From positions 160,001 through 224,000 of IMG/VR virus record IMGVR_UViG_3300012346_000380: a stretch of 64,000 nt of DNA; one strand, given 5' to 3'. Every line of letters begins with the position of its first letter. Position 1 is the stretch's first letter. The notes beneath the pieces were generated by a model, which saw only the letters and a list, made by a program, of their open reading frames with translations, searched no databases and was not told the origin of the DNA. Source of the DNA: a virus (lineage: Duplodnaviria > Heunggongvirae > Uroviricota > Caudoviricetes). A program made the translations under genes and the position numbers. Shown piece by piece: positions 1 through 64,000 of this stretch.

Positions 1-1199
1 CCTGATGTTCCATCAATTCCAGAAGTTCCGTTTTCACCTGAAGCTCCTTGTGCTCCATCAATACCTGAAGTTCCATCTTGACCATCAATTCCAGAAGTAC
101 CATCTAAACCATCGATTCCAGATGTTCCATTTTGACCATCAATTCCAGATGTTCCATTTAAACCGTCAATACCTGAAGTACCACTAATTCCAGAAGTTCC
201 ATCTAAACCATCAATGCCTGAAGTTCCTGTTAAACCAGAAGAACCTGAAGTTCCACTAGTTCCATTTATATTTCCAGTATTTGCAGATCCGTATGCATCT
301 AAATTATAACTTATAGTTTGACCTATAGTCCAATTTGGAAATGTTAAAACTGGACTTTGCGATTTTGTTTCATATATTACATTAACTGCAATACCATCAC
401 TGTCATTGTCTATACCACCGCCTGAAGTAATGTCTAATCTTTCCCAACTGTCTATTTTATAAACAGCATAATGATATGGCGTATTTACATTTACTAACGT
501 GATTGTTCCAATAGCTCCGTCAGTATCAATTCTATTAATTAAGAAATTTTCTAAGATACCGTCTCTAACTTTATCAATATCTAAATTTCTAAATTTGATT
601 GTAGTTACTAATTCTGGTTGTGCATTATCAAATGACATTTTACCAAAATTAGTTGGATTTGCACCATTTATATTTTCTACAGAATATCTAGAAACTGGTT
701 GATCTTGTTTGCCATAAGTTGTTGTAGGTGTTCCACCTGTGCCACCAGTACCACCAGTACCGCCTGTTCCACCAGTACCACCTGTTCCATTTCCAGCACT
801 TAAAGATGCAATTGCAAGTCTAGGTAAAATATAAGTTTTAGCTGTAGGATAATAATTGGTAAAAGTTAAAGCTACTTCAACAAACAAATCACCCGTTAAA
901 ATAGTAGATGATTGGCTTTCAGTGATTGTAAAATTTAAATATCCGTGTGTTCCTTCGGCTGTAGTTCCAATAACTAATGGACTTGTAGTTCCAATAGATT
1001 GTGGATGTGAATACTGATATGTTTTTCTACCGACTGAATCGAATAGTGTGACTGTGATTGAGTCTGCTGTTGATAGATTTAATTGATTATTGATATAATC
1101 TTTAAAAACTACCAATTGAACGTCTTGCGCAGTGCCCTGTGAAAAATCTAACGGAGCGTCTATATACAATAAAACGTCATCTTTTGATACGTATGGCAT
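1..1199 (-). CDS. Collagen-like (G-X-Y, GTS-rich) fibre protein, 3' end runs off the window
   Basis: Read manually: ATG at 1199 (MPYVSKDDVLL...), open to the window edge; GTGGTGG linker, then GTS/GID/GLN triplets; missing from the ORF track because there is no stop in the window. Confidence 0.8.
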   Translation of the reverse strand, partial: MPYVSKDDVLLYIDAPLDFSQGTAQDVQLVVFKDYINNQLNLSTADSITVTLFDSVGRKTYQYSHPQSIGTTSPLVIGTTAEGTHGYLNFTITESQSSTILTGDLFVEVALTFTNYYPTAKTYILPRLAIASLSAGNGTGGTGGTGGTGGTGGTGGTPTTTYGKQDQPVSRYSVENINGANPTNFGKMSFDNAQPELVTTIKFRNLDIDKVRDGILENFLINRIDTDGAIGTITLVNVNTPYHYAVYKIDSWERLDITSGGGIDNDSDGIAVNVIYETKSQSPVLTFPNWTIGQTISYNLDAYGSANTGNINGTSGTSGSSGLTGTSGIDGLDGTSGISGTSGIDGLNGTSGIDGQNGTSGIDGLDGTSGIDGQDGTSGIDGAQGASGENGTSGIDGTS

Positions 1200-1224
1200 T
1201 ATGTGGATTTATTTTTTATTTGTT

Positions 1225-1935
1225 TTATATATCACCTTTTCTGATAGCATTAAAAACAACATACTTTAAAATAGGTAAAAGACAATTTTCAAGAGGCATT
1301 TCTCTTTTAACGTCGGCTCTAATACATTGAGTACCAGGATTTAAAACTGTAACCAGGCTTACGTTTTCGCTTAAAGTATGAAGATCATAATTTTCATTTA
1401 AATCATCAAATTCAAATTTTAAATTTTTCCAGTCTTCTTCTATTTTTGAAGGTCGGTTAAAATGGTATGTTAATACTTTTTTATCGTGAGTTATTACGTA
1501 TAAAATAGCGTCTGACCAAATTATTTTTTTAGTAGGAATTGCAGTTAAACTTATAGCGTTTGAGTTAATACGCCATTTATCTCTTAGAAATCGATATAAT
1601 TTTTCTAAGAGTTCAACACTTTCGTCTGAAAGATTTTCTATGATTTGTAGATATTCTGAATTTTCTGGATATTCATATAACAATGACATGTTATCCAAGT
1701 CTAGACCCTTCAAAACTTTCATTCTGTCGTCTAGTATGTTTTTTTCGTATTTGTATTTATATAAATCCTCTAATCTATTTTCTATTTCTATCAAAACATC
1801 ATACAGCTCGTCAGATTTTATCAACGCACTATATTTCTTAAGTGCTGATAAAAGCTTATACTTTTTGTGTTCGTAATCTATAGGTTCTGAGAATAACCAA
1901 TTTGAGTCTAATACATCCATGTGGTATTTATCCAC
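1225..1935 (-). CDS. Hypothetical protein
   Basis: 236-aa ORF in a co-oriented cluster. Confidence 0.7.
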   Translation of the reverse strand: MDKYHMDVLDSNWLFSEPIDYEHKKYKLLSALKKYSALIKSDELYDVLIEIENRLEDLYKYKYEKNILDDRMKVLKGLDLDNMSLLYEYPENSEYLQIIENLSDESVELLEKLYRFLRDKWRINSNAISLTAIPTKKIIWSDAILYVITHDKKVLTYHFNRPSKIEEDWKNLKFEFDDLNENYDLHTLSENVSLVTVLNPGTQCIRADVKREMPLENCLLPILKYVVFNAIRKGDI

Positions 1936-1945
1936 TCACGATCCA

Positions 1946-2551
1946 TTAAATAACTCTACTATAACCTATTTGTTGTTTTTCATAGTTATAATTTGACATA
2001 ATTTTATCCCAGTATTTTTGATATTTTGAATTTTCTGGTTTTAAAATATGTTTAGGTATTTCTACAAAGTATCTGCGAATAGCATCTACTTTTTCAAAGC
2101 TAAATTCTTCACCTTTGTTTTTGAATGCGAAATAAAAATATAATTGTCTTGTGGTACCTTCGAAAGAATCCATAACATTATTAACTTCGTCTAATTCTAT
2201 TTCGAATTCTTCAGACAAAGCTTTAGCTAGTTCAGATAAACAACTTAATTCTTCGCTTAAATGGTGTGATAAAATCTTCTCTCTGCGTTTATTATATTTT
2301 TTACGAACATAATTCAACATATCTTGTTGTGTTTCTTCAGAACATCTATTAAAATTAGGAGTAGCTTTAACTTCTTCCAATTCTGCTTCGTATACAACTT
2401 CTTCTAATTTACATTCTAAATGTAAATGGTTGAATTCAAAATCTCCAGCTTCTATGCGCTGAAGTAATGGGCTTAAACCCTTAAAATAGTATTGTTTCGG
2501 TAATTTGATAGGTGCATAAAAGCGTCTCCACCATGTAAAAGCTCTACTCAT
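1946..2551 (-). CDS. Hypothetical protein
   Basis: 201-aa ORF downstream of an early-type promoter. Confidence 0.7.
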   Translation of the reverse strand: MSRAFTWWRRFYAPIKLPKQYYFKGLSPLLQRIEAGDFEFNHLHLECKLEEVVYEAELEEVKATPNFNRCSEETQQDMLNYVRKKYNKRREKILSHHLSEELSCLSELAKALSEEFEIELDEVNNVMDSFEGTTRQLYFYFAFKNKGEEFSFEKVDAIRRYFVEIPKHILKPENSKYQKYWDKIMSNYNYEKQQIGYSRVI

Positions 2552-2587
2552 ATTATTATATTATAATGTTATGTTATTATGTTATTA

Positions 2588-2628
2588 CAAATATACACAA
2601 AAAAGCCCAAACTAAAAAATCTGGGCTT
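2588..2628 (-). promoter_or_regulatory. Terminator hairpin fused to early (host sigma) promoter; repeated cassette
   Basis: Minus strand AAGCCCAGATTTTTTAGTTTGGGCTTTTTTGTG-TATATTTG; similar copies at ~28347, ~36601, ~52842 and ~62442. Confidence 0.65.
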
Positions 2629-2632
2629 ACTT

Positions 2633-2953
2633 TTATTTTCGTACTTTAACCTTTTCTTTATTAGGTTGAAATATTTTTAATTCGTTTCCTGTGTATTCTA
2701 ATGGATCTACTGTTAATCCCCATTGTAAAATAAACCAGCTTACTTCATTTTCCGCATTTTTAGAACTTAGTTTTAATTCTTGCATAATTCTACGTTTAGC
2801 ATATTCTGCAAATTCTGATTCAGCTGCTTTAGATGTTTTAAATTTAGTAAACCATTTAGGATCATCTATTACATCTTCGTATTTTTTACCGAATGGTTCT
2901 AATTGTTTATTGATGAGCTCTACGAAAAGCTCTCTTTGTTTATCTCTTCTCAT
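2633..2953 (-). CDS. Hypothetical protein
   Basis: 106-aa ORF tightly packed with neighbours. Confidence 0.65.
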   Translation of the reverse strand: MRRDKQRELFVELINKQLEPFGKKYEDVIDDPKWFTKFKTSKAAESEFAEYAKRRIMQELKLSSKNAENEVSWFILQWGLTVDPLEYTGNELKIFQPNKEKVKVRK

Positions 2954-2954
2954 T

Positions 2955-3164
2955 TTAGTTATTTAATAATTCAACTGGTTTAAGAATATCTGAATCTGTG
3001 AGATGGATAAATTTATTAATTTCTAAACTTACCATAACAGTATTGTGTTCTTGATTATTATAATATAATAATACAGTGTCTGGTTTAATTTCACTGTACC
3101 ATTCTAATTTTAGAATATTGTGATACTTTACAACATCTTCTGTATTAATATAAATATAAATCAT
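2955..3164 (-). CDS. Hypothetical protein
   Basis: 69-aa ORF whose start overlaps the clpP stop. Confidence 0.55.
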   Translation of the reverse strand: MIYIYINTEDVVKYHNILKLEWYSEIKPDTVLLYYNNQEHNTVMVSLEINKFIHLTDSDILKPVELLNN

Positions 3165-3850
3165 TATTTTCTAGATTTTGGTTTAACTACTTTGTCAATA
3201 ATACCATATTTAACTGCATCTTCTGCGCTTAACCAAAAATCTCTAGTAGCGTCTTTCATTACAGTATCAGCTGTCTTACCACAATAAGATCCTAAAAGTT
3301 CAAATAGAATTTTGTTAACTTTTTGCCATTCTTTCCAGTCGATTTCTGCGTCTTGAATATTTCCGCTAAATCCACCTGAAGATTGGTGTAACATTGTTGT
3401 TGAAAATCTTAATGAACTTCTTTTACCTTTTGTTCCAGCACCCAATAAAACTGATCCCATTGAAGCTGCCATACCTGTATTTACAGTTGCAATATCAGCA
3501 TTGATATAATCCATAACATCAACCATTGATAGACCTGACTTAACAGAACCACCGGGGGAGTCAATGTGCATCGTAATATCTTCTTTACCTACAGAATCTA
3601 AAAACATTAATTGAGCTTGAACTACAGTTGACATATTGTCATTTACTGGACCAGCAACCCATAAAACTCTTTCCATCATTAATCTAGAAAAAATATCCAT
3701 TTGTACTGCACGTAGTTCACGTTCTTCTAAAATATATGGAGTCATCGATGCATTAACACCTTTTTGGAATGAATCTAAATTTGATGAAGATAATCCAAAT
3801 TCTGATTTAGCGTATCTTTGAAATTCTTGTTCTTTTGGAATGTATATCAT
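3164..3850 (-). CDS. clpP: ATP-dependent Clp protease proteolytic subunit
   Basis: MDIFSRLMMER, IDSPGGSV, catalytic Ser in GMAASMGS, His in MLHQ, RDFWLSAEDAVKYGIID. Confidence 0.95.
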   Translation of the reverse strand: MIYIPKEQEFQRYAKSEFGLSSSNLDSFQKGVNASMTPYILEERELRAVQMDIFSRLMMERVLWVAGPVNDNMSTVVQAQLMFLDSVGKEDITMHIDSPGGSVKSGLSMVDVMDYINADIATVNTGMAASMGSVLLGAGTKGKRSSLRFSTTMLHQSSGGFSGNIQDAEIDWKEWQKVNKILFELLGSYCGKTADTVMKDATRDFWLSAEDAVKYGIIDKVVKPKSRK

Positions 3851-3851
3851 T

Positions 3852-4160
3852 TTAAATATTTTGTTTAATTTGTTTAATCATGTCGCAAGTTTCATATTCT
3901 TCTAATCCTTCGAAATATTCCATTGCTTTACCTAGAGATTTTGACCAATTGTCACCTATATTCTCTAGTATTAAAGTACTTTTGTTATTATAATCATCTA
4001 TAATATAACACAGTACACTTTCTGTTTCAATCAACTCAATACGATTTAAAATATATTGAACTATTCTTCTATAAAACAGATCTACATCGTGCATGGCGTC
4101 GTGTACGTCTTCTATAGAATCATTAGATTGCTTGACCCTGAGAGTTGGTATGTTTGCCAT
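3852..4160 (-). CDS. Hypothetical protein with UvrB/C (UVR)-like C-terminal motif
   Basis: C-terminal AMEYFEGLEEYETCDMIKQI resembles the UVR coiled-coil (EEYE.A..I). Confidence 0.5.
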   Translation of the reverse strand: MANIPTLRVKQSNDSIEDVHDAMHDVDLFYRRIVQYILNRIELIETESVLCYIIDDYNNKSTLILENIGDNWSKSLGKAMEYFEGLEEYETCDMIKQIKQNI

Positions 4161-5028
4161 ATACTTTTATATTAAGATATTCTGATAATAACTCTCTGTA
4201 TTGTTCTTGCGTAGCATCTGATTCAACTAGAGTATTTACATTTTTAATAAAATCTAAACCTTTAACGCATGTTACTTGTTCTAATTTATTATTAACATGT
4301 TGGTGATAGTAGAATAATGGTTTTTTCAAGATCATTTCATATTGAATAGGTGCAGATCCATTAGATTTAATTTTGTCTGCTAATTCAAAATGATGTTGGT
4401 AGAAATGAATATTATCGGCGAAATGTGTGTATGTGCCTAATTCTAAATTTGTGTATGCTTCTTCTTTTAACCAAAGATACATGTGTTGGTGCACGAATGC
4501 AAAGAATGGTGCATCGAATGTAAGACCATAGAAAATATCGTTTGATCTCATTTGAACTTTCATATTCAATTTGTTATCTCTGATAAAGAAATTTAAGTAC
4601 ATTGTACAAACAAAATCTTTATTACCTTCAAATTGATATTTAGGTTGATTTAAGAATGCAATAGCCTGTCTTGTATTTTTATCTTTCTTTAAAGAATCCA
4701 AACACCATGCTAATTGATCATTGAATAATAAGGCACCGTAATTTGAATTGATTTCATTAGTACCTGGATTTGTAATGTTTTTCCAAAAATTAGAAAACTT
4801 ATTGATGTAATCGATATTGGTATCTTTTTGTAAGTACCAAGCTAATTCGCCAGCAAAATATTTAAAGTTAAATTTACGATCTTCGAAATTTGCAATAGGT
4901 CTAGTCGAATCTACGTCTATTTGGCCATAAATTAATTCTTTGACTTTAAGATCTCTAGGTTGTGATATCGAACCTTTGCGTTCGATATCACGTATTAAAG
5001 ATATAAATGTTTCTGAGAAGTTATTCAT
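4123..5028 (-). CDS. Thymidylate-synthase-fold enzyme, probable dCMP hydroxymethylase/methylase
   Basis: NSNYG, RQAI, KDFVCT (catalytic Cys), MRSNDIFYGLTFD with Asp at the ThyA Asn177 position, HFY. Confidence 0.8.
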   Translation of the reverse strand: MNNFSETFISLIRDIERKGSISQPRDLKVKELIYGQIDVDSTRPIANFEDRKFNFKYFAGELAWYLQKDTNIDYINKFSNFWKNITNPGTNEINSNYGALLFNDQLAWCLDSLKKDKNTRQAIAFLNQPKYQFEGNKDFVCTMYLNFFIRDNKLNMKVQMRSNDIFYGLTFDAPFFAFVHQHMYLWLKEEAYTNLELGTYTHFADNIHFYQHHFELADKIKSNGSAPIQYEMILKKPLFYYHQHVNNKLEQVTCVKGLDFIKNVNTLVESDATQEQYRELLSEYLNIKVYGKHTNSQGQAI

Positions 5029-5066
5029 ATAATATTGTATTAATAATGTATTTTAATCTTATACTA

Positions 5067-7076
5067 CTATTTTAGAGAAAGTTTATCAGATCCTTTAATA
5101 TGATTGATTGTATAAACTTTATCTCCAACTTTCATTGTATTATCTAAAATATTATCTGACAATAAATCTTCTACATAATTTTGAATTGCTCTTTTAATTG
5201 GTCTAGCACCAAATTGTTGATCGTAACCGGCTTGAGCTAAAAACACTTTTGATTGCTTTGTAAATTTGATGTTATATCCTTGATCGTACATTCTTTCGAT
5301 AACATCCATCAATTCTAAATCTACGATTGCAATAACGTCCTCTTCTTTTAAATGATCGAATAGAATAATATCATCCATTCTATTTAAAAATTCAGGTGCA
5401 AATTTATTCTTAAGTTCTTTTCTAACGATAGCTTCAACTTTGGCTTTGTTTGTACCAATATTTGTATCACTATCAAATCCAATGCCTGTTCCAAATTCTG
5501 CCACTTTACGTGCACCAATATTAGACGTCATGATTATAATTGTATTAGTAAAATCTACAGTACGTCCTAAAGAATCTGTTAATCTACCATCGTCTAAAAC
5601 TTGCAATAAAGTATTAAATGTATCTGGGTGTGCTTTTTCAATTTCATCAAATAAAACAACAGAATATGGTTTACGTCTTACTGCTTCAGTTAATTGTCCA
5701 CCTTCTTCATAACCAACATAACCTGGAGGTGGTCCGACTAAACGAGATACGTTGAATTTTTCTTGGTATTCACTCATATCTAATCTGATCATAGCATCTT
5801 CAGAGCCATAATAATATCTTGCAAGAGCTTTAACTGTTTCAGTTTTACCAACACCAGTAGGTCCTAAAAACATGAATGACCCGATTGGTTTTCTAGAGCT
5901 AGAAACTCCAGTTCTAGATCTTCTAACAACTCTACATAAAGCATCTACAGCTTCGTCTTGTCCAATAATAAGTTTCTTTAATTCGTCTGCCATTTTCATG
6001 ATGATTTTCTTTTCATCACCATTTAATCTTGTTACAGGAATTCCAGTTATATCAGCTATAACTCCGGCTACATCTTCTTCAGTTACCTTTGTTTTTTTGT
6101 CTCTGATGTTTTGTTCCCACTCTTTGATTTTTGCATCAATTTCATTTTTCTTATTGATTTCAGCATCTCTGTAGAATGCAGCCTGTTCATAATCTTGTTT
6201 GGTTACAGCTTCTACTTTAGCTAATCTAGCATCATCAACTTCTTTTTCTAATTTCTTAACGAATTCAGGAACTTTGATTTCTTGCATGTGAATTTTTGCA
6301 CCAGCTTCATCCATAACATCGATAGCTTTGTCCGGTAATTCTCTTTGAGTAATATAACGTTCACTTAAATTAACACATGCATATAAAGCATCTTCTGTAT
6401 AAACTACAGCATGATGATCTTCATATTTGTCTTTGATTCTTTTTAAGATCTCAACAGTATCTTCACATGACGGTGGATCGATGAAAACTTCTTGGAAACG
6501 ACGCGTTAATGCTCCATCGCTTTCAATATTTTCTCTATATTCGTCTAGTGTAGTTGCACCGATACATTGTACTTGTCCACGTGCCAATGCTGGCTTAAGA
6601 ATATTAGAAGCATCTAAAGATCCTCCAGCTCCACCTGCACCAACTAAAGTATGAATCTCATCGATGAATAGAATAATATCAGTGTTGTCTTTTAATTCCT
6701 CAACAATATTTTTCATTCTCTCTTCAAATTCACCTCTGTATTTTGTACCTGCTACAATATTATTGATATTAAGTGAAATGATTCTTTTATTAAAAAGAGT
6801 TCTAGCTACTTTTTTATCTATAATTCTCTGAGCGATAGCTTCTACTAATGCGGTTTTACCAACACCCGGGTCCCCTAAAATAATAGGATTGTTTTTCTTT
6901 CTACGAGAAAGAATTTGACATATACGGTGTACTTCTTTTTCACGACCAATAATAGCATCTAATTTACCTTCTGATGCCATTTGTGTTAAGTCTTCGCCAA
7001 ATTGATCCAACAACGTAGTTGACTTTGGTTTCTTTTTATTGCCGCCTCTACCGAAACTTTCTTCAATGTTATCCAT
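5067..7076 (-). CDS. clpC: ClpC/ClpA-type AAA+ unfoldase lacking the N-terminal Clp-repeat domain
   Basis: Two Walker A motifs (GDPGVGKT, GPTGVGKT), IDEIH, RRFQ, UVR middle domain, GYVGYEEGG pore loop, GARPIKR; start moved to MDNIEE. Confidence 0.9.
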   Translation of the reverse strand: MDNIEESFGRGGNKKKPKSTTLLDQFGEDLTQMASEGKLDAIIGREKEVHRICQILSRRKKNNPIILGDPGVGKTALVEAIAQRIIDKKVARTLFNKRIISLNINNIVAGTKYRGEFEERMKNIVEELKDNTDIILFIDEIHTLVGAGGAGGSLDASNILKPALARGQVQCIGATTLDEYRENIESDGALTRRFQEVFIDPPSCEDTVEILKRIKDKYEDHHAVVYTEDALYACVNLSERYITQRELPDKAIDVMDEAGAKIHMQEIKVPEFVKKLEKEVDDARLAKVEAVTKQDYEQAAFYRDAEINKKNEIDAKIKEWEQNIRDKKTKVTEEDVAGVIADITGIPVTRLNGDEKKIIMKMADELKKLIIGQDEAVDALCRVVRRSRTGVSSSRKPIGSFMFLGPTGVGKTETVKALARYYYGSEDAMIRLDMSEYQEKFNVSRLVGPPPGYVGYEEGGQLTEAVRRKPYSVVLFDEIEKAHPDTFNTLLQVLDDGRLTDSLGRTVDFTNTIIIMTSNIGARKVAEFGTGIGFDSDTNIGTNKAKVEAIVRKELKNKFAPEFLNRMDDIILFDHLKEEDVIAIVDLELMDVIERMYDQGYNIKFTKQSKVFLAQAGYDQQFGARPIKRAIQNYVEDLLSDNILDNTMKVGDKVYTINHIKGSDKLSLK

Positions 7077-7089
7077 TCTTATTTGTTTA

Positions 7090-7545
7090 TTATTTTGATA
7101 AATTATCTGCCGCATTCACAGCAGGCAAAAGGTCTGGTTTAATTCTTGGTTTTATTCCCATAGATTGTACATATCCAGTAGCTGCGGCAACTAATTTATT
7201 AGAAGCATGCTTTTCATTGCTATTTAGATCAAGATCTATGTTATGTATATTTATACCATTTTCGCGGAGATACATTGCTAGAGAAACTGATTTTTCAACT
7301 TCATTCCACAATTTTGTCCACATATCATTAATTCTGTCAATCTTTTCTCTTTGAAACAAGACATGACATCCAGCTTCTCCGATATGGATCACTACTGTTG
7401 TAACATAAGTTGTATATACGCCTTTATTATGAGAATCACATCCGATATAAATTCTTAAATTTGAATTTTTATTGTTCTTGATGTATTCTTTTAAATATGA
7501 TGCGATTTCAACTTTTTCATACCCTGTTAATTTTTGAAATAGCAT
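7090..7545 (-). CDS. RNase H-like YkuK (DUF458) family protein
   Basis: IYIGCDSH, LWNEVEKS, IDLDLN, AADNL motifs; start moved to MLFQK to avoid overlap. Confidence 0.7.
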   Translation of the reverse strand: MLFQKLTGYEKVEIASYLKEYIKNNKNSNLRIYIGCDSHNKGVYTTYVTTVVIHIGEAGCHVLFQREKIDRINDMWTKLWNEVEKSVSLAMYLRENGINIHNIDLDLNSNEKHASNKLVAAATGYVQSMGIKPRIKPDLLPAVNAADNLSK

Positions 7546-7546
7546 C

Positions 7547-8215
7547 TTAGAAATTTGTTGATTGATCTGTTTTATATTTTTCCGTGAATTCACGAATTTT
7601 GTCTCTAGCTTCTTCTGCTGTATCAACGATTCTAAAAAGGTTTAAATCTTTATCGCTAATCATTCCATTTTCAACAGCAACTTCTTTTAACCATTCGATT
7701 AGGCCTGTCCAATATTCTTTACCAACTAAAACGATTGGATATTTTATATTGTGACCGCATTGAGCAAGAGTAACTGCTTCAAAGAATTCATCTAAAGTTC
7801 CAAGACCACCTGGAAATACTGCAAATCCTTGTGAATATTTAAGGAACATTACCTTTCTTGTAAAGAAATATCTACATTCAACACCAAGATCTACATATTG
7901 GTTCATACCAGCTTCAAATGGTAATTCAATTCCAATTCCAATAGATTTACCACCAACTTCATTTGCGCCCTGATTAGCAGCTTGCATGATTCCAGGACCA
8001 CCTCCAGTAATTACGCCAAATCCTTCTCTACTTATAAGAGCTCCGAATTTTCTGGCTTCTTCATACCATTTACTACCAACTTTAGTTCTAGCACTACCGA
8101 AAACCGAAACACAAGATCCTAATTCATTAAATGTATCAAATCCTTTTGTGAATTCCCCTTGAATCCTCAAGATTTGCCATGCATCTTCTGCTTTTTGTTC
8201 ATTTTTACTTATCAT
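7547..8215 (-). CDS. LOG family nucleotide phosphoribohydrolase (TIGR00730-like)
   Basis: VFGSAR, TGGGPGIM, RKVMF and PGGLGTLDE signature. Confidence 0.9.
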   Translation of the reverse strand: MISKNEQKAEDAWQILRIQGEFTKGFDTFNELGSCVSVFGSARTKVGSKWYEEARKFGALISREGFGVITGGGPGIMQAANQGANEVGGKSIGIGIELPFEAGMNQYVDLGVECRYFFTRKVMFLKYSQGFAVFPGGLGTLDEFFEAVTLAQCGHNIKYPIVLVGKEYWTGLIEWLKEVAVENGMISDKDLNLFRIVDTAEEARDKIREFTEKYKTDQSTNF

Positions 8216-8436
8216 TATTCTTGTGTTACTTTACCTAAGTTAGTAAGAGACCTTTGCACGCATGCATTACACAAAACTCTTACAGAATTTTCACTACATT
8301 TTACATAAACATCACAAGCCCCATTTTCTGGCGCAAAAGCTGCATATTTACTAGTAGCTGGATTTGAATTTTGACAAAGCATCGCATGTTGTCCATCGAT
8401 TTTCTTAGTCTTATAATTGTATGTTAACTCTGCCAT
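8215..8436 (-). CDS. Small Cys-rich hypothetical protein (possible Zn-binding)
   Basis: 73 aa with five Cys including CNAC. Confidence 0.55.
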   Translation of the reverse strand: MAELTYNYKTKKIDGQHAMLCQNSNPATSKYAAFAPENGACDVYVKCSENSVRVLCNACVQRSLTNLGKVTQE

Positions 8437-8437
8437 T

Positions 8438-8698
8438 TTATTTTTTTATTTTAGTAGTTTCGAATTTGTTTTTAATTAATTTGTTTAGAGCAGATCCATG
8501 AGATTCTGATAAAACAAACTCAGTGTAAGTTTCAGCGTCTACGTCTTTATATGAATAGTTGGTACCATTCTTAAAAGTTACTATTAGTATTTTCGAATCT
8601 ACGATATACATAGTCGAGTCTAACGTAGAACTATCATACTCATTTAATTTAACTAGACCCATTATAGGATCGTGATTTACATTTGCATTTTTAATCAT
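8438..8698 (-). CDS. KTSC domain protein
   Basis: SS.L....Y......LIVTFKNG..YSYKDV....Y..F..SESHG pattern. Confidence 0.8.
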   Translation of the reverse strand: MIKNANVNHDPIMGLVKLNEYDSSTLDSTMYIVDSKILIVTFKNGTNYSYKDVDAETYTEFVLSESHGSALNKLIKNKFETTKIKK

Positions 8699-9150
8699 AG
8701 TACATTTATTTTAAGGTTATATTTAAAGATTCGCATTTTGTTTCTTGTTTTTAATCTGGGTGCTAATATAAAACAAATCTTTGACACTAAAAAATCTTTT
8801 AGCAATTATTTTACTATTTATGGGGAAAAATCTTAGCTGGGGGATTTAATTCGCAGGGTTTCAAGCCCTTAGGAAAATTACAGTACTTTCTTTTTTATAC
8901 CATTATAATATATTAGGTCTCTGTCTACTCAGGAAGCCCTTGCAGACCCACATACTTTATTAAATAACGGTGATTTCGCGGCCCTACTCAAATGAGTCTA
9001 AGGACACATATACTTTTTAAAATTGAATGAGAATGAGATTTGGCGCAATGCAACCCCCTTAATAGACCTTACCTTTAGAAGAAACCCATACTTATACAAT
9101 CTGGGCCCAGAAAGGTTTCAAAAAGTTTCAATTATTTTATACTCTTTTTT

Positions 9151-9702
9151 CTAACGCTTAAAGTTTGGTAGAGTAAATTTAGGTATCTGAATACTTGGAG
9201 TAGGCTTAAAGGCCGGCGCGCTTTGCTTTGGCATGTCTGAGACGTTCATGTTGGGCTTAGTCATTTTGGTTTCCGGTCTTTCAGGTCCTTTGGTCCCATC
9301 AGCCACCTTTGGGTTTATACTACTCTGTTTATCTGTAGGGCTTGGCGTTTCTCCTGCGGGTGTTTGACTACTCGAGCCCTTCACTTTGTCCGACATATAA
9401 CTCTGAGCCTTTTTTGATAAAATATCAGAGAAGCCGGTGGTTTCCCGGTTGCCTTCTGGCATACTAACAGGCTCAGGCCCTTTGGCTCCTTTGAGTCCTT
9501 CGGCGCCTTTAGTAACCGGCGGAGTTTTGATCGAGTCAGTTTGGGTACTGATAGGTTTGGCGGCGCCTTTAAGCTCAGAGGACTGTTTACCCACATTTGC
9601 GTTAAAACCTTTAGACGTACCAGATTGGGTTAGTCCTGACGCATCGATTGCGTTGGCGTTCTGATTGGTACCTTTGGCGGCGTTTTGAGCTAAATCTTCC
9701 AT
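9151..9702 (-). CDS. Low-complexity Pro/Thr/Ser/Lys-rich protein
   Basis: 183-aa ORF directly downstream of the AATATATAG late-type motif (9706-9714). Confidence 0.6.
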   Translation of the reverse strand: MEDLAQNAAKGTNQNANAIDASGLTQSGTSKGFNANVGKQSSELKGAAKPISTQTDSIKTPPVTKGAEGLKGAKGPEPVSMPEGNRETTGFSDILSKKAQSYMSDKVKGSSSQTPAGETPSPTDKQSSINPKVADGTKGPERPETKMTKPNMNVSDMPKQSAPAFKPTPSIQIPKFTLPNFKR

Positions 9703-9719
9703 GGTCTATATATTAGGGC

Positions 9720-10440
9720 CCGGAGGCGCGTATTTCCCGGGCCCCAGTTTTTTGGGCCCGGGTTAGTTCGTGTTTTTAGATTTATTTCGGTGGTCTTTTT
9801 CAGGGTACTGAGAGGACCTCGGAGTGACTCTAAGGGCCCTGTCAGGCCCAAAAAGCCGCTTTGACCCAGCTGTGGCACTCAATGCGCTTTGGCTAAAGTC
9901 GAAATTCACTATTACTAATTATTAATTAAGCCATGACCTTTACATATCATCATATAAAAAAGTGGTCTTAATCGCGAATTCCCGTAAAACTCGCAATGTC
10001 CCCGGGCGCATGCGTACCCAGAGCACTTTAAGTCCCAAAGTGCTAATTCGCGTTTTGCGCTAGGCTTCATATTACACTTATGAGCCTCAGAGCCCGTGTC
10101 TACTCTAGCTCGGGTGTGCATGCACTTGCAGGTGTTTACTGTAGCCCTAGACAGTAAATTGCGAAATAGGCTTGCAGGTACGCCGGCTGCGCTGCTGGTA
10201 AGCCTAGAGCCTGTTTAGCGCCGGAGCTACTGGTAGTACTGCTAGATGGCTAGTAGCGCTAGTTAGCTAGTTTAACCCAGTAAGCTTTATGCTAATTAGC
10301 TCCGCAGAGCTGTTTGGCGCCTATAGCTCCCAAGAGCTTGCCAGTAAGCTCTCCAGGAAGCTTGCCAGGAGTTAGTCCCCAGAGCTTACCTGGAGAAGCT
10401 TCCTGGAGCTAAAAATAGTTTGAAAATAAAGGCTTAAATA
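9720..10440. other. GC-rich, palindrome-rich non-coding tract at the divergent strand switch
   Basis: Clearly higher GC than the flanks, dense AGCT/CTAG, perfect 13-bp inverted repeat at 10351-10363/10396-10408, no credible ORF. Confidence 0.6.
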
Positions 10441-10499
10441 TTTTTTATTGTCAACTATTTGTGGTATATTTACATATAACATTAAAACAAACATCCATT

Positions 10500-10943
10500 A
10501 TGAAAAACTCATTTTTTAACTCAGAGAGAATTAGCGCAGTAGACTTTATCCAAGGTCGTCAAGGTCAGTATAGAGCTATTGTTAAAGTGCAAGCTGGATT
10601 TATGACTACTGTAGATGATTTAGGTATCGCTAGTAATTGGGAGTCAGGTGCTCGTTGGAAGACGGCTCTATCTGTATTTAAGTCATTTAAAAAAGGTGCC
10701 TTACAGACTATTGAATTTAAAGCTGATGGTACTAATACTTGGTTAACTGTCTTTGCTAGAGTTGGTAATAAAGTTAAATTAATGGATGAGTCTATGTTTA
10801 TGACTATGTGTGTTGGCGATATTAACCAAGATTGGTCTAATACTAACTTATATAGTCAAACTAATTATTCTTTGGCTGGCGCGAAAACTTGGGCTGATCT
10901 TGCCTTTGTAGCAAATGAAACAAAGGAGCTTGAGTTGGTATAA
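10500..10943 (+). CDS. Early hypothetical protein (copy 1)
   Basis: ATG after the TAAAACAAACATCCATT leader and early promoter; 147 aa. Confidence 0.75.
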   Translation: MKNSFFNSERISAVDFIQGRQGQYRAIVKVQAGFMTTVDDLGIASNWESGARWKTALSVFKSFKKGALQTIEFKADGTNTWLTVFARVGNKVKLMDESMFMTMCVGDINQDWSNTNLYSQTNYSLAGAKTWADLAFVANETKELELV

Positions 10944-10966
10944 TATCTACAACAAAACACAAATAT

Positions 10967-11200
10967 ATGAACAAAAGTTCAAATCGTGGTAGCTATAATA
11001 AATTAAGCTACATCCAAAAGGTCTCTATTATAAATCGCAAATTGCGTATTGGAGATATCGCTAATGTATCAGTAGCCACTGGTTACTCCGCCACTCACGT
11101 CTCAGACGTTGTTGCTGGTAAATACTTTAACGACCGCATCATTAACGAAGCTTATGATGTTACCAGAGGTCGTATTAGCAATGCAGTCAAATTAGGCTAG
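10967..11200 (+). CDS. Small putative helix-turn-helix protein (copy 1)
   Basis: IGDIANVSVATGYSATHVSDVVAG resembles an HTH; basic N-terminus. Confidence 0.6.
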   Translation: MNKSSNRGSYNKLSYIQKVSIINRKLRIGDIANVSVATGYSATHVSDVVAGKYFNDRIINEAYDVTRGRISNAVKLG

Positions 11201-11225
11201 ACCTAGACTGTTCTTAGATTTCTTA

Positions 11226-11260
11226 TAGGGGTACTCTTTTAGAGTGCTCCTATTTTTTTT
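11226..11260 (+). terminator. Rho-independent terminator (second copy at 12271-12305)
   Basis: ATAGGGGTACTC-TTTTA-GAGTGCTCCTAT followed by a T run. Confidence 0.75.
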
Positions 11261-11330
11261 GAAAATAAGTGCTTAAAAGTTTTTTATTGTCAAAAGATTG
11301 TCGTATATTAGCTTATGAAACAAAAAACAA

Positions 11331-11430
11331 CAGGTATGACTTAGATGACTGACATTCAAAACAGAGGTAAGACCTCAACAGGGGCGGTCCTTTCAAAAGA
11401 AGGAGGAAGAGTAGACTCCAACCTGCTTTT
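11331..11430 (+). ncRNA. Candidate small structured early RNA (second copy at 12376-12475)
   Basis: Own early promoter (TATATTAG at 11304); CAGGT/ACCTG closing stem around three hairpins, then a T run; no sizeable ORF. Confidence 0.35.
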
Positions 11431-11486
11431 TATTTTTTTTAAAAAGGAATTGTTCGTAACTTTATGAAAAATAATTGATAAAAGGC

Positions 11487-11517
11487 TTTGGGTTGTCAAC
11501 TATTTGTGGTATATTTA
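11487..11517 (+). promoter_or_regulatory. Bacteroidota-type early promoter TTTG-N19-TATATTTA
   Basis: Close to the Bacteroidota primary-sigma -33 TTTG / -7 TAnnTTTG consensus; the -7 box recurs at 10465, 11304, 12349, 12555, 12781, 13233, 14959, 15214 (+) and about ten minus-strand sites. Confidence 0.75.
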
Positions 11518-11544
11518 CATATAACATTAAAACAAACATCCATT

Positions 11545-11988
11545 ATGAAAAACTCATTTTTTAACTCAGAGAGAATTAGCGCAGTAGACTTTATCCAAGG
11601 TCGTCAAGGTCAGTATAGAGCTATTGTTAAAGTGCAAGCTGGATTTATGACTACTGTAGATGATTTAGGTATCGCTAGTAATTGGGAGTCAGGTGCTCGT
11701 TGGAAGACGGCTCTATCTGTATTTAAGTCATTTAAAAAAGGTGCCTTACAGACTATTGAATTTAAAGCTGATGGTACTAATACTTGGTTAACTGTCTTTG
11801 CTAGAGTTGGTAATAAAGTTAAATTAATGGATGAGTCTATGTTTATGACTATGTGTGTTGGCGATATTAACCAAGATTGGTCTAATACTAACTTATATAG
11901 TCAAACTAATTATTCTTTGGCTGGCGCGAAAACTTGGGCTGATCTTGCCTTTGTAGCAAATGAAACAAAGGAGCTTGAGTTGGTATAA
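11545..11988 (+). CDS. Early hypothetical protein (copy 2)
   Basis: Identical to 10500-10943. Confidence 0.75.
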   Translation: MKNSFFNSERISAVDFIQGRQGQYRAIVKVQAGFMTTVDDLGIASNWESGARWKTALSVFKSFKKGALQTIEFKADGTNTWLTVFARVGNKVKLMDESMFMTMCVGDINQDWSNTNLYSQTNYSLAGAKTWADLAFVANETKELELV

Positions 11989-12011
11989 TATCTACAACAA
12001 AACACAAATAT

Positions 12012-12245
12012 ATGAACAAAAGTTCAAATCGTGGTAGCTATAATAAATTAAGCTACATCCAAAAGGTCTCTATTATAAATCGCAAATTGCGTATTGGAGA
12101 TATCGCTAATGTATCAGTAGCCACTGGTTACTCCGCCACTCACGTCTCAGACGTTGTTGCTGGTAAATACTTTAACGACCGCATCATTAACGAAGCTTAT
12201 GATGTTACCAGAGGTCGTATTAGCAATGCAGTCAAATTAGGCTAG
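12012..12245 (+). CDS. Small putative HTH protein (copy 2)
   Basis: Identical to 10967-11200. Confidence 0.6.
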   Translation: MNKSSNRGSYNKLSYIQKVSIINRKLRIGDIANVSVATGYSATHVSDVVAGKYFNDRIINEAYDVTRGRISNAVKLG

Positions 12246-12589
12246 ACCTAGACTGTTCTTAGATTTCTTATAGGGGTACTCTTTTAGAGTGCTCCTATTT
12301 TTTTTGAAAATAAGTGCTTAAAAGTTTTTTATTGTCAAAAGATTGTCGTATATTAGCTTATGAAACAAAAAACAACAGGTATGACTTAGATGACTGACAT
12401 TCAAAACAGAGGTAAGACCTCAACAGGGGCGGTCCTTTCAAAAGAAGGAGGAAGAGTAGACTCCAACCTGCTTTTTATTTTTTTTAAAAAGGAATTGTTC
12501 GTAACTTTATGAAAAATAATTGATAAAAGGCTTTGGGTTGTCAACTATTTGTGGTATATTTACATATAACATTAAAACAAACACCTATT

Positions 12590-12742
12590 ATGAAAAAAGA
12601 GTTATTAGAATATTGTTACAAAAATCAAAAGGAATATGTTTACGAAACAAACCAAAGAGCATTTGATTGCTTAATTGAGTTAGTAGAGAGTGGTACAGTA
12701 TCTTCTTTTAAAGAGTTGTCAGAGTACGGAATGGAGTACTAA
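12590..12742 (+). CDS. Small early hypothetical protein
   Basis: MKKELLEY..., 50 aa, after the promoter/leader cassette. Confidence 0.6.
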   Translation: MKKELLEYCYKNQKEYVYETNQRAFDCLIELVESGTVSSFKELSEYGMEY

Positions 12743-12815
12743 AAACTTAATCAAAAGTTACTATTCCCAGACAAGGTTCTTATATTTACATATAACATTA
12801 AAACAAACATCCATT

Positions 12816-13169
12816 ATGAACATATCTCTTTCTCCTTCTGAAATTCAAGTTATTAAAAATGCATTAGTTGACTATAAAGAGGCTCTGGTAGGTCAAGGTA
12901 CTCAATACTCAGTTATCTCTGCCCTTCTTATTACTATTGCAGAAAAAGAGGCTAAGGAATCTAATAAGGCGCCTAAGGTTATTGCTAATAAAGAATGGAT
13001 GTTTAACTTCACTACGGGAGGTTGGAATACAGTATGGGCTAAGACTAAGCGTGGAGCTATAGCTCAAGCTGCTAAGGAATATAAAAACTCAAACTTAGTC
13101 CCTAATCCTAATTCATTTAGAGCATCTACTCCATCTGATATGAAAGCGGCATTAAGTTCTTTCTATTAA
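12816..13169 (+). CDS. Early hypothetical protein
   Basis: MNISLS..., 117 aa, after the promoter/leader cassette. Confidence 0.7.
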   Translation: MNISLSPSEIQVIKNALVDYKEALVGQGTQYSVISALLITIAEKEAKESNKAPKVIANKEWMFNFTTGGWNTVWAKTKRGAIAQAAKEYKNSNLVPNPNSFRASTPSDMKAALSSFY

Positions 13170-13268
13170 TAAATTGTTCGTAAGTTTGCGAAAATAATTA
13201 CTTAAATATTTTTTATTGTCAACTATTATACGTATATTTACATATACAAATTAAAACAAACATCCATT

Positions 13269-13649
13269 ATGAAAATTACATCTTTTGACCGCAACACAGT
13301 AAAAAATCTTCGTTCAGATATCGATTCAGCTTTGGCTATCTTATCTAAAAAATACGGTATTGAAATCTCTGCAGGTAATGCATCTTTCACTGCTTCTAAT
13401 GTTACTTATAAAGTGCAAGCTGCAGTTAAAGCTTCTAACGGTGTTACTATGACCAAAGAGGCTACTGATTTTGGTCTTTATGCTAGTCGCACTTTACCTG
13501 GTTTTAAAGTTGGTCAAAGCATTGATCTTCAAGGTAAGCAATACATTATCACTGGTTGGAAAGCCAGAGCTCAGAAAAATCCAGTACAAGTATCACGCGA
13601 TGGTAGATCTTATAGAGTATCTGCTGAGATGATCAAAATGTACAACTAA
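13269..13649 (+). CDS. Early hypothetical protein
   Basis: 126 aa, after the promoter/leader cassette. Confidence 0.7.
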   Translation: MKITSFDRNTVKNLRSDIDSALAILSKKYGIEISAGNASFTASNVTYKVQAAVKASNGVTMTKEATDFGLYASRTLPGFKVGQSIDLQGKQYIITGWKARAQKNPVQVSRDGRSYRVSAEMIKMYN

Positions 13650-13650
13650 T

Positions 13651-13679
13651 TGAAACAAAATAAATAAATCTTATATAAA
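13651..13679 (+). promoter_or_regulatory. Putative middle-class promoter TGAAAC-N17-TATAAA
   Basis: The same bipartite motif with 17-18 nt spacer occurs at about 11 intergenic sites. Confidence 0.6.
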
Positions 13680-13698
13680 TCTTATAAATCTAGATATT

Positions 13699-14832
13699 AT
13701 GGCATTAATTACAACTTTAGGAGCTCCTTTAATCGAACAAAAACGTTCAGAAACCCTTAACTCTCAAGCTATTCGTAGAACTGTAGCTTTTGCAGACATC
13801 AATATTGTTGATGATAAAACTATCGAGTATAAAGGCTCTCGTTTATCAGTTTCAACTGACTTTTTCAAGCAATTACTAAAAATGATTGGTATGAGCCAAA
13901 CATTTGCTGGTAAGTTTGAATCTCTTTTTAATACAGAGACTAAAACAGCTTTTATTAACCGTATCAAAGATGCAATGGCTTCTAATGCTGGTGGTCTTTC
14001 TGAGGTTACATTAATTGTTAATCCTAATACCAAATCAGTTATTGGTCTTGCTAAGAATGCAACTGATATGATTTCAAACGATCGCTTCTTAAATGTAGTT
14101 GACCGTATCTTAGATCAAAATGGTTTAGAAATTTCTAACTGGTCTATTGATCCTATGAAAGGTATGGTTAACATCAACACATTTAATCCTAAAGCGGAAT
14201 TCCAAGTAGCTGGATTAAATGATGAGGTTTTCAAAGGTGGTGTTACTTTTCAAAATTCACCAAACGGAGGCTTTCAAGTTCTTCCTTATGTAAACCGTAT
14301 GTGGTGTACTAATGGCTTAACTACTGCTTTCGCTCAAGAGGCTTACACATTACAGTCTTTAGATGCTGGTACAATGGAGAAGTTCTTCGAGCAATTAAAT
14401 GATCTTCGTAAACGTAACTTTGCACCTTCAATGTTCTCTGACCAAGTTAAGCAAGCTATTGCTACTCCAGCGTCAATCTCTGAATTGCAAAATGGTTACT
14501 ATATGATTGAGAAATTTGCTGGTGAGCGTACAGACAACTGGATTCCTTTAAAAGAAAACATGAATGCATACGCTAAGAATGGTTTTGAGTTTATGTCAGC
14601 TGCTCAAATGAAAGGAGCTAGATCTAATACATCTATTTGGGACTTAGTTAACGGTGTTAACCACTTCGCTTCTCACGGTAACTCTATTATCGATACTAAC
14701 ATGCAAGACTATGATGCTACTCGCTTAATGGTTCAAGCTGGAAATATCTTCGGTAAACAATATGATCACGCTAACCAAATGCCAGACATCTTTAAAGGTG
14801 AATTGGTTCAACACGGTTCATTATTGAATTAA
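13699..14832 (+). CDS. DUF932-like domain protein
   Basis: G.TFQNS..G......V.RMWCTNG motif and C-terminal SIWDLVNGVNHFASH. Confidence 0.6.
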   Translation: MALITTLGAPLIEQKRSETLNSQAIRRTVAFADINIVDDKTIEYKGSRLSVSTDFFKQLLKMIGMSQTFAGKFESLFNTETKTAFINRIKDAMASNAGGLSEVTLIVNPNTKSVIGLAKNATDMISNDRFLNVVDRILDQNGLEISNWSIDPMKGMVNINTFNPKAEFQVAGLNDEVFKGGVTFQNSPNGGFQVLPYVNRMWCTNGLTTAFAQEAYTLQSLDAGTMEKFFEQLNDLRKRNFAPSMFSDQVKQAIATPASISELQNGYYMIEKFAGERTDNWIPLKENMNAYAKNGFEFMSAAQMKGARSNTSIWDLVNGVNHFASHGNSIIDTNMQDYDATRLMVQAGNIFGKQYDHANQMPDIFKGELVQHGSLLN

Positions 14833-14874
14833 TATAAATCTGAGTTCAGGCCGCTTCGAAGTTAAGGCTCAGTA

Positions 14875-14904
14875 AAAAGATCAGCGAAAGTTGATCTTTT
14901 TTTT
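14875..14904 (+). terminator. Rho-independent terminator
   Basis: AAAAGATCAGC-GAAA-GTTGATCTTTT followed by a T run. Confidence 0.8.
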
Positions 14905-14991
14905 CGCTTTTTTGTGAAAATAATTGCTTAAATATTTTGGGTTGTCAACTATTATGTGTATATTTACTCTATAATTAAAACACTAACAGAT

Positions 14992-15189
14992 ATGAAAGTA
15001 CAATTAAACATCGGTCCCTTATTATTAGCATTAGTATCAGGTTTTGTAGCCTTAAACATCTTAAATGGCAATGCTCTTAACTATGTTAAATTCGAGGCTG
15101 TAGAGAATGAATTAGGTTGCGCAGTTATAGCTTTAACAATGTGTGTCCTTTCATTGTTCGTAACTTTTGAAAAAATAACTGACAAATAA
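14992..15189 (+). CDS. Small two-TM membrane protein
   Basis: 65 aa with two hydrophobic segments; early promoter upstream. Confidence 0.6.
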   Translation: MKVQLNIGPLLLALVSGFVALNILNGNALNYVKFEAVENELGCAVIALTMCVLSLFVTFEKITDK

Positions 15190-15246
15190 TTTTTTATTGT
15201 CAACTAAAAGCAGTATATTAGCTCTATAATCATTAAAACATCCACA

Positions 15247-16383
15247 ATGACTAAGCAATCTTACACAGTACACATCTTAGAGGCAGTTCCTAACAGAGAG
15301 CCTAATTTTAATCTTAAATCTATTACCGACCCGGCGGAGCAAGTGTTAATTACACCTGAAAATGCCAAGTATAGTTACGTTGCTCAAAACCAAGGTCGTA
15401 TCATAAATATAAACGGAGTAATGGCTAATGGAGTCTTAAAGATGACCTCATCAGCAGATTACTATGACGCTTATGGTTTAAAAGCCAAAGCCATCAAGGC
15501 TGAACCAACAGCCATCAAGGCTCCTCAGACTATTAACTTAACTAGACTAGATGATCTAAACATTAACCCGGATTTATTCCAACCAATGTTAACAGGAACA
15601 GTAGTAGACAAGTTTGTTAGTCAAGACGGAGGTTTCTTACCAGGTTCTATGATCATGGCAGCTGGATCACCAGGTGTTGGTAAAACCACAGTTCTTTTAG
15701 AACTTATAGTTGCGCTTCACTCCGCCGGGAAAAGAGCACTTTTCATCTCAGCTGAAATGAACCAGATAGACATGGCTCGCTACTTGAAACGTTTCCCAAA
15801 TTGGGGTCAGTTACCAATCTTATTCTTAGCAGACTATGAAGATCCTAAGACAGTAATTGAGCAAACCTTAAACCAAGGTTGGGACATAGTCTTAACTGAC
15901 TCTTACACAGAGGTTAATGACACGGTTAAAGAGGAATCTAACATGTCCCGCGGAGCTACAGAGAAATGGTTCTTAGACCTAATGTCGGCCAATAACAAAG
16001 GCCAAAATGAAAAAGCAATCTATACAACCTTTATCACCATCTTGCAAATGAGCAAAGGCGGAGTCTTTGTAGGTAGTAACAAACTAAAACACATGACTAC
16101 TGCCATGATGGATATTGCCTTTGAAGGAGACAGACGCTATATGGAATTCACCAAAAACAGACTAGGTCAAGTAGGTAAGAAACTTTACTTTGAGATTGGC
16201 AACGGTATCAAATTTGATGAAGCCAGATACACACGAGACCTATTCAATGACGAGCTTGTATCAGAGGAGAAGAAGAGACTAGCTGAGGAAGAAGACGCCT
16301 TTGACAAACTATTTGGCTTTAACACGCCGGAGCCAGAAGCAGATGCAGAACTTGCAACTGATCTGGTAGTCACCCAAGCATAA
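15247..16383 (+). CDS. RadA/Sms-like RecA-family ATPase (no Zn finger or Lon domain)
   Basis: Walker A GSPGVGKT, FISAEM, Walker B LTDS, GSNKLKHM, KNRLG motif. Confidence 0.75.
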   Translation: MTKQSYTVHILEAVPNREPNFNLKSITDPAEQVLITPENAKYSYVAQNQGRIININGVMANGVLKMTSSADYYDAYGLKAKAIKAEPTAIKAPQTINLTRLDDLNINPDLFQPMLTGTVVDKFVSQDGGFLPGSMIMAAGSPGVGKTTVLLELIVALHSAGKRALFISAEMNQIDMARYLKRFPNWGQLPILFLADYEDPKTVIEQTLNQGWDIVLTDSYTEVNDTVKEESNMSRGATEKWFLDLMSANNKGQNEKAIYTTFITILQMSKGGVFVGSNKLKHMTTAMMDIAFEGDRRYMEFTKNRLGQVGKKLYFEIGNGIKFDEARYTRDLFNDELVSEEKKRLAEEEDAFDKLFGFNTPEPEADAELATDLVVTQA

Positions 16384-16694
16384 TTTTGTTTTAATTATCT
16401 CTTTCACCCCGCCGGGATGGAAGAACCAAAGAACTCGGAGTGGATGCCGGGTTTTTGTGGTGTTTGGAGGCCTCGCTAAGCAGGGGTAGTGAACTGCGCC
16501 AGGTGTGAGCGTTGATAGATAGCTACCTAACGTCTGGGATGCGTAAGGGCGGCTTTCTTGAACAAACGCGTATATATTCTAGTTAGTGGGCTTACAGCCT
16601 GACCTGACAGCTTATAATAATTGGTTTTGATAATATTGGATAACATTATCATAAAGACATGTGAGGGCTTGATGTCTTTAAGGGCTTAAAACCC

Positions 16695-16886
16695 TTACTT
16701 TTGAAATTTGTGTGTTTTAGACGGTCTGGATGGTAGAAAGATAATTACTCTGATACCTTGGTTCTCTATATCTGGGTAGATCCTAAAGTCTTGTCTTTGG
16801 TAGTCTCTTTGGATTGGTTTGTATACTGTACATCCTTGTAAGATTAGGATTGCTAGTATGGTTATTAGGTATCTGGTTGGTTTCAA
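16695..16886 (-). CDS. Small putative lipoprotein
   Basis: Hydrophobic N-terminus with lipobox-like LQGC. Confidence 0.45.
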   Translation of the reverse strand: MKPTRYLITILAILILQGCTVYKPIQRDYQRQDFRIYPDIENQGIRVIIFLPSRPSKTHKFQK

Positions 16887-17065
16887 GGTTTAAACTTTTG
16901 GGTTAATAACAGTTCTATTATAGAATGATGTACTGCATAGATGGCTATCTCTTGGTCTGATAGAGATTTTTGGGTTTTTATCTTGTTTGCTATTAAGACT
17001 AAGGTTTCTCTGGTTATACTACCTGTATCTATGAAATTGTTCCATTCTTCTTTTTCTATTCCCAT
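16883..17065 (-). CDS. Hypothetical protein
   Basis: 60-aa ORF. Confidence 0.5.
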   Translation of the reverse strand: MGIEKEEWNNFIDTGSITRETLVLIANKIKTQKSLSDQEIAIYAVHHSIIELLLTQKFKP

Positions 17066-17147
17066 AATATATGTATTTGTCTTTGGGTTGCGTGCGTGAA
17101 AAAGGTCAGCTTTTTGGGCTGACCTTTAAGATTTATTGGGATTTTGG

Positions 17148-17696
17148 TTACTTTGCGTCGATTGTTAAAAGTAATTGTGCTCTGATCTCTATATTGTTAT
17201 CTAGAACATCTGTGTCGAATTCACCTAAGACTGCTGTCTCTTGTTTAGTGATAATGGCTGAGTTTTGCATGCCTTCTAGTTTTCTTGTGTATTTACTAGC
17301 GTCTGTATCATCTGCGAAACCAACGTTGATTACTAAATCTGCTGGGTATCTTACTAGTAATTCTGCTCTGCCTGGTTCGTTAATACCATTTACTTCATCT
17401 TTGATCCATGGTTTGCCCGATAAAGTGGCCATAATATAAACTACTGACTCTTTGTCTTTGATTTGTTTTAAGACTTCTTGCTCTATGATTTTAGCTCCGT
17501 CTTTGTCCGCCCATTTAGACCAAACTTTGTTGATTTCTTCTAAGGTAGCTGCTTCGTCTCCTTCGTATTTGATACGTTCGATTTGTTTTTTAAATGCAAA
17601 TAAGACTTTACCTGCGATACCTTTGGCTCCATAAGAACCTGTCATTTGGTATACCTTTTCATTTACGAATTGTTCGAATAATTGAATATGTTTCAT
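17148..17696 (-). CDS. Leader-bearing protein (putative internal virion protein)
   Basis: N-terminus MKHIQLFEQFVNE. Confidence 0.7.
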   Translation of the reverse strand: MKHIQLFEQFVNEKVYQMTGSYGAKGIAGKVLFAFKKQIERIKYEGDEAATLEEINKVWSKWADKDGAKIIEQEVLKQIKDKESVVYIMATLSGKPWIKDEVNGINEPGRAELLVRYPADLVINVGFADDTDASKYTRKLEGMQNSAIITKQETAVLGEFDTDVLDNNIEIRAQLLLTIDAK

Positions 17697-17712
17697 ATAT
17701 GTTAGTTTTTAT

Positions 17713-18054
17713 TTAATATTCAAATGGTGGTGTTTGATAACTTGATTGCTTAACTGCATACCAAGTTTTATCTACTCTAAAATACCAGAAAGTATCTCCT
17801 TCAATAATATAGTGATCGCCTTTGATTTTTACATCTTTGTAACCACCTCTTGTAAAGTTTTTAGTCACTGGAACGCCGTCATCAAACGTTTTATCAGTAG
17901 ATTGCGCTTTAAATGATTTACCATCAAATTTAGCTAAGTAAATATCTGCTTTCTTACCTTCTTCTTTTTCATCCTTTTGAAATTGCTCCATACCTTCTGG
18001 TAAATTAAGTGCGCTTTCATTTAAGAAATCTTCAAAAAGTTTAATATATTTCAT
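17713..18054 (-). CDS. Leader-bearing protein (putative internal virion protein)
   Basis: N-terminus MKYIKLFEDFLNE; late-type motif at 18079-18088. Confidence 0.7.
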   Translation of the reverse strand: MKYIKLFEDFLNESALNLPEGMEQFQKDEKEEGKKADIYLAKFDGKSFKAQSTDKTFDDGVPVTKNFTRGGYKDVKIKGDHYIIEGDTFWYFRVDKTWYAVKQSSYQTPPFEY

Positions 18055-18092
18055 AATTTAATTTGTTTTTACGTATGCTTTATATATTAAAA

Positions 18093-18118
18093 TAAAAAAG
18101 GACCATTTAGGTCCTTTT
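18093..18118 (-). terminator. Rho-independent terminator
   Basis: AAAAGGACC-ATTTA-GGTCCTTTT with A/T runs. Confidence 0.7.
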
Positions 18119-18141
18119 GATTTATATGTGTTTGTTTAGAT

Positions 18142-18351
18142 CTAAACAAAAAGAGCTTTAACTGCATACATACATGCAGTTTCAATATTTGTTTGAGCGA
18201 TTGAGATTTCTCTAGCATTTTTATCGTCTTTCATGATTTCTAATTTATCGATTAGATTTGCATGTTGTTCTTTTAGGTCTTCGATAATTGGGTTAGCCGA
18301 AGGGTTAAAGTTTCTTTGGACTCTTTTTTGTCCTAATGTTATATTTTCCAT
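18142..18351 (-). CDS. Acb2/Tad1-like helical-hairpin protein (candidate signalling-molecule sponge)
   Basis: C-terminal REISIAQTNIETACMYAVKA resembles the Acb2/Tad1 terminal helix pattern. Confidence 0.6.
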   Translation of the reverse strand: MENITLGQKRVQRNFNPSANPIIEDLKEQHANLIDKLEIMKDDKNAREISIAQTNIETACMYAVKALFV

Positions 18352-18363
18352 AGTTTAGTTTGT

Positions 18364-18789
18364 TTAGTCTTCGAAGACTTCTATTGTTTTTTGCTTCTCT
18401 GTTAAGTTTGACCATTTACCGACGAATTGTGTAGCTTTAACTACTCTATCATCAATCCAATGATAATTTCCACCTCGAGGTTTACCCATTAAAAGTCCAT
18501 GGTATATAAAACCATGTCTTTCCAACCAATCCATTGTGATTTTTCTATGTTCTTCAGTACGCGACGTGAAAAAGGTAATGATGTGTCCTTCTTTAGCCCA
18601 ACCGTTTAAGATTTGTCTTGCGTCTGGGTAAGGTAAAACCATTTTCATTCTTTCTGGCTCTTCATTAGGTACATCATCTGTGATGGTACCATCAATATCA
18701 ATTAAATAATTTCTAATACCTTCTGGTAATGCCGGTGACACTAATTGACCTTCATCTCCAAATTGAGATTGTAAATTTATTGTTTTCAT
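18364..18789 (-). CDS. HAD-family phosphatase
   Basis: DIDGT motif I, FTSR motif II, KP and WIDD motifs. Confidence 0.85.
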   Translation of the reverse strand: MKTINLQSQFGDEGQLVSPALPEGIRNYLIDIDGTITDDVPNEEPERMKMVLPYPDARQILNGWAKEGHIITFFTSRTEEHRKITMDWLERHGFIYHGLLMGKPRGGNYHWIDDRVVKATQFVGKWSNLTEKQKTIEVFED

Positions 18790-18805
18790 TTATATAGTGA
18801 TTAGA

Positions 18806-19348
18806 TTAATGCTTTGCTAAGTGAGTTTTGATGTCCACATCCAAATCCTTTGCTAATTGTTTGATCAATTGAATATTTCGTGTATCATCATCAAAGAATG
18901 AAATATCGGTGTAGCCTTGTTCTATGAACCATTGCATGGCTTGTTGTTTTTTACTAGCTATATCACCTTTGAGTTTTCTTTTAGGATCATTTACGCACCA
19001 AATCAATTCTGGATGGATATGAAAACCAACATGATCCTTCATCCAATCATAAATCATTTTTTCATCATCTCGAGCAGTGATAATACCGATTGCATTTCCA
19101 GCTTTGTAGTTTTTGGCTAAAATGTCTAAGTATTTCTTAATCATTTTACCAGCTTTCATAACTTCTAAAGATTTGAAATCATCAAAGTCTAAAACTTGAC
19201 CTTTTTTACTCTCATATTTGTTGAATTCTTCGGGTGTTAATTCGTAACAAGTTCCTGTTTTTTGATCGCAAACACGAATTTTTGCATCTGTAATGACAAG
19301 TGTATCATCGAGATCAAATATCAAAATCTTTTCGGTTGAAAATGCCAT
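18806..19348 (-). CDS. HAD-family phosphatase
   Basis: DLDDT, ITAR, K and FFDDD motifs. Confidence 0.8.
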   Translation of the reverse strand: MAFSTEKILIFDLDDTLVITDAKIRVCDQKTGTCYELTPEEFNKYESKKGQVLDFDDFKSLEVMKAGKMIKKYLDILAKNYKAGNAIGIITARDDEKMIYDWMKDHVGFHIHPELIWCVNDPKRKLKGDIASKKQQAMQWFIEQGYTDISFFDDDTRNIQLIKQLAKDLDVDIKTHLAKH

Positions 19349-19541
19349 AATCTACATATTTTTAACTATCTATTATATCAAAGTAATGATAATAGTTTCA
19401 TAAAATAGATCTATAAATGGTATTTGAACCTTTGATTATATCCAGTCACATCCCAATTTTATCAGGATGCGACCAAAAATATTTTACAATAGCAAACATG
19501 GTTTGAAGCTATAAATCAAGGGTGAAGATCTGGTGTGTTGC

Positions 19542-20372
19542 TTATTTTGTGATAATAAACATTTGTTGGTCGAAAACGTCTTGATCAAATAGAGCCATTC
19601 TCTTATTATCACCTAAATGGTGAAAGTCTTGTCTGTATTTTAAACCTAATTCAGTCCAATTTGGTGGATAATTAAAATAAGATTTTTCAGATTCATGTAG
19701 TTCATTAGTCAATGACGCTATTCGATTGCCAGTATTTGTACAAAGTTGAGTTAATAAAGATTGCTCAACAAATGTCATTTCAGCAGTAGAATGCTTTTTG
19801 TGTCTAAATGAATATGTTAAAACTTCTTCCCATAATCTAGATACATTTGTAAATTCCTTTCTCATTTCTTCATCACCTAAATAAATAAAAGACATATTCA
19901 TTACGTGATCGTTGTTCCATAGAATATCGAACATTTGAATTAGACCGCTGTATGGCATTTTGTTAGGATCAGCGTACATCTTATTAGATTCAGCTTGAGT
20001 ACCTGCAAATATAAAATGTTTTAATTCAGAAAGTTTTAATTTATCAGTTAAGACTAAAAAATCAATGTCCATCATGATAAATGGTGCTTTGATCTCATTC
20101 ATCACTTTTAATTTTGATGCCGTCCAAAAGATAGTTCTGTTAATATCATCTTGTTTTGACAAGACTTCAGTATTAACTACATGCCATTCTTTTAACAAAT
20201 CAACGCTTTCCAAATAGGATTTAGTGGTTGCATCGCAATAAATGTGAGTCAATGTATCAGGATAAAACTTCTTCCAATTTTTGATTGAGTTCTCCATGCA
20301 CTTTAATTCAAGCGGACTCAAATAAAATGGATCTAGTTTCTTAGAATTTTCTAAAACCCAATATACATTCAT
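19542..20372 (-). CDS. Putative GT-A glycosyltransferase-like protein
   Basis: FWTASKL...APFIMMDID (DxD), NMS, FVEQ, HHLG. Confidence 0.5.
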   Translation of the reverse strand: MNVYWVLENSKKLDPFYLSPLELKCMENSIKNWKKFYPDTLTHIYCDATTKSYLESVDLLKEWHVVNTEVLSKQDDINRTIFWTASKLKVMNEIKAPFIMMDIDFLVLTDKLKLSELKHFIFAGTQAESNKMYADPNKMPYSGLIQMFDILWNNDHVMNMSFIYLGDEEMRKEFTNVSRLWEEVLTYSFRHKKHSTAEMTFVEQSLLTQLCTNTGNRIASLTNELHESEKSYFNYPPNWTELGLKYRQDFHHLGDNKRMALFDQDVFDQQMFIITK

Positions 20373-21340
20373 TACTCTTCATCTTTTTTTACAAAAAGTC
20401 TAAAATTATCTTGAATTTGTTTGATAAATGTAACCATATCATCGTTAATTCTATATGTGCCAACTAGTGGATGAATTAACAACAATTTACCAGGCTCGTT
20501 ATTCTCAACAATACTCATTTCAAAAGGAACGCTAATTACAACTTCATATCCTAAATCATCAGTCACGTCTAAAGTTGTTAAACCGTGCATAGCAGTCCAT
20601 CCTAACCAAACTGTTTCATCACAATATTGTTTAGCGTATGTGTTTATTAATGCGTGTTTATAATATTTAGCATCTTCGAAGAATTTAGTTTTATAAATGA
20701 ATATGCAACTTAAAGACCATTGTGTATTTACCAGCCAATCTTTTACATATTCAGAATCTACTGATAAAGAATCAGCCATGAAATCAATATACTCGTCTTG
20801 TGGTATAGAAGTACATAAATTATCTCTTCTTCCAAAGAAAACTGAAGCCGAATTGTTTTCAACGTTGATAGCAATAGGTCTATCAGATTTTGCAGTATGT
20901 GTTAACACATTTTTGTAAAAATCTATTTTGGTATCACTATAGAAAAACATATCACCATCTACTACTGAAACTACTTCATATTTTTTCAACATTGGATTAG
21001 TAGTAATCATGTATTTAACAGCAAATTGCTTCTGAACTTTGATTATCTGTTCTTTCGCTATCAAGTTTCTAAATAAATGAATAGCAAAATCATAACGCTC
21101 TTCGTCTACAAATAAGTAAATATCAGCCATTTCTAGAACGTCTGTATACATTATTTGACTACACAATGAATGATATATGTATGGTAAATACCACTCGGTT
21201 GACCAAGTTTGATAAACCACTGCAATTTTTTTATCACCTGTGTTTGTGTAAAACTTGCCTTCACCTAAGTCAGGCCAATGTTCAAAACTTATTTTACTAG
21301 ATACGTAAAACTTAGGATCATCTGGTATTATTCTTTCCAT
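20372..21340 (-). CDS. Putative GT-A glycosyltransferase-like protein
   Basis: VVDGDMFF DxD motif, CDE and LIHP in GT-A-like positions. Confidence 0.4.
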   Translation of the reverse strand: MERIIPDDPKFYVSSKISFEHWPDLGEGKFYTNTGDKKIAVVYQTWSTEWYLPYIYHSLCSQIMYTDVLEMADIYLFVDEERYDFAIHLFRNLIAKEQIIKVQKQFAVKYMITTNPMLKKYEVVSVVDGDMFFYSDTKIDFYKNVLTHTAKSDRPIAINVENNSASVFFGRRDNLCTSIPQDEYIDFMADSLSVDSEYVKDWLVNTQWSLSCIFIYKTKFFEDAKYYKHALINTYAKQYCDETVWLGWTAMHGLTTLDVTDDLGYEVVISVPFEMSIVENNEPGKLLLIHPLVGTYRINDDMVTFIKQIQDNFRLFVKKDEE

Positions 21341-21404
21341 TATTAAAAATTATTTAAAATTTATATGTGTATATTTGTTAATGTTTCAGAATATTTATCT
21401 AAAT

Positions 21405-21433
21405 AAAAAAGGTCTCCTTTTGAGAGACCTTTT
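21405..21433 (-). terminator. Rho-independent terminator
   Basis: AAAAGGTCTC-CTTTTGA-GAGACCTTTT. Confidence 0.7.
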
Positions 21434-21452
21434 AAAATTCTATATTAATTTT

Positions 21453-22178
21453 TTACAATGATGGAATGATAGTTTTAGTTGATGTATTAGCATCAGTATA
21501 AACTAATTGTATTTGACCACTACCACCCATGGTTACACTAAATTGTGAATTTAAAGTATTTGCTGGTATAGTAATATAAGATCCAGAATTGAATGTTTGA
21601 CCACTAGCTGTAATACTATTACTCATTGAAATTGGGCTTCCTGATAAACCAGTTGAAGATGCCGAACCTGAATTTGTACCAGAATTATAATACGATGAAC
21701 TACCTCTAAGCCAGATATATTTGTCATAAGCTGTTGGATTATCGATGATAATTACCGCTGTACCAGGTGAAGATATTGGGAATGAAGATCCTGAGATCCA
21801 AGTATATCCAAATGTTGTTCCAACCGGAACTTCAAATGTTGTATGATAATCGTTAGAAGATAACCAAGCCATTGCGTTTGTTGTATTAACAAAAGATTGA
21901 CCGGCTAATTGTGCAACTAAATCTATAAAAGATTGATCTGTTAAATCCACAGATCTTACAAAGTTTAAAGTTGAATATGTACCATCTGGTGTAATTCTAC
22001 TTGCACCTTCAAAGCTTATGATATGTCCAGTTTCTTCTGGTCCATTATACCATTTTAATTCTGTTGATGCAAAATCAAATCCATTTACATTAGATGGTAT
22101 TACTGCTGATATACTTCCAGATTTTTTAGTTCCTGAAATTTCTGAACCAGTATGTTTTGCGAAAGGTCTTGTTGCCAT
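21453..22178 (-). CDS. Ser/Thr/Gly-rich putative virion structural protein
   Basis: Beta-rich composition, late-type motif at 22201-22210, near the fibre gene. Confidence 0.55.
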   Translation of the reverse strand: MATRPFAKHTGSEISGTKKSGSISAVIPSNVNGFDFASTELKWYNGPEETGHIISFEGASRITPDGTYSTLNFVRSVDLTDQSFIDLVAQLAGQSFVNTTNAMAWLSSNDYHTTFEVPVGTTFGYTWISGSSFPISSPGTAVIIIDNPTAYDKYIWLRGSSSYYNSGTNSGSASSTGLSGSPISMSNSITASGQTFNSGSYITIPANTLNSQFSVTMGGSGQIQLVYTDANTSTKTIIPSL

Positions 22179-22222
22179 TTTATTTAAGTATTTTTATATG
22201 TTATATATTTGCTAGTAAGCTA

Positions 22223-22465
22223 TTATTCTTCTGTGATTTCTAATTTATCTCTGTCTTTTTTCTTTAATCTATTTCGTAAAAAGAAATACAAGCCAAAGAA
22301 TACAGCTGATAGGCAATAAAAAATTAAATCCGTAACCCAAAAAGATCCCGTCCACTTCATTACTAAAGCGAATGCTGCGTCGAATCCAAGCGGATTGAAG
22401 AAGGTTGCTATGATCAAACAGATCGAAGCTATGTTCTTGTGTAGTGTTATTTTCCAAGTTGTCAT
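22223..22465 (-). CDS. Small membrane protein
   Basis: Two hydrophobic segments and a charged C-terminal tail. Confidence 0.6.
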   Translation of the reverse strand: MTTWKITLHKNIASICLIIATFFNPLGFDAAFALVMKWTGSFWVTDLIFYCLSAVFFGLYFFLRNRLKKKDRDKLEITEE

Positions 22466-22501
22466 GTTTTAAACTATCGGGGTCCATATTATAGGTTATT
22501 T

Positions 22502-23122
22502 TTAAAACTTAGGAATTCCACCAATCTGAATTGCTCGCTTTCTCCAAACTGCAATAACAGATTCTTTTCTTTCTTCATCAATTTCTTCAGAATCTAAGTA
22601 TTGTTCAATTGTATTTATCAACGGTTCTTTCTTTTTTCTAGACTTTAAAGCCAATCCTTGTAAATTAGCATCAATTTCTTTAGGTAATAAAAGATATAAG
22701 TAAGCTTCTAAGATACCTTGATTTATTAAATTTCTTTCAAGACTATCATCTTCAAGCCATTTACCGTGTTTTTCATTCCAACCATTTTGTGTTAGATGCT
22801 CCATTTCATGACGCATAACATCTATTAAATCAAAATAAATTTCAGACCATTTGTTTGGTAAATCAATTGGATCAATCGTAAAATCAATCCATATTTTACC
22901 ACAAATATCTTTATCGCCTTCATCTGAAAAACCTTGAATATGATAACTAAATCCTTTTTTAAATCTAAGTTTAGCTGTTAATTCAAACTCTAAAAAATCA
23001 AAATCAAATTCTCTTTCAAGTGTTGATGTTTTACGATCTTTTGAAAAAGAATAGATCCATCGCTTCATTATCTGTTTTACACAAATAGAAACAATGGATC
23101 TGTATTTTAAATTAGAGTTCAA
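22502..23122 (-). CDS. Putative zinc metallopeptidase-like protein
   Basis: HExxH motif (RHEMEH) with downstream EIDA. Confidence 0.5.
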   Translation of the reverse strand: MNSNLKYRSIVSICVKQIMKRWIYSFSKDRKTSTLEREFDFDFLEFELTAKLRFKKGFSYHIQGFSDEGDKDICGKIWIDFTIDPIDLPNKWSEIYFDLIDVMRHEMEHLTQNGWNEKHGKWLEDDSLERNLINQGILEAYLYLLLPKEIDANLQGLALKSRKKKEPLINTIEQYLDSEEIDEERKESVIAVWRKRAIQIGGIPKF

Positions 23123-23128
23123 CGACTC

Positions 23129-26100
23129 TTATTTGTTTTTTAAGATTTCAATCTCAGCTTTTAATTCTTGTATAGCTTGAACCAAATAAACTGAAAGTCT
23201 AGCATAATCAACTGTTAAATACTCAGTATCATCGCCAACACCATTCATTTTTAAGATTTCACTTTTGTGAATTAAATGTGGGAATTGAGCTTGTATATCT
23301 TGAGCTATAAAACCAACATCGTGGCCTCTACCCATTTCTTTGATCCAATCAAATTCTACAGGCGTGATATTCATTATTTTATCAAGCGCGTAACCATCAA
23401 TTGGTGTTACATTTTCTTTTAATCTATTATCAGACGTTATACTTGAGAAACCTATAATATTTCCAGAAGCTTCGAATGCACCATTAGTATTCCAAGCAAA
23501 TTGTGTACCTACAAATCTTTTAACAGATATTGGAGTTTGACCAACCGTAGGTGAACCTAATTGAACTGTAGTTCCAGACACATATCCACCTTCGTTATAT
23601 CCAGTTAATCCACTGGCACCTTGAGCTCCTGTAGCGCCTTGAGCTCCTGTAGCGCCTTGAGCTCCTGTAGCACCTTGAGCTCCTGTTGCACCTTGAGCTC
23701 CTGTTGCACCTTGAGCACCTTGAACAGAAACACCTGAAGTACCGCTAGCGCCTTGAGCACCTGTAGCACCTTGCGCTCCCGTTGCACCTTGCGCTCCTTG
23801 AAGTCCAGAAGTTCCAGCTACACCTTGAGCACCATTTACACCTGATATACCTGAAGTTCCTGAAGTTCCTGAAGTACCATTTACGCCTTGAGCACCTGTA
23901 GCACCTTGTGCTCCATTCACACCGGAAGTTCCACTAGCACCTTGTGCTCCTGTAGCACCTTGAGCACCATTTACACCAGAAGTTCCAGCAGCTCCTTGAG
24001 CACCCGTGGCACCTTGAGCACCTGTTGCGCCTTGAGCACCTGTTGCGCCTTGAGCACCTTGTGCTCCATTAATACCTGAAGTTCCACTAGCTCCTTGAGC
24101 ACCTTGTGCTCCATTAACACCAGATATACCAGAAGTTCCGTTAGCACCTTGCGCTCCATTAACACCAGAAGATCCAGAAGTTCCGCTTGTTCCTGAAGAA
24201 CCATTAGTTCCTGAAGTTCCAGCAGTTCCACTCGAACCAGATGTTCCAGCAGTTCCACTTGAACCACTCGAACCAGAAGAACCAGAAGTTCCTGAAGTTC
24301 CACTAGAACCCGAAGCTCCTTGTGCTCCATTTATACCCGATATACCAGAAGTTCCTGAAGATCCAGACGTTCCACTTGAACCCGAAGTCCCTGCACTACC
24401 AGAAGTTCCGCTTGAACCAGAAGTTCCAGCAGTTCCACTTGAACCAGAAGTTCCTGAAGATCCAGATGTTCCACTTGAACCATTAACACCTTGTGCTCCC
24501 TGTGCACCTGTTGGACCTTCGGTAGCTCCTAATGATGAGATCACGTATGAATAATCAGAAATACCTTCAGTGTAAAATTTAATAGTTCTATTAGTGCTAT
24601 TGTCGTTAGTTGCATAAATTTGTACAAGAACTCTATCCGTTGGATCAACATAATGAGACGGTATGAATATATCTTGATACATGTCAACTGGAATTGTATC
24701 ATCAGTGTCCCACCCGATTAACGCCGGTGTTGTTGTTCCCCATACTGCAATCGGTGTTCCACTTGAATCTGTATGTGTTATTTTTAAATATATTTGAATA
24801 TCATGACCTACCGCTCCTTTAGTAAAGTGCATTTTAAATTGTTGAATTCCGCCGGGCACAACAGCAACGCCTAATCCAGATGGTGTAATAAATTGTGTGA
24901 CTAATACATCACTTTGAAGAGAAGTTAAATTTGTAGTTACTACTTGTTGTGCAGCAGCCGTCGGCATCGTTGCTAACTCGTTAAGATCATTTACTCCACC
25001 ACCATTATTAACGACAATAACAGATTCATTCATATAGAATATTTGACCTACACTAGATCCAGCTTCTCCTGTTGCACCTTGTGCTCCATTTACACCAGAA
25101 GATCCAGAAGTTCCAGATGATCCAGAAGAACCAGAAGTTCCATCTTGTCCTGCAGCACCTTGCGCTCCATTAATACCAGATATTCCCGATGTTCCACTTA
25201 ATCCTGAAGACCCTGATGTTCCATTTAAACCATCAACGCCTGAACTTCCATTTGAACCTGAAGTTCCGGCAGTTCCACTAGAACCATCTGTTCCTGCAGT
25301 TCCACTTGAACCTGAAGATCCAGAAGTTCCATCTTGTCCTGCAGCACCTTGTGCTCCATTAATACCAGATATTCCTGATGTTCCACTCGTTCCTGCTATT
25401 CCACTTGAACCTGAAGTTCCAGCTGTTCCACTAGAACCATCTGTTCCTGCAGTTCCACTTGAACCTGAAGTTCCATCAGTTCCACTTGAACCAGAAGTTC
25501 CTGAAGTTCCAGAAGTTCCAGCTGCACCTTGTGCTCCATTTATACCAGATATTCCCGATGTTCCAGAAGTTCCAGCTGCGCCTTGTGCTCCATCAATACC
25601 TGAAGTTCCAGTAGCTCCTTGAGCTCCGTTTATACCAGAAGTTCCCGCTGCACCTTGTGCTCCATCAATTCCGCTTGTTCCATTTTGACCAGCTGCACCT
25701 TGTGCTCCATCAATTCCGCTTGTTCCATCTTGACCTGCAGCACCTTGTGCTCCATCAACACCTATAGTTCCACTAATACCACTAGAACCTGAAGATCCAT
25801 CAGTACCTGAGGTTCCGTTAGTTAAACCAGAAGAACCGCTTGTTCCTGTAGTTCCACTTGTTCCAGCTGCACCTTGTGCACCTTGTAAACCAGGAGAACC
25901 TGCAAAACCTTGTGCTCCTCTAGCACCTGATGTTCCACTTGTTCCAGAAAGACCAATGCCACCTTGAGCACCTTGAGATCCTGTTGCACCTTGAGATCCT
26001 GTTGCACCTACTGCGCCTTGTGCTCCTTGAGCACCTCCACCTCCACCACCGCCAGTAGCTTCACTTAAATCCCAATAGTATTCTGTACCATTTACAGTTT

Positions 26101-26338
26101 GACGACTACTTAAAACAGGTGTTTTACCTAAATCAATATTAGGATCAATAATACCTTGATCTCCATGACCTAGAATTTCATAATTTTTAATAATCTCACC
26201 AGTTAAGGCTAAATTATAATTCATTTCTTCATGAGTCAATGCTCTACCTAATAATTCCTTAGATAATTGAATATATGAACCATTAGCACCTCTGTGCAAT
26301 CCATGTGAGAATGTATATTCGCTAATTTTTTTAGACAT
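23129..26338 (-). CDS. Collagen-like tail fibre with C-terminal intramolecular chaperone (peptidase S74)
   Basis: Two long G-X-Y tracts (GTS, GSS, GAQ, GAT) around a globular domain; C-terminal SDNRLKENV...GFIAQD...VDYARL..QAIQEL. Confidence 0.85.
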
Positions 26339-26365
26339 TTTATATGTTACTGTTTTTTATATTTA

Positions 26366-26953
26366 TTATAAATTATCGAACAAATCTATCAACGCATCTT
26401 TTGCATTTTTAGTATGTGTTGAACCGTTCTTAATATACGTTACGTTATTACTTCCAAAAAGACCTTGAATATAACCGCAATCAATGTATTGCATAGTTAA
26501 ATTACCATTAGCATCTTCTTCAACTTGAATGTAAACGTCTGTATATAATTTATCCCAAATGTTTACCAACTCGTTGTATTTTGGTAAATACATTTGATTT
26601 AAAGTATCTAAGATAGCTTGCATTTCATTAGGATATTTCTCACTATTAGGCGCTTTGTATCTTTTAAGAGTATCGTCAAATGAAATTATAAAATTAGAAC
26701 CGTTTATATCTGTAACAATACTCGATATTTGATATAATTTCATGTTTGAACATTCTGCTGCATTTTTAAATTGAGCAGGTGTTAAACCAGACAAAGACAC
26801 TGAGTTTAAATTAACACCAATGCTTGAATTCTTATTAGAAAATTCTTTGTAAATTAATCTAGCGTCAACTACTTTAATAATACCAGACGAATTGTTTGGA
26901 ATATTATTAACTGCTTCACGTGCATAGATTAAAGAAATTTTATCACTTACCAT
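26366..26953 (-). CDS. Hypothetical protein
   Basis: 195-aa ORF in the late operon. Confidence 0.65.
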   Translation of the reverse strand: MVSDKISLIYAREAVNNIPNNSSGIIKVVDARLIYKEFSNKNSSIGVNLNSVSLSGLTPAQFKNAAECSNMKLYQISSIVTDINGSNFIISFDDTLKRYKAPNSEKYPNEMQAILDTLNQMYLPKYNELVNIWDKLYTDVYIQVEEDANGNLTMQYIDCGYIQGLFGSNNVTYIKNGSTHTKNAKDALIDLFDNL

Positions 26954-27347
26954 TGTTTAAGAAATTTGTTACGATATATGTTACAAGACCACCTAAACCT
27001 GTTAAAAGAGCCCAAAAAACTTTAGTGATTGAAGTTTTCCATTTAACTAAATCATTATGCTCTTCAATAATTTTATCCATTTTGGTTTCTAATTCTTCTT
27101 GAGATTCTCTGAATTCAGTATTTTTCTTAGTTTCAACTACAATACCATCATAAGGATTCAGCAATTTCTGCTTTAGATCTGAAATGCTAGCTTTCATTTC
27201 ATTTTGATTTTCCATTAATTGTTTAATGGCACCTTCAATTTGGATATAAGATGGATCCTCCATTTTACGACGAAATGATTCAAAAGCTTTGTATAAGCCT
27301 TCAATTAATTCTTTAGGAGTTTGGTCTGGGTTTTGATTTTCAAACAT
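26943..27347 (-). CDS. Coiled-coil protein with C-terminal TM helix
   Basis: Heptad-like region followed by VFWALLTGLGGLVTYIV. Confidence 0.6.
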   Translation of the reverse strand: MFENQNPDQTPKELIEGLYKAFESFRRKMEDPSYIQIEGAIKQLMENQNEMKASISDLKQKLLNPYDGIVVETKKNTEFRESQEELETKMDKIIEEHNDLVKWKTSITKVFWALLTGLGGLVTYIVTNFLNNGK

Positions 27348-27356
27348 AAATAAAAA

Positions 27357-27396
27357 CGGTCTTTTTAGTCATATTATATATCGACTAAAAAGACCG
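27357..27396. promoter_or_regulatory. 14-bp perfect inverted repeat with the late-type motif in its loop
   Basis: CGGTCTTTTTAGTC-ATATTATATATC-GACTAAAAAGACCG. Confidence 0.6.
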
Positions 27397-27417
27397 CTTA
27401 ATTATGTAAGTGTAAAT

Positions 27418-27753
27418 TTATTTATCTTGTCCTTCGGTAGAGTGACCGTAGTGTGCTAAGTATTCAGCTGGCGACATGCCATGTAAAGCAGCTTGTGCTA
27501 ATAAAATATCTGGATATGTTCCATTTAGGCGTCGTACACCTGTTGCAGTTTGTGACCAAGTTCCGTATTGTAAAACAGGATCTTGTTGTGTAAGTGGTAT
27601 AATGCTTCCTTCAGACTCAGCGCCTGTGCTTGTAGTTGGTACTTTACCAGCTCCTTGTATAGTTCCTACAACAATATTTGCCATTGAAGATGGATTGAAA
27701 GGAGTTTGATACTCAGCGATAAAGTCTTCTAAGTTTTTAACGTGTGTTTTCAT
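27418..27753 (-). CDS. Leader-bearing protein (putative internal virion protein)
   Basis: N-terminus MKTHVKNLEDFIAE; late-type motif at 27757-27765. Confidence 0.65.
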   Translation of the reverse strand: MKTHVKNLEDFIAEYQTPFNPSSMANIVVGTIQGAGKVPTTSTGAESEGSIIPLTQQDPVLQYGTWSQTATGVRRLNGTYPDILLAQAALHGMSPAEYLAHYGHSTEGQDK

Positions 27754-27768
27754 GTTCTATATATCTGA

Positions 27769-28323
27769 TTAAAGTCCTTTAAATTCTGGAAAACTCTTAG
27801 TACTTTGGTTGTCTCTTTCAGTATAAATCTTATAAGCTTTCTTTTTATCAGAAGCACTTAATTTATCATATAAAGCTACAATGTTTTTCTCACTAGCAAC
27901 ACCTGATTTCCAAACGTCATGTGAATCAGAATAATTGTAATAAGTATCGTGTGATTTCCAAGCCAATTCCCATTGTTCTAATGGACTCAAAGACTTTTTA
28001 ATTAACTCAGTTCTAATCTCTTGTTGAGATTTCTTTTTCTTGTTCAAATACAATTCCCAACTGCCTCTCATTGAACCTATTTTAAAAGCATGTAAAATAT
28101 CTCCAGTTGATAATTTAATTTCAAACTTAATACCTTTGGCATCATCAGATTGGTCTGCAATGGACCTAATCCATTTATCATCAAATGTCGGTGTAGCGTG
28201 TTTAACTGTAAGTTTTACATCAGCCACAAGATCTTCGGGTGAACCCCAATTACCTTTCTTTGGATTTTGATAATCACTATATGTTTGATATGCTTCAAAC
28301 GTCATTACTATTTTATTGCTCAT
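27769..28323 (-). CDS. Hypothetical protein
   Basis: 184 aa; early promoter cassette upstream. Confidence 0.65.
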   Translation of the reverse strand: MSNKIVMTFEAYQTYSDYQNPKKGNWGSPEDLVADVKLTVKHATPTFDDKWIRSIADQSDDAKGIKFEIKLSTGDILHAFKIGSMRGSWELYLNKKKKSQQEIRTELIKKSLSPLEQWELAWKSHDTYYNYSDSHDVWKSGVASEKNIVALYDKLSASDKKKAYKIYTERDNQSTKSFPEFKGL

Positions 28324-28395
28324 AATTGTTTATTTTAATTACAGTACAAATATACTAAAAAAAGCCCAAACTAAAAAATTTGGGCTTAATTATTT

Positions 28396-28941
28396 TTATC
28401 CTAAATATAATTCTTCAAAGTGTAAAAGATCTAATCTCTTATCGATGTCAATTAATTGTAAAGCATTTAATAAATCTGAGTATTCCGCTACAGATTCAGT
28501 TTGAATACCTCTAAATTCTTGTAAGAAATCAAATGTGGCTAAGTCACTTGTAAATAAAACTTGAGAATCAGCTATGTATTTTTTATATAAATCATACTCT
28601 AGATTATATGATCTTTCGATGATTTCTGGTAAATTACCAAAATCTGTATGCGTTTCTACTTTAGGTACAACTGGTAAAACATTCCAGTCCACTAAATATT
28701 TTTGTAATTTTAAAGCGTGTTCTAATTCATTAGCAGATTCTTTTGTAAAGAATACAGCAGCTTTCTTGTAACCTGCACCTAAACACCAATTTGCAGCGGC
28801 ATTGTAGAAATAATGTGCGGTGTATTCGTCACCTAATCTTTCTGTTAGTAATTTAACTGAATCTCCGGATAAAACAACAGGTTGTCTCAAGCCGTTGTTT
28901 ACGTTTGGCGCAACAGCATTTTCATTAATTGATTTAATCAT
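28396..28941 (-). CDS. ftn: Ferritin
   Basis: Ferroxidase-centre pattern E...YFY, E..EL.H, E, Q..S in a four-helix bundle (DEYTAHYFY, ESANELEHA, LEYDL, FLQEFRGIQ). Confidence 0.8.
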   Translation of the reverse strand: MIKSINENAVAPNVNNGLRQPVVLSGDSVKLLTERLGDEYTAHYFYNAAANWCLGAGYKKAAVFFTKESANELEHALKLQKYLVDWNVLPVVPKVETHTDFGNLPEIIERSYNLEYDLYKKYIADSQVLFTSDLATFDFLQEFRGIQTESVAEYSDLLNALQLIDIDKRLDLLHFEELYLG

Positions 28942-28945
28942 GTCT

Positions 28946-29698
28946 TTATTTTAAATTTTTAATAACTGCATCGTCTGCTTTAATTTCACCCATTGGTATT
29001 TGTAAATTTTTAACCAACATTTGTACGAAATCAACAGCTGCATCTTTTTCTTTAAATGAGAATACATCAGTCGACGGTCTTTTACCGTATTTGATAAACA
29101 TGTCATTGAAAAGTGCAATAGCATCTTTAGCATGTCTAAGGCTTACTGTAACCTCAAAAGCTTCATTAACTAATGATTCTTTAACACCTACTTCTTTTAA
29201 AGATTTAACTTGTTTACCTTTCTGCTCACCACTATCCGCAGCAAACCATAATAAACCGTCTTTGATTAATCTTTTGTAAAGTTCAGCTTTAACAATTTCA
29301 AAATTGATAGTGTCAGATGAATTCTCCCAAGTTTCTTCTACATAGTCTGGATCAATCCAACCAAATCCTGATTTAATGTTTTTAACCATTGTTTTGTAAT
29401 CAGTTTCAAATTGTTTTACGGCAGCTTCAGTAACAACAGCTTCATATACAGTACCTTGCACCTCTTCAGCCTTATTAAATTTCTTAGCAGATTTTTTAAT
29501 CTCATTTAATTTTTTAATAATACTATCAAGTACACCAGGATCTACGTCATTACCTGCCTTTGCGCTATCATAAAAATTCATTAGATTTTTAGATACTAGA
29601 TATAAATCATTTCCAATCACATCAGATGGTAATCTGTAAAATGATTCTTGTATAGATTCTTCACCATTGAATTCTTCGAATAGTTTAATTTTCTTCAT
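28946..29698 (-). CDS. Leader-bearing multi-segment protein (putative internal virion polyprotein)
   Basis: MKKIKLFEEF leader; internal EAVVTEA and ESLVNEA sites. Confidence 0.65.
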   Translation of the reverse strand: MKKIKLFEEFNGEESIQESFYRLPSDVIGNDLYLVSKNLMNFYDSAKAGNDVDPGVLDSIIKKLNEIKKSAKKFNKAEEVQGTVYEAVVTEAAVKQFETDYKTMVKNIKSGFGWIDPDYVEETWENSSDTINFEIVKAELYKRLIKDGLLWFAADSGEQKGKQVKSLKEVGVKESLVNEAFEVTVSLRHAKDAIALFNDMFIKYGKRPSTDVFSFKEKDAAVDFVQMLVKNLQIPMGEIKADDAVIKNLK

Positions 29699-29749
29699 GT
29701 TTTAGTAAATCTTTTTCTTTTATTTAAATAAATATAAACTATATATCTC

Positions 29750-30319
29750 TTATTTGAATTGTTCTTTTAATTTGTACTTTTCGATAGTTGCTTTTAAAAC
29801 TCGAATATAATTAGGATCTTCTGCATAACTTGCTGACAAATATTCAAAATATTCTTGTTCAGATTTAATAGAACCTAAGTATCTTGATTGATAAAATGCA
29901 TAATCATACACAGATTCTTTCCACGATTCATAATATGCATGGTTATTTTGAGTTCCATCTGCTGTCGTAACTCTTTGCTTAGCTTCTTTCATACCAAACA
30001 AATTATTATTCTCAACAAAGATGTTAGATTTCCAGTGACCTGTCTCAACAATCGATTGAGCCATTGGAATCCAAGCAAATTTAATGTTCAAACCTTTCAT
30101 CATAGCCACTAATTTTTGGCTATTAAAGCTATCTGATTTTTTAATCAAGACTACTTTTTCATATTCTGTCAAACCATTAACAGCCTTATCGATACCTAAT
30201 CTGTAACTGTAAAATGAGGTTAAACTTATGGCTAAAACACCTAGCGATGCTGCTTTAATATATGATTTTAATTTTAAAGACTTGAAAACTAATTGATTTT
30301 TATCGTACTTATATAACAT
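29750..30319 (-). CDS. Glucosaminidase (GH73/FlgJ-like) peptidoglycan hydrolase with N-terminal TM segment
   Basis: AQSIVETGHW, NNLFGMK and YAEDPNY motifs. Confidence 0.85.
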   Translation of the reverse strand: MLYKYDKNQLVFKSLKLKSYIKAASLGVLAISLTSFYSYRLGIDKAVNGLTEYEKVVLIKKSDSFNSQKLVAMMKGLNIKFAWIPMAQSIVETGHWKSNIFVENNNLFGMKEAKQRVTTADGTQNNHAYYESWKESVYDYAFYQSRYLGSIKSEQEYFEYLSASYAEDPNYIRVLKATIEKYKLKEQFK

Positions 30320-30339
30320 AATTTAAGATTTCGTTAAAC

Positions 30340-30531
30340 TTATTTTATCATTTGCTGTGCAAATCTGGCTTCTTGTAGCCTTTTGATAAATTCTTTTTTC
30401 TCAGGCGTATCTTCAGTCCATAGAGAAGATACTTTGAATTTTTTAGCCCACTTATTAAACTCTTTGGATTCTTGTGGTTGCTTTGCTTTTTTAATTAGAG
30501 TCTTTTCCATTTTCTTCTGATTTAGATTCAA
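30340..30531 (-). CDS. Small basic hypothetical protein
   Basis: 63-aa ORF; true start may be the second Met. Confidence 0.5.
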   Translation of the reverse strand: MNLNQKKMEKTLIKKAKQPQESKEFNKWAKKFKVSSLWTEDTPEKKEFIKRLQEARFAQQMIK

Positions 30532-30671
30532 TTACTAAATATTTAATACCACTTTCGGTTTGTTTAATGGTTCCGATTTTAAATAGTGCTTCTACTATTC
30601 CTGGTCCATTTGTCATTCCTTGTTGTTGAGCCATTAAAAGTAATGTTTGCTCCATATAAATTTCTTTCATA

Positions 30672-31019
30672 TTAACAGTATTCTAAAGATTCTTCACCAA
30701 TCATATTCCACAATTCTAAATCATAACGACTATTTTTCTTACAAGCTGCGCTACAAGCTCTTTTAAGTACTTCGTAAGTTTCGCTTTTAATTTCAGTAAA
30801 ACCAAAACCAGCAACCATAAAATATCTGCGATCATAGTTAATTACATCACCAACAGAAACTGAAGGTGCATTCTGTGGTTGAAACATATTCTGACCGTAG
30901 TGAAATACTAAGTCTAATACACTAAACACATCGCCTGTAATTTCTGAAGTAGGAACTTCTACGTTACGATATTGGCCATCGTTAAATCTGAATTGTTGAA
31001 CTTGGATGATTGTATTCAT
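30672..31019 (-). CDS. Hypothetical protein with YodL-like SVSVGDVI motif
   Basis: PSVSVGDVI...YFMVAGFGF; early promoter upstream (~31044). Confidence 0.55.
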   Translation of the reverse strand: MNTIIQVQQFRFNDGQYRNVEVPTSEITGDVFSVLDLVFHYGQNMFQPQNAPSVSVGDVINYDRRYFMVAGFGFTEIKSETYEVLKRACSAACKKNSRYDLELWNMIGEESLEYC

Positions 31020-31125
31020 TTTGTTTATCTTTTAATTACATAGTAAATATACCACTAATTATTCAAATAAAAAAATTATTTAGCGTTTATTTTTCAATTA
31101 TTTTTCAATTGATTGATAACCAATA

Positions 31126-32856
31126 CTAAACTGCCTTAATTCGACTCTTAATATCTTTAGGAATACATCCAGGTTTGCTAATTAAGCTTCTAAAACAAGC
31201 ATCTAGCACATAAGTTACAGCCCAATCTTCTTTACTTCTCACAGAACGACCAACACCTTGTAAAAAACTTACACTAGTTTTCCAATCATACCAATCTGGC
31301 ATGTATTGCATCTTAGCTTTGATATGAGGACTATTCAAAGATGGATATGGTACCTTAAAGAAGACTTGGAACCTACTTGTATCATCTTTTAAGTCTAACC
31401 CTTCTAAGATAGATGGCCCAATAAGTATTCCATCGGTTGATTTTTTAAACGTCTCTAATGCGCTTGCTTTTGATTTGGAGTCATCATAAGCTATTAATCT
31501 TGAACTAATTGCGCTGTTTTCTAATATTTTTTGCGTGAATTCATAAGAACCTGAGTGGATAACGCCTCTTTGTCCAATATGTTTAGAAGCTATTTTGTCC
31601 ATGATGGCTAAAACCTTGTCAAAGTTTTGATCCTTTTCTTTCATAGACATTTTATGACGGTTAACAAAAACAATTGGTGACTTTTCATAACTAAAATCAT
31701 TAGTCAATCTAATAAACCTTGCGTTTTCAATGCCCATAATTCTCATATAAGAAGCCGGATCACCAATAGTAGCACTCATAAAGACTTTAAATTCTGCCTT
31801 TGCATGTAAGTGCTTTCTAATCATCCATTGTTCTTCAATACATGTAAATTTAGCCTCTTCTCTGTTTTGATCTATAACCATTTTATCTAGACCAACTTCA
31901 GCTATAATGTCTATGTAATCATCAAATTTGCAGTAAACATCTTTGATTCTATCAAGAGCCGTCATTGCATTTTGCCAATCTTTAGGCACTGCATTACTAT
32001 TAAATCTTTTTTTGGCTGCAGTTTTAATCTCTTGGTTCATGGACATATATTGACCTAGATATTGCTTTAAGTAACCCATGGCCTCGAAGATCTTTTTCTT
32101 ATCACGTTCATTTAACAACATCAAAACAACACTATCGATTCTGTTTTTGGTAACTTTAGGCTCTGAGAAACCCCATTTAACTAAGAAAGAGTTAACCGTT
32201 TGGATTCTTGAAGAAACATCTGAATCAATACGTGGACTAAAATGATTTTGAACAATCTCATCTACTTTATGCGCTTCATCAAAAAAGACAAAGTCTCTTT
32301 GTGCAAACGGTGAGCCGCCATCATCAGCCTTTTTATCTTCTACATAATTTCTTTGTAGCAGCCAAAATGCATAGTTAAGTAAACAAACTCTGTGGTTAAT
32401 TGCACGTTCTCTATTTTGTAAGTAATCACAGCTGCCATAACAATCAAGTTTAGAAGCTTGCTCATATCCCATACCCTTTAAACGACAATCACCTAATGAA
32501 AATGGTAAATTGTTAACAGAACATTCATAATTATCTGCACCTTTAACTGAAGGCCAATGTAATCCTAATCTGTAAAAATCTGATTCATATTGATCTTGTA
32601 ATGATAAATCACTCGTAATCAAATAACCTTGTTTGTCAAAACTTGATAAAACCAAACTTGAAGCCATGGCAATAATAGATTTACCAGTTCCTGTAGGTGC
32701 ATCTATAACAATGGTGGCTTTTGGATCTTCAAAGTATGTTTTACAAATAGCCGTGATAGTTTCTCTTTGGCCTGTACGAAATTCAAAGCCTTTGCCAAGC
32801 TTTTCTTCCTTTATAATCTGATCTAATTTCTCGTTGATTTCTTCTAGCACGTTCAC
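31126..32856 (-). CDS. DinG/XPD-family SF2 helicase
   Basis: Q motif FRTGQ, APTGTGKS, DEAH, SATI, EGLD, QGVGRSVR; Cys cluster for Fe-S. Confidence 0.9.
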   Translation of the reverse strand: MNVLEEINEKLDQIIKEEKLGKGFEFRTGQRETITAICKTYFEDPKATIVIDAPTGTGKSIIAMASSLVLSSFDKQGYLITSDLSLQDQYESDFYRLGLHWPSVKGADNYECSVNNLPFSLGDCRLKGMGYEQASKLDCYGSCDYLQNRERAINHRVCLLNYAFWLLQRNYVEDKKADDGGSPFAQRDFVFFDEAHKVDEIVQNHFSPRIDSDVSSRIQTVNSFLVKWGFSEPKVTKNRIDSVVLMLLNERDKKKIFEAMGYLKQYLGQYMSMNQEIKTAAKKRFNSNAVPKDWQNAMTALDRIKDVYCKFDDYIDIIAEVGLDKMVIDQNREEAKFTCIEEQWMIRKHLHAKAEFKVFMSATIGDPASYMRIMGIENARFIRLTNDFSYEKSPIVFVNRHKMSMKEKDQNFDKVLAIMDKIASKHIGQRGVIHSGSYEFTQKILENSAISSRLIAYDDSKSKASALETFKKSTDGILIGPSILEGLDLKDDTSRFQVFFKVPYPSLNSPHIKAKMQYMPDWYDWKTSVSFLQGVGRSVRSKEDWAVTYVLDACFRSLISKPGCIPKDIKSRIKAV

Positions 32857-32904
32857 ATATTTAAGTCTAATTTATACGTGAATCTTGTGAAAAGTTTATT
32901 GCAT

Positions 32905-32933
32905 AAAAAAAGGAACCAGTTAGATTCCTTTTT
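32905..32933 (-). terminator. Rho-independent terminator
   Basis: AAAAAGGAA-CCAGTTAGA-TTCCTTTTT. Confidence 0.55.
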
Positions 32934-32942
32934 GATTTCTTT

Positions 32943-33119
32943 TTAGGCCGGGCCACCAACTCCGAACCAAATCCAATCAGACTCTTCGTCGTCTTCGTTT
33001 AAAATAGAAATAAAATCGAATTGCTCGATAATAGCTTCTACAGTTTCAACAATTGGACCTTTTGTCTCTTTGGGCTCGATCTCAGAAGTGATGTCGACTT
33101 CTGGGATGAACTTTTCCAT
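32943..33119 (-). CDS. Small acidic protein (58 aa; not in the ORF track)
   Basis: Read manually MEKFIPEVDITSEIE...DWIWFGVGGPA; promoter motifs at 33163-33193. Confidence 0.5.
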   Translation of the reverse strand: MEKFIPEVDITSEIEPKETKGPIVETVEAIIEQFDFISILNEDDEESDWIWFGVGGPA

Positions 33120-33195
33120 AAAAGATTTAGATATTTTTTGTAGAGGATTAGAGGTTCTACTGTTTATATATTAATCTTTTTTAGAAAGTTTCAAA

Positions 33196-33627
33196 TTATT
33201 GTTGCGTTTCTTTGATTTTATCATCAATAAAATCAGTTAAATCTTTTACTGAACCTCTAAAAGCTCTAATATCTACCATTCTTTGATCTTCGCTTGGATT
33301 TCCAACGAATGTGTCTGAGTCTTTTGCTTCTAAAATTACATCATTATCAAATTTAATAGTTGGAGAAGGTGAGAATTGAGTTCCACCGTCTTGAGCTTCT
33401 AAACCATAAACGTCTTTTAACGTTTTAATAACTTTAGATTTATAAGACTTGTCTTTTAAATGAAAGTAAGTAACACTGTCATTAGGTTGATCAAGTATGC
33501 CTTTAACATAGTGTGATAATTCTTTTGCAATATATTCAGCAGCATCTCCTGCCACATTTCCATTGTATTTTGATTCTTTAATTTCCAATTCATCAACGAA
33601 TTGTTCAAATAATTTAATGTGTTCCAT
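33196..33627 (-). CDS. Leader-bearing protein
   Basis: N-terminus MEHIKLFEQFVDE. Confidence 0.7.
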   Translation of the reverse strand: MEHIKLFEQFVDELEIKESKYNGNVAGDAAEYIAKELSHYVKGILDQPNDSVTYFHLKDKSYKSKVIKTLKDVYGLEAQDGGTQFSPSPTIKFDNDVILEAKDSDTFVGNPSEDQRMVDIRAFRGSVKDLTDFIDDKIKETQQ

Positions 33628-33636
33628 TGTTTTCTA

Positions 33637-33945
33637 TTATGATTTAAATTCTTTTAATAAAGAATCTGCTAAATTAGATGCGTTTACTCTGAAGACAATT
33701 CCTGCAGCATGATGCGATTTATCCCATTCCATACAGTCTCTGAAAAAATCCATGTTGTTAAACACTGAATCGATCCATCCAGCTGATTCTTCTTTGGTAT
33801 ATGCGTCTAAAGTTTTACTATCAGGTATAAAGCTGATATAAGAACCTTTAGAGTCTTGGCTTCCCATTATTGTAAATGTAAATCCATTAGATGAAAATTT
33901 ACTAGCTTCATTAATGAATGATTCAAAGTTTGTTGTGTGTTTCAT
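33637..33945 (-). CDS. Leader-bearing protein
   Basis: N-terminus MKHTTNFESFINE. Confidence 0.7.
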   Translation of the reverse strand: MKHTTNFESFINEASKFSSNGFTFTIMGSQDSKGSYISFIPDSKTLDAYTKEESAGWIDSVFNNMDFFRDCMEWDKSHHAAGIVFRVNASNLADSLLKEFKS

Positions 33946-34232
33946 TATTTCTTTTTAAGTTCTTTTCCAAATTCTGTTAAAGCGCCATTATCATCCATAA
34001 CTCGAAAGTGTTCTCTAGAATTACCTTTAGTTAATTCAACGTGTAATCCTGGATTCATACCTCCAAGATCTTTTGGTGCCCATAATCTTACAACTGTCCA
34101 AGTTCCAGACTCTGATTTTAAAGTAACTTTATCCCATGTTGAGATTCCAGTTTCTTCTGTAAATTTTTTGGTTAATTTATCTCCAATTTGAGCTTCATTA
34201 ACAAATTCTTCGTATAGTTTTATGTGTTTCAT
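33945..34232 (-). CDS. Leader-bearing protein
   Basis: N-terminus MKHIKLYEEFVNE. Confidence 0.7.
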   Translation of the reverse strand: MKHIKLYEEFVNEAQIGDKLTKKFTEETGISTWDKVTLKSESGTWTVVRLWAPKDLGGMNPGLHVELTKGNSREHFRVMDDNGALTEFGKELKKK

Positions 34233-34238
34233 ATCTTA

Positions 34239-34787
34239 TTAATTTTTTGGCCACATCATCATTGTTCCTGGATCATTCCAAGAAAACCACCAACCTTTTT
34301 TCTCTACAGCATCAACTACATTCTTAAGTACGCCATTTTTATATTTAGCACTTTTGTTGTAGTAATCAAATATTTTGTTACCGCTTAATTCTTCTCCATT
34401 ATCTCCAGCAATCCAAATACCGTCAGTATCTCCACGTAAAAATTCTTCAGAAGTTCTAACATGTTTGATTTTGTATTTAGTTTCCATCATATCCATGATT
34501 TCTTCTCTACTAGCATCTTTAGCTTCATTAAGAGATTCTCCTAATGTTATATTGCTTTTTAATGTTTTTACAAAACATGAATCAATATTTCCAATTACAG
34601 TTGACGTATAATCATCAAGAATATCATAAAACACTTTTGCTTTCGTGAATGATACTTTAACTACAGATCCCCATCTTTCGTCATCACCGGGCGCAGTTAT
34701 AAACGATACAGGTTCTCCAATTTCAAATTGTGCTGGAAAGTTTACTTCTTCGTTTATGTATTGTTCAAATAATTTTACCTTTTTCAT
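34239..34787 (-). CDS. Leader-bearing two-segment protein
   Basis: MKKVKLFEQYINE; internal ESLNEA. Confidence 0.7.
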   Translation of the reverse strand: MKKVKLFEQYINEEVNFPAQFEIGEPVSFITAPGDDERWGSVVKVSFTKAKVFYDILDDYTSTVIGNIDSCFVKTLKSNITLGESLNEAKDASREEIMDMMETKYKIKHVRTSEEFLRGDTDGIWIAGDNGEELSGNKIFDYYNKSAKYKNGVLKNVVDAVEKKGWWFSWNDPGTMMMWPKN

Positions 34788-34789
34788 AA

Positions 34790-35371
34790 TTAAAAATCTT
34801 TACGTGAAGCTACGCTTTTTTTGTTTTTATCAAAGAATGCACCTAAGATACCAATTTGTGCAACACTAAAAGTATGTTCTCCACCATTAACTTTATCTTT
34901 AATAAAGATCATTGGTTGAATTTCAAATTGTTTGTTTGGTGTAAATTTTGCATTTAAGATAGCTTTACTAGCGCTTAATAATTCTTCCATATCTTCAGAT
35001 GTAAAAGGAATATCAAAATAGTAGATTAATCCTGTTGAAGAATCTAATGATGGTTTTTCGTCAGCCTCATTAACAATCGATTCACCAATAGCTTCTTGTG
35101 CAATCATTGCTTGAATAACATCCGCTGAAATCCATCCGGCTGCTTTAAAGAAATCATGAGCTAAATTCATCACTTTCTTTTCATCTCCGTTGGTAACTTC
35201 ATTGTCTTTACCATCTTCGTTGTTAAGATTCCATTCTTCAACCTCGTCTTCAACAGCTCTTGCTACTTTAGACGCAGATGTTATTTTTGTAGATTTTTCA
35301 TGGTAATCTGCCCAATATTTAACGTTTACTGACTCATTAATAAAGTCTTCAAATCCTTTTACGTTTTTCAT
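34790..35371 (-). CDS. Leader-bearing two-segment protein
   Basis: MKNVKGFEDFINE; internal ESIVNEA. Confidence 0.7.
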   Translation of the reverse strand: MKNVKGFEDFINESVNVKYWADYHEKSTKITSASKVARAVEDEVEEWNLNNEDGKDNEVTNGDEKKVMNLAHDFFKAAGWISADVIQAMIAQEAIGESIVNEADEKPSLDSSTGLIYYFDIPFTSEDMEELLSASKAILNAKFTPNKQFEIQPMIFIKDKVNGGEHTFSVAQIGILGAFFDKNKKSVASRKDF

Positions 35372-35673
35372 TATGATATGTATGTGTTTAGTTCGTATTT
35401 ATCACCCATTCCATATATTGAAATTCCAAGGGCTTTCTTTTGTTCTTTACCATCTTTAAAAAGAGTGATAGTAAATCTGTTTGTAAAACCATCACCTGGT
35501 TTTCTAGGACCCATGCCAATTTTAGTGGCAGTTTCTTCTTTGTCATATTCATATCCTTGTGATTCAGCATATTCTAATGCAGCCTCAACAGCCGATGTAT
35601 AACTTCTGTGGTAAATTTGGTAACTTGATTTCTTTTCAGTTACAAATTGTTCAAATAATAAAGTATGTTTCAT
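35371..35673 (-). CDS. Leader-bearing protein
   Basis: N-terminus MKHTLLFEQFVTE. Confidence 0.7.
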   Translation of the reverse strand: MKHTLLFEQFVTEKKSSYQIYHRSYTSAVEAALEYAESQGYEYDKEETATKIGMGPRKPGDGFTNRFTITLFKDGKEQKKALGISIYGMGDKYELNTYIS

Positions 35674-35674
35674 A

Positions 35675-36097
35675 TTATTTACCTAGTGCTTTTTTAACTT
35701 CTTTAACAAATTTAACTGCTCTATCAGCTGCATCTTTCATAGATTTTGCTGTAGCTTTTCTAAATTTGATTTTTAAACGAGTTTCATAAGATACTTGTTT
35801 TCCTGGTTCGTATAAAGACTGTGTGAAAACTTCCATTTTACCATCTTTGTAAATTGCCATTCTAAAATAATTAGAATTTTCTACATAACCATGAGACCAC
35901 TCAGTTTTTGGTTCAAATGAAACCAAAAGCATAATTGTATCATTACCAAAAACACCTTTACTTAAAGAGATATAACCTGGGTTTTCTTTTTCTAAAGCAT
36001 CTTTTAATATAGCAGATGCTTGTACAATATCTGTAGTTCCATCATCAAAGATTAAGGCTTCATTTACGTATTGTTCAAATAATTTTACTTTTTGCAT
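35675..36097 (-). CDS. Leader-bearing protein
   Basis: N-terminus MQKVKLFEQYVNE; late-type motif at 36119-36127. Confidence 0.7.
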   Translation of the reverse strand: MQKVKLFEQYVNEALIFDDGTTDIVQASAILKDALEKENPGYISLSKGVFGNDTIMLLVSFEPKTEWSHGYVENSNYFRMAIYKDGKMEVFTQSLYEPGKQVSYETRLKIKFRKATAKSMKDAADRAVKFVKEVKKALGK

Positions 36098-36125
36098 GAT
36101 TTAAGTTTATTTTATAGTCTATATA

Positions 36126-36578
36126 TTATTTTATTATTAAGTAATTTAAAACTTGTTCCCAGTTTTCAAAATTAGGTTGACCAAACTGAATCCATTGACC
36201 TTTGAATTCTGCAGCACCATTATTAGGTCTATCATCAATAAGATAATCACCCATTAAAAGATCCTTTCTGTGAGAAAGTATAAGTCTTTTGTGTGCTAAT
36301 TTACCCATGTGTTTTTGAACCCAACGTCTTTTAGAACTCCAAGACTCTGCATTTGACCATGGCGCTGTGCTTAAAAAGTAAACTTCGTACTGTTCCATAA
36401 GTATTTTAACAGCATCTAGAGCTCCTTCGATAGGCTCTGGATTCTCAAACAACTCTTTATCTACTGATGTTAATCTTCCTAAGTGTCTAACAGCATCTGG
36501 TCCGTGTCTTTCGATTGCGTGAGCTTCTAAATCAACCATTACTCCGTCTAAATCGATATAAACTATTTTCTTGTCCAT
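36126..36578 (-). CDS. 5'(3')-deoxyribonucleotidase (NT5C, HAD family)
   Basis: IDLDGV, LSTAPW, K..WV, HRKDLLMGDYLIDD; start moved to MDKKIV. Confidence 0.85.
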   Translation of the reverse strand: MDKKIVYIDLDGVMVDLEAHAIERHGPDAVRHLGRLTSVDKELFENPEPIEGALDAVKILMEQYEVYFLSTAPWSNAESWSSKRRWVQKHMGKLAHKRLILSHRKDLLMGDYLIDDRPNNGAAEFKGQWIQFGQPNFENWEQVLNYLIIK

Positions 36579-36666
36579 CTTCTTGTTTTTAATTATAATG
36601 TAAATATACAAAAAAAAGCCCAAATAAAAAAATATTTGAGCATTTATTTTAAAAATTTAATGATTT

Positions 36667-37386
36667 TTATGAATTGGCCTTAATCCATTCTTTACCAATA
36701 CGGTTTTGTAATGGTTTATTAAGTAATTTATTAATAGCGCCTGCCATTTTATCAAAGTGTTCAGTTCCAGAGACTGAATTGTCAACAATGATTAAGTTAT
36801 CTCCACCAAAAATAGTTTGGAAGTGACCTATATTGTTTTGTACATTCTGCCAAATTTCTTTAACCATTTCTTCAGGTAAAGATCTTGATCTAGCTGCATT
36901 TCTTTGTAATGCAACTTCTAATGAAGTATTAACAAAAATCATATAACAATCATAACCATAAGCTTCAATTGCTCCTTTTTTAGCTGCAATTTTCTTATAA
37001 TCATCGCCTGTACCATCAATGATCATACCTAATCTACCTTCTAAGTATAATTTTTGCTTTAAAGTAGTAACTCTTTTAGCTTTACCTCTTGGCGAATCTT
37101 CACCAGATGTTAATTCTGTGAATTTCTTAGGGTCCATAGTAGCTAAATCCTTTGGATCAACTCCCATGTTCTTTAATTGTACTTCAAATGCTTGATCTGA
37201 ATTAATAACTTTAAGACCGTTTCTATATGAAATGCTTTGAATACCATTCTCAGGTACACCAAACAATTCTTCAGCAGCTCTTGATTTACCAGAACCTGGT
37301 CCTCCAGCCATGAAAAATGCCTTTAAGATATTTTTATCGTGCACACCTTCATTAATAAACTCTTCAAATAATTTAACTAGCTTCAT
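36667..37386 (-). CDS. Zeta-toxin/AAA_33-like P-loop kinase with leader
   Basis: MKLVKLFEEFINE leader; AGGPGSGKS, INSD, IIDGT, RNAARSR lid. Confidence 0.75.
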   Translation of the reverse strand: MKLVKLFEEFINEGVHDKNILKAFFMAGGPGSGKSRAAEELFGVPENGIQSISYRNGLKVINSDQAFEVQLKNMGVDPKDLATMDPKKFTELTSGEDSPRGKAKRVTTLKQKLYLEGRLGMIIDGTGDDYKKIAAKKGAIEAYGYDCYMIFVNTSLEVALQRNAARSRSLPEEMVKEIWQNVQNNIGHFQTIFGGDNLIIVDNSVSGTEHFDKMAGAINKLLNKPLQNRIGKEWIKANS

Positions 37387-37940
37387 TTTAATTTACCGTA
37401 TATTCTTTTTGTAATTCTTTTACCAGCTTTTGATAAAAATCTTGTGTAATAGCCATTTTCAGTGAATTCTGGCTTTTTATCTAATCCAACGACATCTTCA
37501 ATCATTTCTTTGTCTGTAATAACGGGAGCTTTGGCTTGACTCAATAACTCTTCCATTCTTAAAGAAGCTTCTATAAACCACCCTTTAGTATTAACTAACT
37601 GTAAAAGTTTTTTAACAATATCGGATTTAGCTTCTTTTTTACCATTAGTACCTAACAAAGCTATTTTATTGCCCCATTTAGTAGGCTTGTATATGATAAA
37701 AGCATCTGCTTGATGATCTGAGTCTACATCTTTTAAGGCAGTTGCTTTGTATTTTGCTTGCATTTCTTCCCAATCATCAGCTGATAAATCCATACCAGCA
37801 TCTAAATATGTTTTAGTGTACATAGCCCAAATTGATTCCATGCCTTCTTTGTCAATCTTCTTAAGATCCATGTCGACCCACTTATTAGAAGGTATTTCGA
37901 ATTCATTTAAGAATTGTTCAAATAATTTAACTTTCTTCAT
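37383..37940 (-). CDS. Leader-bearing protein
   Basis: N-terminus MKKVKLFEQFLNE. Confidence 0.7.
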   Translation of the reverse strand: MKKVKLFEQFLNEFEIPSNKWVDMDLKKIDKEGMESIWAMYTKTYLDAGMDLSADDWEEMQAKYKATALKDVDSDHQADAFIIYKPTKWGNKIALLGTNGKKEAKSDIVKKLLQLVNTKGWFIEASLRMEELLSQAKAPVITDKEMIEDVVGLDKKPEFTENGYYTRFLSKAGKRITKRIYGKLK

Positions 37941-37941
37941 A

Positions 37942-38292
37942 TTATTGAGGTAATCTTACCATTGTATTTCTTGTTTCACTCTTGTCTGTGTTTTTTACAA
38001 AACCATGATCTTTGTAAAACTTTTCTAATCTAGATGTTGAAGTGGCTCCAAAATCTTTAGAAGGTGTTAAGTATATTTTTAAACCTTTAGAATCAGCGTA
38101 AGTGTTAATTTGTTTCATGATTTCTGAACCAATACCTTCACCTCTTTTATCTTTTGGAATAACTATTCTTGACAACTCTAAAAATTTACCATTGTCATAA
38201 AGATCTAAGTCAATGCCATATTTGTCTTCTAAGTCTCTTAAAACAAATTGACCTTCATTGATAAATTCTTCGTATAATTTAATGTATTGCAT
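37942..38292 (-). CDS. GNAT acetyltransferase with leader
   Basis: MQYIKLYEEFINE; acetyl-CoA motif RGEGIGS and FYKDHGF. Confidence 0.8.
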   Translation of the reverse strand: MQYIKLYEEFINEGQFVLRDLEDKYGIDLDLYDNGKFLELSRIVIPKDKRGEGIGSEIMKQINTYADSKGLKIYLTPSKDFGATSTSRLEKFYKDHGFVKNTDKSETRNTMVRLPQ

Positions 38293-38293
38293 A

Positions 38294-38662
38294 TTACTCT
38301 ACCTTTCCATCATTACCATCCATTGCATCATGAACAGCGTTTAAGTTTTCTAAAGAAACAGTTAGTTGAGAATACATCCAAGATTCTAATTGTTCACCTT
38401 TAGTCATTCTGTCCTTGATCATATTTGCATAGTCTGCAATTCTTTCAAGTTGACCTAAAGTCATTTCATTTAATTCAGCCAAAGTATCTCTACCTTCAGC
38501 TTCAGCCAATGATTCCTGTGCTGCTTCCCATCCTTCTTCATCTGGATAATCTTCATCACCTGGTTTTGCCGGAGCTTCACCTCTTTTTCTTTTTGCATGA
38601 ATATTAGCCCAAAGACCTTTCTTTTCATTTGCAAAATCATCAAAATTAGTTACGTGTTTCAT
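38294..38662 (-). CDS. Leader-bearing two-segment protein
   Basis: MKHVTNFDDFANE; internal ESLAEA and ELNE. Confidence 0.65.
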   Translation of the reverse strand: MKHVTNFDDFANEKKGLWANIHAKRKRGEAPAKPGDEDYPDEEGWEAAQESLAEAEGRDTLAELNEMTLGQLERIADYANMIKDRMTKGEQLESWMYSQLTVSLENLNAVHDAMDGNDGKVE

Positions 38663-39201
38663 TATAGATTAATCTTTGTTTTTGTACCATCTGGTTGGGA
38701 ATAGACTATATATTTAGGTTTAAGCTCCTTTTTAGTATCGTCTAGCATTTCAATGTATTTCTTACCTAAACCAGATTTTAAATAAGCAACTGTCATGTGT
38801 GGGTGATAGTCTGGATAATCTGTTGTGTGTGGTAATTTACTAAGTTCAGCATTACAATCGTGTAAGCTTGGACCTTCTACATCGTATTTCAACACATCAA
38901 ACTTTTCATTTTCAAAAAGAGATGCATTTGTAATCGTACAATTGCCAAAAACAAAGTTTTTAGCTATATTTTCAATCACTTCAAGTTTTACATCATCATG
39001 TAAGCCATAAAGTAATGTGCAATGCGGTTCAGTTTCTAGGCCAAATGTAGCATCTTTAGGATCTATAAAGACATCTTCTTCGTCTATTTGTTTATGTAAG
39101 TTTTCCATTTCAGGAAAATCAAAGTACAACATAGCACAACCATAATCATACACTTTTTTCTTTTCAGTCACGAATTCTTCGAATAATTTTATATGTTTCA
39201 T
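38662..39201 (-). CDS. 2H phosphoesterase (T4 57B/Acb1-like) with leader
   Basis: MKHIKLFEEFVTE; two HxT motifs, EPHCTLLYG and YHPHMTVAY. Confidence 0.75.
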   Translation of the reverse strand: MKHIKLFEEFVTEKKKVYDYGCAMLYFDFPEMENLHKQIDEEDVFIDPKDATFGLETEPHCTLLYGLHDDVKLEVIENIAKNFVFGNCTITNASLFENEKFDVLKYDVEGPSLHDCNAELSKLPHTTDYPDYHPHMTVAYLKSGLGKKYIEMLDDTKKELKPKYIVYSQPDGTKTKINL

Positions 39202-39213
39202 CTTTTAAATTTA

Positions 39214-39513
39214 TTATGCACCAAAATCTAAGTCAAGTGTATCATCCTTTTCATCATCATAATCTCCGGTTAAATCAACATCTTCTAAATCTATACCTTC
39301 AACTTTAATCTTCGGTCTAAAATGACCATCTCCGTCAAAATATGCTTTAAAGCTTCTACCAGAACCTACAGCACCGCACCAATGCATAAAAGCAAACATT
39401 TTTAAAAAATCATCTGCCGTTGATTGGTCAATATTAGAAATAGTTACATTTAAGGTAACTGTTCCGTCTTCCGCTTCTGTTAAGAAGTTTTCAAATAGTT
39501 TAATGTGTTTCAT
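39214..39513 (-). CDS. Leader-bearing protein
   Basis: N-terminus MKHIKLFENFLTE. Confidence 0.7.
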   Translation of the reverse strand: MKHIKLFENFLTEAEDGTVTLNVTISNIDQSTADDFLKMFAFMHWCGAVGSGRSFKAYFDGDGHFRPKIKVEGIDLEDVDLTGDYDDEKDDTLDLDFGA

Positions 39514-40277
39514 TATTTCTTGTTTTCTTTTTTATCGTAATATTCCCAAACCTCATCTAATTGTTTAGGATCTGCTAACCAGCTTTCCCACCAGCCTCCA
39601 CCTTCTTCTTCAACTAAAGAACCATCTTTTAATTTACGATATTCTTTTTCTTTAACTGCAATTTTAAAAGTTTTTGGTGTAAATGGAAATGATTTAATAT
39701 AATGCATACAACCAATTTGTTCTTCGCTGCCCTCAGTTATACTAACATGACCTGTAAAACCATAATCTTTTCCTTCAGGAATCCATACGATTGAATCTAA
39801 GTAATATGGTTGACCTTCTTTACCTTCTTTGAAAACCGAACTAAGTCTCATATTTTGAAAAGTTCCAGTGCCTTCTTCAGCGTCTTCGTATATTGAACAA
39901 TCTGACCATTCTTCGTCTGTTCCCATGATTCCTTCTCCAAGTGGCTCCTGCGCTAATAATTTCTGTAACACTTGAACAATAACTGCACTCGTAAATGGAG
40001 CTGAGCCACCGCTTTGACCAGAATCAGCAAATTTCTTTACTAATGCCATTACTTCAGGCACAAACTCTTTAATAATTGGAGTCCCACCTTCACCTTTACC
40101 TTCAGCATTTTTCATCATAAGATCCAATTCAAATTGAGCCTTATCGACTAATCCTTCATTGATAGAATCAACAGAGATCATCTTAACACCTTCGTGTAAG
40201 AATTTAATTAGCTGAAATTTAACTTTGTTTTCGATTGATTCTGCTAAGAATTCTTCGAATAATTTAACTGTTTTCAT
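39513..40277 (-). CDS. Leader-bearing protein
   Basis: Start moved to MKTVKLFEEFLAE; internal DSINEG. Confidence 0.7.
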   Translation of the reverse strand: MKTVKLFEEFLAESIENKVKFQLIKFLHEGVKMISVDSINEGLVDKAQFELDLMMKNAEGKGEGGTPIIKEFVPEVMALVKKFADSGQSGGSAPFTSAVIVQVLQKLLAQEPLGEGIMGTDEEWSDCSIYEDAEEGTGTFQNMRLSSVFKEGKEGQPYYLDSIVWIPEGKDYGFTGHVSITEGSEEQIGCMHYIKSFPFTPKTFKIAVKEKEYRKLKDGSLVEEEGGGWWESWLADPKQLDEVWEYYDKKENKK

Positions 40278-40288
40278 AGGTTTATTTA

Positions 40289-40615
40289 TCAAGATTCTAA
40301 ATCTAATTCTCCTAGTTCATCGTCAGAGTATTTAGAGTCTTCTTTTACTTTATTAATTTGCTCACGAATTTCAATCATTCTCATCTCAAACTCAAACAAT
40401 TCGTTAGCATTCATTTTACCTTGTTTGTGAATTTTTTTAGCCGCATTAAATTCAACCTTAGCTCTAGATAAAGCTTTGTTTAACTCTACTAATATTTTAT
40501 CTAAGGCTTGTTCTTCTAATTTCTTTTCTGTAACTTTAGGTTTAATAGGCTCTCTATTAATAGTAAATTCTATAGATTTAAAAAGAGAACAAAATTTATC
40601 TAATGTGCTAGCCAT
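40289..40615 (-). CDS. Hypothetical coiled-coil protein
   Basis: 108-aa ORF. Confidence 0.6.
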   Translation of the reverse strand: MASTLDKFCSLFKSIEFTINREPIKPKVTEKKLEEQALDKILVELNKALSRAKVEFNAAKKIHKQGKMNANELFEFEMRMIEIREQINKVKEDSKYSDDELGELDLES

Positions 40616-40626
40616 AATGCTATAGT

Positions 40627-41019
40627 TTATTTTTTATAATCAGCGTATGACTTTTCTTCAGTAAGTGTAGAACCAGTTAAAGCATCGATTTTCTTTTTAA
40701 CTAAATTTCTATCGTCATTAGTCCAATAAACTGCTCGAGCTAATTTAATAAATTCATCACCAAAATCATTACTTCTTTCGCAATCTCTAATGTCATCTTC
40801 AATGTTCCAAAGTTTTAAATTAACATCGTACATTTCTTGATAGGCTGTGTGAATTTCTGGGTCTTTACAATCGCTTATAATTTGTACAACAATAGGTGTT
40901 AAAATCTTCCATTCTGTATTTAGATTTGCTACTTTAGCGGGATCTGTGATTTTTTCTAATTTGATCTTTAAGATTGTGTGTTTATCTAAGATCTCTCCAT
41001 TTGAAACTTCAATTTTCAT
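40627..41019 (-). CDS. DUF6165-like protein
   Basis: IEVSNGEILDK.TIL.IK, N..LW.IEDDIR, AR.VY.TND.R, EEKSY. Confidence 0.7.
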   Translation of the reverse strand: MKIEVSNGEILDKHTILKIKLEKITDPAKVANLNTEWKILTPIVVQIISDCKDPEIHTAYQEMYDVNLKLWNIEDDIRDCERSNDFGDEFIKLARAVYWTNDDRNLVKKKIDALTGSTLTEEKSYADYKK

Positions 41020-41040
41020 TATAGTAAATTTTTATATAGT

Positions 41041-41913
41041 TTATTTATTCTTCTTAATCCAAGAAATTATGCTAGTCGAAGGTGTCCAACCTAATTCTAT
41101 TGTTGCCATTTTAATATCTGCGCATGACTGATATGGTTCATTTCTCTTTGGTATAAATTGAATTTCACCACCAAAAGCTTCAGCTACTTCTAAAATACTT
41201 AGCTCTTCACCAGAACCTATATTTAAAATAAAGAAATTGTCTCTACTCATGGCCATAATTAAAGCTGCAACTACATCTTTAACATAAACATAATCTCTGG
41301 TTTGTGAACCATCTCCTGTGACAGTAATAGGTTCAAAATCATTGTATTGCGTCATGAAACGAGCCACGGCTGGAGCATAAGAACCAGATGTTGGTTGTCC
41401 TTCTCCAAAAACATTAAAGAACCTTAAACAAGCTGTAGTCAAACCTTTACCATGACAGTGCGCTAAATGATTTTCAGCTCTCCATTTATATTCAGCGTAA
41501 GGTGACATTGGATTCACAGGTACACCTTCGTGTGTTGGTATAATAGAAGGATCACCGTAAACTGCAGCTGTTGAAGCCATAACTATTCTTCTAGCATTAA
41601 TATCAGCTGCCCAAATTAGTAATCTTTTAGTGGCTGATAGAATATTAGCTTTGTATTTAGGTGCATTAGATAAAGATTCTTCAACTGAGGTTGTAGCTGC
41701 TAAGTGATAAATGGCATCTATGTTCTGTAAATTAGGAAAATCATCGATAGTTAAATCCATTTTATACAAAGTGGCTCCTTCTGGCATATCTGTAAATCTA
41801 CCGGTTGATAAATTGTCTAAAACCACTACAGTTTTACCAATATCTACAAGTCTTTTGACTAAATGATGCCCAATAAAGCCACATCCACCTGTTACTACTG
41901 TTATTTTGTCCAT
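41041..41913 (-). CDS. NAD-dependent nucleotide-sugar epimerase/dehydratase (extended SDR)
   Basis: TGGCGFIG, HLAA, YAEYK, RFFNVFG, GDGSQTRDYVYV. Confidence 0.9.
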   Translation of the reverse strand: MDKITVVTGGCGFIGHHLVKRLVDIGKTVVVLDNLSTGRFTDMPEGATLYKMDLTIDDFPNLQNIDAIYHLAATTSVEESLSNAPKYKANILSATKRLLIWAADINARRIVMASTAAVYGDPSIIPTHEGVPVNPMSPYAEYKWRAENHLAHCHGKGLTTACLRFFNVFGEGQPTSGSYAPAVARFMTQYNDFEPITVTGDGSQTRDYVYVKDVVAALIMAMSRDNFFILNIGSGEELSILEVAEAFGGEIQFIPKRNEPYQSCADIKMATIELGWTPSTSIISWIKKNK

Positions 41914-44144
41914 GTTTTAATTTTTGTAATCACATCAGAACCTGATATTGATTTTGTACATTCAAATTGTTTTTCTGTTGCTTCATGCTTAGGACACCAG
42001 TTCCATTTGTTTTTATCAAAGTGATCCCATTCCCAACATGAATTACAAACAGTTTTGTCTATAATTCTTAAAGTTTTATCAGTAAACTCGCAAATTTCTG
42101 GAGTAAAACCACTGATTAAAACTATCTTAGCATTTAAAGACCATGCGAACCAACTTAAACCGCTTGAAATACCCATAAAATAGTCAGCGTGTTTGATATA
42201 GTTTGCAATTACTTGTAAATCTGATGGTAATCTTTGAGCTCCTTTAGGATAAAAGTTACCCATGTAACCATTCTCTTCACTTGAAGCTATATAAACTTTA
42301 TAGCCTTGGCTTTTATGCCAATCTACTATTTCTTGCCAACCTGTTGGATTATTCCAGTATTTAGCTTGCGCTGTACTTTGAGTAGCAATGACAATATATT
42401 TGCCAGCGACTGGTCGACCTAGATCTAGAAAAGAAAGTTTTGGTCTAATTTCTCCAATAGGTTCTAAACCAAGTGCATCTGTTGCAATATCGCCTAAGTA
42501 AATCTTGCGCCAATCTCTAGGATTTTTATCCTCAAACCAAGCGGGTCCTTGACCAACATTTGCCATGTGCACTCCTATTTCATAAGTAGCATCACAGCTT
42601 GGTGTTTGAGTCCCTGGTTGCATAGCGTAGATGCCTTTTTTATTGTAGTATGTCCAATCAAATAGCCAATTCTTATAGGTTAATAAGTTAACTTTACTTA
42701 ATTTGTGTTCTTCTTTAAAAGCCACAACAGCTTCTATAAAAGCTAACGTATCGCCAAGAGAAGAGCTACCAAATTCTATATTAACAACTCCATTAGTTAG
42801 ATCTTGCGTCCATGTTTCTGGTTCTGAACCTTCAAACTGAAAATCAATTTGCCAAGGCATAAAGAATTTTTCGTATGGCGCTCCCCAGTGATTAGGCTCT
42901 AAATTCATGGAGCACAAAACTTCTTGAGTGCGCGCGTTTTTAAAGCTAACTTGGCATTTTTTATCTGAGTCGTTATAGAATTTTATACCTCTGTTTATTT
43001 CTACGTGCCATTTTTTTGTGTCTTGCATAGCTATCGGTCTTCTAGCCTTTGGGCTAGCTAATAATTTTTTATATAAGTATTGGTGTTGCAGCGCAAATTC
43101 TGAGTTTGAGTCTCGAGCTACTCTAGGTTTTTGATTAAAACAAAGTCCAATAACGGATTCAGCGTCTTTACTAGCAACGCCTGTTAAATGTGTTAGTGTT
43201 TTGGTCCATTGGTCACCATACTGTGGTAAGTTAAAAGCCATGGTTGGTATACCAAGAGATGCGGCCTCTGCTAAAACTATCGGGTTGCATTCCCAGTTTG
43301 ATGTGAATAGCATTAGATCGCTCATTTGTAAGAGCGTCGATGTATCTTCGCGTTCGCCCCAGACTTTACAGTTAGGTGGTAGGTCATTCATAAGTGGTTG
43401 CCAGTACTCAGAGAAGTTTGAGGCTTGGTTACCAACAAAATGAAATTGGTATGTGTGGCCATATTTAGCATACAACGTGCGTGCGATGTCTATGGCGTAC
43501 TTTTGGTTTTTACCTTGGGTCCATAAGCCTATATTGATAATATGAAATTCTCCTTGGGTACGGTAACCAAAATCTCCTAAAATCTCCTTGCGGTCTTTGA
43601 GAATAACAGACTTAGATTTAGTCCATGGAAAAGTAATCAGAGACTTAGTAACATCTATGTCTTTAAATGTTTTTAATTCATGTTCAGGTGAAACCATTGC
43701 AAAACCGTCGGGCAGAATCTTCTTCATTGTCGAAGGATTAAACCAAATGTTGTGGCAAGTTTCTACAATTCTCCATGGATGTTTAGTATCGTAGAGCTCT
43801 TGTTGTAATTCAATTGGAAATGGATTAAAACCATCAAAGCCTTCTGGAATTTCATCGATGTGAATAATATCAATACCACATTCATAACATAAATCTACTA
43901 ATTTAGATTTCTTTTCAATTTGAATTTCTTTTGATTCAGCTAAATCTCCAAGTGAAACAAAGTGATCCTTGTCTAATAGCTTTTCAATTTGATCTCTTTG
44001 AACTGTATAAGCATCTGAATATTTGGTCCATTCAGCTACATAAATTTCATGCTCAGTCCATTCTTGCATTTCTTGAATACGTCTAAGTAAAAAAGCTGGC
44101 ATGCCTCCTGTGGATAAATGAGGTGCTAAGTATAAAATCTTCAT
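41901..44144 (-). CDS. Fusion of GT4-like (GT-B) domain and TibC/Aah-like protein O-heptosyltransferase domain
   Basis: N-half PHLSTGG, KNQ, ECNPIVLAEA; C-half SSLGDT, QSTAQAKYWNNPTGW, GISSGLSW, ISGFT and Cys cluster CNSCW...WCP.H...FECT. Confidence 0.75.
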   Translation of the reverse strand: MKILYLAPHLSTGGMPAFLLRRIQEMQEWTEHEIYVAEWTKYSDAYTVQRDQIEKLLDKDHFVSLGDLAESKEIQIEKKSKLVDLCYECGIDIIHIDEIPEGFDGFNPFPIELQQELYDTKHPWRIVETCHNIWFNPSTMKKILPDGFAMVSPEHELKTFKDIDVTKSLITFPWTKSKSVILKDRKEILGDFGYRTQGEFHIINIGLWTQGKNQKYAIDIARTLYAKYGHTYQFHFVGNQASNFSEYWQPLMNDLPPNCKVWGEREDTSTLLQMSDLMLFTSNWECNPIVLAEAASLGIPTMAFNLPQYGDQWTKTLTHLTGVASKDAESVIGLCFNQKPRVARDSNSEFALQHQYLYKKLLASPKARRPIAMQDTKKWHVEINRGIKFYNDSDKKCQVSFKNARTQEVLCSMNLEPNHWGAPYEKFFMPWQIDFQFEGSEPETWTQDLTNGVVNIEFGSSSLGDTLAFIEAVVAFKEEHKLSKVNLLTYKNWLFDWTYYNKKGIYAMQPGTQTPSCDATYEIGVHMANVGQGPAWFEDKNPRDWRKIYLGDIATDALGLEPIGEIRPKLSFLDLGRPVAGKYIVIATQSTAQAKYWNNPTGWQEIVDWHKSQGYKVYIASSEENGYMGNFYPKGAQRLPSDLQVIANYIKHADYFMGISSGLSWFAWSLNAKIVLISGFTPEICEFTDKTLRIIDKTVCNSCWEWDHFDKNKWNWCPKHEATEKQFECTKSISGSDVITKIKTWTK

Positions 44145-44146
44145 AA

Positions 44147-45769
44147 TTAATTTTTAAATTCTCTATATTGTGATTCTATGGCTGAAATTCCACTTAATTG
44201 TGTAGCCATTGATTCTTCAAACATACCTAAATTAAACTTGGCAAAGAATATATCGTTTAAGAATATATCTGCGCCGTCCCATGTTGCATGTTTGTATCTG
44301 TCTATTAAATATCTTCTAATTTTCTGTGGAAACATAATCATCTGAGCACCTATGATTCTATTAACCAAATGAGTGTCTTCTATTTTCTGTAAGGTTTCAC
44401 TTTGTAAACCATCGCCTTCTAATAAAAACCTAGAACCAAATGAAAAATAAGAAATGTCATTCTTAACAATCGATTCAGCAGCTTTGTCTATTTTTTGTAA
44501 TGCTGTTTTCAAATCAACTTCTAACATAGCATCACCTTCACAGACAATAAAAAAATCTGTATCTTCTGTAAAGTGTTCGATTGTTGCATCAGCAAAAGCT
44601 CTAAAGGCGCCATAATGTCCTGGTCTAATTGGTATAGAGTCGTATTGATCTGGTCTAGTAAAAGTTTCTCTTGGTGGTGTTTCAGTCCATCGCTTATTCC
44701 AAACTTGAATATACTCAACTCCTATACGTGATAATTCTGAAATTGACTCTATAGATTTTGTTTGTCTGTCTTGATCTAAATCATCTTCTAATAACAAATG
44801 AACTAGTTTGATTTTAGCCTTGACATTATAATGTGATAAAACAGCTTCGAATACTTGATCTACTGAAGGATGACATTCAAATGTTGGTTTTCCTTCTAAA
44901 CAATAAACTTGCGGTGGCACACCATGAATAGATCCATGCACTTTAACATTATATTTCATGTTAGATGAACAAAACAAATCACATGAGCCTTTTACATATT
45001 GATATTTGTAAGCTTGTGAACCTTGTCTGTAAGGTGCTCTTAGTTTTGGATCAATTGAACTACCTAATTGAATAAGATTAACATCTGTAGTTCCTGCCAC
45101 ATGTAAAATACCTGAGTCCATTGTAACTACGCACATGGCTTGATTATTCATCATCCATCTTAATTCAGCCACGTCATTATCTGGATCATCTAACAAATTA
45201 ACACCGTATCTAATATGTAAATCCATTACTGGTTTGTCAACGTTAAAGAAACCTTGTTCTTTACCACTTCTACCAACTGCCACAACTGGAATTCCTGCGT
45301 CGAATAATTTGTCTATTAAAGCTTGCCATTTTTCTTGAGCCCAAGTTCTTGATTCCCAAGTATATGTTGGATGTATCATCACATAGGAGCTGACTGGCAG
45401 CTCACGTTTTCTTTCAATATACAAATCAGTTTCCATTTCTTGTTCAGTCAGGGCAAATCCCTGTGATACGGCATGAAATTGTCGGATGTCCATGTTAGAA
45501 TATCTCCACTCTATGGTTTCACCGTTATGTAATTGATATGATTTACCAACAAGTGGCATAAACATTCGATGCACTTTACGAAAGTGATTTAGATCTGTTG
45601 ATTCTGGTCTAGAAATATGTGAAAATGAAGGATGGCCTTCAAATAAGTAGGGATGGTTTGTTATGATATGAACCTCTTCATTATCATAAGCTTTTGCTAT
45701 CTTTTTACAAGCTGGAATTGCAGCAATTGTATCTCCAAGTGCAAGCGTATCAATAAAGACTCCTATCAT
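44147..45769 (-). CDS. Two-domain glycosyltransferase (GT9-like plus GT-A/GT25-like)
   Basis: ALGDT, MDSGILHVA (GT9 DSG..H), Cys cluster; C-domain GHYG..., CEGDA. Confidence 0.7.
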   Translation of the reverse strand: MIGVFIDTLALGDTIAAIPACKKIAKAYDNEEVHIITNHPYLFEGHPSFSHISRPESTDLNHFRKVHRMFMPLVGKSYQLHNGETIEWRYSNMDIRQFHAVSQGFALTEQEMETDLYIERKRELPVSSYVMIHPTYTWESRTWAQEKWQALIDKLFDAGIPVVAVGRSGKEQGFFNVDKPVMDLHIRYGVNLLDDPDNDVAELRWMMNNQAMCVVTMDSGILHVAGTTDVNLIQLGSSIDPKLRAPYRQGSQAYKYQYVKGSCDLFCSSNMKYNVKVHGSIHGVPPQVYCLEGKPTFECHPSVDQVFEAVLSHYNVKAKIKLVHLLLEDDLDQDRQTKSIESISELSRIGVEYIQVWNKRWTETPPRETFTRPDQYDSIPIRPGHYGAFRAFADATIEHFTEDTDFFIVCEGDAMLEVDLKTALQKIDKAAESIVKNDISYFSFGSRFLLEGDGLQSETLQKIEDTHLVNRIIGAQMIMFPQKIRRYLIDRYKHATWDGADIFLNDIFFAKFNLGMFEESMATQLSGISAIESQYREFKN

Positions 45770-45815
45770 AGTTATAACATTTATATGTTATTTATATAAA
45801 AAAGCTGGGCTTTGT

Positions 45816-46274
45816 TTATTCGAAAGAGTCTAAAATAATTTGTAAATCTGTGTAGCAATCATCTATATGTTTGTAAATAGATTTTTCTTTGATACAAGTT
45901 TCACTAAATTTATAAATGTATTTGTTTGATTTTAAATCTTTAAGAGCACACATGATTTTATATTTTGGCTTCTTAGATAATAAAGATTTAAGGTGAGTAA
46001 CAGACCATGTCTGTGCTTTGGCTTTACCAACAACAGCATAATCTACTTTAACCATGGCGGTTAATTGGAAATCTGGATTGTCTAACGTAGCAAAATCATA
46101 GTATTGCTTGAATCCATTTTTTATAATAAGTAAACCATAGTAAACTGAATCGCTTGACTCTAAAACCTTTTTCAAGGAATCTGAATCAAGCGATTCTGTT
46201 AAATAAAATGGTGGTAAGTTAACTTGAATTTTTTCTAGAACATTAAGCTCCTGTAAATCCTGTTGGTCTTGCAT
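45816..46274 (-). CDS. Hypothetical protein
   Basis: 152-aa ORF. Confidence 0.6.
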   Translation of the reverse strand: MQDQQDLQELNVLEKIQVNLPPFYLTESLDSDSLKKVLESSDSVYYGLLIIKNGFKQYYDFATLDNPDFQLTAMVKVDYAVVGKAKAQTWSVTHLKSLLSKKPKYKIMCALKDLKSNKYIYKFSETCIKEKSIYKHIDDCYTDLQIILDSFE

Positions 46275-47013
46275 CGTCTTCTAATTTAATATTTCTCTTT
46301 TCAGAACTTTTATTAATTAATCCTCCTTTAACTTCATTTCTTTTAGCAAGATATTCATTAAGATCATCTTCATTTTTGATAACCTTTGCGTATGTTTCCA
46401 CTGAAGGTTCTTCTTCAACAGTTAAACCTAAAATAGATTCAGCTGATTCTTCAGAACTAATTCCATGTAAACCAGAATCATCTGGTCCATAATTTCCTTT
46501 AGGTCCTTCTAAAACCTCTGAAGAAGGTGATACGATTAATGGCTCATTAACTTCAATGTCTTTTAATTCCTTTGTTTTTTCAGGTTTAATGTAATCAACT
46601 AAAGATTTAATAAAACCTAATGCAACTAAAGGTAAAATAGCTCCTGAAACAAAAGATAAAATTCTCTTTTGATATAAAGGATCTTCTTCAACTAAGTTGA
46701 ATAATTGAACCCATGAATCATAACCATTTAAATTTTTGAATGCGTAATACATGTTACCTTGCATTTGCATTAAAGTAATGGTGATGAATAAGGCCCATAC
46801 TAAGCTTTTATTCATTTTATCTAATGCAATTAAAGATGCAAGAGATGCTGCAGCTCCAACTTCAAACGCAATAGCTAAAGAAACTGCCAACCAATATGGG
46901 TTTGACATACTAAAGAAATCTATAACGTGAATTGTTGAAATTATTGAAACTATTAAGTATAGCATCACAAAGGTAGAGATTACAAATCTATTAACCAAAG
47001 TTTGTTGTGTCAT
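46243..47013 (-). CDS. Multi-pass membrane protein with acidic C-terminal tail
   Basis: Four TM segments; start moved to MTQQTL. Confidence 0.7.
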   Translation of the reverse strand: MTQQTLVNRFVISTFVMLYLIVSIISTIHVIDFFSMSNPYWLAVSLAIAFEVGAAASLASLIALDKMNKSLVWALFITITLMQMQGNMYYAFKNLNGYDSWVQLFNLVEEDPLYQKRILSFVSGAILPLVALGFIKSLVDYIKPEKTKELKDIEVNEPLIVSPSSEVLEGPKGNYGPDDSGLHGISSEESAESILGLTVEEEPSVETYAKVIKNEDDLNEYLAKRNEVKGGLINKSSEKRNIKLEDDARPTGFTGA

Positions 47014-47197
47014 TGTCTTCTGTATTTTTTTTACTATAAGGCCACATTTCGTTCCAGTCTTTTTGTCTTTCACTACATCCGCAATCTTCTGCTCCTAATG
47101 CATTTGCAACCTTTTTGGCAACTTTATCCAAACCTGTAGCTTTCGTGAACTTTGCTACAGTGTCACCGAATCCTTCAGATTTTTCTTCAATTGGCAT
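46991..47197 (-). CDS. Small hypothetical protein with CGC motif
   Basis: GFGDTVAKFTKATG...DCGC..RQ..WN. Confidence 0.65.
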   Translation of the reverse strand: MPIEEKSEGFGDTVAKFTKATGLDKVAKKVANALGAEDCGCSERQKDWNEMWPYSKKNTEDNDTTNFG

Positions 47198-47469
47198 TAT
47201 TTTTCTAATTTTTTTATCTCTTGATCGATTTCAGTTTGACGTTGCACATCTAACATTTTTCTGTCAGTTGCTTGGATCATTCTTTTTTCTGCTTTCAAAC
47301 CTTCGATTTGAAGTTGTTTTTGAGTAGGCAGAGAATCAATAACAGTTAAATGTTTTTTAACTTTGGTTAGTTCTGAGTCAATACTACAAGATTTCACATA
47401 CGTTAAAAACAATAAAACGATAATTACCTTAATGCCATGTTTGGCTAAAAAATTGTTTAATTTATCCAT
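47197..47469 (-). CDS. Small membrane-anchored coiled-coil protein
   Basis: N-terminal TM ending in KSC; late-type motif at 47491-47500. Confidence 0.6.
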   Translation of the reverse strand: MDKLNNFLAKHGIKVIIVLLFLTYVKSCSIDSELTKVKKHLTVIDSLPTQKQLQIEGLKAEKRMIQATDRKMLDVQRQTEIDQEIKKLEK

Positions 47470-47502
47470 GATTAGATTTTTTATTTTTTTGTATATATTT
47501 GA

Positions 47503-48237
47503 TTAAAGTTGTTTAAATGCCGCTAATCTTTCTTGGAACAGTTTAAAATAGATTTTAATATCTGCTTCGCTTAATTTAAATATTTGTGGACATGATTCTG
47601 GTTCACTTGCAATCCAAATTTCAACGCCTCTTGGTCTAATACCAGTTCTTTCCCAATAAGCTATAACATAAGCTGAAGCTTGTATAAAATAGTCTTGGAT
47701 CCAACGTTCTTCTTTTGGCTTTCTAGAATTCTTATAGTCAATAACAACAACCGTATCATCTATCAACTCTGAAACATTATCTACAGTACCTGCGTAACCG
47801 CCAGCTTTAACTGACCACAAAAACTTTTCAGCTGCTAAAACCGTCTTAACTCTATCGAAAAAATAACTAGAATTGTTGTAGAACTTCATAAAGAATTCAA
47901 AGCCTTGATCGATATAGGTTTGATCAAAGTCTGTAATTTCTTTATCGTTTATCATCAAAGTTTTGAGCATTGCTAATCTGTCTTCTTTAGAACCTTTAAG
48001 TGGTTTATAAAGCTCAATTAATCGGTGCATGACAGTTCCTCTGTTCATAGAATTGGTAGAAATGCGATTAGCTTCTTCTTCACCAACTTTAGCTTTCCAT
48101 TTGTCTAAGCCTGATTTGTCTGATGTTTGACCGAGAACTGCGGTCACTGACGGAAATGTGCCAAGAATTTTAGAGCCTTGACTTACTTGATAGTGTCTAA
48201 TACCATCTATCTCAACTCTTTTAATCTTTTCTTTCAT
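47503..48237 (-). CDS. PD-(D/E)XK exonuclease
   Basis: PSVTAVL, RGTVMH, E, AGTVD, IDYKNS, Q..AY; start moved to MKEKIK. Confidence 0.85.
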   Translation of the reverse strand: MKEKIKRVEIDGIRHYQVSQGSKILGTFPSVTAVLGQTSDKSGLDKWKAKVGEEEANRISTNSMNRGTVMHRLIELYKPLKGSKEDRLAMLKTLMINDKEITDFDQTYIDQGFEFFMKFYNNSSYFFDRVKTVLAAEKFLWSVKAGGYAGTVDNVSELIDDTVVVIDYKNSRKPKEERWIQDYFIQASAYVIAYWERTGIRPRGVEIWIASEPESCPQIFKLSEADIKIYFKLFQERLAAFKQL

Positions 48238-48692
48238 TAAGCCGCCAATTGTTGTACTGTTGCTGTAAGCCAAGCCCAAGGTACATATTTAAAAGCTAAC
48301 CAAGCAATGCAAACTGCTATAACTGTTACAGCTGTGCTTGTAACAAATTCACCAAGTTCTACATAATCTCTTTCTGGCCAAAGAATAATTAAATACGAGT
48401 TTGAACCTTCAATTTTTTGAATTTCAGGAAATGAACTATCAGCCATACCATATTTCATTAAGATATTGGTTAAAGGACCTAATTGACCTAACACATAAGA
48501 TTGTTGCATTAATTCAGGTTGTGTTAGCAATTCTTCTTTAAGATTAATAACCGTGTAAATTCTACCTAAATTATCAACTCTTAAACCTTCTGCTTCTATT
48601 TCAGTTTTTAAAGATATTGCTGCTTTGCGGTACTTATAAAGCAATCTTAGTTCTTTAAAGAAGTTGTACCAGTATGAGAAAATATTAATCAT
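48237..48692 (-). CDS. Hypothetical membrane protein
   Basis: 151 aa with C-terminal TM; middle-type promoter at 48711-48739. Confidence 0.6.
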   Translation of the reverse strand: MINIFSYWYNFFKELRLLYKYRKAAISLKTEIEAEGLRVDNLGRIYTVINLKEELLTQPELMQQSYVLGQLGPLTNILMKYGMADSSFPEIQKIEGSNSYLIILWPERDYVELGEFVTSTAVTVIAVCIAWLAFKYVPWAWLTATVQQLAA

Positions 48693-48740
48693 ATAAAATA
48701 TATTTTAGTTGTTATATTTATTTAAATCATTTTGTTTCAT

Positions 48741-48771
48741 AAAAAAAGCTCAATTCTAAGAACTGAGCTTT
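48741..48771 (-). terminator. Terminator closing the tRNA/ncRNA operon
   Basis: Minus strand AAAGCTCAGTTC-TTA-GAATTGAGCTTTTTTT. Confidence 0.75.
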
Positions 48772-48775
48772 AGTG

Positions 48776-48848
<73 letters not shown>

Positions 48849-48850
48849 AT

Positions 48851-48920
48851 TTGGGTAGGTCAGACGCGTTCTGCCTACCGAGACCTTGTCGTTGACTTTC
48901 GTCAGAGCGGACCAAGACAC
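48851..48920 (-). ncRNA. Candidate structured RNA in the tRNA-Gly leader
   Basis: Minus CTTGGTCCG...TGAC-GAAA-GTCA...CGACAAG, then the GGTAGGCAG/CTGACCTACC hairpin. Confidence 0.4.
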
Positions 48921-48935
48921 TTTTTAATAATAAGC

Positions 48936-49070
48936 AGGATGGGCTTTTATACGTGCTCTACCAACTGAGCTACTCTGAACGTGCCACTTAAGGCTGTGTT
49001 CAAAGGCCGGATTCGAACCGACGACCACGAGGTTAACAGCCTAGTTTTTATGGATTGCTGGAACCATCCT
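48936..49070 (-). ncRNA. CAGCAA cassette A: circularly permuted tRNA-Asn(GTT)-like RNA
   Basis: AGGATGG/CCATCCT closing stem; order is anticodon arm (CT GTT AA), T arm (GTCGG TTCGAAT CCGGC), acceptor 3' strand, 17-nt linker, acceptor 5' strand, D arm. Confidence 0.8.
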
Positions 49071-49086
49071 TGTATAATTAATAAAC

Positions 49087-49143
49087 GGAATACACATTGG
49101 TTTGAGTAAAAGTCAAAGTTTGTAAATTTGCTGTAGGTATTCC
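49087..49143 (-). ncRNA. CAGCAA cassette B: isolated tRNA-Lys(TTT)-like anticodon stem-loop
   Basis: GGAATAC/GTATTCC stem, CTA-CAGCAA, TTTGA-CTTTTAC-TCAAA. Confidence 0.65.
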
Positions 49144-49153
49144 AATAATTTTC

Positions 49154-49293
49154 AGGTTTCTATTGTTTTGACCAGCGCGTCTACCAATTTCGCCACACTC
49201 CAATTTGATTTAAATTTCGTTGGAGAGGTAGGACTCGAACCTACACGTCTTTCGACACCGGTTTCTTATAGAATTAATTGCTGTAAGAAACCT
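49154..49293 (-). ncRNA. CAGCAA cassette C: circularly permuted tRNA-Leu-like RNA
   Basis: AGGTTTC/GAAACCT stem; ACCGG, long variable arm GTC-GAAA-GAC, GTAGG TTCGAGT CCTAC, CTCTCCA, linker, TGGAGTG, Leu-type D arm GGCGAAATTGGTAGACGC, CTGGT. Confidence 0.8.
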
Positions 49294-49302
49294 TTAATGT
49301 TT

Positions 49303-49467
49303 TTATTTTACAGTCGTTGTATCAACTGTAACAGTGTCTACTTGTGCAGAATCAACCTGAACTGCTGTAGAATCAGCTGTTTCAGTTTTTGAAGTTGCTC
49401 CATTACCACAAGAAGCGATTGAGATTGTTGCTACGATAGCTGCGATTGCTAAAAATACTTTTTTCAT
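49303..49467 (-). CDS. Small Bacteroidota-type lipoprotein (54 aa; not in the ORF track)
   Basis: MKKVFLAIAAIVATISIAS-C-GNG lipobox; DS/DT-rich tail. Confidence 0.75.
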   Translation of the reverse strand: MKKVFLAIAAIVATISIASCGNGATSKTETADSTAVQVDSAQVDTVTVDTTTVK

Positions 49468-49503
49468 TTTTAATTTGTTTTAGTTTTAAATTTAATTGTA
49501 AAG

Positions 49504-49532
49504 ATTATACCCTTAAAGTTGGCTTTGTTTCA
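49504..49532 (-). promoter_or_regulatory. Middle-type promoter TGAAAC-N17-TATAAT heading the lipoprotein-ncRNA-tRNA operon
   Basis: Exact motif and spacing. Confidence 0.6.
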
Positions 49533-49536
49533 AAAA

Positions 49537-49713
49537 TTAAGCCTCTTTGTTTTTCTCAGAAACATCAACTCTTACTGCTTGAGCTAAAGCTTTAATATCT
49601 TGCATTGCTTTACGAACTCTGGTTCCAGCTGCTTTGTTTCCTTTTTCGAAAAATTTAGTTGCGTCTTCTTTGATTGAGTTAAGAATCTCTTCGATCTGAT
49701 TTAAATTTTGCAT
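49537..49713 (-). CDS. Histone H1-like (Hc1-family) nucleoid protein (58 aa; not in the ORF track)
   Basis: Read manually: ...KEDATKFFEKGNKAAGTRVRKAMQDIKALAQAVR..., with the KF.EKGNKAAG.R.RK signature. Confidence 0.8.
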   Translation of the reverse strand: MQNLNQIEEILNSIKEDATKFFEKGNKAAGTRVRKAMQDIKALAQAVRVDVSEKNKEA

Positions 49714-49752
49714 GTTTTTTAATTTTTTAATTAATAATTATACTGGTAAAAT

Positions 49753-49786
49753 AAAAAAGGTTTCATCGTTAAATGAAACCTTTTTT
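49753..49786 (-). terminator. Terminator after tRNA-Ala, overlapping a middle-type promoter (49737-49765)
   Basis: AAAAAAGGTTTCAT-CGTTAA-ATGAAACCTTTTTT. Confidence 0.7.
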
Positions 49787-49787
49787 G

Positions 49788-49861
49788 TGGAGATGACAGG
49801 AATCGAACCTGCGACCCTCTGCGTGCAAGGCAGATGCTCTAGCCAACTGAGCTACATCCCC
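49788..49861 (-). tRNA. tRNA-Ala (TGC)
   Basis: GGGGATG/CATCTCC acceptor with G3:U70, TCTGC-CTTGCAC-GCAGA anticodon arm, GGTTCGATT T loop. Confidence 0.95.
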
Positions 49862-49938
49862 AAGAGAGTTAGGACCTGAGACTTCTGCTATCTAGAATTT
49901 CTGCTGCTCCGTCCATACTCTTAGTCTTTTAAAAAAAC

Positions 49939-49994
49939 AGGATGCTATGTTTTGCTTTTCCATATAAAGTTTTTAAATTTGCTGGAAGCATCCT
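49939..49994 (-). ncRNA. CAGCAA cassette D: short payload with a weak hairpin
   Basis: AGGATGC/GCATCCT stem, TTC-CAGCAA, ATTTAAAAAC spacer like cassette B, CAAAACATA 3' linker like cassette C. Confidence 0.6.
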
Positions 49995-50005
49995 AATGTA
50001 TGTGA

Positions 50006-50179
50006 TTAACGTCCTGTATCTGATCCGTAACCTGAAGTTCCAAGATCTGGTCCAACGTAAGAACCTCCGCCGTAAGATGAACCACCACCATTTGGTTTGT
50101 TTCCACCTTTGTTGTTTTTACCTTTGAAGATAAAATAAGCAACTGCGGCTACTGCGATAATAATAATTGCTGTTATCAT
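50006..50179 (-). CDS. Small N-terminal-TM, Gly-rich protein (57 aa; not in the ORF track)
   Basis: MITAIIIAVAAVAYFIF KGKKQQGG...; late-type motif at 50211-50220. Confidence 0.6.
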   Translation of the reverse strand: MITAIIIIAVAAVAYFIFKGKNNKGGNKPNGGGSSYGGGSYVGPDLGTSGYGSDTGR

Positions 50180-50224
50180 GATTTATAAATATTTTTATTA
50201 ATGATATAACTTATATATCTGCAA

Positions 50225-50842
50225 TTATTTTTGTTTCAAACTTTTTTTAAGCCATTTGATTGGCATTATTTCTGGATAACTTTTTAATGGTCCTTCTTTT
50301 CTTTCAGGATGCCATTGCACACCTAAATAAATGTCTTCTTTGCCTATAAAAGCTTCTGTTAAACCATCTAACGAAACATAAATAACTTTTAATTCATCGC
50401 TTAGATATGAACAATATTGATGGTGTCTTGAATTAACCATGAAAATATCACCAGTTTCCGTGCTTTTGATCCAATGATAATGTGATTTTTTCTCGTGGTG
50501 ATCATCGTCATCTTTAAAATCATCAGCTTGGTGATCTTCAACTATTAAATTATCTATGTCTTTGACTTCTCCACCTAAAAAATAATTTAAGAGCTGCATA
50601 CCTCGACAAACACCTAAGATTGGCAATCTTTCTTTTATAGCTTGACTTATTAATCCAATTTCAAATGCATCTCGATTTTTATTAGCACCAATATCTGGTC
50701 CTCCGCATAAAACTAAAGCTCCTTCGATAGAATCATCTTTATTTAAAATTTTAATTTCAAAATCTTCACCTAACCAATTTAAATAGTTTTGTATCTCTAT
50801 TTTACTTTTTGGTGGTGCTAGGCTTATTTTGGGTTTTGACAT
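50225..50842 (-). CDS. Class I glutamine amidotransferase / peptidase C26
   Basis: LCGGPD, GVCRGMQL nucleophile, NSRHHQ, GVQWHPE. Confidence 0.9.
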   Translation of the reverse strand: MSKPKISLAPPKSKIEIQNYLNWLGEDFEIKILNKDDSIEGALVLCGGPDIGANKNRDAFEIGLISQAIKERLPILGVCRGMQLLNYFLGGEVKDIDNLIVEDHQADDFKDDDDHHEKKSHYHWIKSTETGDIFMVNSRHHQYCSYLSDELKVIYVSLDGLTEAFIGKEDIYLGVQWHPERKEGPLKSYPEIMPIKWLKKSLKQK

Positions 50843-51080
50843 CTTTGGTTTCTTTGATTACAACAGCTCTGATTCTATCAAATAATTTTTCTAAATCTTC
50901 AGCTGAATCTACTGACCATTTCTTTGTCTTTAAAATAAAGAAACATTCATTATCTCTATCTATTCCTAAACTTGAAACGGCTTCTATTTCTAGAAATTCA
51001 TATTCATCTTCACTTGATAAACAATTAGCGTCTTGTGAGAACTTAAATGCAGCCTCTTCTAATATTAATCCTTGTTCCAT
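50802..51080 (-). CDS. Hypothetical protein
   Basis: 92-aa ORF. Confidence 0.6.
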   Translation of the reverse strand: MEQGLILEEAAFKFSQDANCLSSEDEYEFLEIEAVSSLGIDRDNECFFILKTKKWSVDSAEDLEKLFDRIRAVVIKETKDVKTQNKPSTTKK

Positions 51081-51082
51081 AA

Positions 51083-51283
51083 TTATTTTACATTTGGTTT
51101 TTCAATAACTCTTAAATATGACTCTTTGTCTTCTAAACAATCTTCACAATAAGGTGAATAATATTCGTCTGTGTCATGATCTACACCTCTGTGCTTTTTT
51201 CTGGCTACAGTGTACATTTCATTTGTTGCAAATTCATCTAAACAATTTGAACAAACTTTGGTTGATGTGCTTCTCTTTTTCAT
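51083..51283 (-). CDS. Small zinc-finger-like protein
   Basis: CSNC...CEDC. Confidence 0.6.
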   Translation of the reverse strand: MKKRSTSTKVCSNCLDEFATNEMYTVARKKHRGVDHDTDEYYSPYCEDCLEDKESYLRVIEKPNVK

Positions 51284-51286
51284 AAT

Positions 51287-52579
51287 TTAAAAGTTTCTTT
51301 CAGTTTCGTAAATTGCTTTAATAGTTGGAAATCTTAAACTAATTCCACCGTTTTGATTGTGTGATTCTTCGAAGTATTGAATAGTTACTTGTTTGCCAAG
51401 AATTGCATCTGGGTTTTCTTTATATAATCTTCTTTGTTCAAGACTAAATCCAGATCCAACGTCAACTCTGTAACCTTTATGCTCAATTACAATATTACGC
51501 ATTACATCTTCTTCAACTTCTTTACCGTCTACAATAACTCTAAATGGACCGTTCTGTACATCTATTACTACGTATTCAGCATCGTAAAACTGTTTTACTT
51601 TAAGTACATCGTTGCTTCTTTTGCCTTGATATGGTGCATCTTTGCGTAACATAAGTCCTTCCCAAGCATTTTCTTTGGCTAATCCAATATAATAGGTTAG
51701 CATTCTCTCGTCAATTAGTAATTTTTGCTCTAGATAACCAATGTTTTTAAATTCTCTTTCAAAGAAAAGATTGTCTAATTGCACGTTTCTGATTGAAAAA
51801 CTTGTTGTACCTTCTTTGTTAACGAATTCTTCTAATGTTAAAATATCAAACATGTAAAAGAAAGGATTTTCAATCGTGTGATCTTTGCGTTTAATTTCTT
51901 TAATGATACCTTGAAAATTCTCATTACCATTTTCGTCTAACATACAAATTTCGCCATCAATGACCATATTTTTAAGGCCTAATGAAATGATCTCAGCATC
52001 TAAATTTTTAAGAGTCATGAATTCATTACCAGCTCTTGAAAAATACTTAGGCTCGCCATTTTCATCAATGATACAGATACAACGACAGCCATCTAATTTA
52101 CGACTCACATACCAATTATCTTCATTAAGGTTAACCTTCTTAGCCATTTTCTCATCAAAAGAATTAGCTAAAGCAACGTCAAATGTTGGAATCAGCCCAG
52201 GAATCACTTTGTTGATCATGGACGCAGTCGCTCTTGTCTTTAAGTTTCTGTCTATGATGTTGAAGATAAGCTCCTCGTGTCTCTTATTTGCAGCCACAAA
52301 GCCATTTACTGCGCTAATTGCATTATGGCCAGTTAGATGCCTAGAATTTAGATCATTTAATATATCAAACAAAGAAGAATAACCATAACTTGAAAGATGA
52401 CTAAGCTTCTTACAGTTTTCTGAAGTTACACCATATTGTTTGAATGTATTGTATGTGTATTCTAAAGCCTTTCTAACAGATTCATTATCTGCATATTTCT
52501 CAAGCACTTTTAATTTGTCTGTGTTTGAATTGGTAGAATTTTGAGCATCTATAAACTCTTGTATTTCGTCTAAGTACAT
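51287..52579 (-). CDS. lig: ATP-dependent DNA ligase
   Basis: KLDG motif I, IDGE, FDI, EGLMLR, LKVK, VGSG, LRFP. Confidence 0.95.
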   Translation of the reverse strand: MYLDEIQEFIDAQNSTNSNTDKLKVLEKYADNESVRKALEYTYNTFKQYGVTSENCKKLSHLSSYGYSSLFDILNDLNSRHLTGHNAISAVNGFVAANKRHEELIFNIIDRNLKTRATASMINKVIPGLIPTFDVALANSFDEKMAKKVNLNEDNWYVSRKLDGCRCICIIDENGEPKYFSRAGNEFMTLKNLDAEIISLGLKNMVIDGEICMLDENGNENFQGIIKEIKRKDHTIENPFFYMFDILTLEEFVNKEGTTSFSIRNVQLDNLFFEREFKNIGYLEQKLLIDERMLTYYIGLAKENAWEGLMLRKDAPYQGKRSNDVLKVKQFYDAEYVVIDVQNGPFRVIVDGKEVEEDVMRNIVIEHKGYRVDVGSGFSLEQRRLYKENPDAILGKQVTIQYFEESHNQNGGISLRFPTIKAIYETERNF

Positions 52580-52590
52580 ATATTTTAAAA

Positions 52591-52818
52591 TTAGTCTATT
52601 ACAATTACTTTTGATTCATGTCTTGGCATAAGAAGTGGTGAAGCTATAATTTGATTGACATTTTCATAAATAGCTTTAACTTCATCTTCTGTTGCATTTT
52701 TAACTTCAACCGTGATAGTTGAATATCCATCTTTAATCATTCTAAATTTTACATTTGGGAATAATGATCTAAGTTCTTGTGCTTTTTTAAGTCTTGATTT
52801 CTTTGTAAAGTAATACAT
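52591..52818 (-). CDS. Small early hypothetical protein
   Basis: 75 aa after an early promoter cassette. Confidence 0.6.
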   Translation of the reverse strand: MYYFTKKSRLKKAQELRSLFPNVKFRMIKDGYSTITVEVKNATEDEVKAIYENVNQIIASPLLMPRHESKVIVID

Positions 52819-52909
52819 GATTTGTTGTTTTTAATTATATGTAAATATACACAAAAAAGCCCAAACTAAAAAATCTGGGCTTACTTATTTTTAAAAGTTA
52901 CGAACAATT

Positions 52910-53599
52910 TTACAAGAATGTAACTTCATTTGTTTCTGGATTCCAGTCAAACGTAACTGGCTTATTCACATAGTCATATCTCTCATTTAAAATAGAAGCA
53001 TTAAAGAAATGAGTTCCATTGTGAAACTTGTAGCCGTATCCGCCGTGGATATGACCAAATACGTGTATTTTCGGAGGTTGCTCATCTACTTTTTCTCTTA
53101 ATAAGGCACAGCCTAAGTGTGGTTCATTATATGGAGGCCCACTCATATCTAAATGATCTTGCGGTGGTCCATGTGTAATTAAAATATCTGTGTTTTTTGG
53201 AATTGCTTCCCATTTTGCCATCAAACCAGGTCCACCTTTAGGTAAATTAAAGGCCCAACTGTAAAATTCAGGTTGCCAAGGACTACCATAAAGCTTAATT
53301 GCTTTATTTGTTATTCTAACCCAATCATCTTGTAAATAATCAATGTTCTTATAAGAATTAACTATTTCCATGGCTCTGTCTGGATTATTTTCAAACATTC
53401 TGTCATGATTACCTGCAATAAAGATTTTATAATCGTATTGTTCAAGTGAATCAAACCAATCACAAAAGTCTGTAATATCTTCTGCATTTCTACCAGAATT
53501 CATTAAATCGCCTGCGTGAATTAACAAATTACCACCTGGTAAATCATTACTGATTTCTCGGTGCTTAGTGTGCGTATCTGATATTAATGTGATAATCAT
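52910..53599 (-). CDS. Calcineurin-like metallophosphoesterase
   Basis: SDTH, HAGD, AGNHD, THGPP, FGHIH. Confidence 0.9.
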   Translation of the reverse strand: MIITLISDTHTKHREISNDLPGGNLLIHAGDLMNSGRNAEDITDFCDWFDSLEQYDYKIFIAGNHDRMFENNPDRAMEIVNSYKNIDYLQDDWVRITNKAIKLYGSPWQPEFYSWAFNLPKGGPGLMAKWEAIPKNTDILITHGPPQDHLDMSGPPYNEPHLGCALLREKVDEQPPKIHVFGHIHGGYGYKFHNGTHFFNASILNERYDYVNKPVTFDWNPETNEVTFL

Positions 53600-53955
53600 T
53601 AGTCGTGAATAGTTTTGAATGTTACAAATTCCATGGCCTTATGAGCTTCATGTAATCTTTTTAAAGCTGATTTTTCAGAAACTGCTCTACCAGATGGAGT
53701 TTTGATGTGCGTAATACCTCTTTGATTTAAATCATCAGTATTACCCCAAAGTAAATAATATTCTGGCTTTAAAGTTCCAGCTCTCCATGTTTTGTATACG
53801 TAGCCTTCGAATCTATCACCCCATTTACCTTCGTCAGGTTTCATAAAGCATTTAACTAAAGCTACTCTTTTACCTGTACCTTTATAATCTTCAGCTCTTT
53901 CAATTTCGAGTAATACTTTTACTTGGCCTAATGCGTCGTGCATAATTGTTTTCAT
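53599..53955 (-). CDS. Hypothetical protein
   Basis: 118-aa ORF. Confidence 0.6.
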   Translation of the reverse strand: MKTIMHDALGQVKVLLEIERAEDYKGTGKRVALVKCFMKPDEGKWGDRFEGYVYKTWRAGTLKPEYYLLWGNTDDLNQRGITHIKTPSGRAVSEKSALKRLHEAHKAMEFVTFKTIHD

Positions 53956-53956
53956 A

Positions 53957-54298
53957 CTATCTTATATTTAAAGTTTTGCGATAGTTTACAGTAGCTCTGC
54001 AAATAATATCTAATCTTTTATTTGGATCCATTTCTAAGATTCTTTCAGTACATTCAACAAATTTACCAGGCATCCATGTTAATTCTCGTTGAACCTTTTT
54101 AGTTTTGTTTAACTGATAGATTGTAAAAATGGTTTTACGAGTTCTCCAGTGTTTTGTTGTGTATTTACGGCGAACATATCCGCTCTCATAACTCATGTAA
54201 TCTGTGTTTGTCAATGGATCATGAAAACATTGAGTTCCATTGTTTGCTTGAGTTTGAGAAGTAACTTCAATTAATCTAAGTGCTTGTGTCTTTGTCAT
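53957..54298 (-). CDS. Early hypothetical protein
   Basis: 113 aa after the early promoter at ~54323. Confidence 0.6.
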   Translation of the reverse strand: MTKTQALRLIEVTSQTQANNGTQCFHDPLTNTDYMSYESGYVRRKYTTKHWRTRKTIFTIYQLNKTKKVQRELTWMPGKFVECTERILEMDPNKRLDIICRATVNYRKTLNIR

Positions 54299-54365
54299 AA
54301 CTTGTTTGTTTTAATTACTCTGTAAATATACACAAAACATTTGACATAAAAAAATATTTAAGCTT

Positions 54366-54842
54366 TTATTTTACGTCTTTTAATTCTGTTCTTAGTCTTC
54401 CAATTGCAGATTCCAATGTATTATAAACTGGAACGTTATATCTGCTACAAACAATGTCCACATTACCTTTACGCCAAAATCCATCTGGGCAACATACGAT
54501 CATTTTACCAGATTCGGCATATAAACCAAGCTCTAATAGACTAATTGGACTCTTGGTTTCTGGCGAAAAGTACATGAAAATAAGATTACACTCATCTAAT
54601 TTATTCATTTCCCAATTTACTTGTTCACTGAATTGCGGATTAGATTCTTTTTGTTCCCAGGAACTATCCCAATCATCTCTTCGGGGATTGAAAAAGGTTA
54701 AATCATTACGATCTTTAAATAGTTCAGGAATTACTGCCTGCCAATCTTCGGCTTTACCCATTTCAATAGAACCTGCTAAAAATACTTTAACACTTTTATC
54801 GGAATATACTCTGTTTTTTGGTTCTGGTTTAATTACTTCCAT
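54366..54842 (-). CDS. Nucleoside 2-deoxyribosyltransferase-like protein
   Basis: VFLAGSI, FNPRR, QVNWE, SPISLLELG, RKGNV. Confidence 0.85.
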   Translation of the reverse strand: MEVIKPEPKNRVYSDKSVKVFLAGSIEMGKAEDWQAVIPELFKDRNDLTFFNPRRDDWDSSWEQKESNPQFSEQVNWEMNKLDECNLIFMYFSPETKSPISLLELGLYAESGKMIVCCPDGFWRKGNVDIVCSRYNVPVYNTLESAIGRLRTELKDVK

Positions 54843-55167
54843 TTTGTGTAGCTTTAAGTTCTTCTATTTCTTTTTGCCAAGCTCTAATATCATACGCGTC
54901 CTTTGGATCTTGACATGGAGATTCTTTAATATATTTCTCCAGCTTTTCAATTCTAAGTTGTGTTTCTGACTTGGCTTTTTTCTCTCTTTCTAAATGCTCT
55001 ATAATTGATTTTTCTAATTCATTAAATGCTTTTAAAAGCGTAGGATTTGTCTGTGCATCATATCTAAATTTAGCGTCTTGAAAATTCTCAAGTGGCGTAG
55101 TTGGATATTGCCAATTCCAACGAAAGAAAGCTCCAGCTGCATCAAAAAATGCTTTAACTTTATTCAT
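54829..55167 (-). CDS. Hypothetical protein
   Basis: 112-aa ORF coupled to the NAMPT stop. Confidence 0.6.
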   Translation of the reverse strand: MNKVKAFFDAAGAFFRWNWQYPTTPLENFQDAKFRYDAQTNPTLLKAFNELEKSIIEHLEREKKAKSETQLRIEKLEKYIKESPCQDPKDAYDIRAWQKEIEELKATQNGSN

Positions 55168-56636
55168 TATGCCAATTTTAAACGTTCACGAATTTCAGTA
55201 AGAGTAGTTTGGTTTTCAAATTGACCATTCAAATAGATGGTTTTTAACATTCCTTTGTTCTCATCATACCAATTAACTTGGTCAAACAATGTAATCTCTC
55301 CATCTTCATTTTTTGCAACTCTTAATAAACCTTTTGCAGATTTTTTAACTCCATCGTCAGTGATTGGATCTTTGAAGATTTCTCTACCAACTCCATCAAC
55401 TTCAACATAGGTTGCTTTCATTGCAAAACCAAATGTATCTCTTGTGTTGAATTGATATGTAAAACTTCCAACGCCTAATACAATGTTTGTACTTGCAAAA
55501 CCTTTTGCTTCTAATCTTTTAAAGATTTGTTCAGCACGATCTAATGTAATTGAATCTCCGTAGATTGCTCCAATATGAGAGTCTAAAACTTTGTAACCTT
55601 GTTCGTTGATAGTTCCACCAAATACATCCCAAAGTAATTCAATAACACCTTTACCTTCTGGTGTTGTTGGATCAACATACTCGTCATTATGAATACCACT
55701 ATATCCACAAATAATATGAACTGGATCACCAGAGTCAGGTCGGATAACTACTTTACCATCTCTTGCTAAAATCTCTTCTTTAAGAGTAACAATATGTTCA
55801 GTACAAACTTTCCATAAATCCCAAGTATCTGATACGATTGAAAGAATTCCTGTTGGATATGTTTCCATCAAGTTTCTAAATGTTCCAACTTCATCTTCTT
55901 TAGATCCAGCACACATAACTGAGTGTTCAGTTGCGTTTACAGAACCTGCTACAAATTCAGTTTCATTGTAGAATTTTCTTGCTCCAAAGATTGCTGGTAA
56001 ACTGTCAGAACCAGAGAAACTTGTTAAGTGACCAAGACCTGAACTAATAGTTGCATCGATAGAATCTAAACCTCTCATTGAGAAATCATGTGCTTGCCAA
56101 TCTACAAACCAACCTTTTTCAGCATCAGTTTTTTCTTGCCATGATGTAAATAATTTACGGTAAGCATGTGCAATAGTCGCTGAAGTCATTGGTTTCCATA
56201 ACAAGTTAGAAATAACTGTTTCTAAGTAATTTGTAATCCAATAGAAACCTGGATGTGTATTGTAAATTGTCAAAACCGGAGTCTTCATTGGAACTAGGGT
56301 TCCTTCTTCGAGAGTTTTAACTATAATTGGCAAATAACCTAAATCATGTAAAGCTTCAAAGTGACTAACGTCATAGTCAGTATTTAAGTACATTGACAAT
56401 TCACGTTTCATTTCACCACAAACTTCATCTTTTGGCTTTGAAAAGAAATCTTTATCAAAAGCTTCGTGAATTTGTTTGATTACCATTTGTTGTCCAAATG
56501 ATACTAATTGGTCGCAACCTTTAGGTGCATACTTATTACTACGTGGAGTAAAATTTGAATAGACTAAAGTTGTTCCTTTAGGATATTGTTGGTGATGTCC
56601 TGTTTTGTAACCGTCGGTAAGAAATAATGGATTCAT
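55167..56636 (-). CDS. nadV: Nicotinamide phosphoribosyltransferase (NAMPT family)
   Basis: TDGYK..H..QYP, HDFSMRG, ATEHSVM, SIVSDTWD, IRPDSGDP, IYGDSIT, TRDTFGFAMKAT, KKSAKG. Confidence 0.9.
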   Translation of the reverse strand: MNPLFLTDGYKTGHHQQYPKGTTLVYSNFTPRSNKYAPKGCDQLVSFGQQMVIKQIHEAFDKDFFSKPKDEVCGEMKRELSMYLNTDYDVSHFEALHDLGYLPIIVKTLEEGTLVPMKTPVLTIYNTHPGFYWITNYLETVISNLLWKPMTSATIAHAYRKLFTSWQEKTDAEKGWFVDWQAHDFSMRGLDSIDATISSGLGHLTSFSGSDSLPAIFGARKFYNETEFVAGSVNATEHSVMCAGSKEDEVGTFRNLMETYPTGILSIVSDTWDLWKVCTEHIVTLKEEILARDGKVVIRPDSGDPVHIICGYSGIHNDEYVDPTTPEGKGVIELLWDVFGGTINEQGYKVLDSHIGAIYGDSITLDRAEQIFKRLEAKGFASTNIVLGVGSFTYQFNTRDTFGFAMKATYVEVDGVGREIFKDPITDDGVKKSAKGLLRVAKNEDGEITLFDQVNWYDENKGMLKTIYLNGQFENQTTLTEIRERLKLA

Positions 56637-56637
56637 A

Positions 56638-56784
56638 TTATTTGTTTTTAGATTTTCTTTTTTTCATTAATTTTTTTGCTTGATAGCTGTCGAATTTTTC
56701 ATGACTGCTAACGTGTTGAAATGCAACGTAAATAAACGCAATGCATACAATAACGACTGGTATTAAAAAGTATAATGCTTCCAT
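56638..56784 (-). CDS. Small membrane protein (48 aa; not in the ORF track)
   Basis: MEALYFLIPVVIVCIAFIYVAF...KSKNK. Confidence 0.5.
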   Translation of the reverse strand: MEALYFLIPVVIVCIAFIYVAFQHVSSHEKFDSYQAKKLMKKRKSKNK

Positions 56785-56787
56785 AAA

Positions 56788-57030
56788 TTACTTATAAAAT
56801 GTTTTTAAATAAATTGCTTGTTGTCTGATACCGAATTCTCTGGTAAGAACATTGGCTGGTACTTCATCTGCCATAAAATAATTTAAGCCTTTTATCATTT
56901 TGACAGCATCAAACTTTCTTTCTCGACCTTGAATCATTCCTTCAGGATCTGCTAATTTGTTAATTATAAAAGCTAAATGTTGTGGAGTTTCACATTTATT
57001 AACCTCTTGCCATGTTTCTAGTTCAGTCAT
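56788..57030 (-). CDS. Early hypothetical protein
   Basis: 80 aa, LTREFGIRQQ motif; early promoter at ~57056. Confidence 0.6.
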   Translation of the reverse strand: MTELETWQEVNKCETPQHLAFIINKLADPEGMIQGRERKFDAVKMIKGLNYFMADEVPANVLTREFGIRQQAIYLKTFYK

Positions 57031-57128
57031 AACTTCTTTGTTTTAATTAGATATGTAAATATACGTAAAATTATTTAAATATAAAAGCATTTAAGCAATT
57101 ATTTTTATAAAGTTACGAACAATCATAC

Positions 57129-57581
57129 TTATACCAATTTAGCTAAGATTTCTTTAACGGTTCCAATATCTGCACGTCCTTGGTATTTTTTATTAAATTC
57201 ACCGATAGATTTACCTTGTAAGGCTTGTGGATTTGTAATAGTAACTGATAAATCTTGTAGGATTTCCTTTAAAGCCAATGTGATTTCATCAGATGTCATT
57301 TGAGCTGGCATGTATTTTTTCAAGACTTCCATTTCATCTCTTTCCTTGTCAACAAGTTCCTGTCTACATGCAGTTTCATACATTTTAATGGATTCCTCGC
57401 GTTGTTTGATTCCTTTATTAATGATTTTAATAATCTCATCATCAGTAGCAACCCAAGTTCCGTTGCTCTTAAAAGCATTTGTGATTGCTGCCTTAATACT
57501 ACTTAATGCCGCTTTAGCTGTAATATCCTTTGCTTTGTATGCAATGATATAATCTGCATCTATTTTTTCTTTAATTGTCAT
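57129..57581 (-). CDS. GatB/YqeY domain protein
   Basis: AYKAKD, IKQREESI..Y....R.ELV.KE..E..VL.KYMP.QM, GRAD. Confidence 0.85.
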   Translation of the reverse strand: MTIKEKIDADYIIAYKAKDITAKAALSSIKAAITNAFKSNGTWVATDDEIIKIINKGIKQREESIKMYETACRQELVDKERDEMEVLKKYMPAQMTSDEITLALKEILQDLSVTITNPQALQGKSIGEFNKKYQGRADIGTVKEILAKLV

Positions 57582-57587
57582 CTTTCT

Positions 57588-57797
57588 TTAGTTTTTTCTA
57601 ATTCCTGTTACCATAACGTATTTAAACGTTTTATCTATGAAATTAAAAGTATGTTGAACAAATGTTACTTCATACGTTTTAAATTCGCCATCGAATTCCA
57701 TTGTTATTGATTCATCAATTAATGGTTTTTCTACTTCACAAATAAAATCACTTTCACAAACACCTTTGTTCATTAGGATAAATCTACACTTTGTCAT
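57588..57797 (-). CDS. Hypothetical protein
   Basis: Probable real start MTKCRF; the longer ORF overlaps the upstream gene. Confidence 0.5.
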   Translation of the reverse strand: MTKCRFILMNKGVCESDFICEVEKPLIDESITMEFDGEFKTYEVTFVQHTFNFIDKTFKYVMVTGIRKN

Positions 57798-57813
57798 TGT
57801 CTTTTTATTTGGT

Positions 57814-58347
57814 TTAATAATCACTTGAAGAACTTGAATCGTATGAGCTTCCTGAGTCATAAGAAGATCCTGAGTCATAAGAACTACTTGAGTCGTATGA
57901 ATCTGAACTGCTAGATGAACTATCATCCCAACTTCCACCAGCACCTCCACCAGAGAAATCTCCACCTCCAAAACCTCCATCAAAACCAGAATCTGAATTA
58001 GAATCTGTATTTGAATTAGAATCGCTGTCATTCAGCGCATCACCAACAATAGCGCCAAAGATATCGCCTCCAACTGCAGCACCAATTAAGGTTGAATCAG
58101 TTACAGCTGCAACTGCCATTGAAGTTAAAAAGTCAGATTCATCTTCTCTAGCTTTTTTACGGGAACGTTCATAGATTTCATCACGACGAATGCGTTCTGC
58201 TTCTACAATTTCTCTCATACGTTTTTCTTTATCAATAGGAGTAGGAGTAGTCTTAGAAGTTCCTCTAAGAGTGTAATATGATTCTTTCATTTGTACACCT
58301 TGAGGTTCTACTTCTTTAATTCCAAATAATCTTTTAATCCAGTTCAT
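57814..58347 (-). CDS. Protein with Gly/Ser/Asp low-complexity tail
   Basis: GFGGGDFSGGGAGGSW and (SYDSGS)n tail. Confidence 0.7.
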   Translation of the reverse strand: MNWIKRLFGIKEVEPQGVQMKESYYTLRGTSKTTPTPIDKEKRMREIVEAERIRRDEIYERSRKKAREDESDFLTSMAVAAVTDSTLIGAAVGGDIFGAIVGDALNDSDSNSNTDSNSDSGFDGGFGGGDFSGGGAGGSWDDSSSSSSDSYDSSSSYDSGSSYDSGSSYDSSSSSDY

Positions 58348-58348
58348 T

Positions 58349-59407
58349 TTATTTGTTTTTAATAATTTCTTTAAAATATGGTTTTCCTTGTTTGTCGTAA
58401 TATTTTACTTTACTCTCATCGTAAGGTTCAATTTCTGAAAGCTTTACCCAGCCGGCACCTTTTGTGTTGTGCGTTCCACCACTCCAATCTCCGTAAATTT
58501 CAACTTCACCTTCTCTAATCCCAATTACTGTAAATGAGGCAGCATCAACTGGATAATAGACTAAGTCACCTAATTTAGGACTGTATGGAACTTTACTTTG
58601 CTCAACATCTACATTTCCTTTAGAATTACTTAGTAATCCAGCTAAAAAGAATGGATCTTGTGTAAAAATAGGAGTATAGATTTCTTGCCATTTGTTTCTG
58701 GTAAAAGTTCCATTTTCATTAGTAGTGGTTACTTCTACTTTACCAATCACAGCTCCTCTTTTCTTACGAAAATCGCAATCATTCCAATTGATTCCTTTTT
58801 GGAAAATCAATTCTTGCATTTGATCAGTCTTAACACCGTGAAGTTCTTTAGTACTATATAGACTTTGAGCAACTGAAGAGATACTGTTTCTTACAGCGTC
58901 TTGTTGTCTCCAAATAAAATAGTTTTTAACTTCATCAATGAATGGAATTTGAAAAGCTCTGGCGTCAAACATTGCAAGTTTAAAGTTTTGAATATCGTCA
59001 ACATCTAACATACCTTCAATATCATTTCCTTCCCATGTTGCTCTCGCCATTCTCAATTGATTGAATTTAGCAGTTGCCATAGAAGCTGCAACACTTACCA
59101 TTTTCTGTAGATTGTTGTCAAACCAAGCATGAGTTCCTAAGTCATCGAAGTCTGTTAAGACTAAACTAATCTCGTCTGATTGAACATAGCCAAATTTAGC
59201 GCCTTGGATATTCTTACAAAGATATGCTGTCGTTTCATTCATATCGTCAATAAGTCCTTGGTCAAATGGTCGTTGTAAGCCTTTTGTGTAAGTGTGAAAT
59301 GCTTTTCCGTCAATGCGGATAATTGTGAATGTTCTTCGTGGAAGTTTGATTCTGGTTCTATCTTCATAGAACTCTTTCATGCGATCGCCTAATGCATCGT
59401 TTTTCAT
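58349..59407 (-). CDS. thg1: tRNA(His) guanylyltransferase Thg1-like protein with C-terminal extension
   Basis: RIDGKAFH, YVQSDEISL, FDAR, WRQQDA.RNSI, GINWND. Confidence 0.9.
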   Translation of the reverse strand: MKNDALGDRMKEFYEDRTRIKLPRRTFTIIRIDGKAFHTYTKGLQRPFDQGLIDDMNETTAYLCKNIQGAKFGYVQSDEISLVLTDFDDLGTHAWFDNNLQKMVSVAASMATAKFNQLRMARATWEGNDIEGMLDVDDIQNFKLAMFDARAFQIPFIDEVKNYFIWRQQDAVRNSISSVAQSLYSTKELHGVKTDQMQELIFQKGINWNDCDFRKKRGAVIGKVEVTTTNENGTFTRNKWQEIYTPIFTQDPFFLAGLLSNSKGNVDVEQSKVPYSPKLGDLVYYPVDAASFTVIGIREGEVEIYGDWSGGTHNTKGAGWVKLSEIEPYDESKVKYYDKQGKPYFKEIIKNK

Positions 59408-59479
59408 AATATATGTTATTGTGCAACCTTCGTTAGTTGGATGCTAGTTAATGTTATTCTTTAAAGGGAATAACTGACC

Positions 59480-59698
59480 TTATTTTAAAAACCAGTCAAA
59501 TGCTGATTTAATAATTGTGAGATTTACTTCTTGAAAGATAAACCATTTAATCCAAGCTAATGGCCAAAAGATAAAATCCATAAAGGCCCAAAAACCACTT
59601 GAGTGAATTTGGTAACCAATCATCGCAGTTGGCAGTGAAAAGATAATATTTGGAATTGAAATTGGTCTAAAAGAGTAAGTTACTTTTTTGTTTGACAT
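59480..59698 (-). CDS. Small membrane protein
   Basis: Hydrophobic 72 aa; middle-type promoter at 59715-59743. Confidence 0.6.
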   Translation of the reverse strand: MSNKKVTYSFRPISIPNIIFSLPTAMIGYQIHSSGFWAFMDFIFWPLAWIKWFIFQEVNLTIIKSAFDWFLK

Positions 59699-59742
59699 CT
59701 TAAAATTGTTTTATATTATATGAATTAAAATAATAAAGTTTC

Positions 59743-60048
59743 TTAGATATTGAAATAATCTTTAACTCTCTCGATAAACGTTGGTTTACTTTTAAAAGTT
59801 GAAGCATATTCATACAAAAATAATCTTTTCTTAACGTCTGATAATGAATCGAAATTTTGCCAATTTGAAATTATATCGGCCATTTCACAAATACCAACTG
59901 TTTTTGCAGATTCTACAAGTTGTTCATAAACCTCTAAGTCAGTTGCTGTTGTATATTCACCTAATGTTGTAATTTTAGGTGGATTAGCTTGTCTTTGACC
60001 TTGTTTGTTTAGCATATTAGCTGCTACGATTGCTGAGTATGGAAACAT
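59743..60048 (-). CDS. Early hypothetical protein
   Basis: 101 aa after an early promoter cassette. Confidence 0.6.
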   Translation of the reverse strand: MFPYSAIVAANMLNKQGQRQANPPKITTLGEYTTATDLEVYEQLVESAKTVGICEMADIISNWQNFDSLSDVKKRLFLYEYASTFKSKPTFIERVKDYFNI

Positions 60049-60116
60049 AATTTCTTTGTTTTAATTAGATATGTAAATATACCAAAAACATTTGACATAA
60101 AAAAATATTTTAACAT

Positions 60117-60389
60117 TTATTTTTTATGCCACAAAACTTCTGTAACTGGTTTCTTTCTAGCGCTTCTAAAAGTGCCATAATTATCTTGAATCATAATCTG
60201 TAACTTTGCATATAATTCATCAAACGCTTCCTGTTTTTCTTTAAAGGAATATTCTGTAAAGAAACAGTTTTCTGTATCTATTAAAGCTGTTGCTGATCCT
60301 TTAAAGAACTGCTGATAAATATACAATCCTTCTGGATAATGTACAATTGAAAATCTTTTTCTGATCTTTTTTAACAATTTTGCTTTCAT
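60117..60389 (-). CDS. Hypothetical protein
   Basis: 90-aa ORF. Confidence 0.6.
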   Translation of the reverse strand: MKAKLLKKIRKRFSIVHYPEGLYIYQQFFKGSATALIDTENCFFTEYSFKEKQEAFDELYAKLQIMIQDNYGTFRSARKKPVTEVLWHKK

Positions 60390-60496
60390 GTCTTATTTTT
60401 AAATTATTTTATTTACGATTTTTAAAGAAATCTAAAATCCTATCGCTAAATGAAAGTACAAAAGCGATAACTATTACGGCTGCTATTAAACTCATT

Positions 60497-60670
60497 TTAT
60501 TTGTTTTTAAGTTGTTCTAATTTTTCTTCAATTAAATTTTTTTGATAAATTAAATGAAGTCTGTTAGCTTCTTCTTTTATGAAATTATTTGCTATATCTT
60601 ATAATTCTTTTGTATCTTCATTCCATCCAATACTTACAATGCATAATGCTTGTTCTAATGTTATTGTCAT
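60497..60670 (-). CDS. Mini-ORF (57 aa)
   Basis: MTITLEQ...LKNK between junction repeats. Confidence 0.55.
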
Positions 60671-60697
60671 ATCTTATTTGTTTTTAAATTATTTTTA

Positions 60698-61048
60698 TTA
60701 ATTTGAATAATCAATACAGACTATTGTATCGTTATAAATACCAAAATTTTCTTTTTTAGTTTCCCCATTTCTAACATCAGAGAAGTGATCTAATTCTTCG
60801 TCTGTAAGTTCTCTTCTAATGGGTTTGCAATATTTCTGTATTTGAATTAATCCAAAAATGCTACAATATAATGAAGGCGCTATTTTATTTTTTTGTTCTT
60901 CGATACATTTAAATGTTTTATAATAGTTGCGCTCATACCAATTTGCATAACATCCATTTAAAAAATTAAAATGACTATAAGAATGATTGGGTATTTTAAT
61001 GACATAGTTTCCTATTTTAAAAACTATTCTTGTCACACCGCGTTTCAT
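60698..61048 (-). CDS. Hypothetical protein with kinase-like motifs
   Basis: G.TR.V....YVIK, E, ENFG...IDY resemble a minimal kinase-like fold. Confidence 0.5.
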   Translation of the reverse strand: MKRGVTRIVFKIGNYVIKIPNHSYSHFNFLNGCYANWYERNYYKTFKCIEEQKNKIAPSLYCSIFGLIQIQKYCKPIRRELTDEELDHFSDVRNGETKKENFGIYNDTIVCIDYSN

Positions 61049-61051
61049 ATC

Positions 61052-61261
61052 TTATTTGTTTATAAATGTTTCGTTGTAGTATTCTTCTGCTGTTCTGCAA
61101 TTAATTTTTGCATCAACTTCAAATTGGTATGTACTTCTTCTATAGGCATCAATAATCTGTTGCTTTTCCATTTCTTTGGCTTCTTTAGTTATACCTTTTT
61201 TTATTAATTCTAAAGAAACATCAAAAGGTATTTTTGTTAATAACCATTCTACTGCTGTCAT
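61052..61261 (-). CDS. Small MTAVEWL-type phage protein
   Basis: MTAVEWL...AKEMEKQQIIDAY...AEEYYNETF. Confidence 0.65.
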   Translation of the reverse strand: MTAVEWLLTKIPFDVSLELIKKGITKEAKEMEKQQIIDAYRRSTYQFEVDAKINCRTAEEYYNETFINK

Positions 61262-61264
61262 ATC

Positions 61265-61375
61265 TTATTTGTTTTTAAATTGACCAAAAAACATACCTAT
61301 AATCACACAAAATATCAATATTATAATAAGTTCGTAATTATGCAAAACTTGTGTTTTTATTAAATATTCTTCCAT
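61265..61375 (-). CDS. Mini TM peptide (36 aa)
   Basis: MEEYLIK...IIGMFFGQFKNK between junction repeats. Confidence 0.5.
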   Translation of the reverse strand: MEEYLIKTQVLHNYELIIILIFCVIIGMFFGQFKNK

Positions 61376-61378
61376 ATC

Positions 61379-61474
61379 TTATTTGTTTTTAAAAATTCTA
61401 TCAATTAAAAATTCTAATATTGGCATTATGAAAAACAATATTATCAATGCTATTCCACCTCCTAAACCTCCCAT
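61379..61474 (-). CDS. Mini TM peptide (31 aa)
   Basis: MGGLGGGIALIILFFIMP...IFKNK between junction repeats. Confidence 0.5.
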   Translation of the reverse strand: MGGLGGGIALIILFFIMPILEFLIDRIFKNK

Positions 61475-61477
61475 ATC

Positions 61478-62416
61478 TTATTTTTTAAATTGTTCTTTAA
61501 CTAAAAATTCGTAATGTAAAGGGAGATGCATACTAAGACTATGAAACATATCCATAATTTCTTCCTCACTATATCTTTCCTCTTGTTTTTCAAAACCATA
61601 CTTCTCAAGTAATCTTATAGCTTGCGATTCATTATTACATTCAAGACACATTTTAATGTGCTGTAGTAATCCGTATTCGAGTGTTTCTTCATTTACAAGA
61701 ATTTGACCCACTTCTAAAATATCGGTTTGTTCTTCCGCACTATACTTATTCTTGTCTTGTTCTTGTTGCCATTTAGCACCTGCTATAAAACCTTCATTGA
61801 AAATTGGAGCTTTAGTTTCTTTTGCATAGACATTATATCCATTTGCCTTATTAGCAGCTTCTTCAAGTGTTTCTTGTTTAGGTTTTTCTTTTAGACAAAT
61901 ACATTTTTTTGATAATGATTTACTACAAGATTCTATTTGCTTACATTGTGGATTATTTAGTAGCCAATCTTCTTTTGGAATGATGATTTCATAAGAATAA
62001 CTATCATCACTCCACCATACTTTAAACGTTTCAATCTCCTCACAACTCGGATTTTTCACAAACCATTCAAGAAACTCGTCATCAATAGCCTGTACACCAT
62101 CTTTGATTAAGTCTTTATCTGTTGTTAGGATGATTTTTTTGCAAGAGTCTAAAACATAGGTGAAATTAACACATCTTGCAAGTCCTTGATTTCGTTCTAT
62201 TTCGATTACCTCTAAAATATCATTTTCATCATCGATAACCCAATCTCCCTCTTTAATTTCTTCATTAGAAGTGATGCAGATGTGTTGGTTTTGTGTTCCA
62301 CTTCCAAAATTTTCTGTAAACTCTGGATTGTTAGAAGTAATACCTAATTTGTTATTTGATTTAATTAAGTAAATTCTACTCGGTTTCTCTGTTGGTAATA
62401 CATGTATATTTTTCAT
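61478..62416 (-). CDS. Modular hypothetical protein
   Basis: MKNIHVLPTEKPSR, KIILTTD.DLI.DGVQAIDDEFLEWF, KQETLEEAA, GAKWQQE, repeated YS.EE. Confidence 0.7.
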   Translation of the reverse strand: MKNIHVLPTEKPSRIYLIKSNNKLGITSNNPEFTENFGSGTQNQHICITSNEEIKEGDWVIDDENDILEVIEIERNQGLARCVNFTYVLDSCKKIILTTDKDLIKDGVQAIDDEFLEWFVKNPSCEEIETFKVWWSDDSYSYEIIIPKEDWLLNNPQCKQIESCSKSLSKKCICLKEKPKQETLEEAANKANGYNVYAKETKAPIFNEGFIAGAKWQQEQDKNKYSAEEQTDILEVGQILVNEETLEYGLLQHIKMCLECNNESQAIRLLEKYGFEKQEERYSEEEIMDMFHSLSMHLPLHYEFLVKEQFKK

Positions 62417-62493
62417 AATTTCTTTGTTTTAATTAGATATGTAAATATAAACAAAAAACTCCAGACTAAAAAATCTGGAGTGTTAAAATTATG

Positions 62494-62727
62494 TTAAATT
62501 TTACCTAGTTCTAACTGAAACAAATCCTTGTCCCTTTTCCAAATCTTTTCAAGTCTTTTCATCTCTTTAATAAAAGTTGGATGATTCTCTGGATTCATTT
62601 TACCATATTTAGATTCTAATGTATCAAAGGCAGTAGTTCTCATCGTGGTCCATTCCTTCATGCAACCTGAACATATTCTTCTGTTATCGAAGATATTCTT
62701 TTCTTTACATCTAATACAGGTTCTCAT
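62494..62727 (-). CDS. Small zinc-finger-like protein
   Basis: CIRC...CSGC. Confidence 0.6.
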   Translation of the reverse strand: MRTCIRCKEKNIFDNRRICSGCMKEWTTMRTTAFDTLESKYGKMNPENHPTFIKEMKRLEKIWKRDKDLFQLELGKI

Positions 62728-62909
62728 TCCTCTTCTGGCATTAATTCACTTAGACCAGTCAATGAACCACAGTTTTTACAAGAGATATAAACCTCATTGT
62801 AAGTTTCTTCTGTGTCATCGTCAATTTCTTCTGAAATATGATATTCAAACATTTTATTTGAACCACATATACCACAAATTACGTGGATTCTAGGATTCGC
62901 TATTGCCAT
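62724..62909 (-). CDS. Small zinc-ribbon protein
   Basis: CGIC...CKNC. Confidence 0.6.
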   Translation of the reverse strand: MAIANPRIHVICGICGSNKMFEYHISEEIDDDTEETYNEVYISCKNCGSLTGLSELMPEEE

Positions 62910-63087
62910 CTGGTAAACCTTCTATAATTGTAAACATAATCGGAAACGAATAAATTAATCGATTTGTTTCACCATGTTCTCCTGCCCAAAAACAATATGC
63001 GTTGTGACTAATTGTCATTTCTCTACATTCAATGGTGTGTTCGTGCACATGACCATTAACATTACATCTTACTTTGTATCTTCTCAT
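62890..63087 (-). CDS. Hypothetical protein
   Basis: 65-aa ORF. Confidence 0.5.
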   Translation of the reverse strand: MRRYKVRCNVNGHVHEHTIECREMTISHNAYCFWAGEHGETNRLIYSFPIMFTIIEGLPDGNSES

Positions 63088-63091
63088 ATCT

Positions 63092-63667
63092 CTATTTTAA
63101 AATGGTTTCTAATGTTGCTTTATATGCTGATGTCTTATAAGGATCGTTGTTATTTTCTTTAATAATTCCAACGAATAATTCTCTGGCCTTTTCAATGCCA
63201 TAATATTTTAAAACTAGAGAGCCTGCTGCAGGAACTGTGATCGGCATTTTTTCACTGTGCTTCTCGCAAATTTCATCAACTATCCCCTTTAATTGTTCTT
63301 TATAAGTTGGCTTTAATTCATCTAACGCCTCTTCTAACATCTCAGAGAAACATGTACCTCCATTATAGAATTGTCCAATGAATGAAATACTTCCATCCTC
63401 GCTTCTACTAAGCTTCATGAAATAATCTTCATCATTTGACTCTTCATGATCGATTACTCTATAAAGTTTCTCTCCGTGAATAAAATACTCTTCAGGTACT
63501 CTTTCACGTTTATATTCATATTCATTAAAGTTTTCTCTAAAGTCTTCTTGCCAATCCTCGCCTAATTCAATATTATGACGTGTTGCAATTGCTCTGCAAG
63601 TTTCCTCTAGAGTTCCAGTTAAACGTACTGGATATAATCTACCTGTGTGAAATTCTGTTTGACTCAT
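63092..63667 (-). CDS. Hypothetical protein
   Basis: 191-aa ORF. Confidence 0.65.
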   Translation of the reverse strand: MSQTEFHTGRLYPVRLTGTLEETCRAIATRHNIELGEDWQEDFRENFNEYEYKRERVPEEYFIHGEKLYRVIDHEESNDEDYFMKLSRSEDGSISFIGQFYNGGTCFSEMLEEALDELKPTYKEQLKGIVDEICEKHSEKMPITVPAAGSLVLKYYGIEKARELFVGIIKENNNDPYKTSAYKATLETILK

Positions 63668-63669
63668 CG

Positions 63670-63954
63670 TTATACTACTCTAAATTCTGTGTTACTAATT
63701 CTTTCGGTGCTTCCGTCATGTTCGATTGCAAGCCTTCTATTTAACATGTCGATAAAATGACGTTGTGCTTTATTATCTGGCCTAGTATCTGGGTCAATAA
63801 ATTTTAAAAACACATCGACTTGTTCTGGTCTAAAACCTCTCATGAAATTTGGATTGTATATTTCAGAGTTTGTTAATATTCTAATCGAACCGTGAGCAAA
63901 TAAATATTGAACTGCCTCATCTACTAATCTTGTAGTTTTACCAGTTTGTCTCAT
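63670..63954 (-). CDS. Hypothetical protein with truncated P-loop-like start
   Basis: MRQTGKTTRL; 94 aa. Confidence 0.55.
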   Translation of the reverse strand: MRQTGKTTRLVDEAVQYLFAHGSIRILTNSEIYNPNFMRGFRPEQVDVFLKFIDPDTRPDNKAQRHFIDMLNRRLAIEHDGSTERISNTEFRVV

Positions 63955-64000
63955 TACGTGTGTATTTTTTTATTAACTAAACTACATAAAAATTCTGTGA

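What the first reader, a model, noticed from the sequence alone, without database searches (positions are those of the whole stretch)
49154..49293. Second permuted tRNA (class II, Leu-like) opened at the anticodon loop
Seen: (TATAAGAA)ACCGG, long variable arm TGTC-GAAA-GACG, GTAGG-TTCGAGT-CCTAC, CTCTCCA(A), linker, (T)TGGAGTG, TGGCGAAATTGGTAGACGCG, CTGGT. CTGGT pairs with ACCGG to reform the anticodon stem, so the scaffold stem is grafted where the anticodon loop would be. The D arm and variable arm are typical of tRNA-Leu. The acceptor has one T:T mismatch and the anticodon is ambiguous (AAG or TAA). The break point differs from cassette A, which suggests independent capture of different tRNAs into the same scaffold. 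The topology resembles an anticodon-cleaved tRNA whose halves are tethered.
Basis: partly seen in the sequence, partly recalled or inferred. Interest (0 to 1): 0.8.

Follow-up and report, generated by a model that had tools for sequence, protein, structure and literature searches.

The report
Rotated leucine-tRNA-shaped phage small RNA
A 256-kb phage encodes a small RNA that is a leucine tRNA written in rotated order, with a conserved "handle" where the anticodon loop should be; it belongs to a widespread family of RNAs, found in no paper or RNA catalogue I could search, that travel with a Ro60-like phage protein, so it is most likely a tRNA-mimicking partner RNA and not a working or decayed tRNA.

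Summary
On the minus strand, 49293-49154 holds the 3' half of a class II tRNA, a capped acceptor hairpin and then the 5' half, all closed by a 7-bp stem. After rotation in silico, ARAGORN calls it tRNA-Leu. It is not decay. I found 39 distinct leucine-type relatives in about 25 phage contigs. They keep every helix through compensatory changes: the acceptor stem has 27 versions with 95% of cells paired, against 48% in shuffles. The closing stem, the motif CAGCAA and an A-rich strand form a shared "handle". RNAs with this handle co-occur with a DUF2828/DUF7788 protein whose predicted fold best matches Ro60. That protein is present in 16/25 contigs (7/7 complete genomes), against 1/30 control phages. 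This phage's own copy lies outside the window and is followed by two handle RNAs. Other phages carry the same design unrotated, as a normally ordered tRNA body with the handle between nucleotides 32 and 33. What is constant is therefore the tRNA body plus the handle, not where the RNA ends lie. Best reading (about 0.6): a non-decoding Y-RNA-like partner of the Ro60-like protein that displays a tRNA-Leu body. It works like YrlA but fails YrlA membership. Binding, RNA ends and function are untested. This scan has flagged the same family many times on other DNA.

The parts
49286..49292 (-). closing stem, 5' strand (7 nt; an 8th A-U pair is possible with 49293/49154)
   Evidence: Pairs 7/7 with 49155-49161. 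In pattern hits not selected for this stem, 44/50 have a 7/7 stem, against 5.8% with shuffled strands. There are 20 sequence versions.
49278..49283 (-). CAGCAA motif of the handle, 2 nt after the closing stem
   Evidence: Shared by the four handle elements in the window and two more in the genome. Its invariance in my family sets comes partly from how I searched, but the motif recurs in unrotated relatives next to the Ro60-like gene.
49263..49277 (-). A/U-rich joiner whose last six bases (49263-49268) are a remnant of anticodon-loop positions 33-38
   Evidence: Five of the six bases match the loop of the phage's own tRNA-Leu(UAG). Relatives keep UAG-, UAA- or AAG-type remnants here.
49258..49262 (-). 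anticodon-stem 3' strand (positions 39-43)
   Evidence: Pairs 5/5 with 49171-49175. There are 26 stem versions with 91% of cells paired. The test is weaker because the offset was searched: 16/26 perfect against 20% in the null.
49245..49257 (-). long variable region with a 3-bp hairpin (class II hallmark), ending in U48
   Evidence: Identical (13/13) to the variable region of the phage's tRNA-Leu(UAG) at genome 244189-244270. The hairpin is kept with changed stems in 22 of 39 relatives (parsed region of 13 nt or more) and reduced to 5-10 nt in the rest.
49228..49244 (-). T arm (5-bp stem, 7-nt T loop)
   Evidence: 13 stem versions, 100% paired. The T-loop consensus is kept, but the loop consensus was part of my search pattern.
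49196..49227 (-). acceptor hairpin: 3' strand 49221-49227, A73 and an 18-nt loop 49203-49220, 5' strand 49196-49202
   Evidence: 6/7 pairs here, with one U-U. Measured at fixed offsets from the T and D arms, relatives show 27 stem versions with 95.2% of cells paired, against a shuffle mean of 47.7% and maximum of 60.8%. Loops in relatives range from 4 to 23 nt.
49176..49195 (-). U8, G9, class II D arm (3-bp stem, 11-nt loop with A14, A15, G18 G19) and G26
   Evidence: Together with 49171-49175 this forms a 24-mer identical to real tRNA-Leu genes of many bacteria. A15 and a terminal U48 are kept in all parsed relatives, though A15 was fixed by my search pattern.
49171..49175 (-). anticodon-stem 5' strand (positions 27-31)
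49162..49170 (-). C32 followed by the A-rich 3' joiner of the handle
   Evidence: The 3' joiner is A-rich across 167 family members.
49155..49161 (-). closing stem, 3' strand
49087..49143 (-). neighbouring handle RNA without a tRNA body (cassette C)
   Evidence: Same handle. An equivalent cassette follows the B-type cassette in L059.
48936..49070 (-). neighbouring handle RNA with a class I, Asn-type permuted tRNA body (cassette A)
   Evidence: Weak Rfam YrlA match of 34.5 bits against a gathering score of 69. Same handle. An unrotated look-alike lies at L472 1800-1690.
49939..49994 (-). fourth handle RNA, 56 nt, no tRNA body, upstream of tRNA-Ala
49504..49533 (-). promoter-like site (11 of 12 consensus matches) that could drive the 54-aa ORF, cassettes B, C and A, and tRNA-Gly
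   Evidence: Consensus scan only; the transcription unit is inferred.
48745..48771 (-). terminator-like hairpin after tRNA-Gly (48775-48848)

Best explanation
The element is a gene for a non-decoding small RNA of about 138-140 nt. It belongs to a phage family of Y-RNA-like 'handle' RNAs.

Shown: it encodes a complete tRNA-Leu body (7-bp acceptor helix, class II D arm, variable arm, T arm, 5-bp anticodon stem) in circularly permuted order. The acceptor end is capped by a loop. The handle (closing stem, CAGCAA, A-rich strand) sits between anticodon-loop positions 32 and 33.

Shown by comparison: the helices are under selection, and handle RNAs co-occur with a DUF2828/DUF7788 protein predicted to fold like Ro60.

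Inferred: the handle is the docking site for that Ro60-like ring, as the terminal stem and adjacent motif of Y RNAs are for Ro60. The L-shaped tRNA-Leu body is held out as the effector module. It would engage a factor that recognises tRNA-Leu shape, either as a decoy or competitor for enzymes that act on tRNA, or as a tether that brings such a factor to the Ro60-like protein, in the way Y RNA tethers PNPase. Because the phage also carries Rnl1- and Rnl2-type RNA ligases about 6.4-8.2 kb from the Ro60-like gene, the likely setting is the conflict over tRNA cleavage and repair during infection. The RNA would be cut out of a longer transcript that also holds two sister cassettes and tRNA-Gly.
For: The permuted tRNA-Leu is real.

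Covariation in 39 Leu-type relatives, as percent of cells paired: acceptor 95% against 48% shuffled, T stem 100%, anticodon stem 91%. Closing stem: 44/50 against 5.8% null.

The partner protein was found by my own neighbour clustering, in 33 of 131 loci. Pfam assigns DUF2828 + DUF7788 with a weak VWA hit. The AlphaFold model has pLDDT 79.5. Its 12 best Foldseek PDB hits are all Ro60/TROVE over the full length, E 1e-8 to 5e-5, most with TM 0.5-0.6.

This phage's copy lies at genome 12761-14185 and is directly followed by two handle RNAs.

Co-occurrence of the protein gene:
- Leu-cassette contigs: 16/25, and 7/7 of the complete ones.
- Contigs with unrotated forms: 14/28, and 6/8 of the complete ones.
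- Control tRNA-rich phages: 1/30 with a full-length match; that one has four pattern hits beside the gene, and I read three of them as handle-bearing tRNA bodies.

The same handle occurs on RNAs with no tRNA body. That argues for a docking module, not a tRNA-processing signal.

Rotated and unrotated forms share the body and the handle but not the state of the acceptor end. In some relatives the acceptor is capped by 4-8-nt loops. Aminoacylation is therefore not a family-wide requirement.

The phage already has ordinary tRNA-Leu(UAA) and tRNA-Leu(UAG) genes.

The anatomy parallels YrlA, which has a T arm, an acceptor-like stem-loop and a D arm on a Ro60-binding stem (PMC4201824). It also parallels the phage phiLo Ro60 with its Yrl RNAs (PMC12135203).

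RNA ligases are present in the genome.
Against: No binding, expression, RNA ends or modification data exist; all of this is sequence inference.

The protein gene lies about 195 kb from cassette B in this genome, so the linkage here is genomic co-occurrence, not adjacency.

The protein does not match Pfam TROVE. Its profile hits Ro60 sequences in the PDB only weakly, and only in the vWA part.

The handle lacks the motif that defines YrlA-type Ro60 modules, and B gives no Rfam YrlA hit.

Two complete genomes with candidate unrotated forms lack the protein. Permuted Leu-type modules on other scaffolds occur in phages with neither this protein nor TROVE.

The conserved anticodon-loop remnant and A73 (19 of 39) are not needed by a pure shape mimic, and they hint at something more tRNA-like.

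A 9-bp 5' hairpin competes thermodynamically with the closing stem.
Confidence: 0.6

Rival explanations
1. It is a tRNA-shaped decoy or sponge that works without the Ro60-like protein. The handle only gives nuclease-resistant ends or directs processing out of the polycistronic transcript. The tRNA-Leu body soaks up a host factor such as a tRNA-directed nuclease, a modification enzyme or LeuRS.
For: Permuted Leu-type modules exist on other scaffolds in phages that lack both the DUF2828 protein and TROVE. Cassette B is far from the protein gene in this genome. The loop remnant and the tertiary-contact bases are kept.
Against: A handle with an invariant 6-nt motif and an A-rich opposite strand is more than end protection. 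Its co-occurrence with the protein is strong in both topologies. Handle RNAs sit directly beside the gene in this phage and in G049.
Confidence: 0.17
2. It is a true permuted tRNA gene, a pro-tRNA. The handle is cut out between positions 32 and 33, the ends are joined by a phage RNA ligase, and the acceptor loop is opened by RNase P and 3' processing. The product would be a working tRNA-Leu, as in the permuted tRNA genes of the red alga Cyanidioschyzon merolae.
For: Precise removal of the handle would leave a canonical 7-nt loop with U33 and a Leu anticodon, here AAG. The same holds for unrotated relatives, which would give UAA. The same handle occurs both as an insert and at the termini, as splice motifs do in C. 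merolae (my own knowledge). Rnl1- and Rnl2-type ligases are encoded. Some unrotated forms end in CCA. M. smegmatis YrlA is cut by RNase P and receives CCA (PMC4201824).
Against: Handle RNAs without any tRNA body exist. In most unrotated forms ARAGORN's implied anticodon does not fit the Leu-type body, for example Pro-type loops. In close relatives the loop remnant would give 8 nt, not 7. Some acceptor caps are tight 4-nt loops. The phage has normal Leu tRNAs. A34 is unusual for bacterial tRNA-Leu (my own knowledge). No endonuclease is identified.
Confidence: 0.08
3. It is a conformational switch. The 5' strand of the closing stem pairs either with the 3' end (tRNA-like form) or with the bases just upstream of the anticodon stem (a 9-bp hairpin), and the switch gates protein binding or processing.
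For: The MFE structure uses the 9-bp hairpin at 49292-49284 with 49268-49260 and is 7.6 kcal/mol better than the cloverleaf form. Some close relatives can form 7 of these pairs (by eye).
Against: The complementarity is not kept in more distant Leu-type members, where only 3-4 pairs remain. It may simply follow from the loop remnant resembling the closing-stem 3' strand. I did not test it statistically.
Confidence: 0.05
4. It is a decayed, rearranged duplicate of a tRNA-Leu gene with no function, or an assembly artefact.
For: It is not detected as a tRNA on the native sequence. There is one acceptor mismatch. Folding energy is not significant.
Against: Two other contigs carry an identical copy. 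Dozens of diverged relatives show compensatory changes in every helix. The cassette keeps its position and Leu type in L059.
Confidence: 0.02

Closest known systems
YrlA, the tRNA-like Y RNA of bacteria and mycobacteriophages bound by Rsr/Ro60 (Rfam RF02553; Chen et al. 2014, PMC4201824)
   Same: A small RNA whose ends form a protein-binding stem with a conserved motif in the adjacent internal loop. It carries a tRNA-like module in the order T arm, acceptor-like stem-loop, D arm. It is encoded in genomes that have a ring-shaped Ro60-type protein with a vWA domain.
   Different: The motif is CAGCAA, not the GNCGAA-type motif. B gives no Rfam YrlA hit, and cassette A scores half the gathering score. 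The protein is DUF2828/DUF7788 and does not match Pfam TROVE. The module is a full class II tRNA-Leu copy with a variable arm, a 5-bp anticodon stem and a loop remnant. The family also exists unrotated.
Thermus phage phiLo Ro60 with Yrl1/Yrl2 (PMC12135203; PDB 9KOP, 9L5Y)
   Same: A phage-encoded Ro60-fold protein with phage-encoded partner RNAs that have a 5'-3' stem flanking a loop with a short conserved motif. These two PDB entries are the top structural matches of the protein model.
   Different: phiLo Ro60 is a recognised TROVE protein. Its Yrl RNAs carry a CGAA motif, and the paper describes no tRNA-like domain (no occurrence of 'tRNA-like').
Circularly permuted tRNA genes of Cyanidioschyzon merolae
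   Same: The 3' half lies upstream of the 5' half, the acceptor ends are joined by a short linker, and the gene ends fall in the anticodon region.
   Different: Those genes mature through a bulge-helix-bulge motif, the splicing endonuclease and a circular intermediate into working tRNAs. Here there is no such motif or enzyme, the termini carry a protein-type handle that also occurs on RNAs without a tRNA body, and normal Leu tRNAs are present.
Two-piece (permuted) tmRNA of some bacteria (my own knowledge)
   Same: A natural circular permutation of a tRNA-like domain in a bacterial non-coding RNA.
   Different: There is no tag reading frame and no Ala-type acceptor. ARAGORN, which searches for tmRNA, reports none.
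Dictyostelium Class I RNAs (Rfam RF01414; PMC7919456)
   Same: [quoted passage not shown] It is followed by an unpaired motif that ends in the same ten bases as the phage handle. The interior is variable, and the payload-free phage members are also about 56-58 nt.
   Different: Scores are below the gathering score (30.2, 22.1 and 19.0 bits against 41.5). Class I RNAs are reported as confined to dictyostelids and have no tRNA modules. Any link to DUF2828 proteins is untested.

Membership tests
YrlA (Rfam RF02553) | Scores at or above the Rfam gathering score (69 bits) | tested here: not met
   B gives no YrlA match even at E <= 10. Neighbouring cassette A scores 34.5 bits. None was found in 16 related loci at gathering score.
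YrlA (Rfam RF02553) | tRNA-like domain in the order T arm, acceptor-like stem-loop, D arm, carried on a stem formed by the RNA ends | tested here: met
YrlA (Rfam RF02553) | Ro60-binding module with the conserved GNCGAA-type motif (PMC4201824) | tested here: not met
   The conserved motif is CAGCAA.
YrlA (Rfam RF02553) | Encoded next to a TROVE-domain Ro60 ortholog | tested here: not met
   No PF05731 match in the 256-kb genome even at E <= 10. Instead there is a DUF2828/DUF7788 protein with a Ro60-like predicted fold about 195 kb away.
YrlA (Rfam RF02553) | Physically bound by Ro60/Rsr | not testable with these tools
   Needs immunoprecipitation or gel-shift assays.
Functional tRNA-Leu | Contiguous cloverleaf detected by tRNA finders on the native sequence | tested here: not met
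   ARAGORN and the Rfam tRNA model report only tRNA-Gly and tRNA-Ala in the window.
Functional tRNA-Leu | Class II body: 3-bp D stem with a long D loop, long variable arm, A15:U48, G18 G19, T loop, 7-bp acceptor, A73 | tested here: met
   The acceptor has one U-U.
Functional tRNA-Leu | Closed 7-nt anticodon loop and a free acceptor end able to take CCA | tested here: not met
   The loop is interrupted by the handle between positions 32 and 33. The acceptor is capped by an 18-nt loop, and no CCA is encoded.
Permuted tRNA genes (C. merolae type) | 3' half upstream of 5' half with a short acceptor linker | tested here: met
Permuted tRNA genes (C. merolae type) | Bulge-helix-bulge motif at the termini and maturation through a circular intermediate into a decoding tRNA | not tested
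   I made no formal search for the motif. The termini form a plain 7-bp stem with a one-sided conserved loop. Maturation needs RNA data.
CAGCAA-handle RNAs that travel with DUF2828/DUF7788 proteins (family defined by this scan, not by the literature) | A 6-8-bp stem, 2-4 nt, CAGCAA, a variable interior, an A-rich strand, and the complementary stem strand | tested here: met
CAGCAA-handle RNAs that travel with DUF2828/DUF7788 proteins (family defined by this scan, not by the literature) | The genome encodes the DUF2828/DUF7788 Ro60-like protein | tested here: met
   Genome 12761-14185, 69% identical to the copy in L456's phage. For the family as a whole.
Dictyostelium Class I RNA (RF01414) | Scores at or above the gathering score (41.5 bits) | tested here: not met
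   B scores 22.1 bits. The best phage element, 49938-49993, scores 30.2 bits.

The most novel reading that the evidence does not exclude
Handle-bearing tRNA bodies, in both the rotated form (as here) and the unrotated form, are pro-tRNAs. A phage pathway built around the Ro60-like protein and the phage Rnl1/Rnl2 ligases would excise the handle between positions 32 and 33, rejoin the loop, and for rotated genes open the acceptor cap. That would produce decoding tRNAs on demand, for example after host nucleases deplete the normal pool. It would be a bacterial-virus counterpart of the permuted and intron-containing tRNA genes of eukaryotes and archaea.
Probability: 0.07. Interest if true: 0.95.

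Novelty: new variant of a known kind. Interest (0 to 1): 0.7.

Why it matters
Ro60 with its Y RNAs is a conserved RNA-surveillance particle, and the purpose of its tRNA-like RNAs is still unknown. This phage family makes the design unusually easy to read. One short handle carries interchangeable tRNA parts, including a full leucine-tRNA body, and it occurs in both circular permutations. The RNAs travel with an uncharacterised protein family (DUF2828/DUF7788) that is also annotated in plants. If the pairing is confirmed, three things follow:
- DUF2828/DUF7788 proteins would gain a function.
- A large set of phage "tRNA-like" genes that tRNA finders miss or mis-call as intron-containing tRNAs would be explained.
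- The question of what the tRNA mimic of a Y RNA recruits would become testable, because the payload (Leu, Asn, a Lys anticodon arm) can be swapped on a constant handle.

It also bears on how large phages fight over tRNA cleavage and repair.

Tried and rejected
- **Rfam:** at gathering score, only the two ordinary tRNAs appear in the window, and only tRNAs in 16 related loci. Permissive Rfam hits to HPnc0260, SpF41 and others are chance matches to tRNA parts.
- **Protein families in this genome:** no Pfam TROVE and no RtcB.
- **GenBank phages:** blastn of the 1.15-kb locus gave only ordinary tRNA matches and no relatives.
- **Folding:** a single-sequence MFE fold neither recovers the cloverleaf nor is significant.
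- **PDB profile search:** the protein profile gave only weak hits in the vWA region, so I moved to a structure model.
- **Alignment:** MAFFT alignment A2 misaligned the acceptor hairpin and the 3' closing strand. I therefore counted pairs at fixed offsets from the T- and D-arm anchors in a script and built no covariance model.
- **Anticodon-stem test:** this used a searched offset. With that bias in the null it is only moderately above chance.
- **ARAGORN anticodons:** the calls on rotated sequences depend on where it places the "intron" and should not be read as identities.
- **Literature:** searches for DUF2828, DUF7788, permuted tRNA in phage, and recent YrlA papers found no description of this pairing. 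A 2026 preprint on bacterial tRNA mimics concerns other families.
- **Dictyostelium idea:** the Atlas look-up could not tell whether dictyostelids have a DUF2828 protein.
- **Other scaffolds:** TROVE was absent from five phages that carry permuted Leu-type modules on other scaffolds.
- **Not used:** no metagenome scan, and three remaining viral scans.
Full report
**Where the window lies.** The window is bases 160001-224000 of a 256,444-bp phage record with direct terminal repeats. The phage carries 27 ordinary tRNA genes, including tRNA-Leu(UAA) and tRNA-Leu(UAG). The finding lies on the minus strand. It sits in a short non-coding stretch between a small lipoprotein-like ORF (49303-49467) and tRNA-Gly (48775-48848), downstream of an Hc1 histone-like gene.

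**Observation.** Read 5'->3' on the minus strand, 49292-49155 contains:
- a 7-nt stem strand, two bases, then CAGCAA;
- an A/U-rich joiner whose last six bases resemble positions 33-38 of a Leu anticodon loop;
- the anticodon-stem 3' strand;
- a 13-nt variable region with a 3-bp hairpin;
- a canonical T arm;
- a 7-nt acceptor 3' strand and A73, an 18-nt loop, then the acceptor 5' strand;
- U8 and G9, a class II D arm, and G26;
- the anticodon-stem 5' strand and C32;
- an A-rich joiner and the complementary 7-nt stem strand.

ARAGORN and Rfam see nothing on the native sequence. When I re-ordered the two halves, ARAGORN called an 84-nt tRNA-Leu, either with a dummy loop or with the handle treated as a 41-nt intron. 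The 24 bases covering the D arm and anticodon-stem 5' strand occur exactly in genuine tRNA-Leu genes of more than 120 bacterial genomes, many of them Bacteroidota and of several isoacceptors. The tertiary-contact bases U8, A14, A15 with U48, G18 G19, and T54 with A58 are all in place.

**Not decay.**
- Two other phage contigs carry the cassette unchanged.
- Pattern scans of IMG/VR with a stem filter recovered about 180 distinct elements of the same architecture.
- 39 of them have a Leu-type D arm, from about 25 contigs.
- Measured at fixed offsets from the T- and D-arm anchors, the acceptor helix has 27 sequence versions with 95.2% of cells paired (shuffle mean 47.7%, maximum 60.8%).
- The T stem has 13 versions, all paired. 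The anticodon stem has 26 versions with 91% paired.
- The anticodon-stem test is weaker because its offset was searched: 16/26 are perfect against 20% in a matched null.
- Among 50 pattern hits not selected for a closing stem, 44 have a perfect 7-bp stem, against 5.8% with shuffled strands.
- The variable-arm hairpin is kept, with changed stems, in 22 of the 39 Leu-type members (parsed variable region of 13 nt or more). It is shortened to 5-6 nt in B's closest relatives. It is therefore common but dispensable.
- In L059 the B-type cassette sits at the same position (Hc1 gene, cassette B, cassette C, tRNA). It keeps the Leu-type D arm, T arm and anticodon stem but has a shortened variable region and a changed acceptor.

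**The handle and its protein.**
- Four elements in the window (49939-49994, 49154-49293, 49087-49143, 48936-49070) and two more at genome 12.5-12.74 kb share the closing stem, CAGCAA and an A-rich 3' joiner.
- I clustered ORFs from 131 element-bearing loci. The commonest neighbour, in 33 loci, was a protein of about 480 aa. Pfam calls it DUF2828 + DUF7788 with a weak VWA hit, and it has an invariant DxSGS metal-site motif.
- This phage's copy is at genome 12761-14185 and is immediately followed by two handle RNAs.
- It does not match Pfam TROVE. Its profile touches Ro60 sequences only weakly.
- An AlphaFold model (pLDDT 79.5) has Ro60/TROVE structures as its 12 best PDB matches over the full length (E 1e-8 to 5e-5). 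Only vWA-domain matches follow.
- The gene is present in 16 of 25 contigs with Leu-type cassettes, and in all 7 that are at least 90% complete.
- In 30 tRNA-rich control phages it is present at full length in one. That one has four pattern hits beside the gene, and I read three of them as handle-bearing tRNA bodies.

The steps above re-derive and test that claim independently.

**The rotation is not the point.** In the control phage G049, the Rfam tRNA model matched two "tRNAs" with 48- and 54-nt inserts in the anticodon loop. Reading them shows normally ordered tRNA bodies. The insert is the same handle turned inside out: A-rich strand, a hairpin in place of the closing stem, then CAGCAA. A targeted scan found 48 distinct unrotated forms with class II D arms. 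The Ro60-like gene is present in 14 of 28 of their contigs, and in 6 of 8 complete ones. Rotated B aligns collinearly, segment for segment, with the unrotated RNA of a 425-kb phage (L481). In both, the handle lies between C32 and U33. Cassette B is therefore one circular permutation of "a tRNA-Leu body with a handle in its anticodon loop". Cassette A differs because it keeps a small local hairpin with an Asn-type loop, as does its unrotated look-alike in G049.

**Relation to resident tRNAs.** B's variable region is identical (13/13) to that of the phage's own tRNA-Leu(UAG), and its anticodon stem differs from that tRNA's by one base. The D arm, T stem and acceptor all differ. In another phage (G001), the cassette's D arm is identical to that phage's tRNA-Leu(UAG) and its variable region matches 12/13. 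In a third (G018) the match is poor. This mosaic pattern fits exchange between the cassette and resident tRNA genes, or a shared constraint. It does not prove independent capture.

**Mechanism.**
- Shown: the anatomy, its conservation, and the co-occurrence with a Ro60-fold protein.
- Inferred by analogy with Ro60 and Y RNA (PMC4201824, PMC12135203): the handle docks on the protein and the tRNA-Leu body is displayed to a tRNA-recognising factor, as a decoy or as a tether.
- The acceptor end is capped here, capped by tight loops in some relatives, and free (sometimes with CCA) in unrotated forms. Charging therefore cannot be the family-wide function.
- The phage encodes Rnl2- and Rnl1-type RNA ligases 6.4-8.2 kb from the Ro60-like gene. 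It has no RtcB. This places the system in a tRNA damage and repair context, as proposed for TROVE proteins in jumbo phages (PMC7824862).
- A promoter-like site (49533-49504) and a terminator (48771-48745) suggest one transcript: ORF, B, C, A, tRNA-Gly. This is inference only.

**Rivals.**
- A protein-independent decoy (0.17) is kept alive by permuted Leu-type modules on other scaffolds in phages that lack both proteins.
- A true pro-tRNA (0.08) is suggested by the clean 7-nt loop that precise excision would leave and by the ligases. Against it stand the payload-free handle RNAs, the mismatch between body and implied anticodon in most unrotated forms, and the phage's normal Leu tRNAs.
- A conformational switch (0.05) rests on a competing 9-bp hairpin.
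- Decay (0.02) is contradicted by the comparative data.

**Novelty.** No Rfam family reaches threshold. No paper I could search describes DUF2828/DUF7788 with partner RNAs. It works like YrlA but fails three of YrlA's four testable defining features. I class it as a new variant of the Ro60/Y-RNA kind. This scan has flagged the same family repeatedly: 56 notes in at least 51 genomes, including the unrotated topology. What this report adds:
- the Leu-type subfamily and its covariation statistics;
- the 32/33 insertion point shared by both topologies;
- the loss of the variable arm in the cassettes at the same position in related phages;
- the mosaic identity with resident tRNA-Leu(UAG);
- controlled co-occurrence counts.

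Noticed in passing
window 49939-49994, 49087-49143 (minus); genome 12684-12741: The payload-free handle RNAs (56-58 nt) have the defining anatomy of Dictyostelium Class I RNAs: a terminal stem starting with G, then a motif ending in the same ten bases. Rfam RF01414 scores 30.2, 22.1 and 19.0 bits against a gathering score of 41.5. Class I RNAs are reported as unique to dictyostelids (PMC7919456). DUF2828 is annotated in plants. Whether dictyostelids have a DUF2828 protein that binds Class I RNAs could not be tested here.
   Followed up: partly
L472 2272-2155, 1800-1690, 1604-1490 (minus); L481, L373, L515, L521 and others: These are normally ordered tRNA-shaped genes with the same handle turned inside out at the anticodon loop or at the 26/27 junction. 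Some end in CCA and some have an intact anticodon hairpin (Leu UAA, Tyr GUA). tRNA finders would report them as tRNAs with 45-55-nt introns.
   Followed up: partly
L126, L190, L187, L211, L219, L200: Permuted Leu-type tRNA modules (T arm, acceptor hairpin, class II D arm) sit on other scaffolds without CAGCAA. Five of these phages have no Pfam TROVE protein, and the three that were in my control set also lack the DUF2828 protein. One (L219) keeps a full Leu(UAG) anticodon arm after the D arm.
   Followed up: partly
window 49292-49284 with 49268-49260 (minus): A 9-bp hairpin between the closing-stem 5' strand and the bases just upstream of the anticodon stem competes with the closing stem and dominates the MFE fold (-31.5 against -23.9 kcal/mol). 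It is only partly kept in relatives.
   Followed up: partly
genome 4048-4536 and 5771-6361 (outside the window); L463 4494-5093: Rnl2-type and T4 Rnl1-type RNA ligase genes and a sigma-70-family gene lie within about 8 kb of the Ro60-like gene. tRNA-Arg, tRNA-Thr and tRNA-Leu(UAA) lie at 1.4-1.6 kb. Together they look like an RNA-repair island.
   Followed up: partly
window 48851-48920 and 49862-49937 (minus): Structured, conserved leaders of about 70 nt directly abut the 5' ends of tRNA-Gly and tRNA-Ala. The tRNA-Ala leader is nearly unchanged in L003 and L004. The tRNA-Gly leader is changed in its second half in L004.
   Followed up: no
L004 3290-3220 and 2210-1990 (minus): In a near-identical phage, the tRNA-Ala body is replaced by a different tRNA body with the same UGC anticodon, and about 250 extra bases follow tRNA-Gly. 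The handle cassettes between them are unchanged, which points to local swapping of tRNA genes.
   Followed up: no
window 49537-49713 (minus): An Hc1 histone H1-like gene (Pfam E 3e-22) lies just upstream. The order Hc1, cassette B, cassette C is kept in L059.
   Followed up: partly
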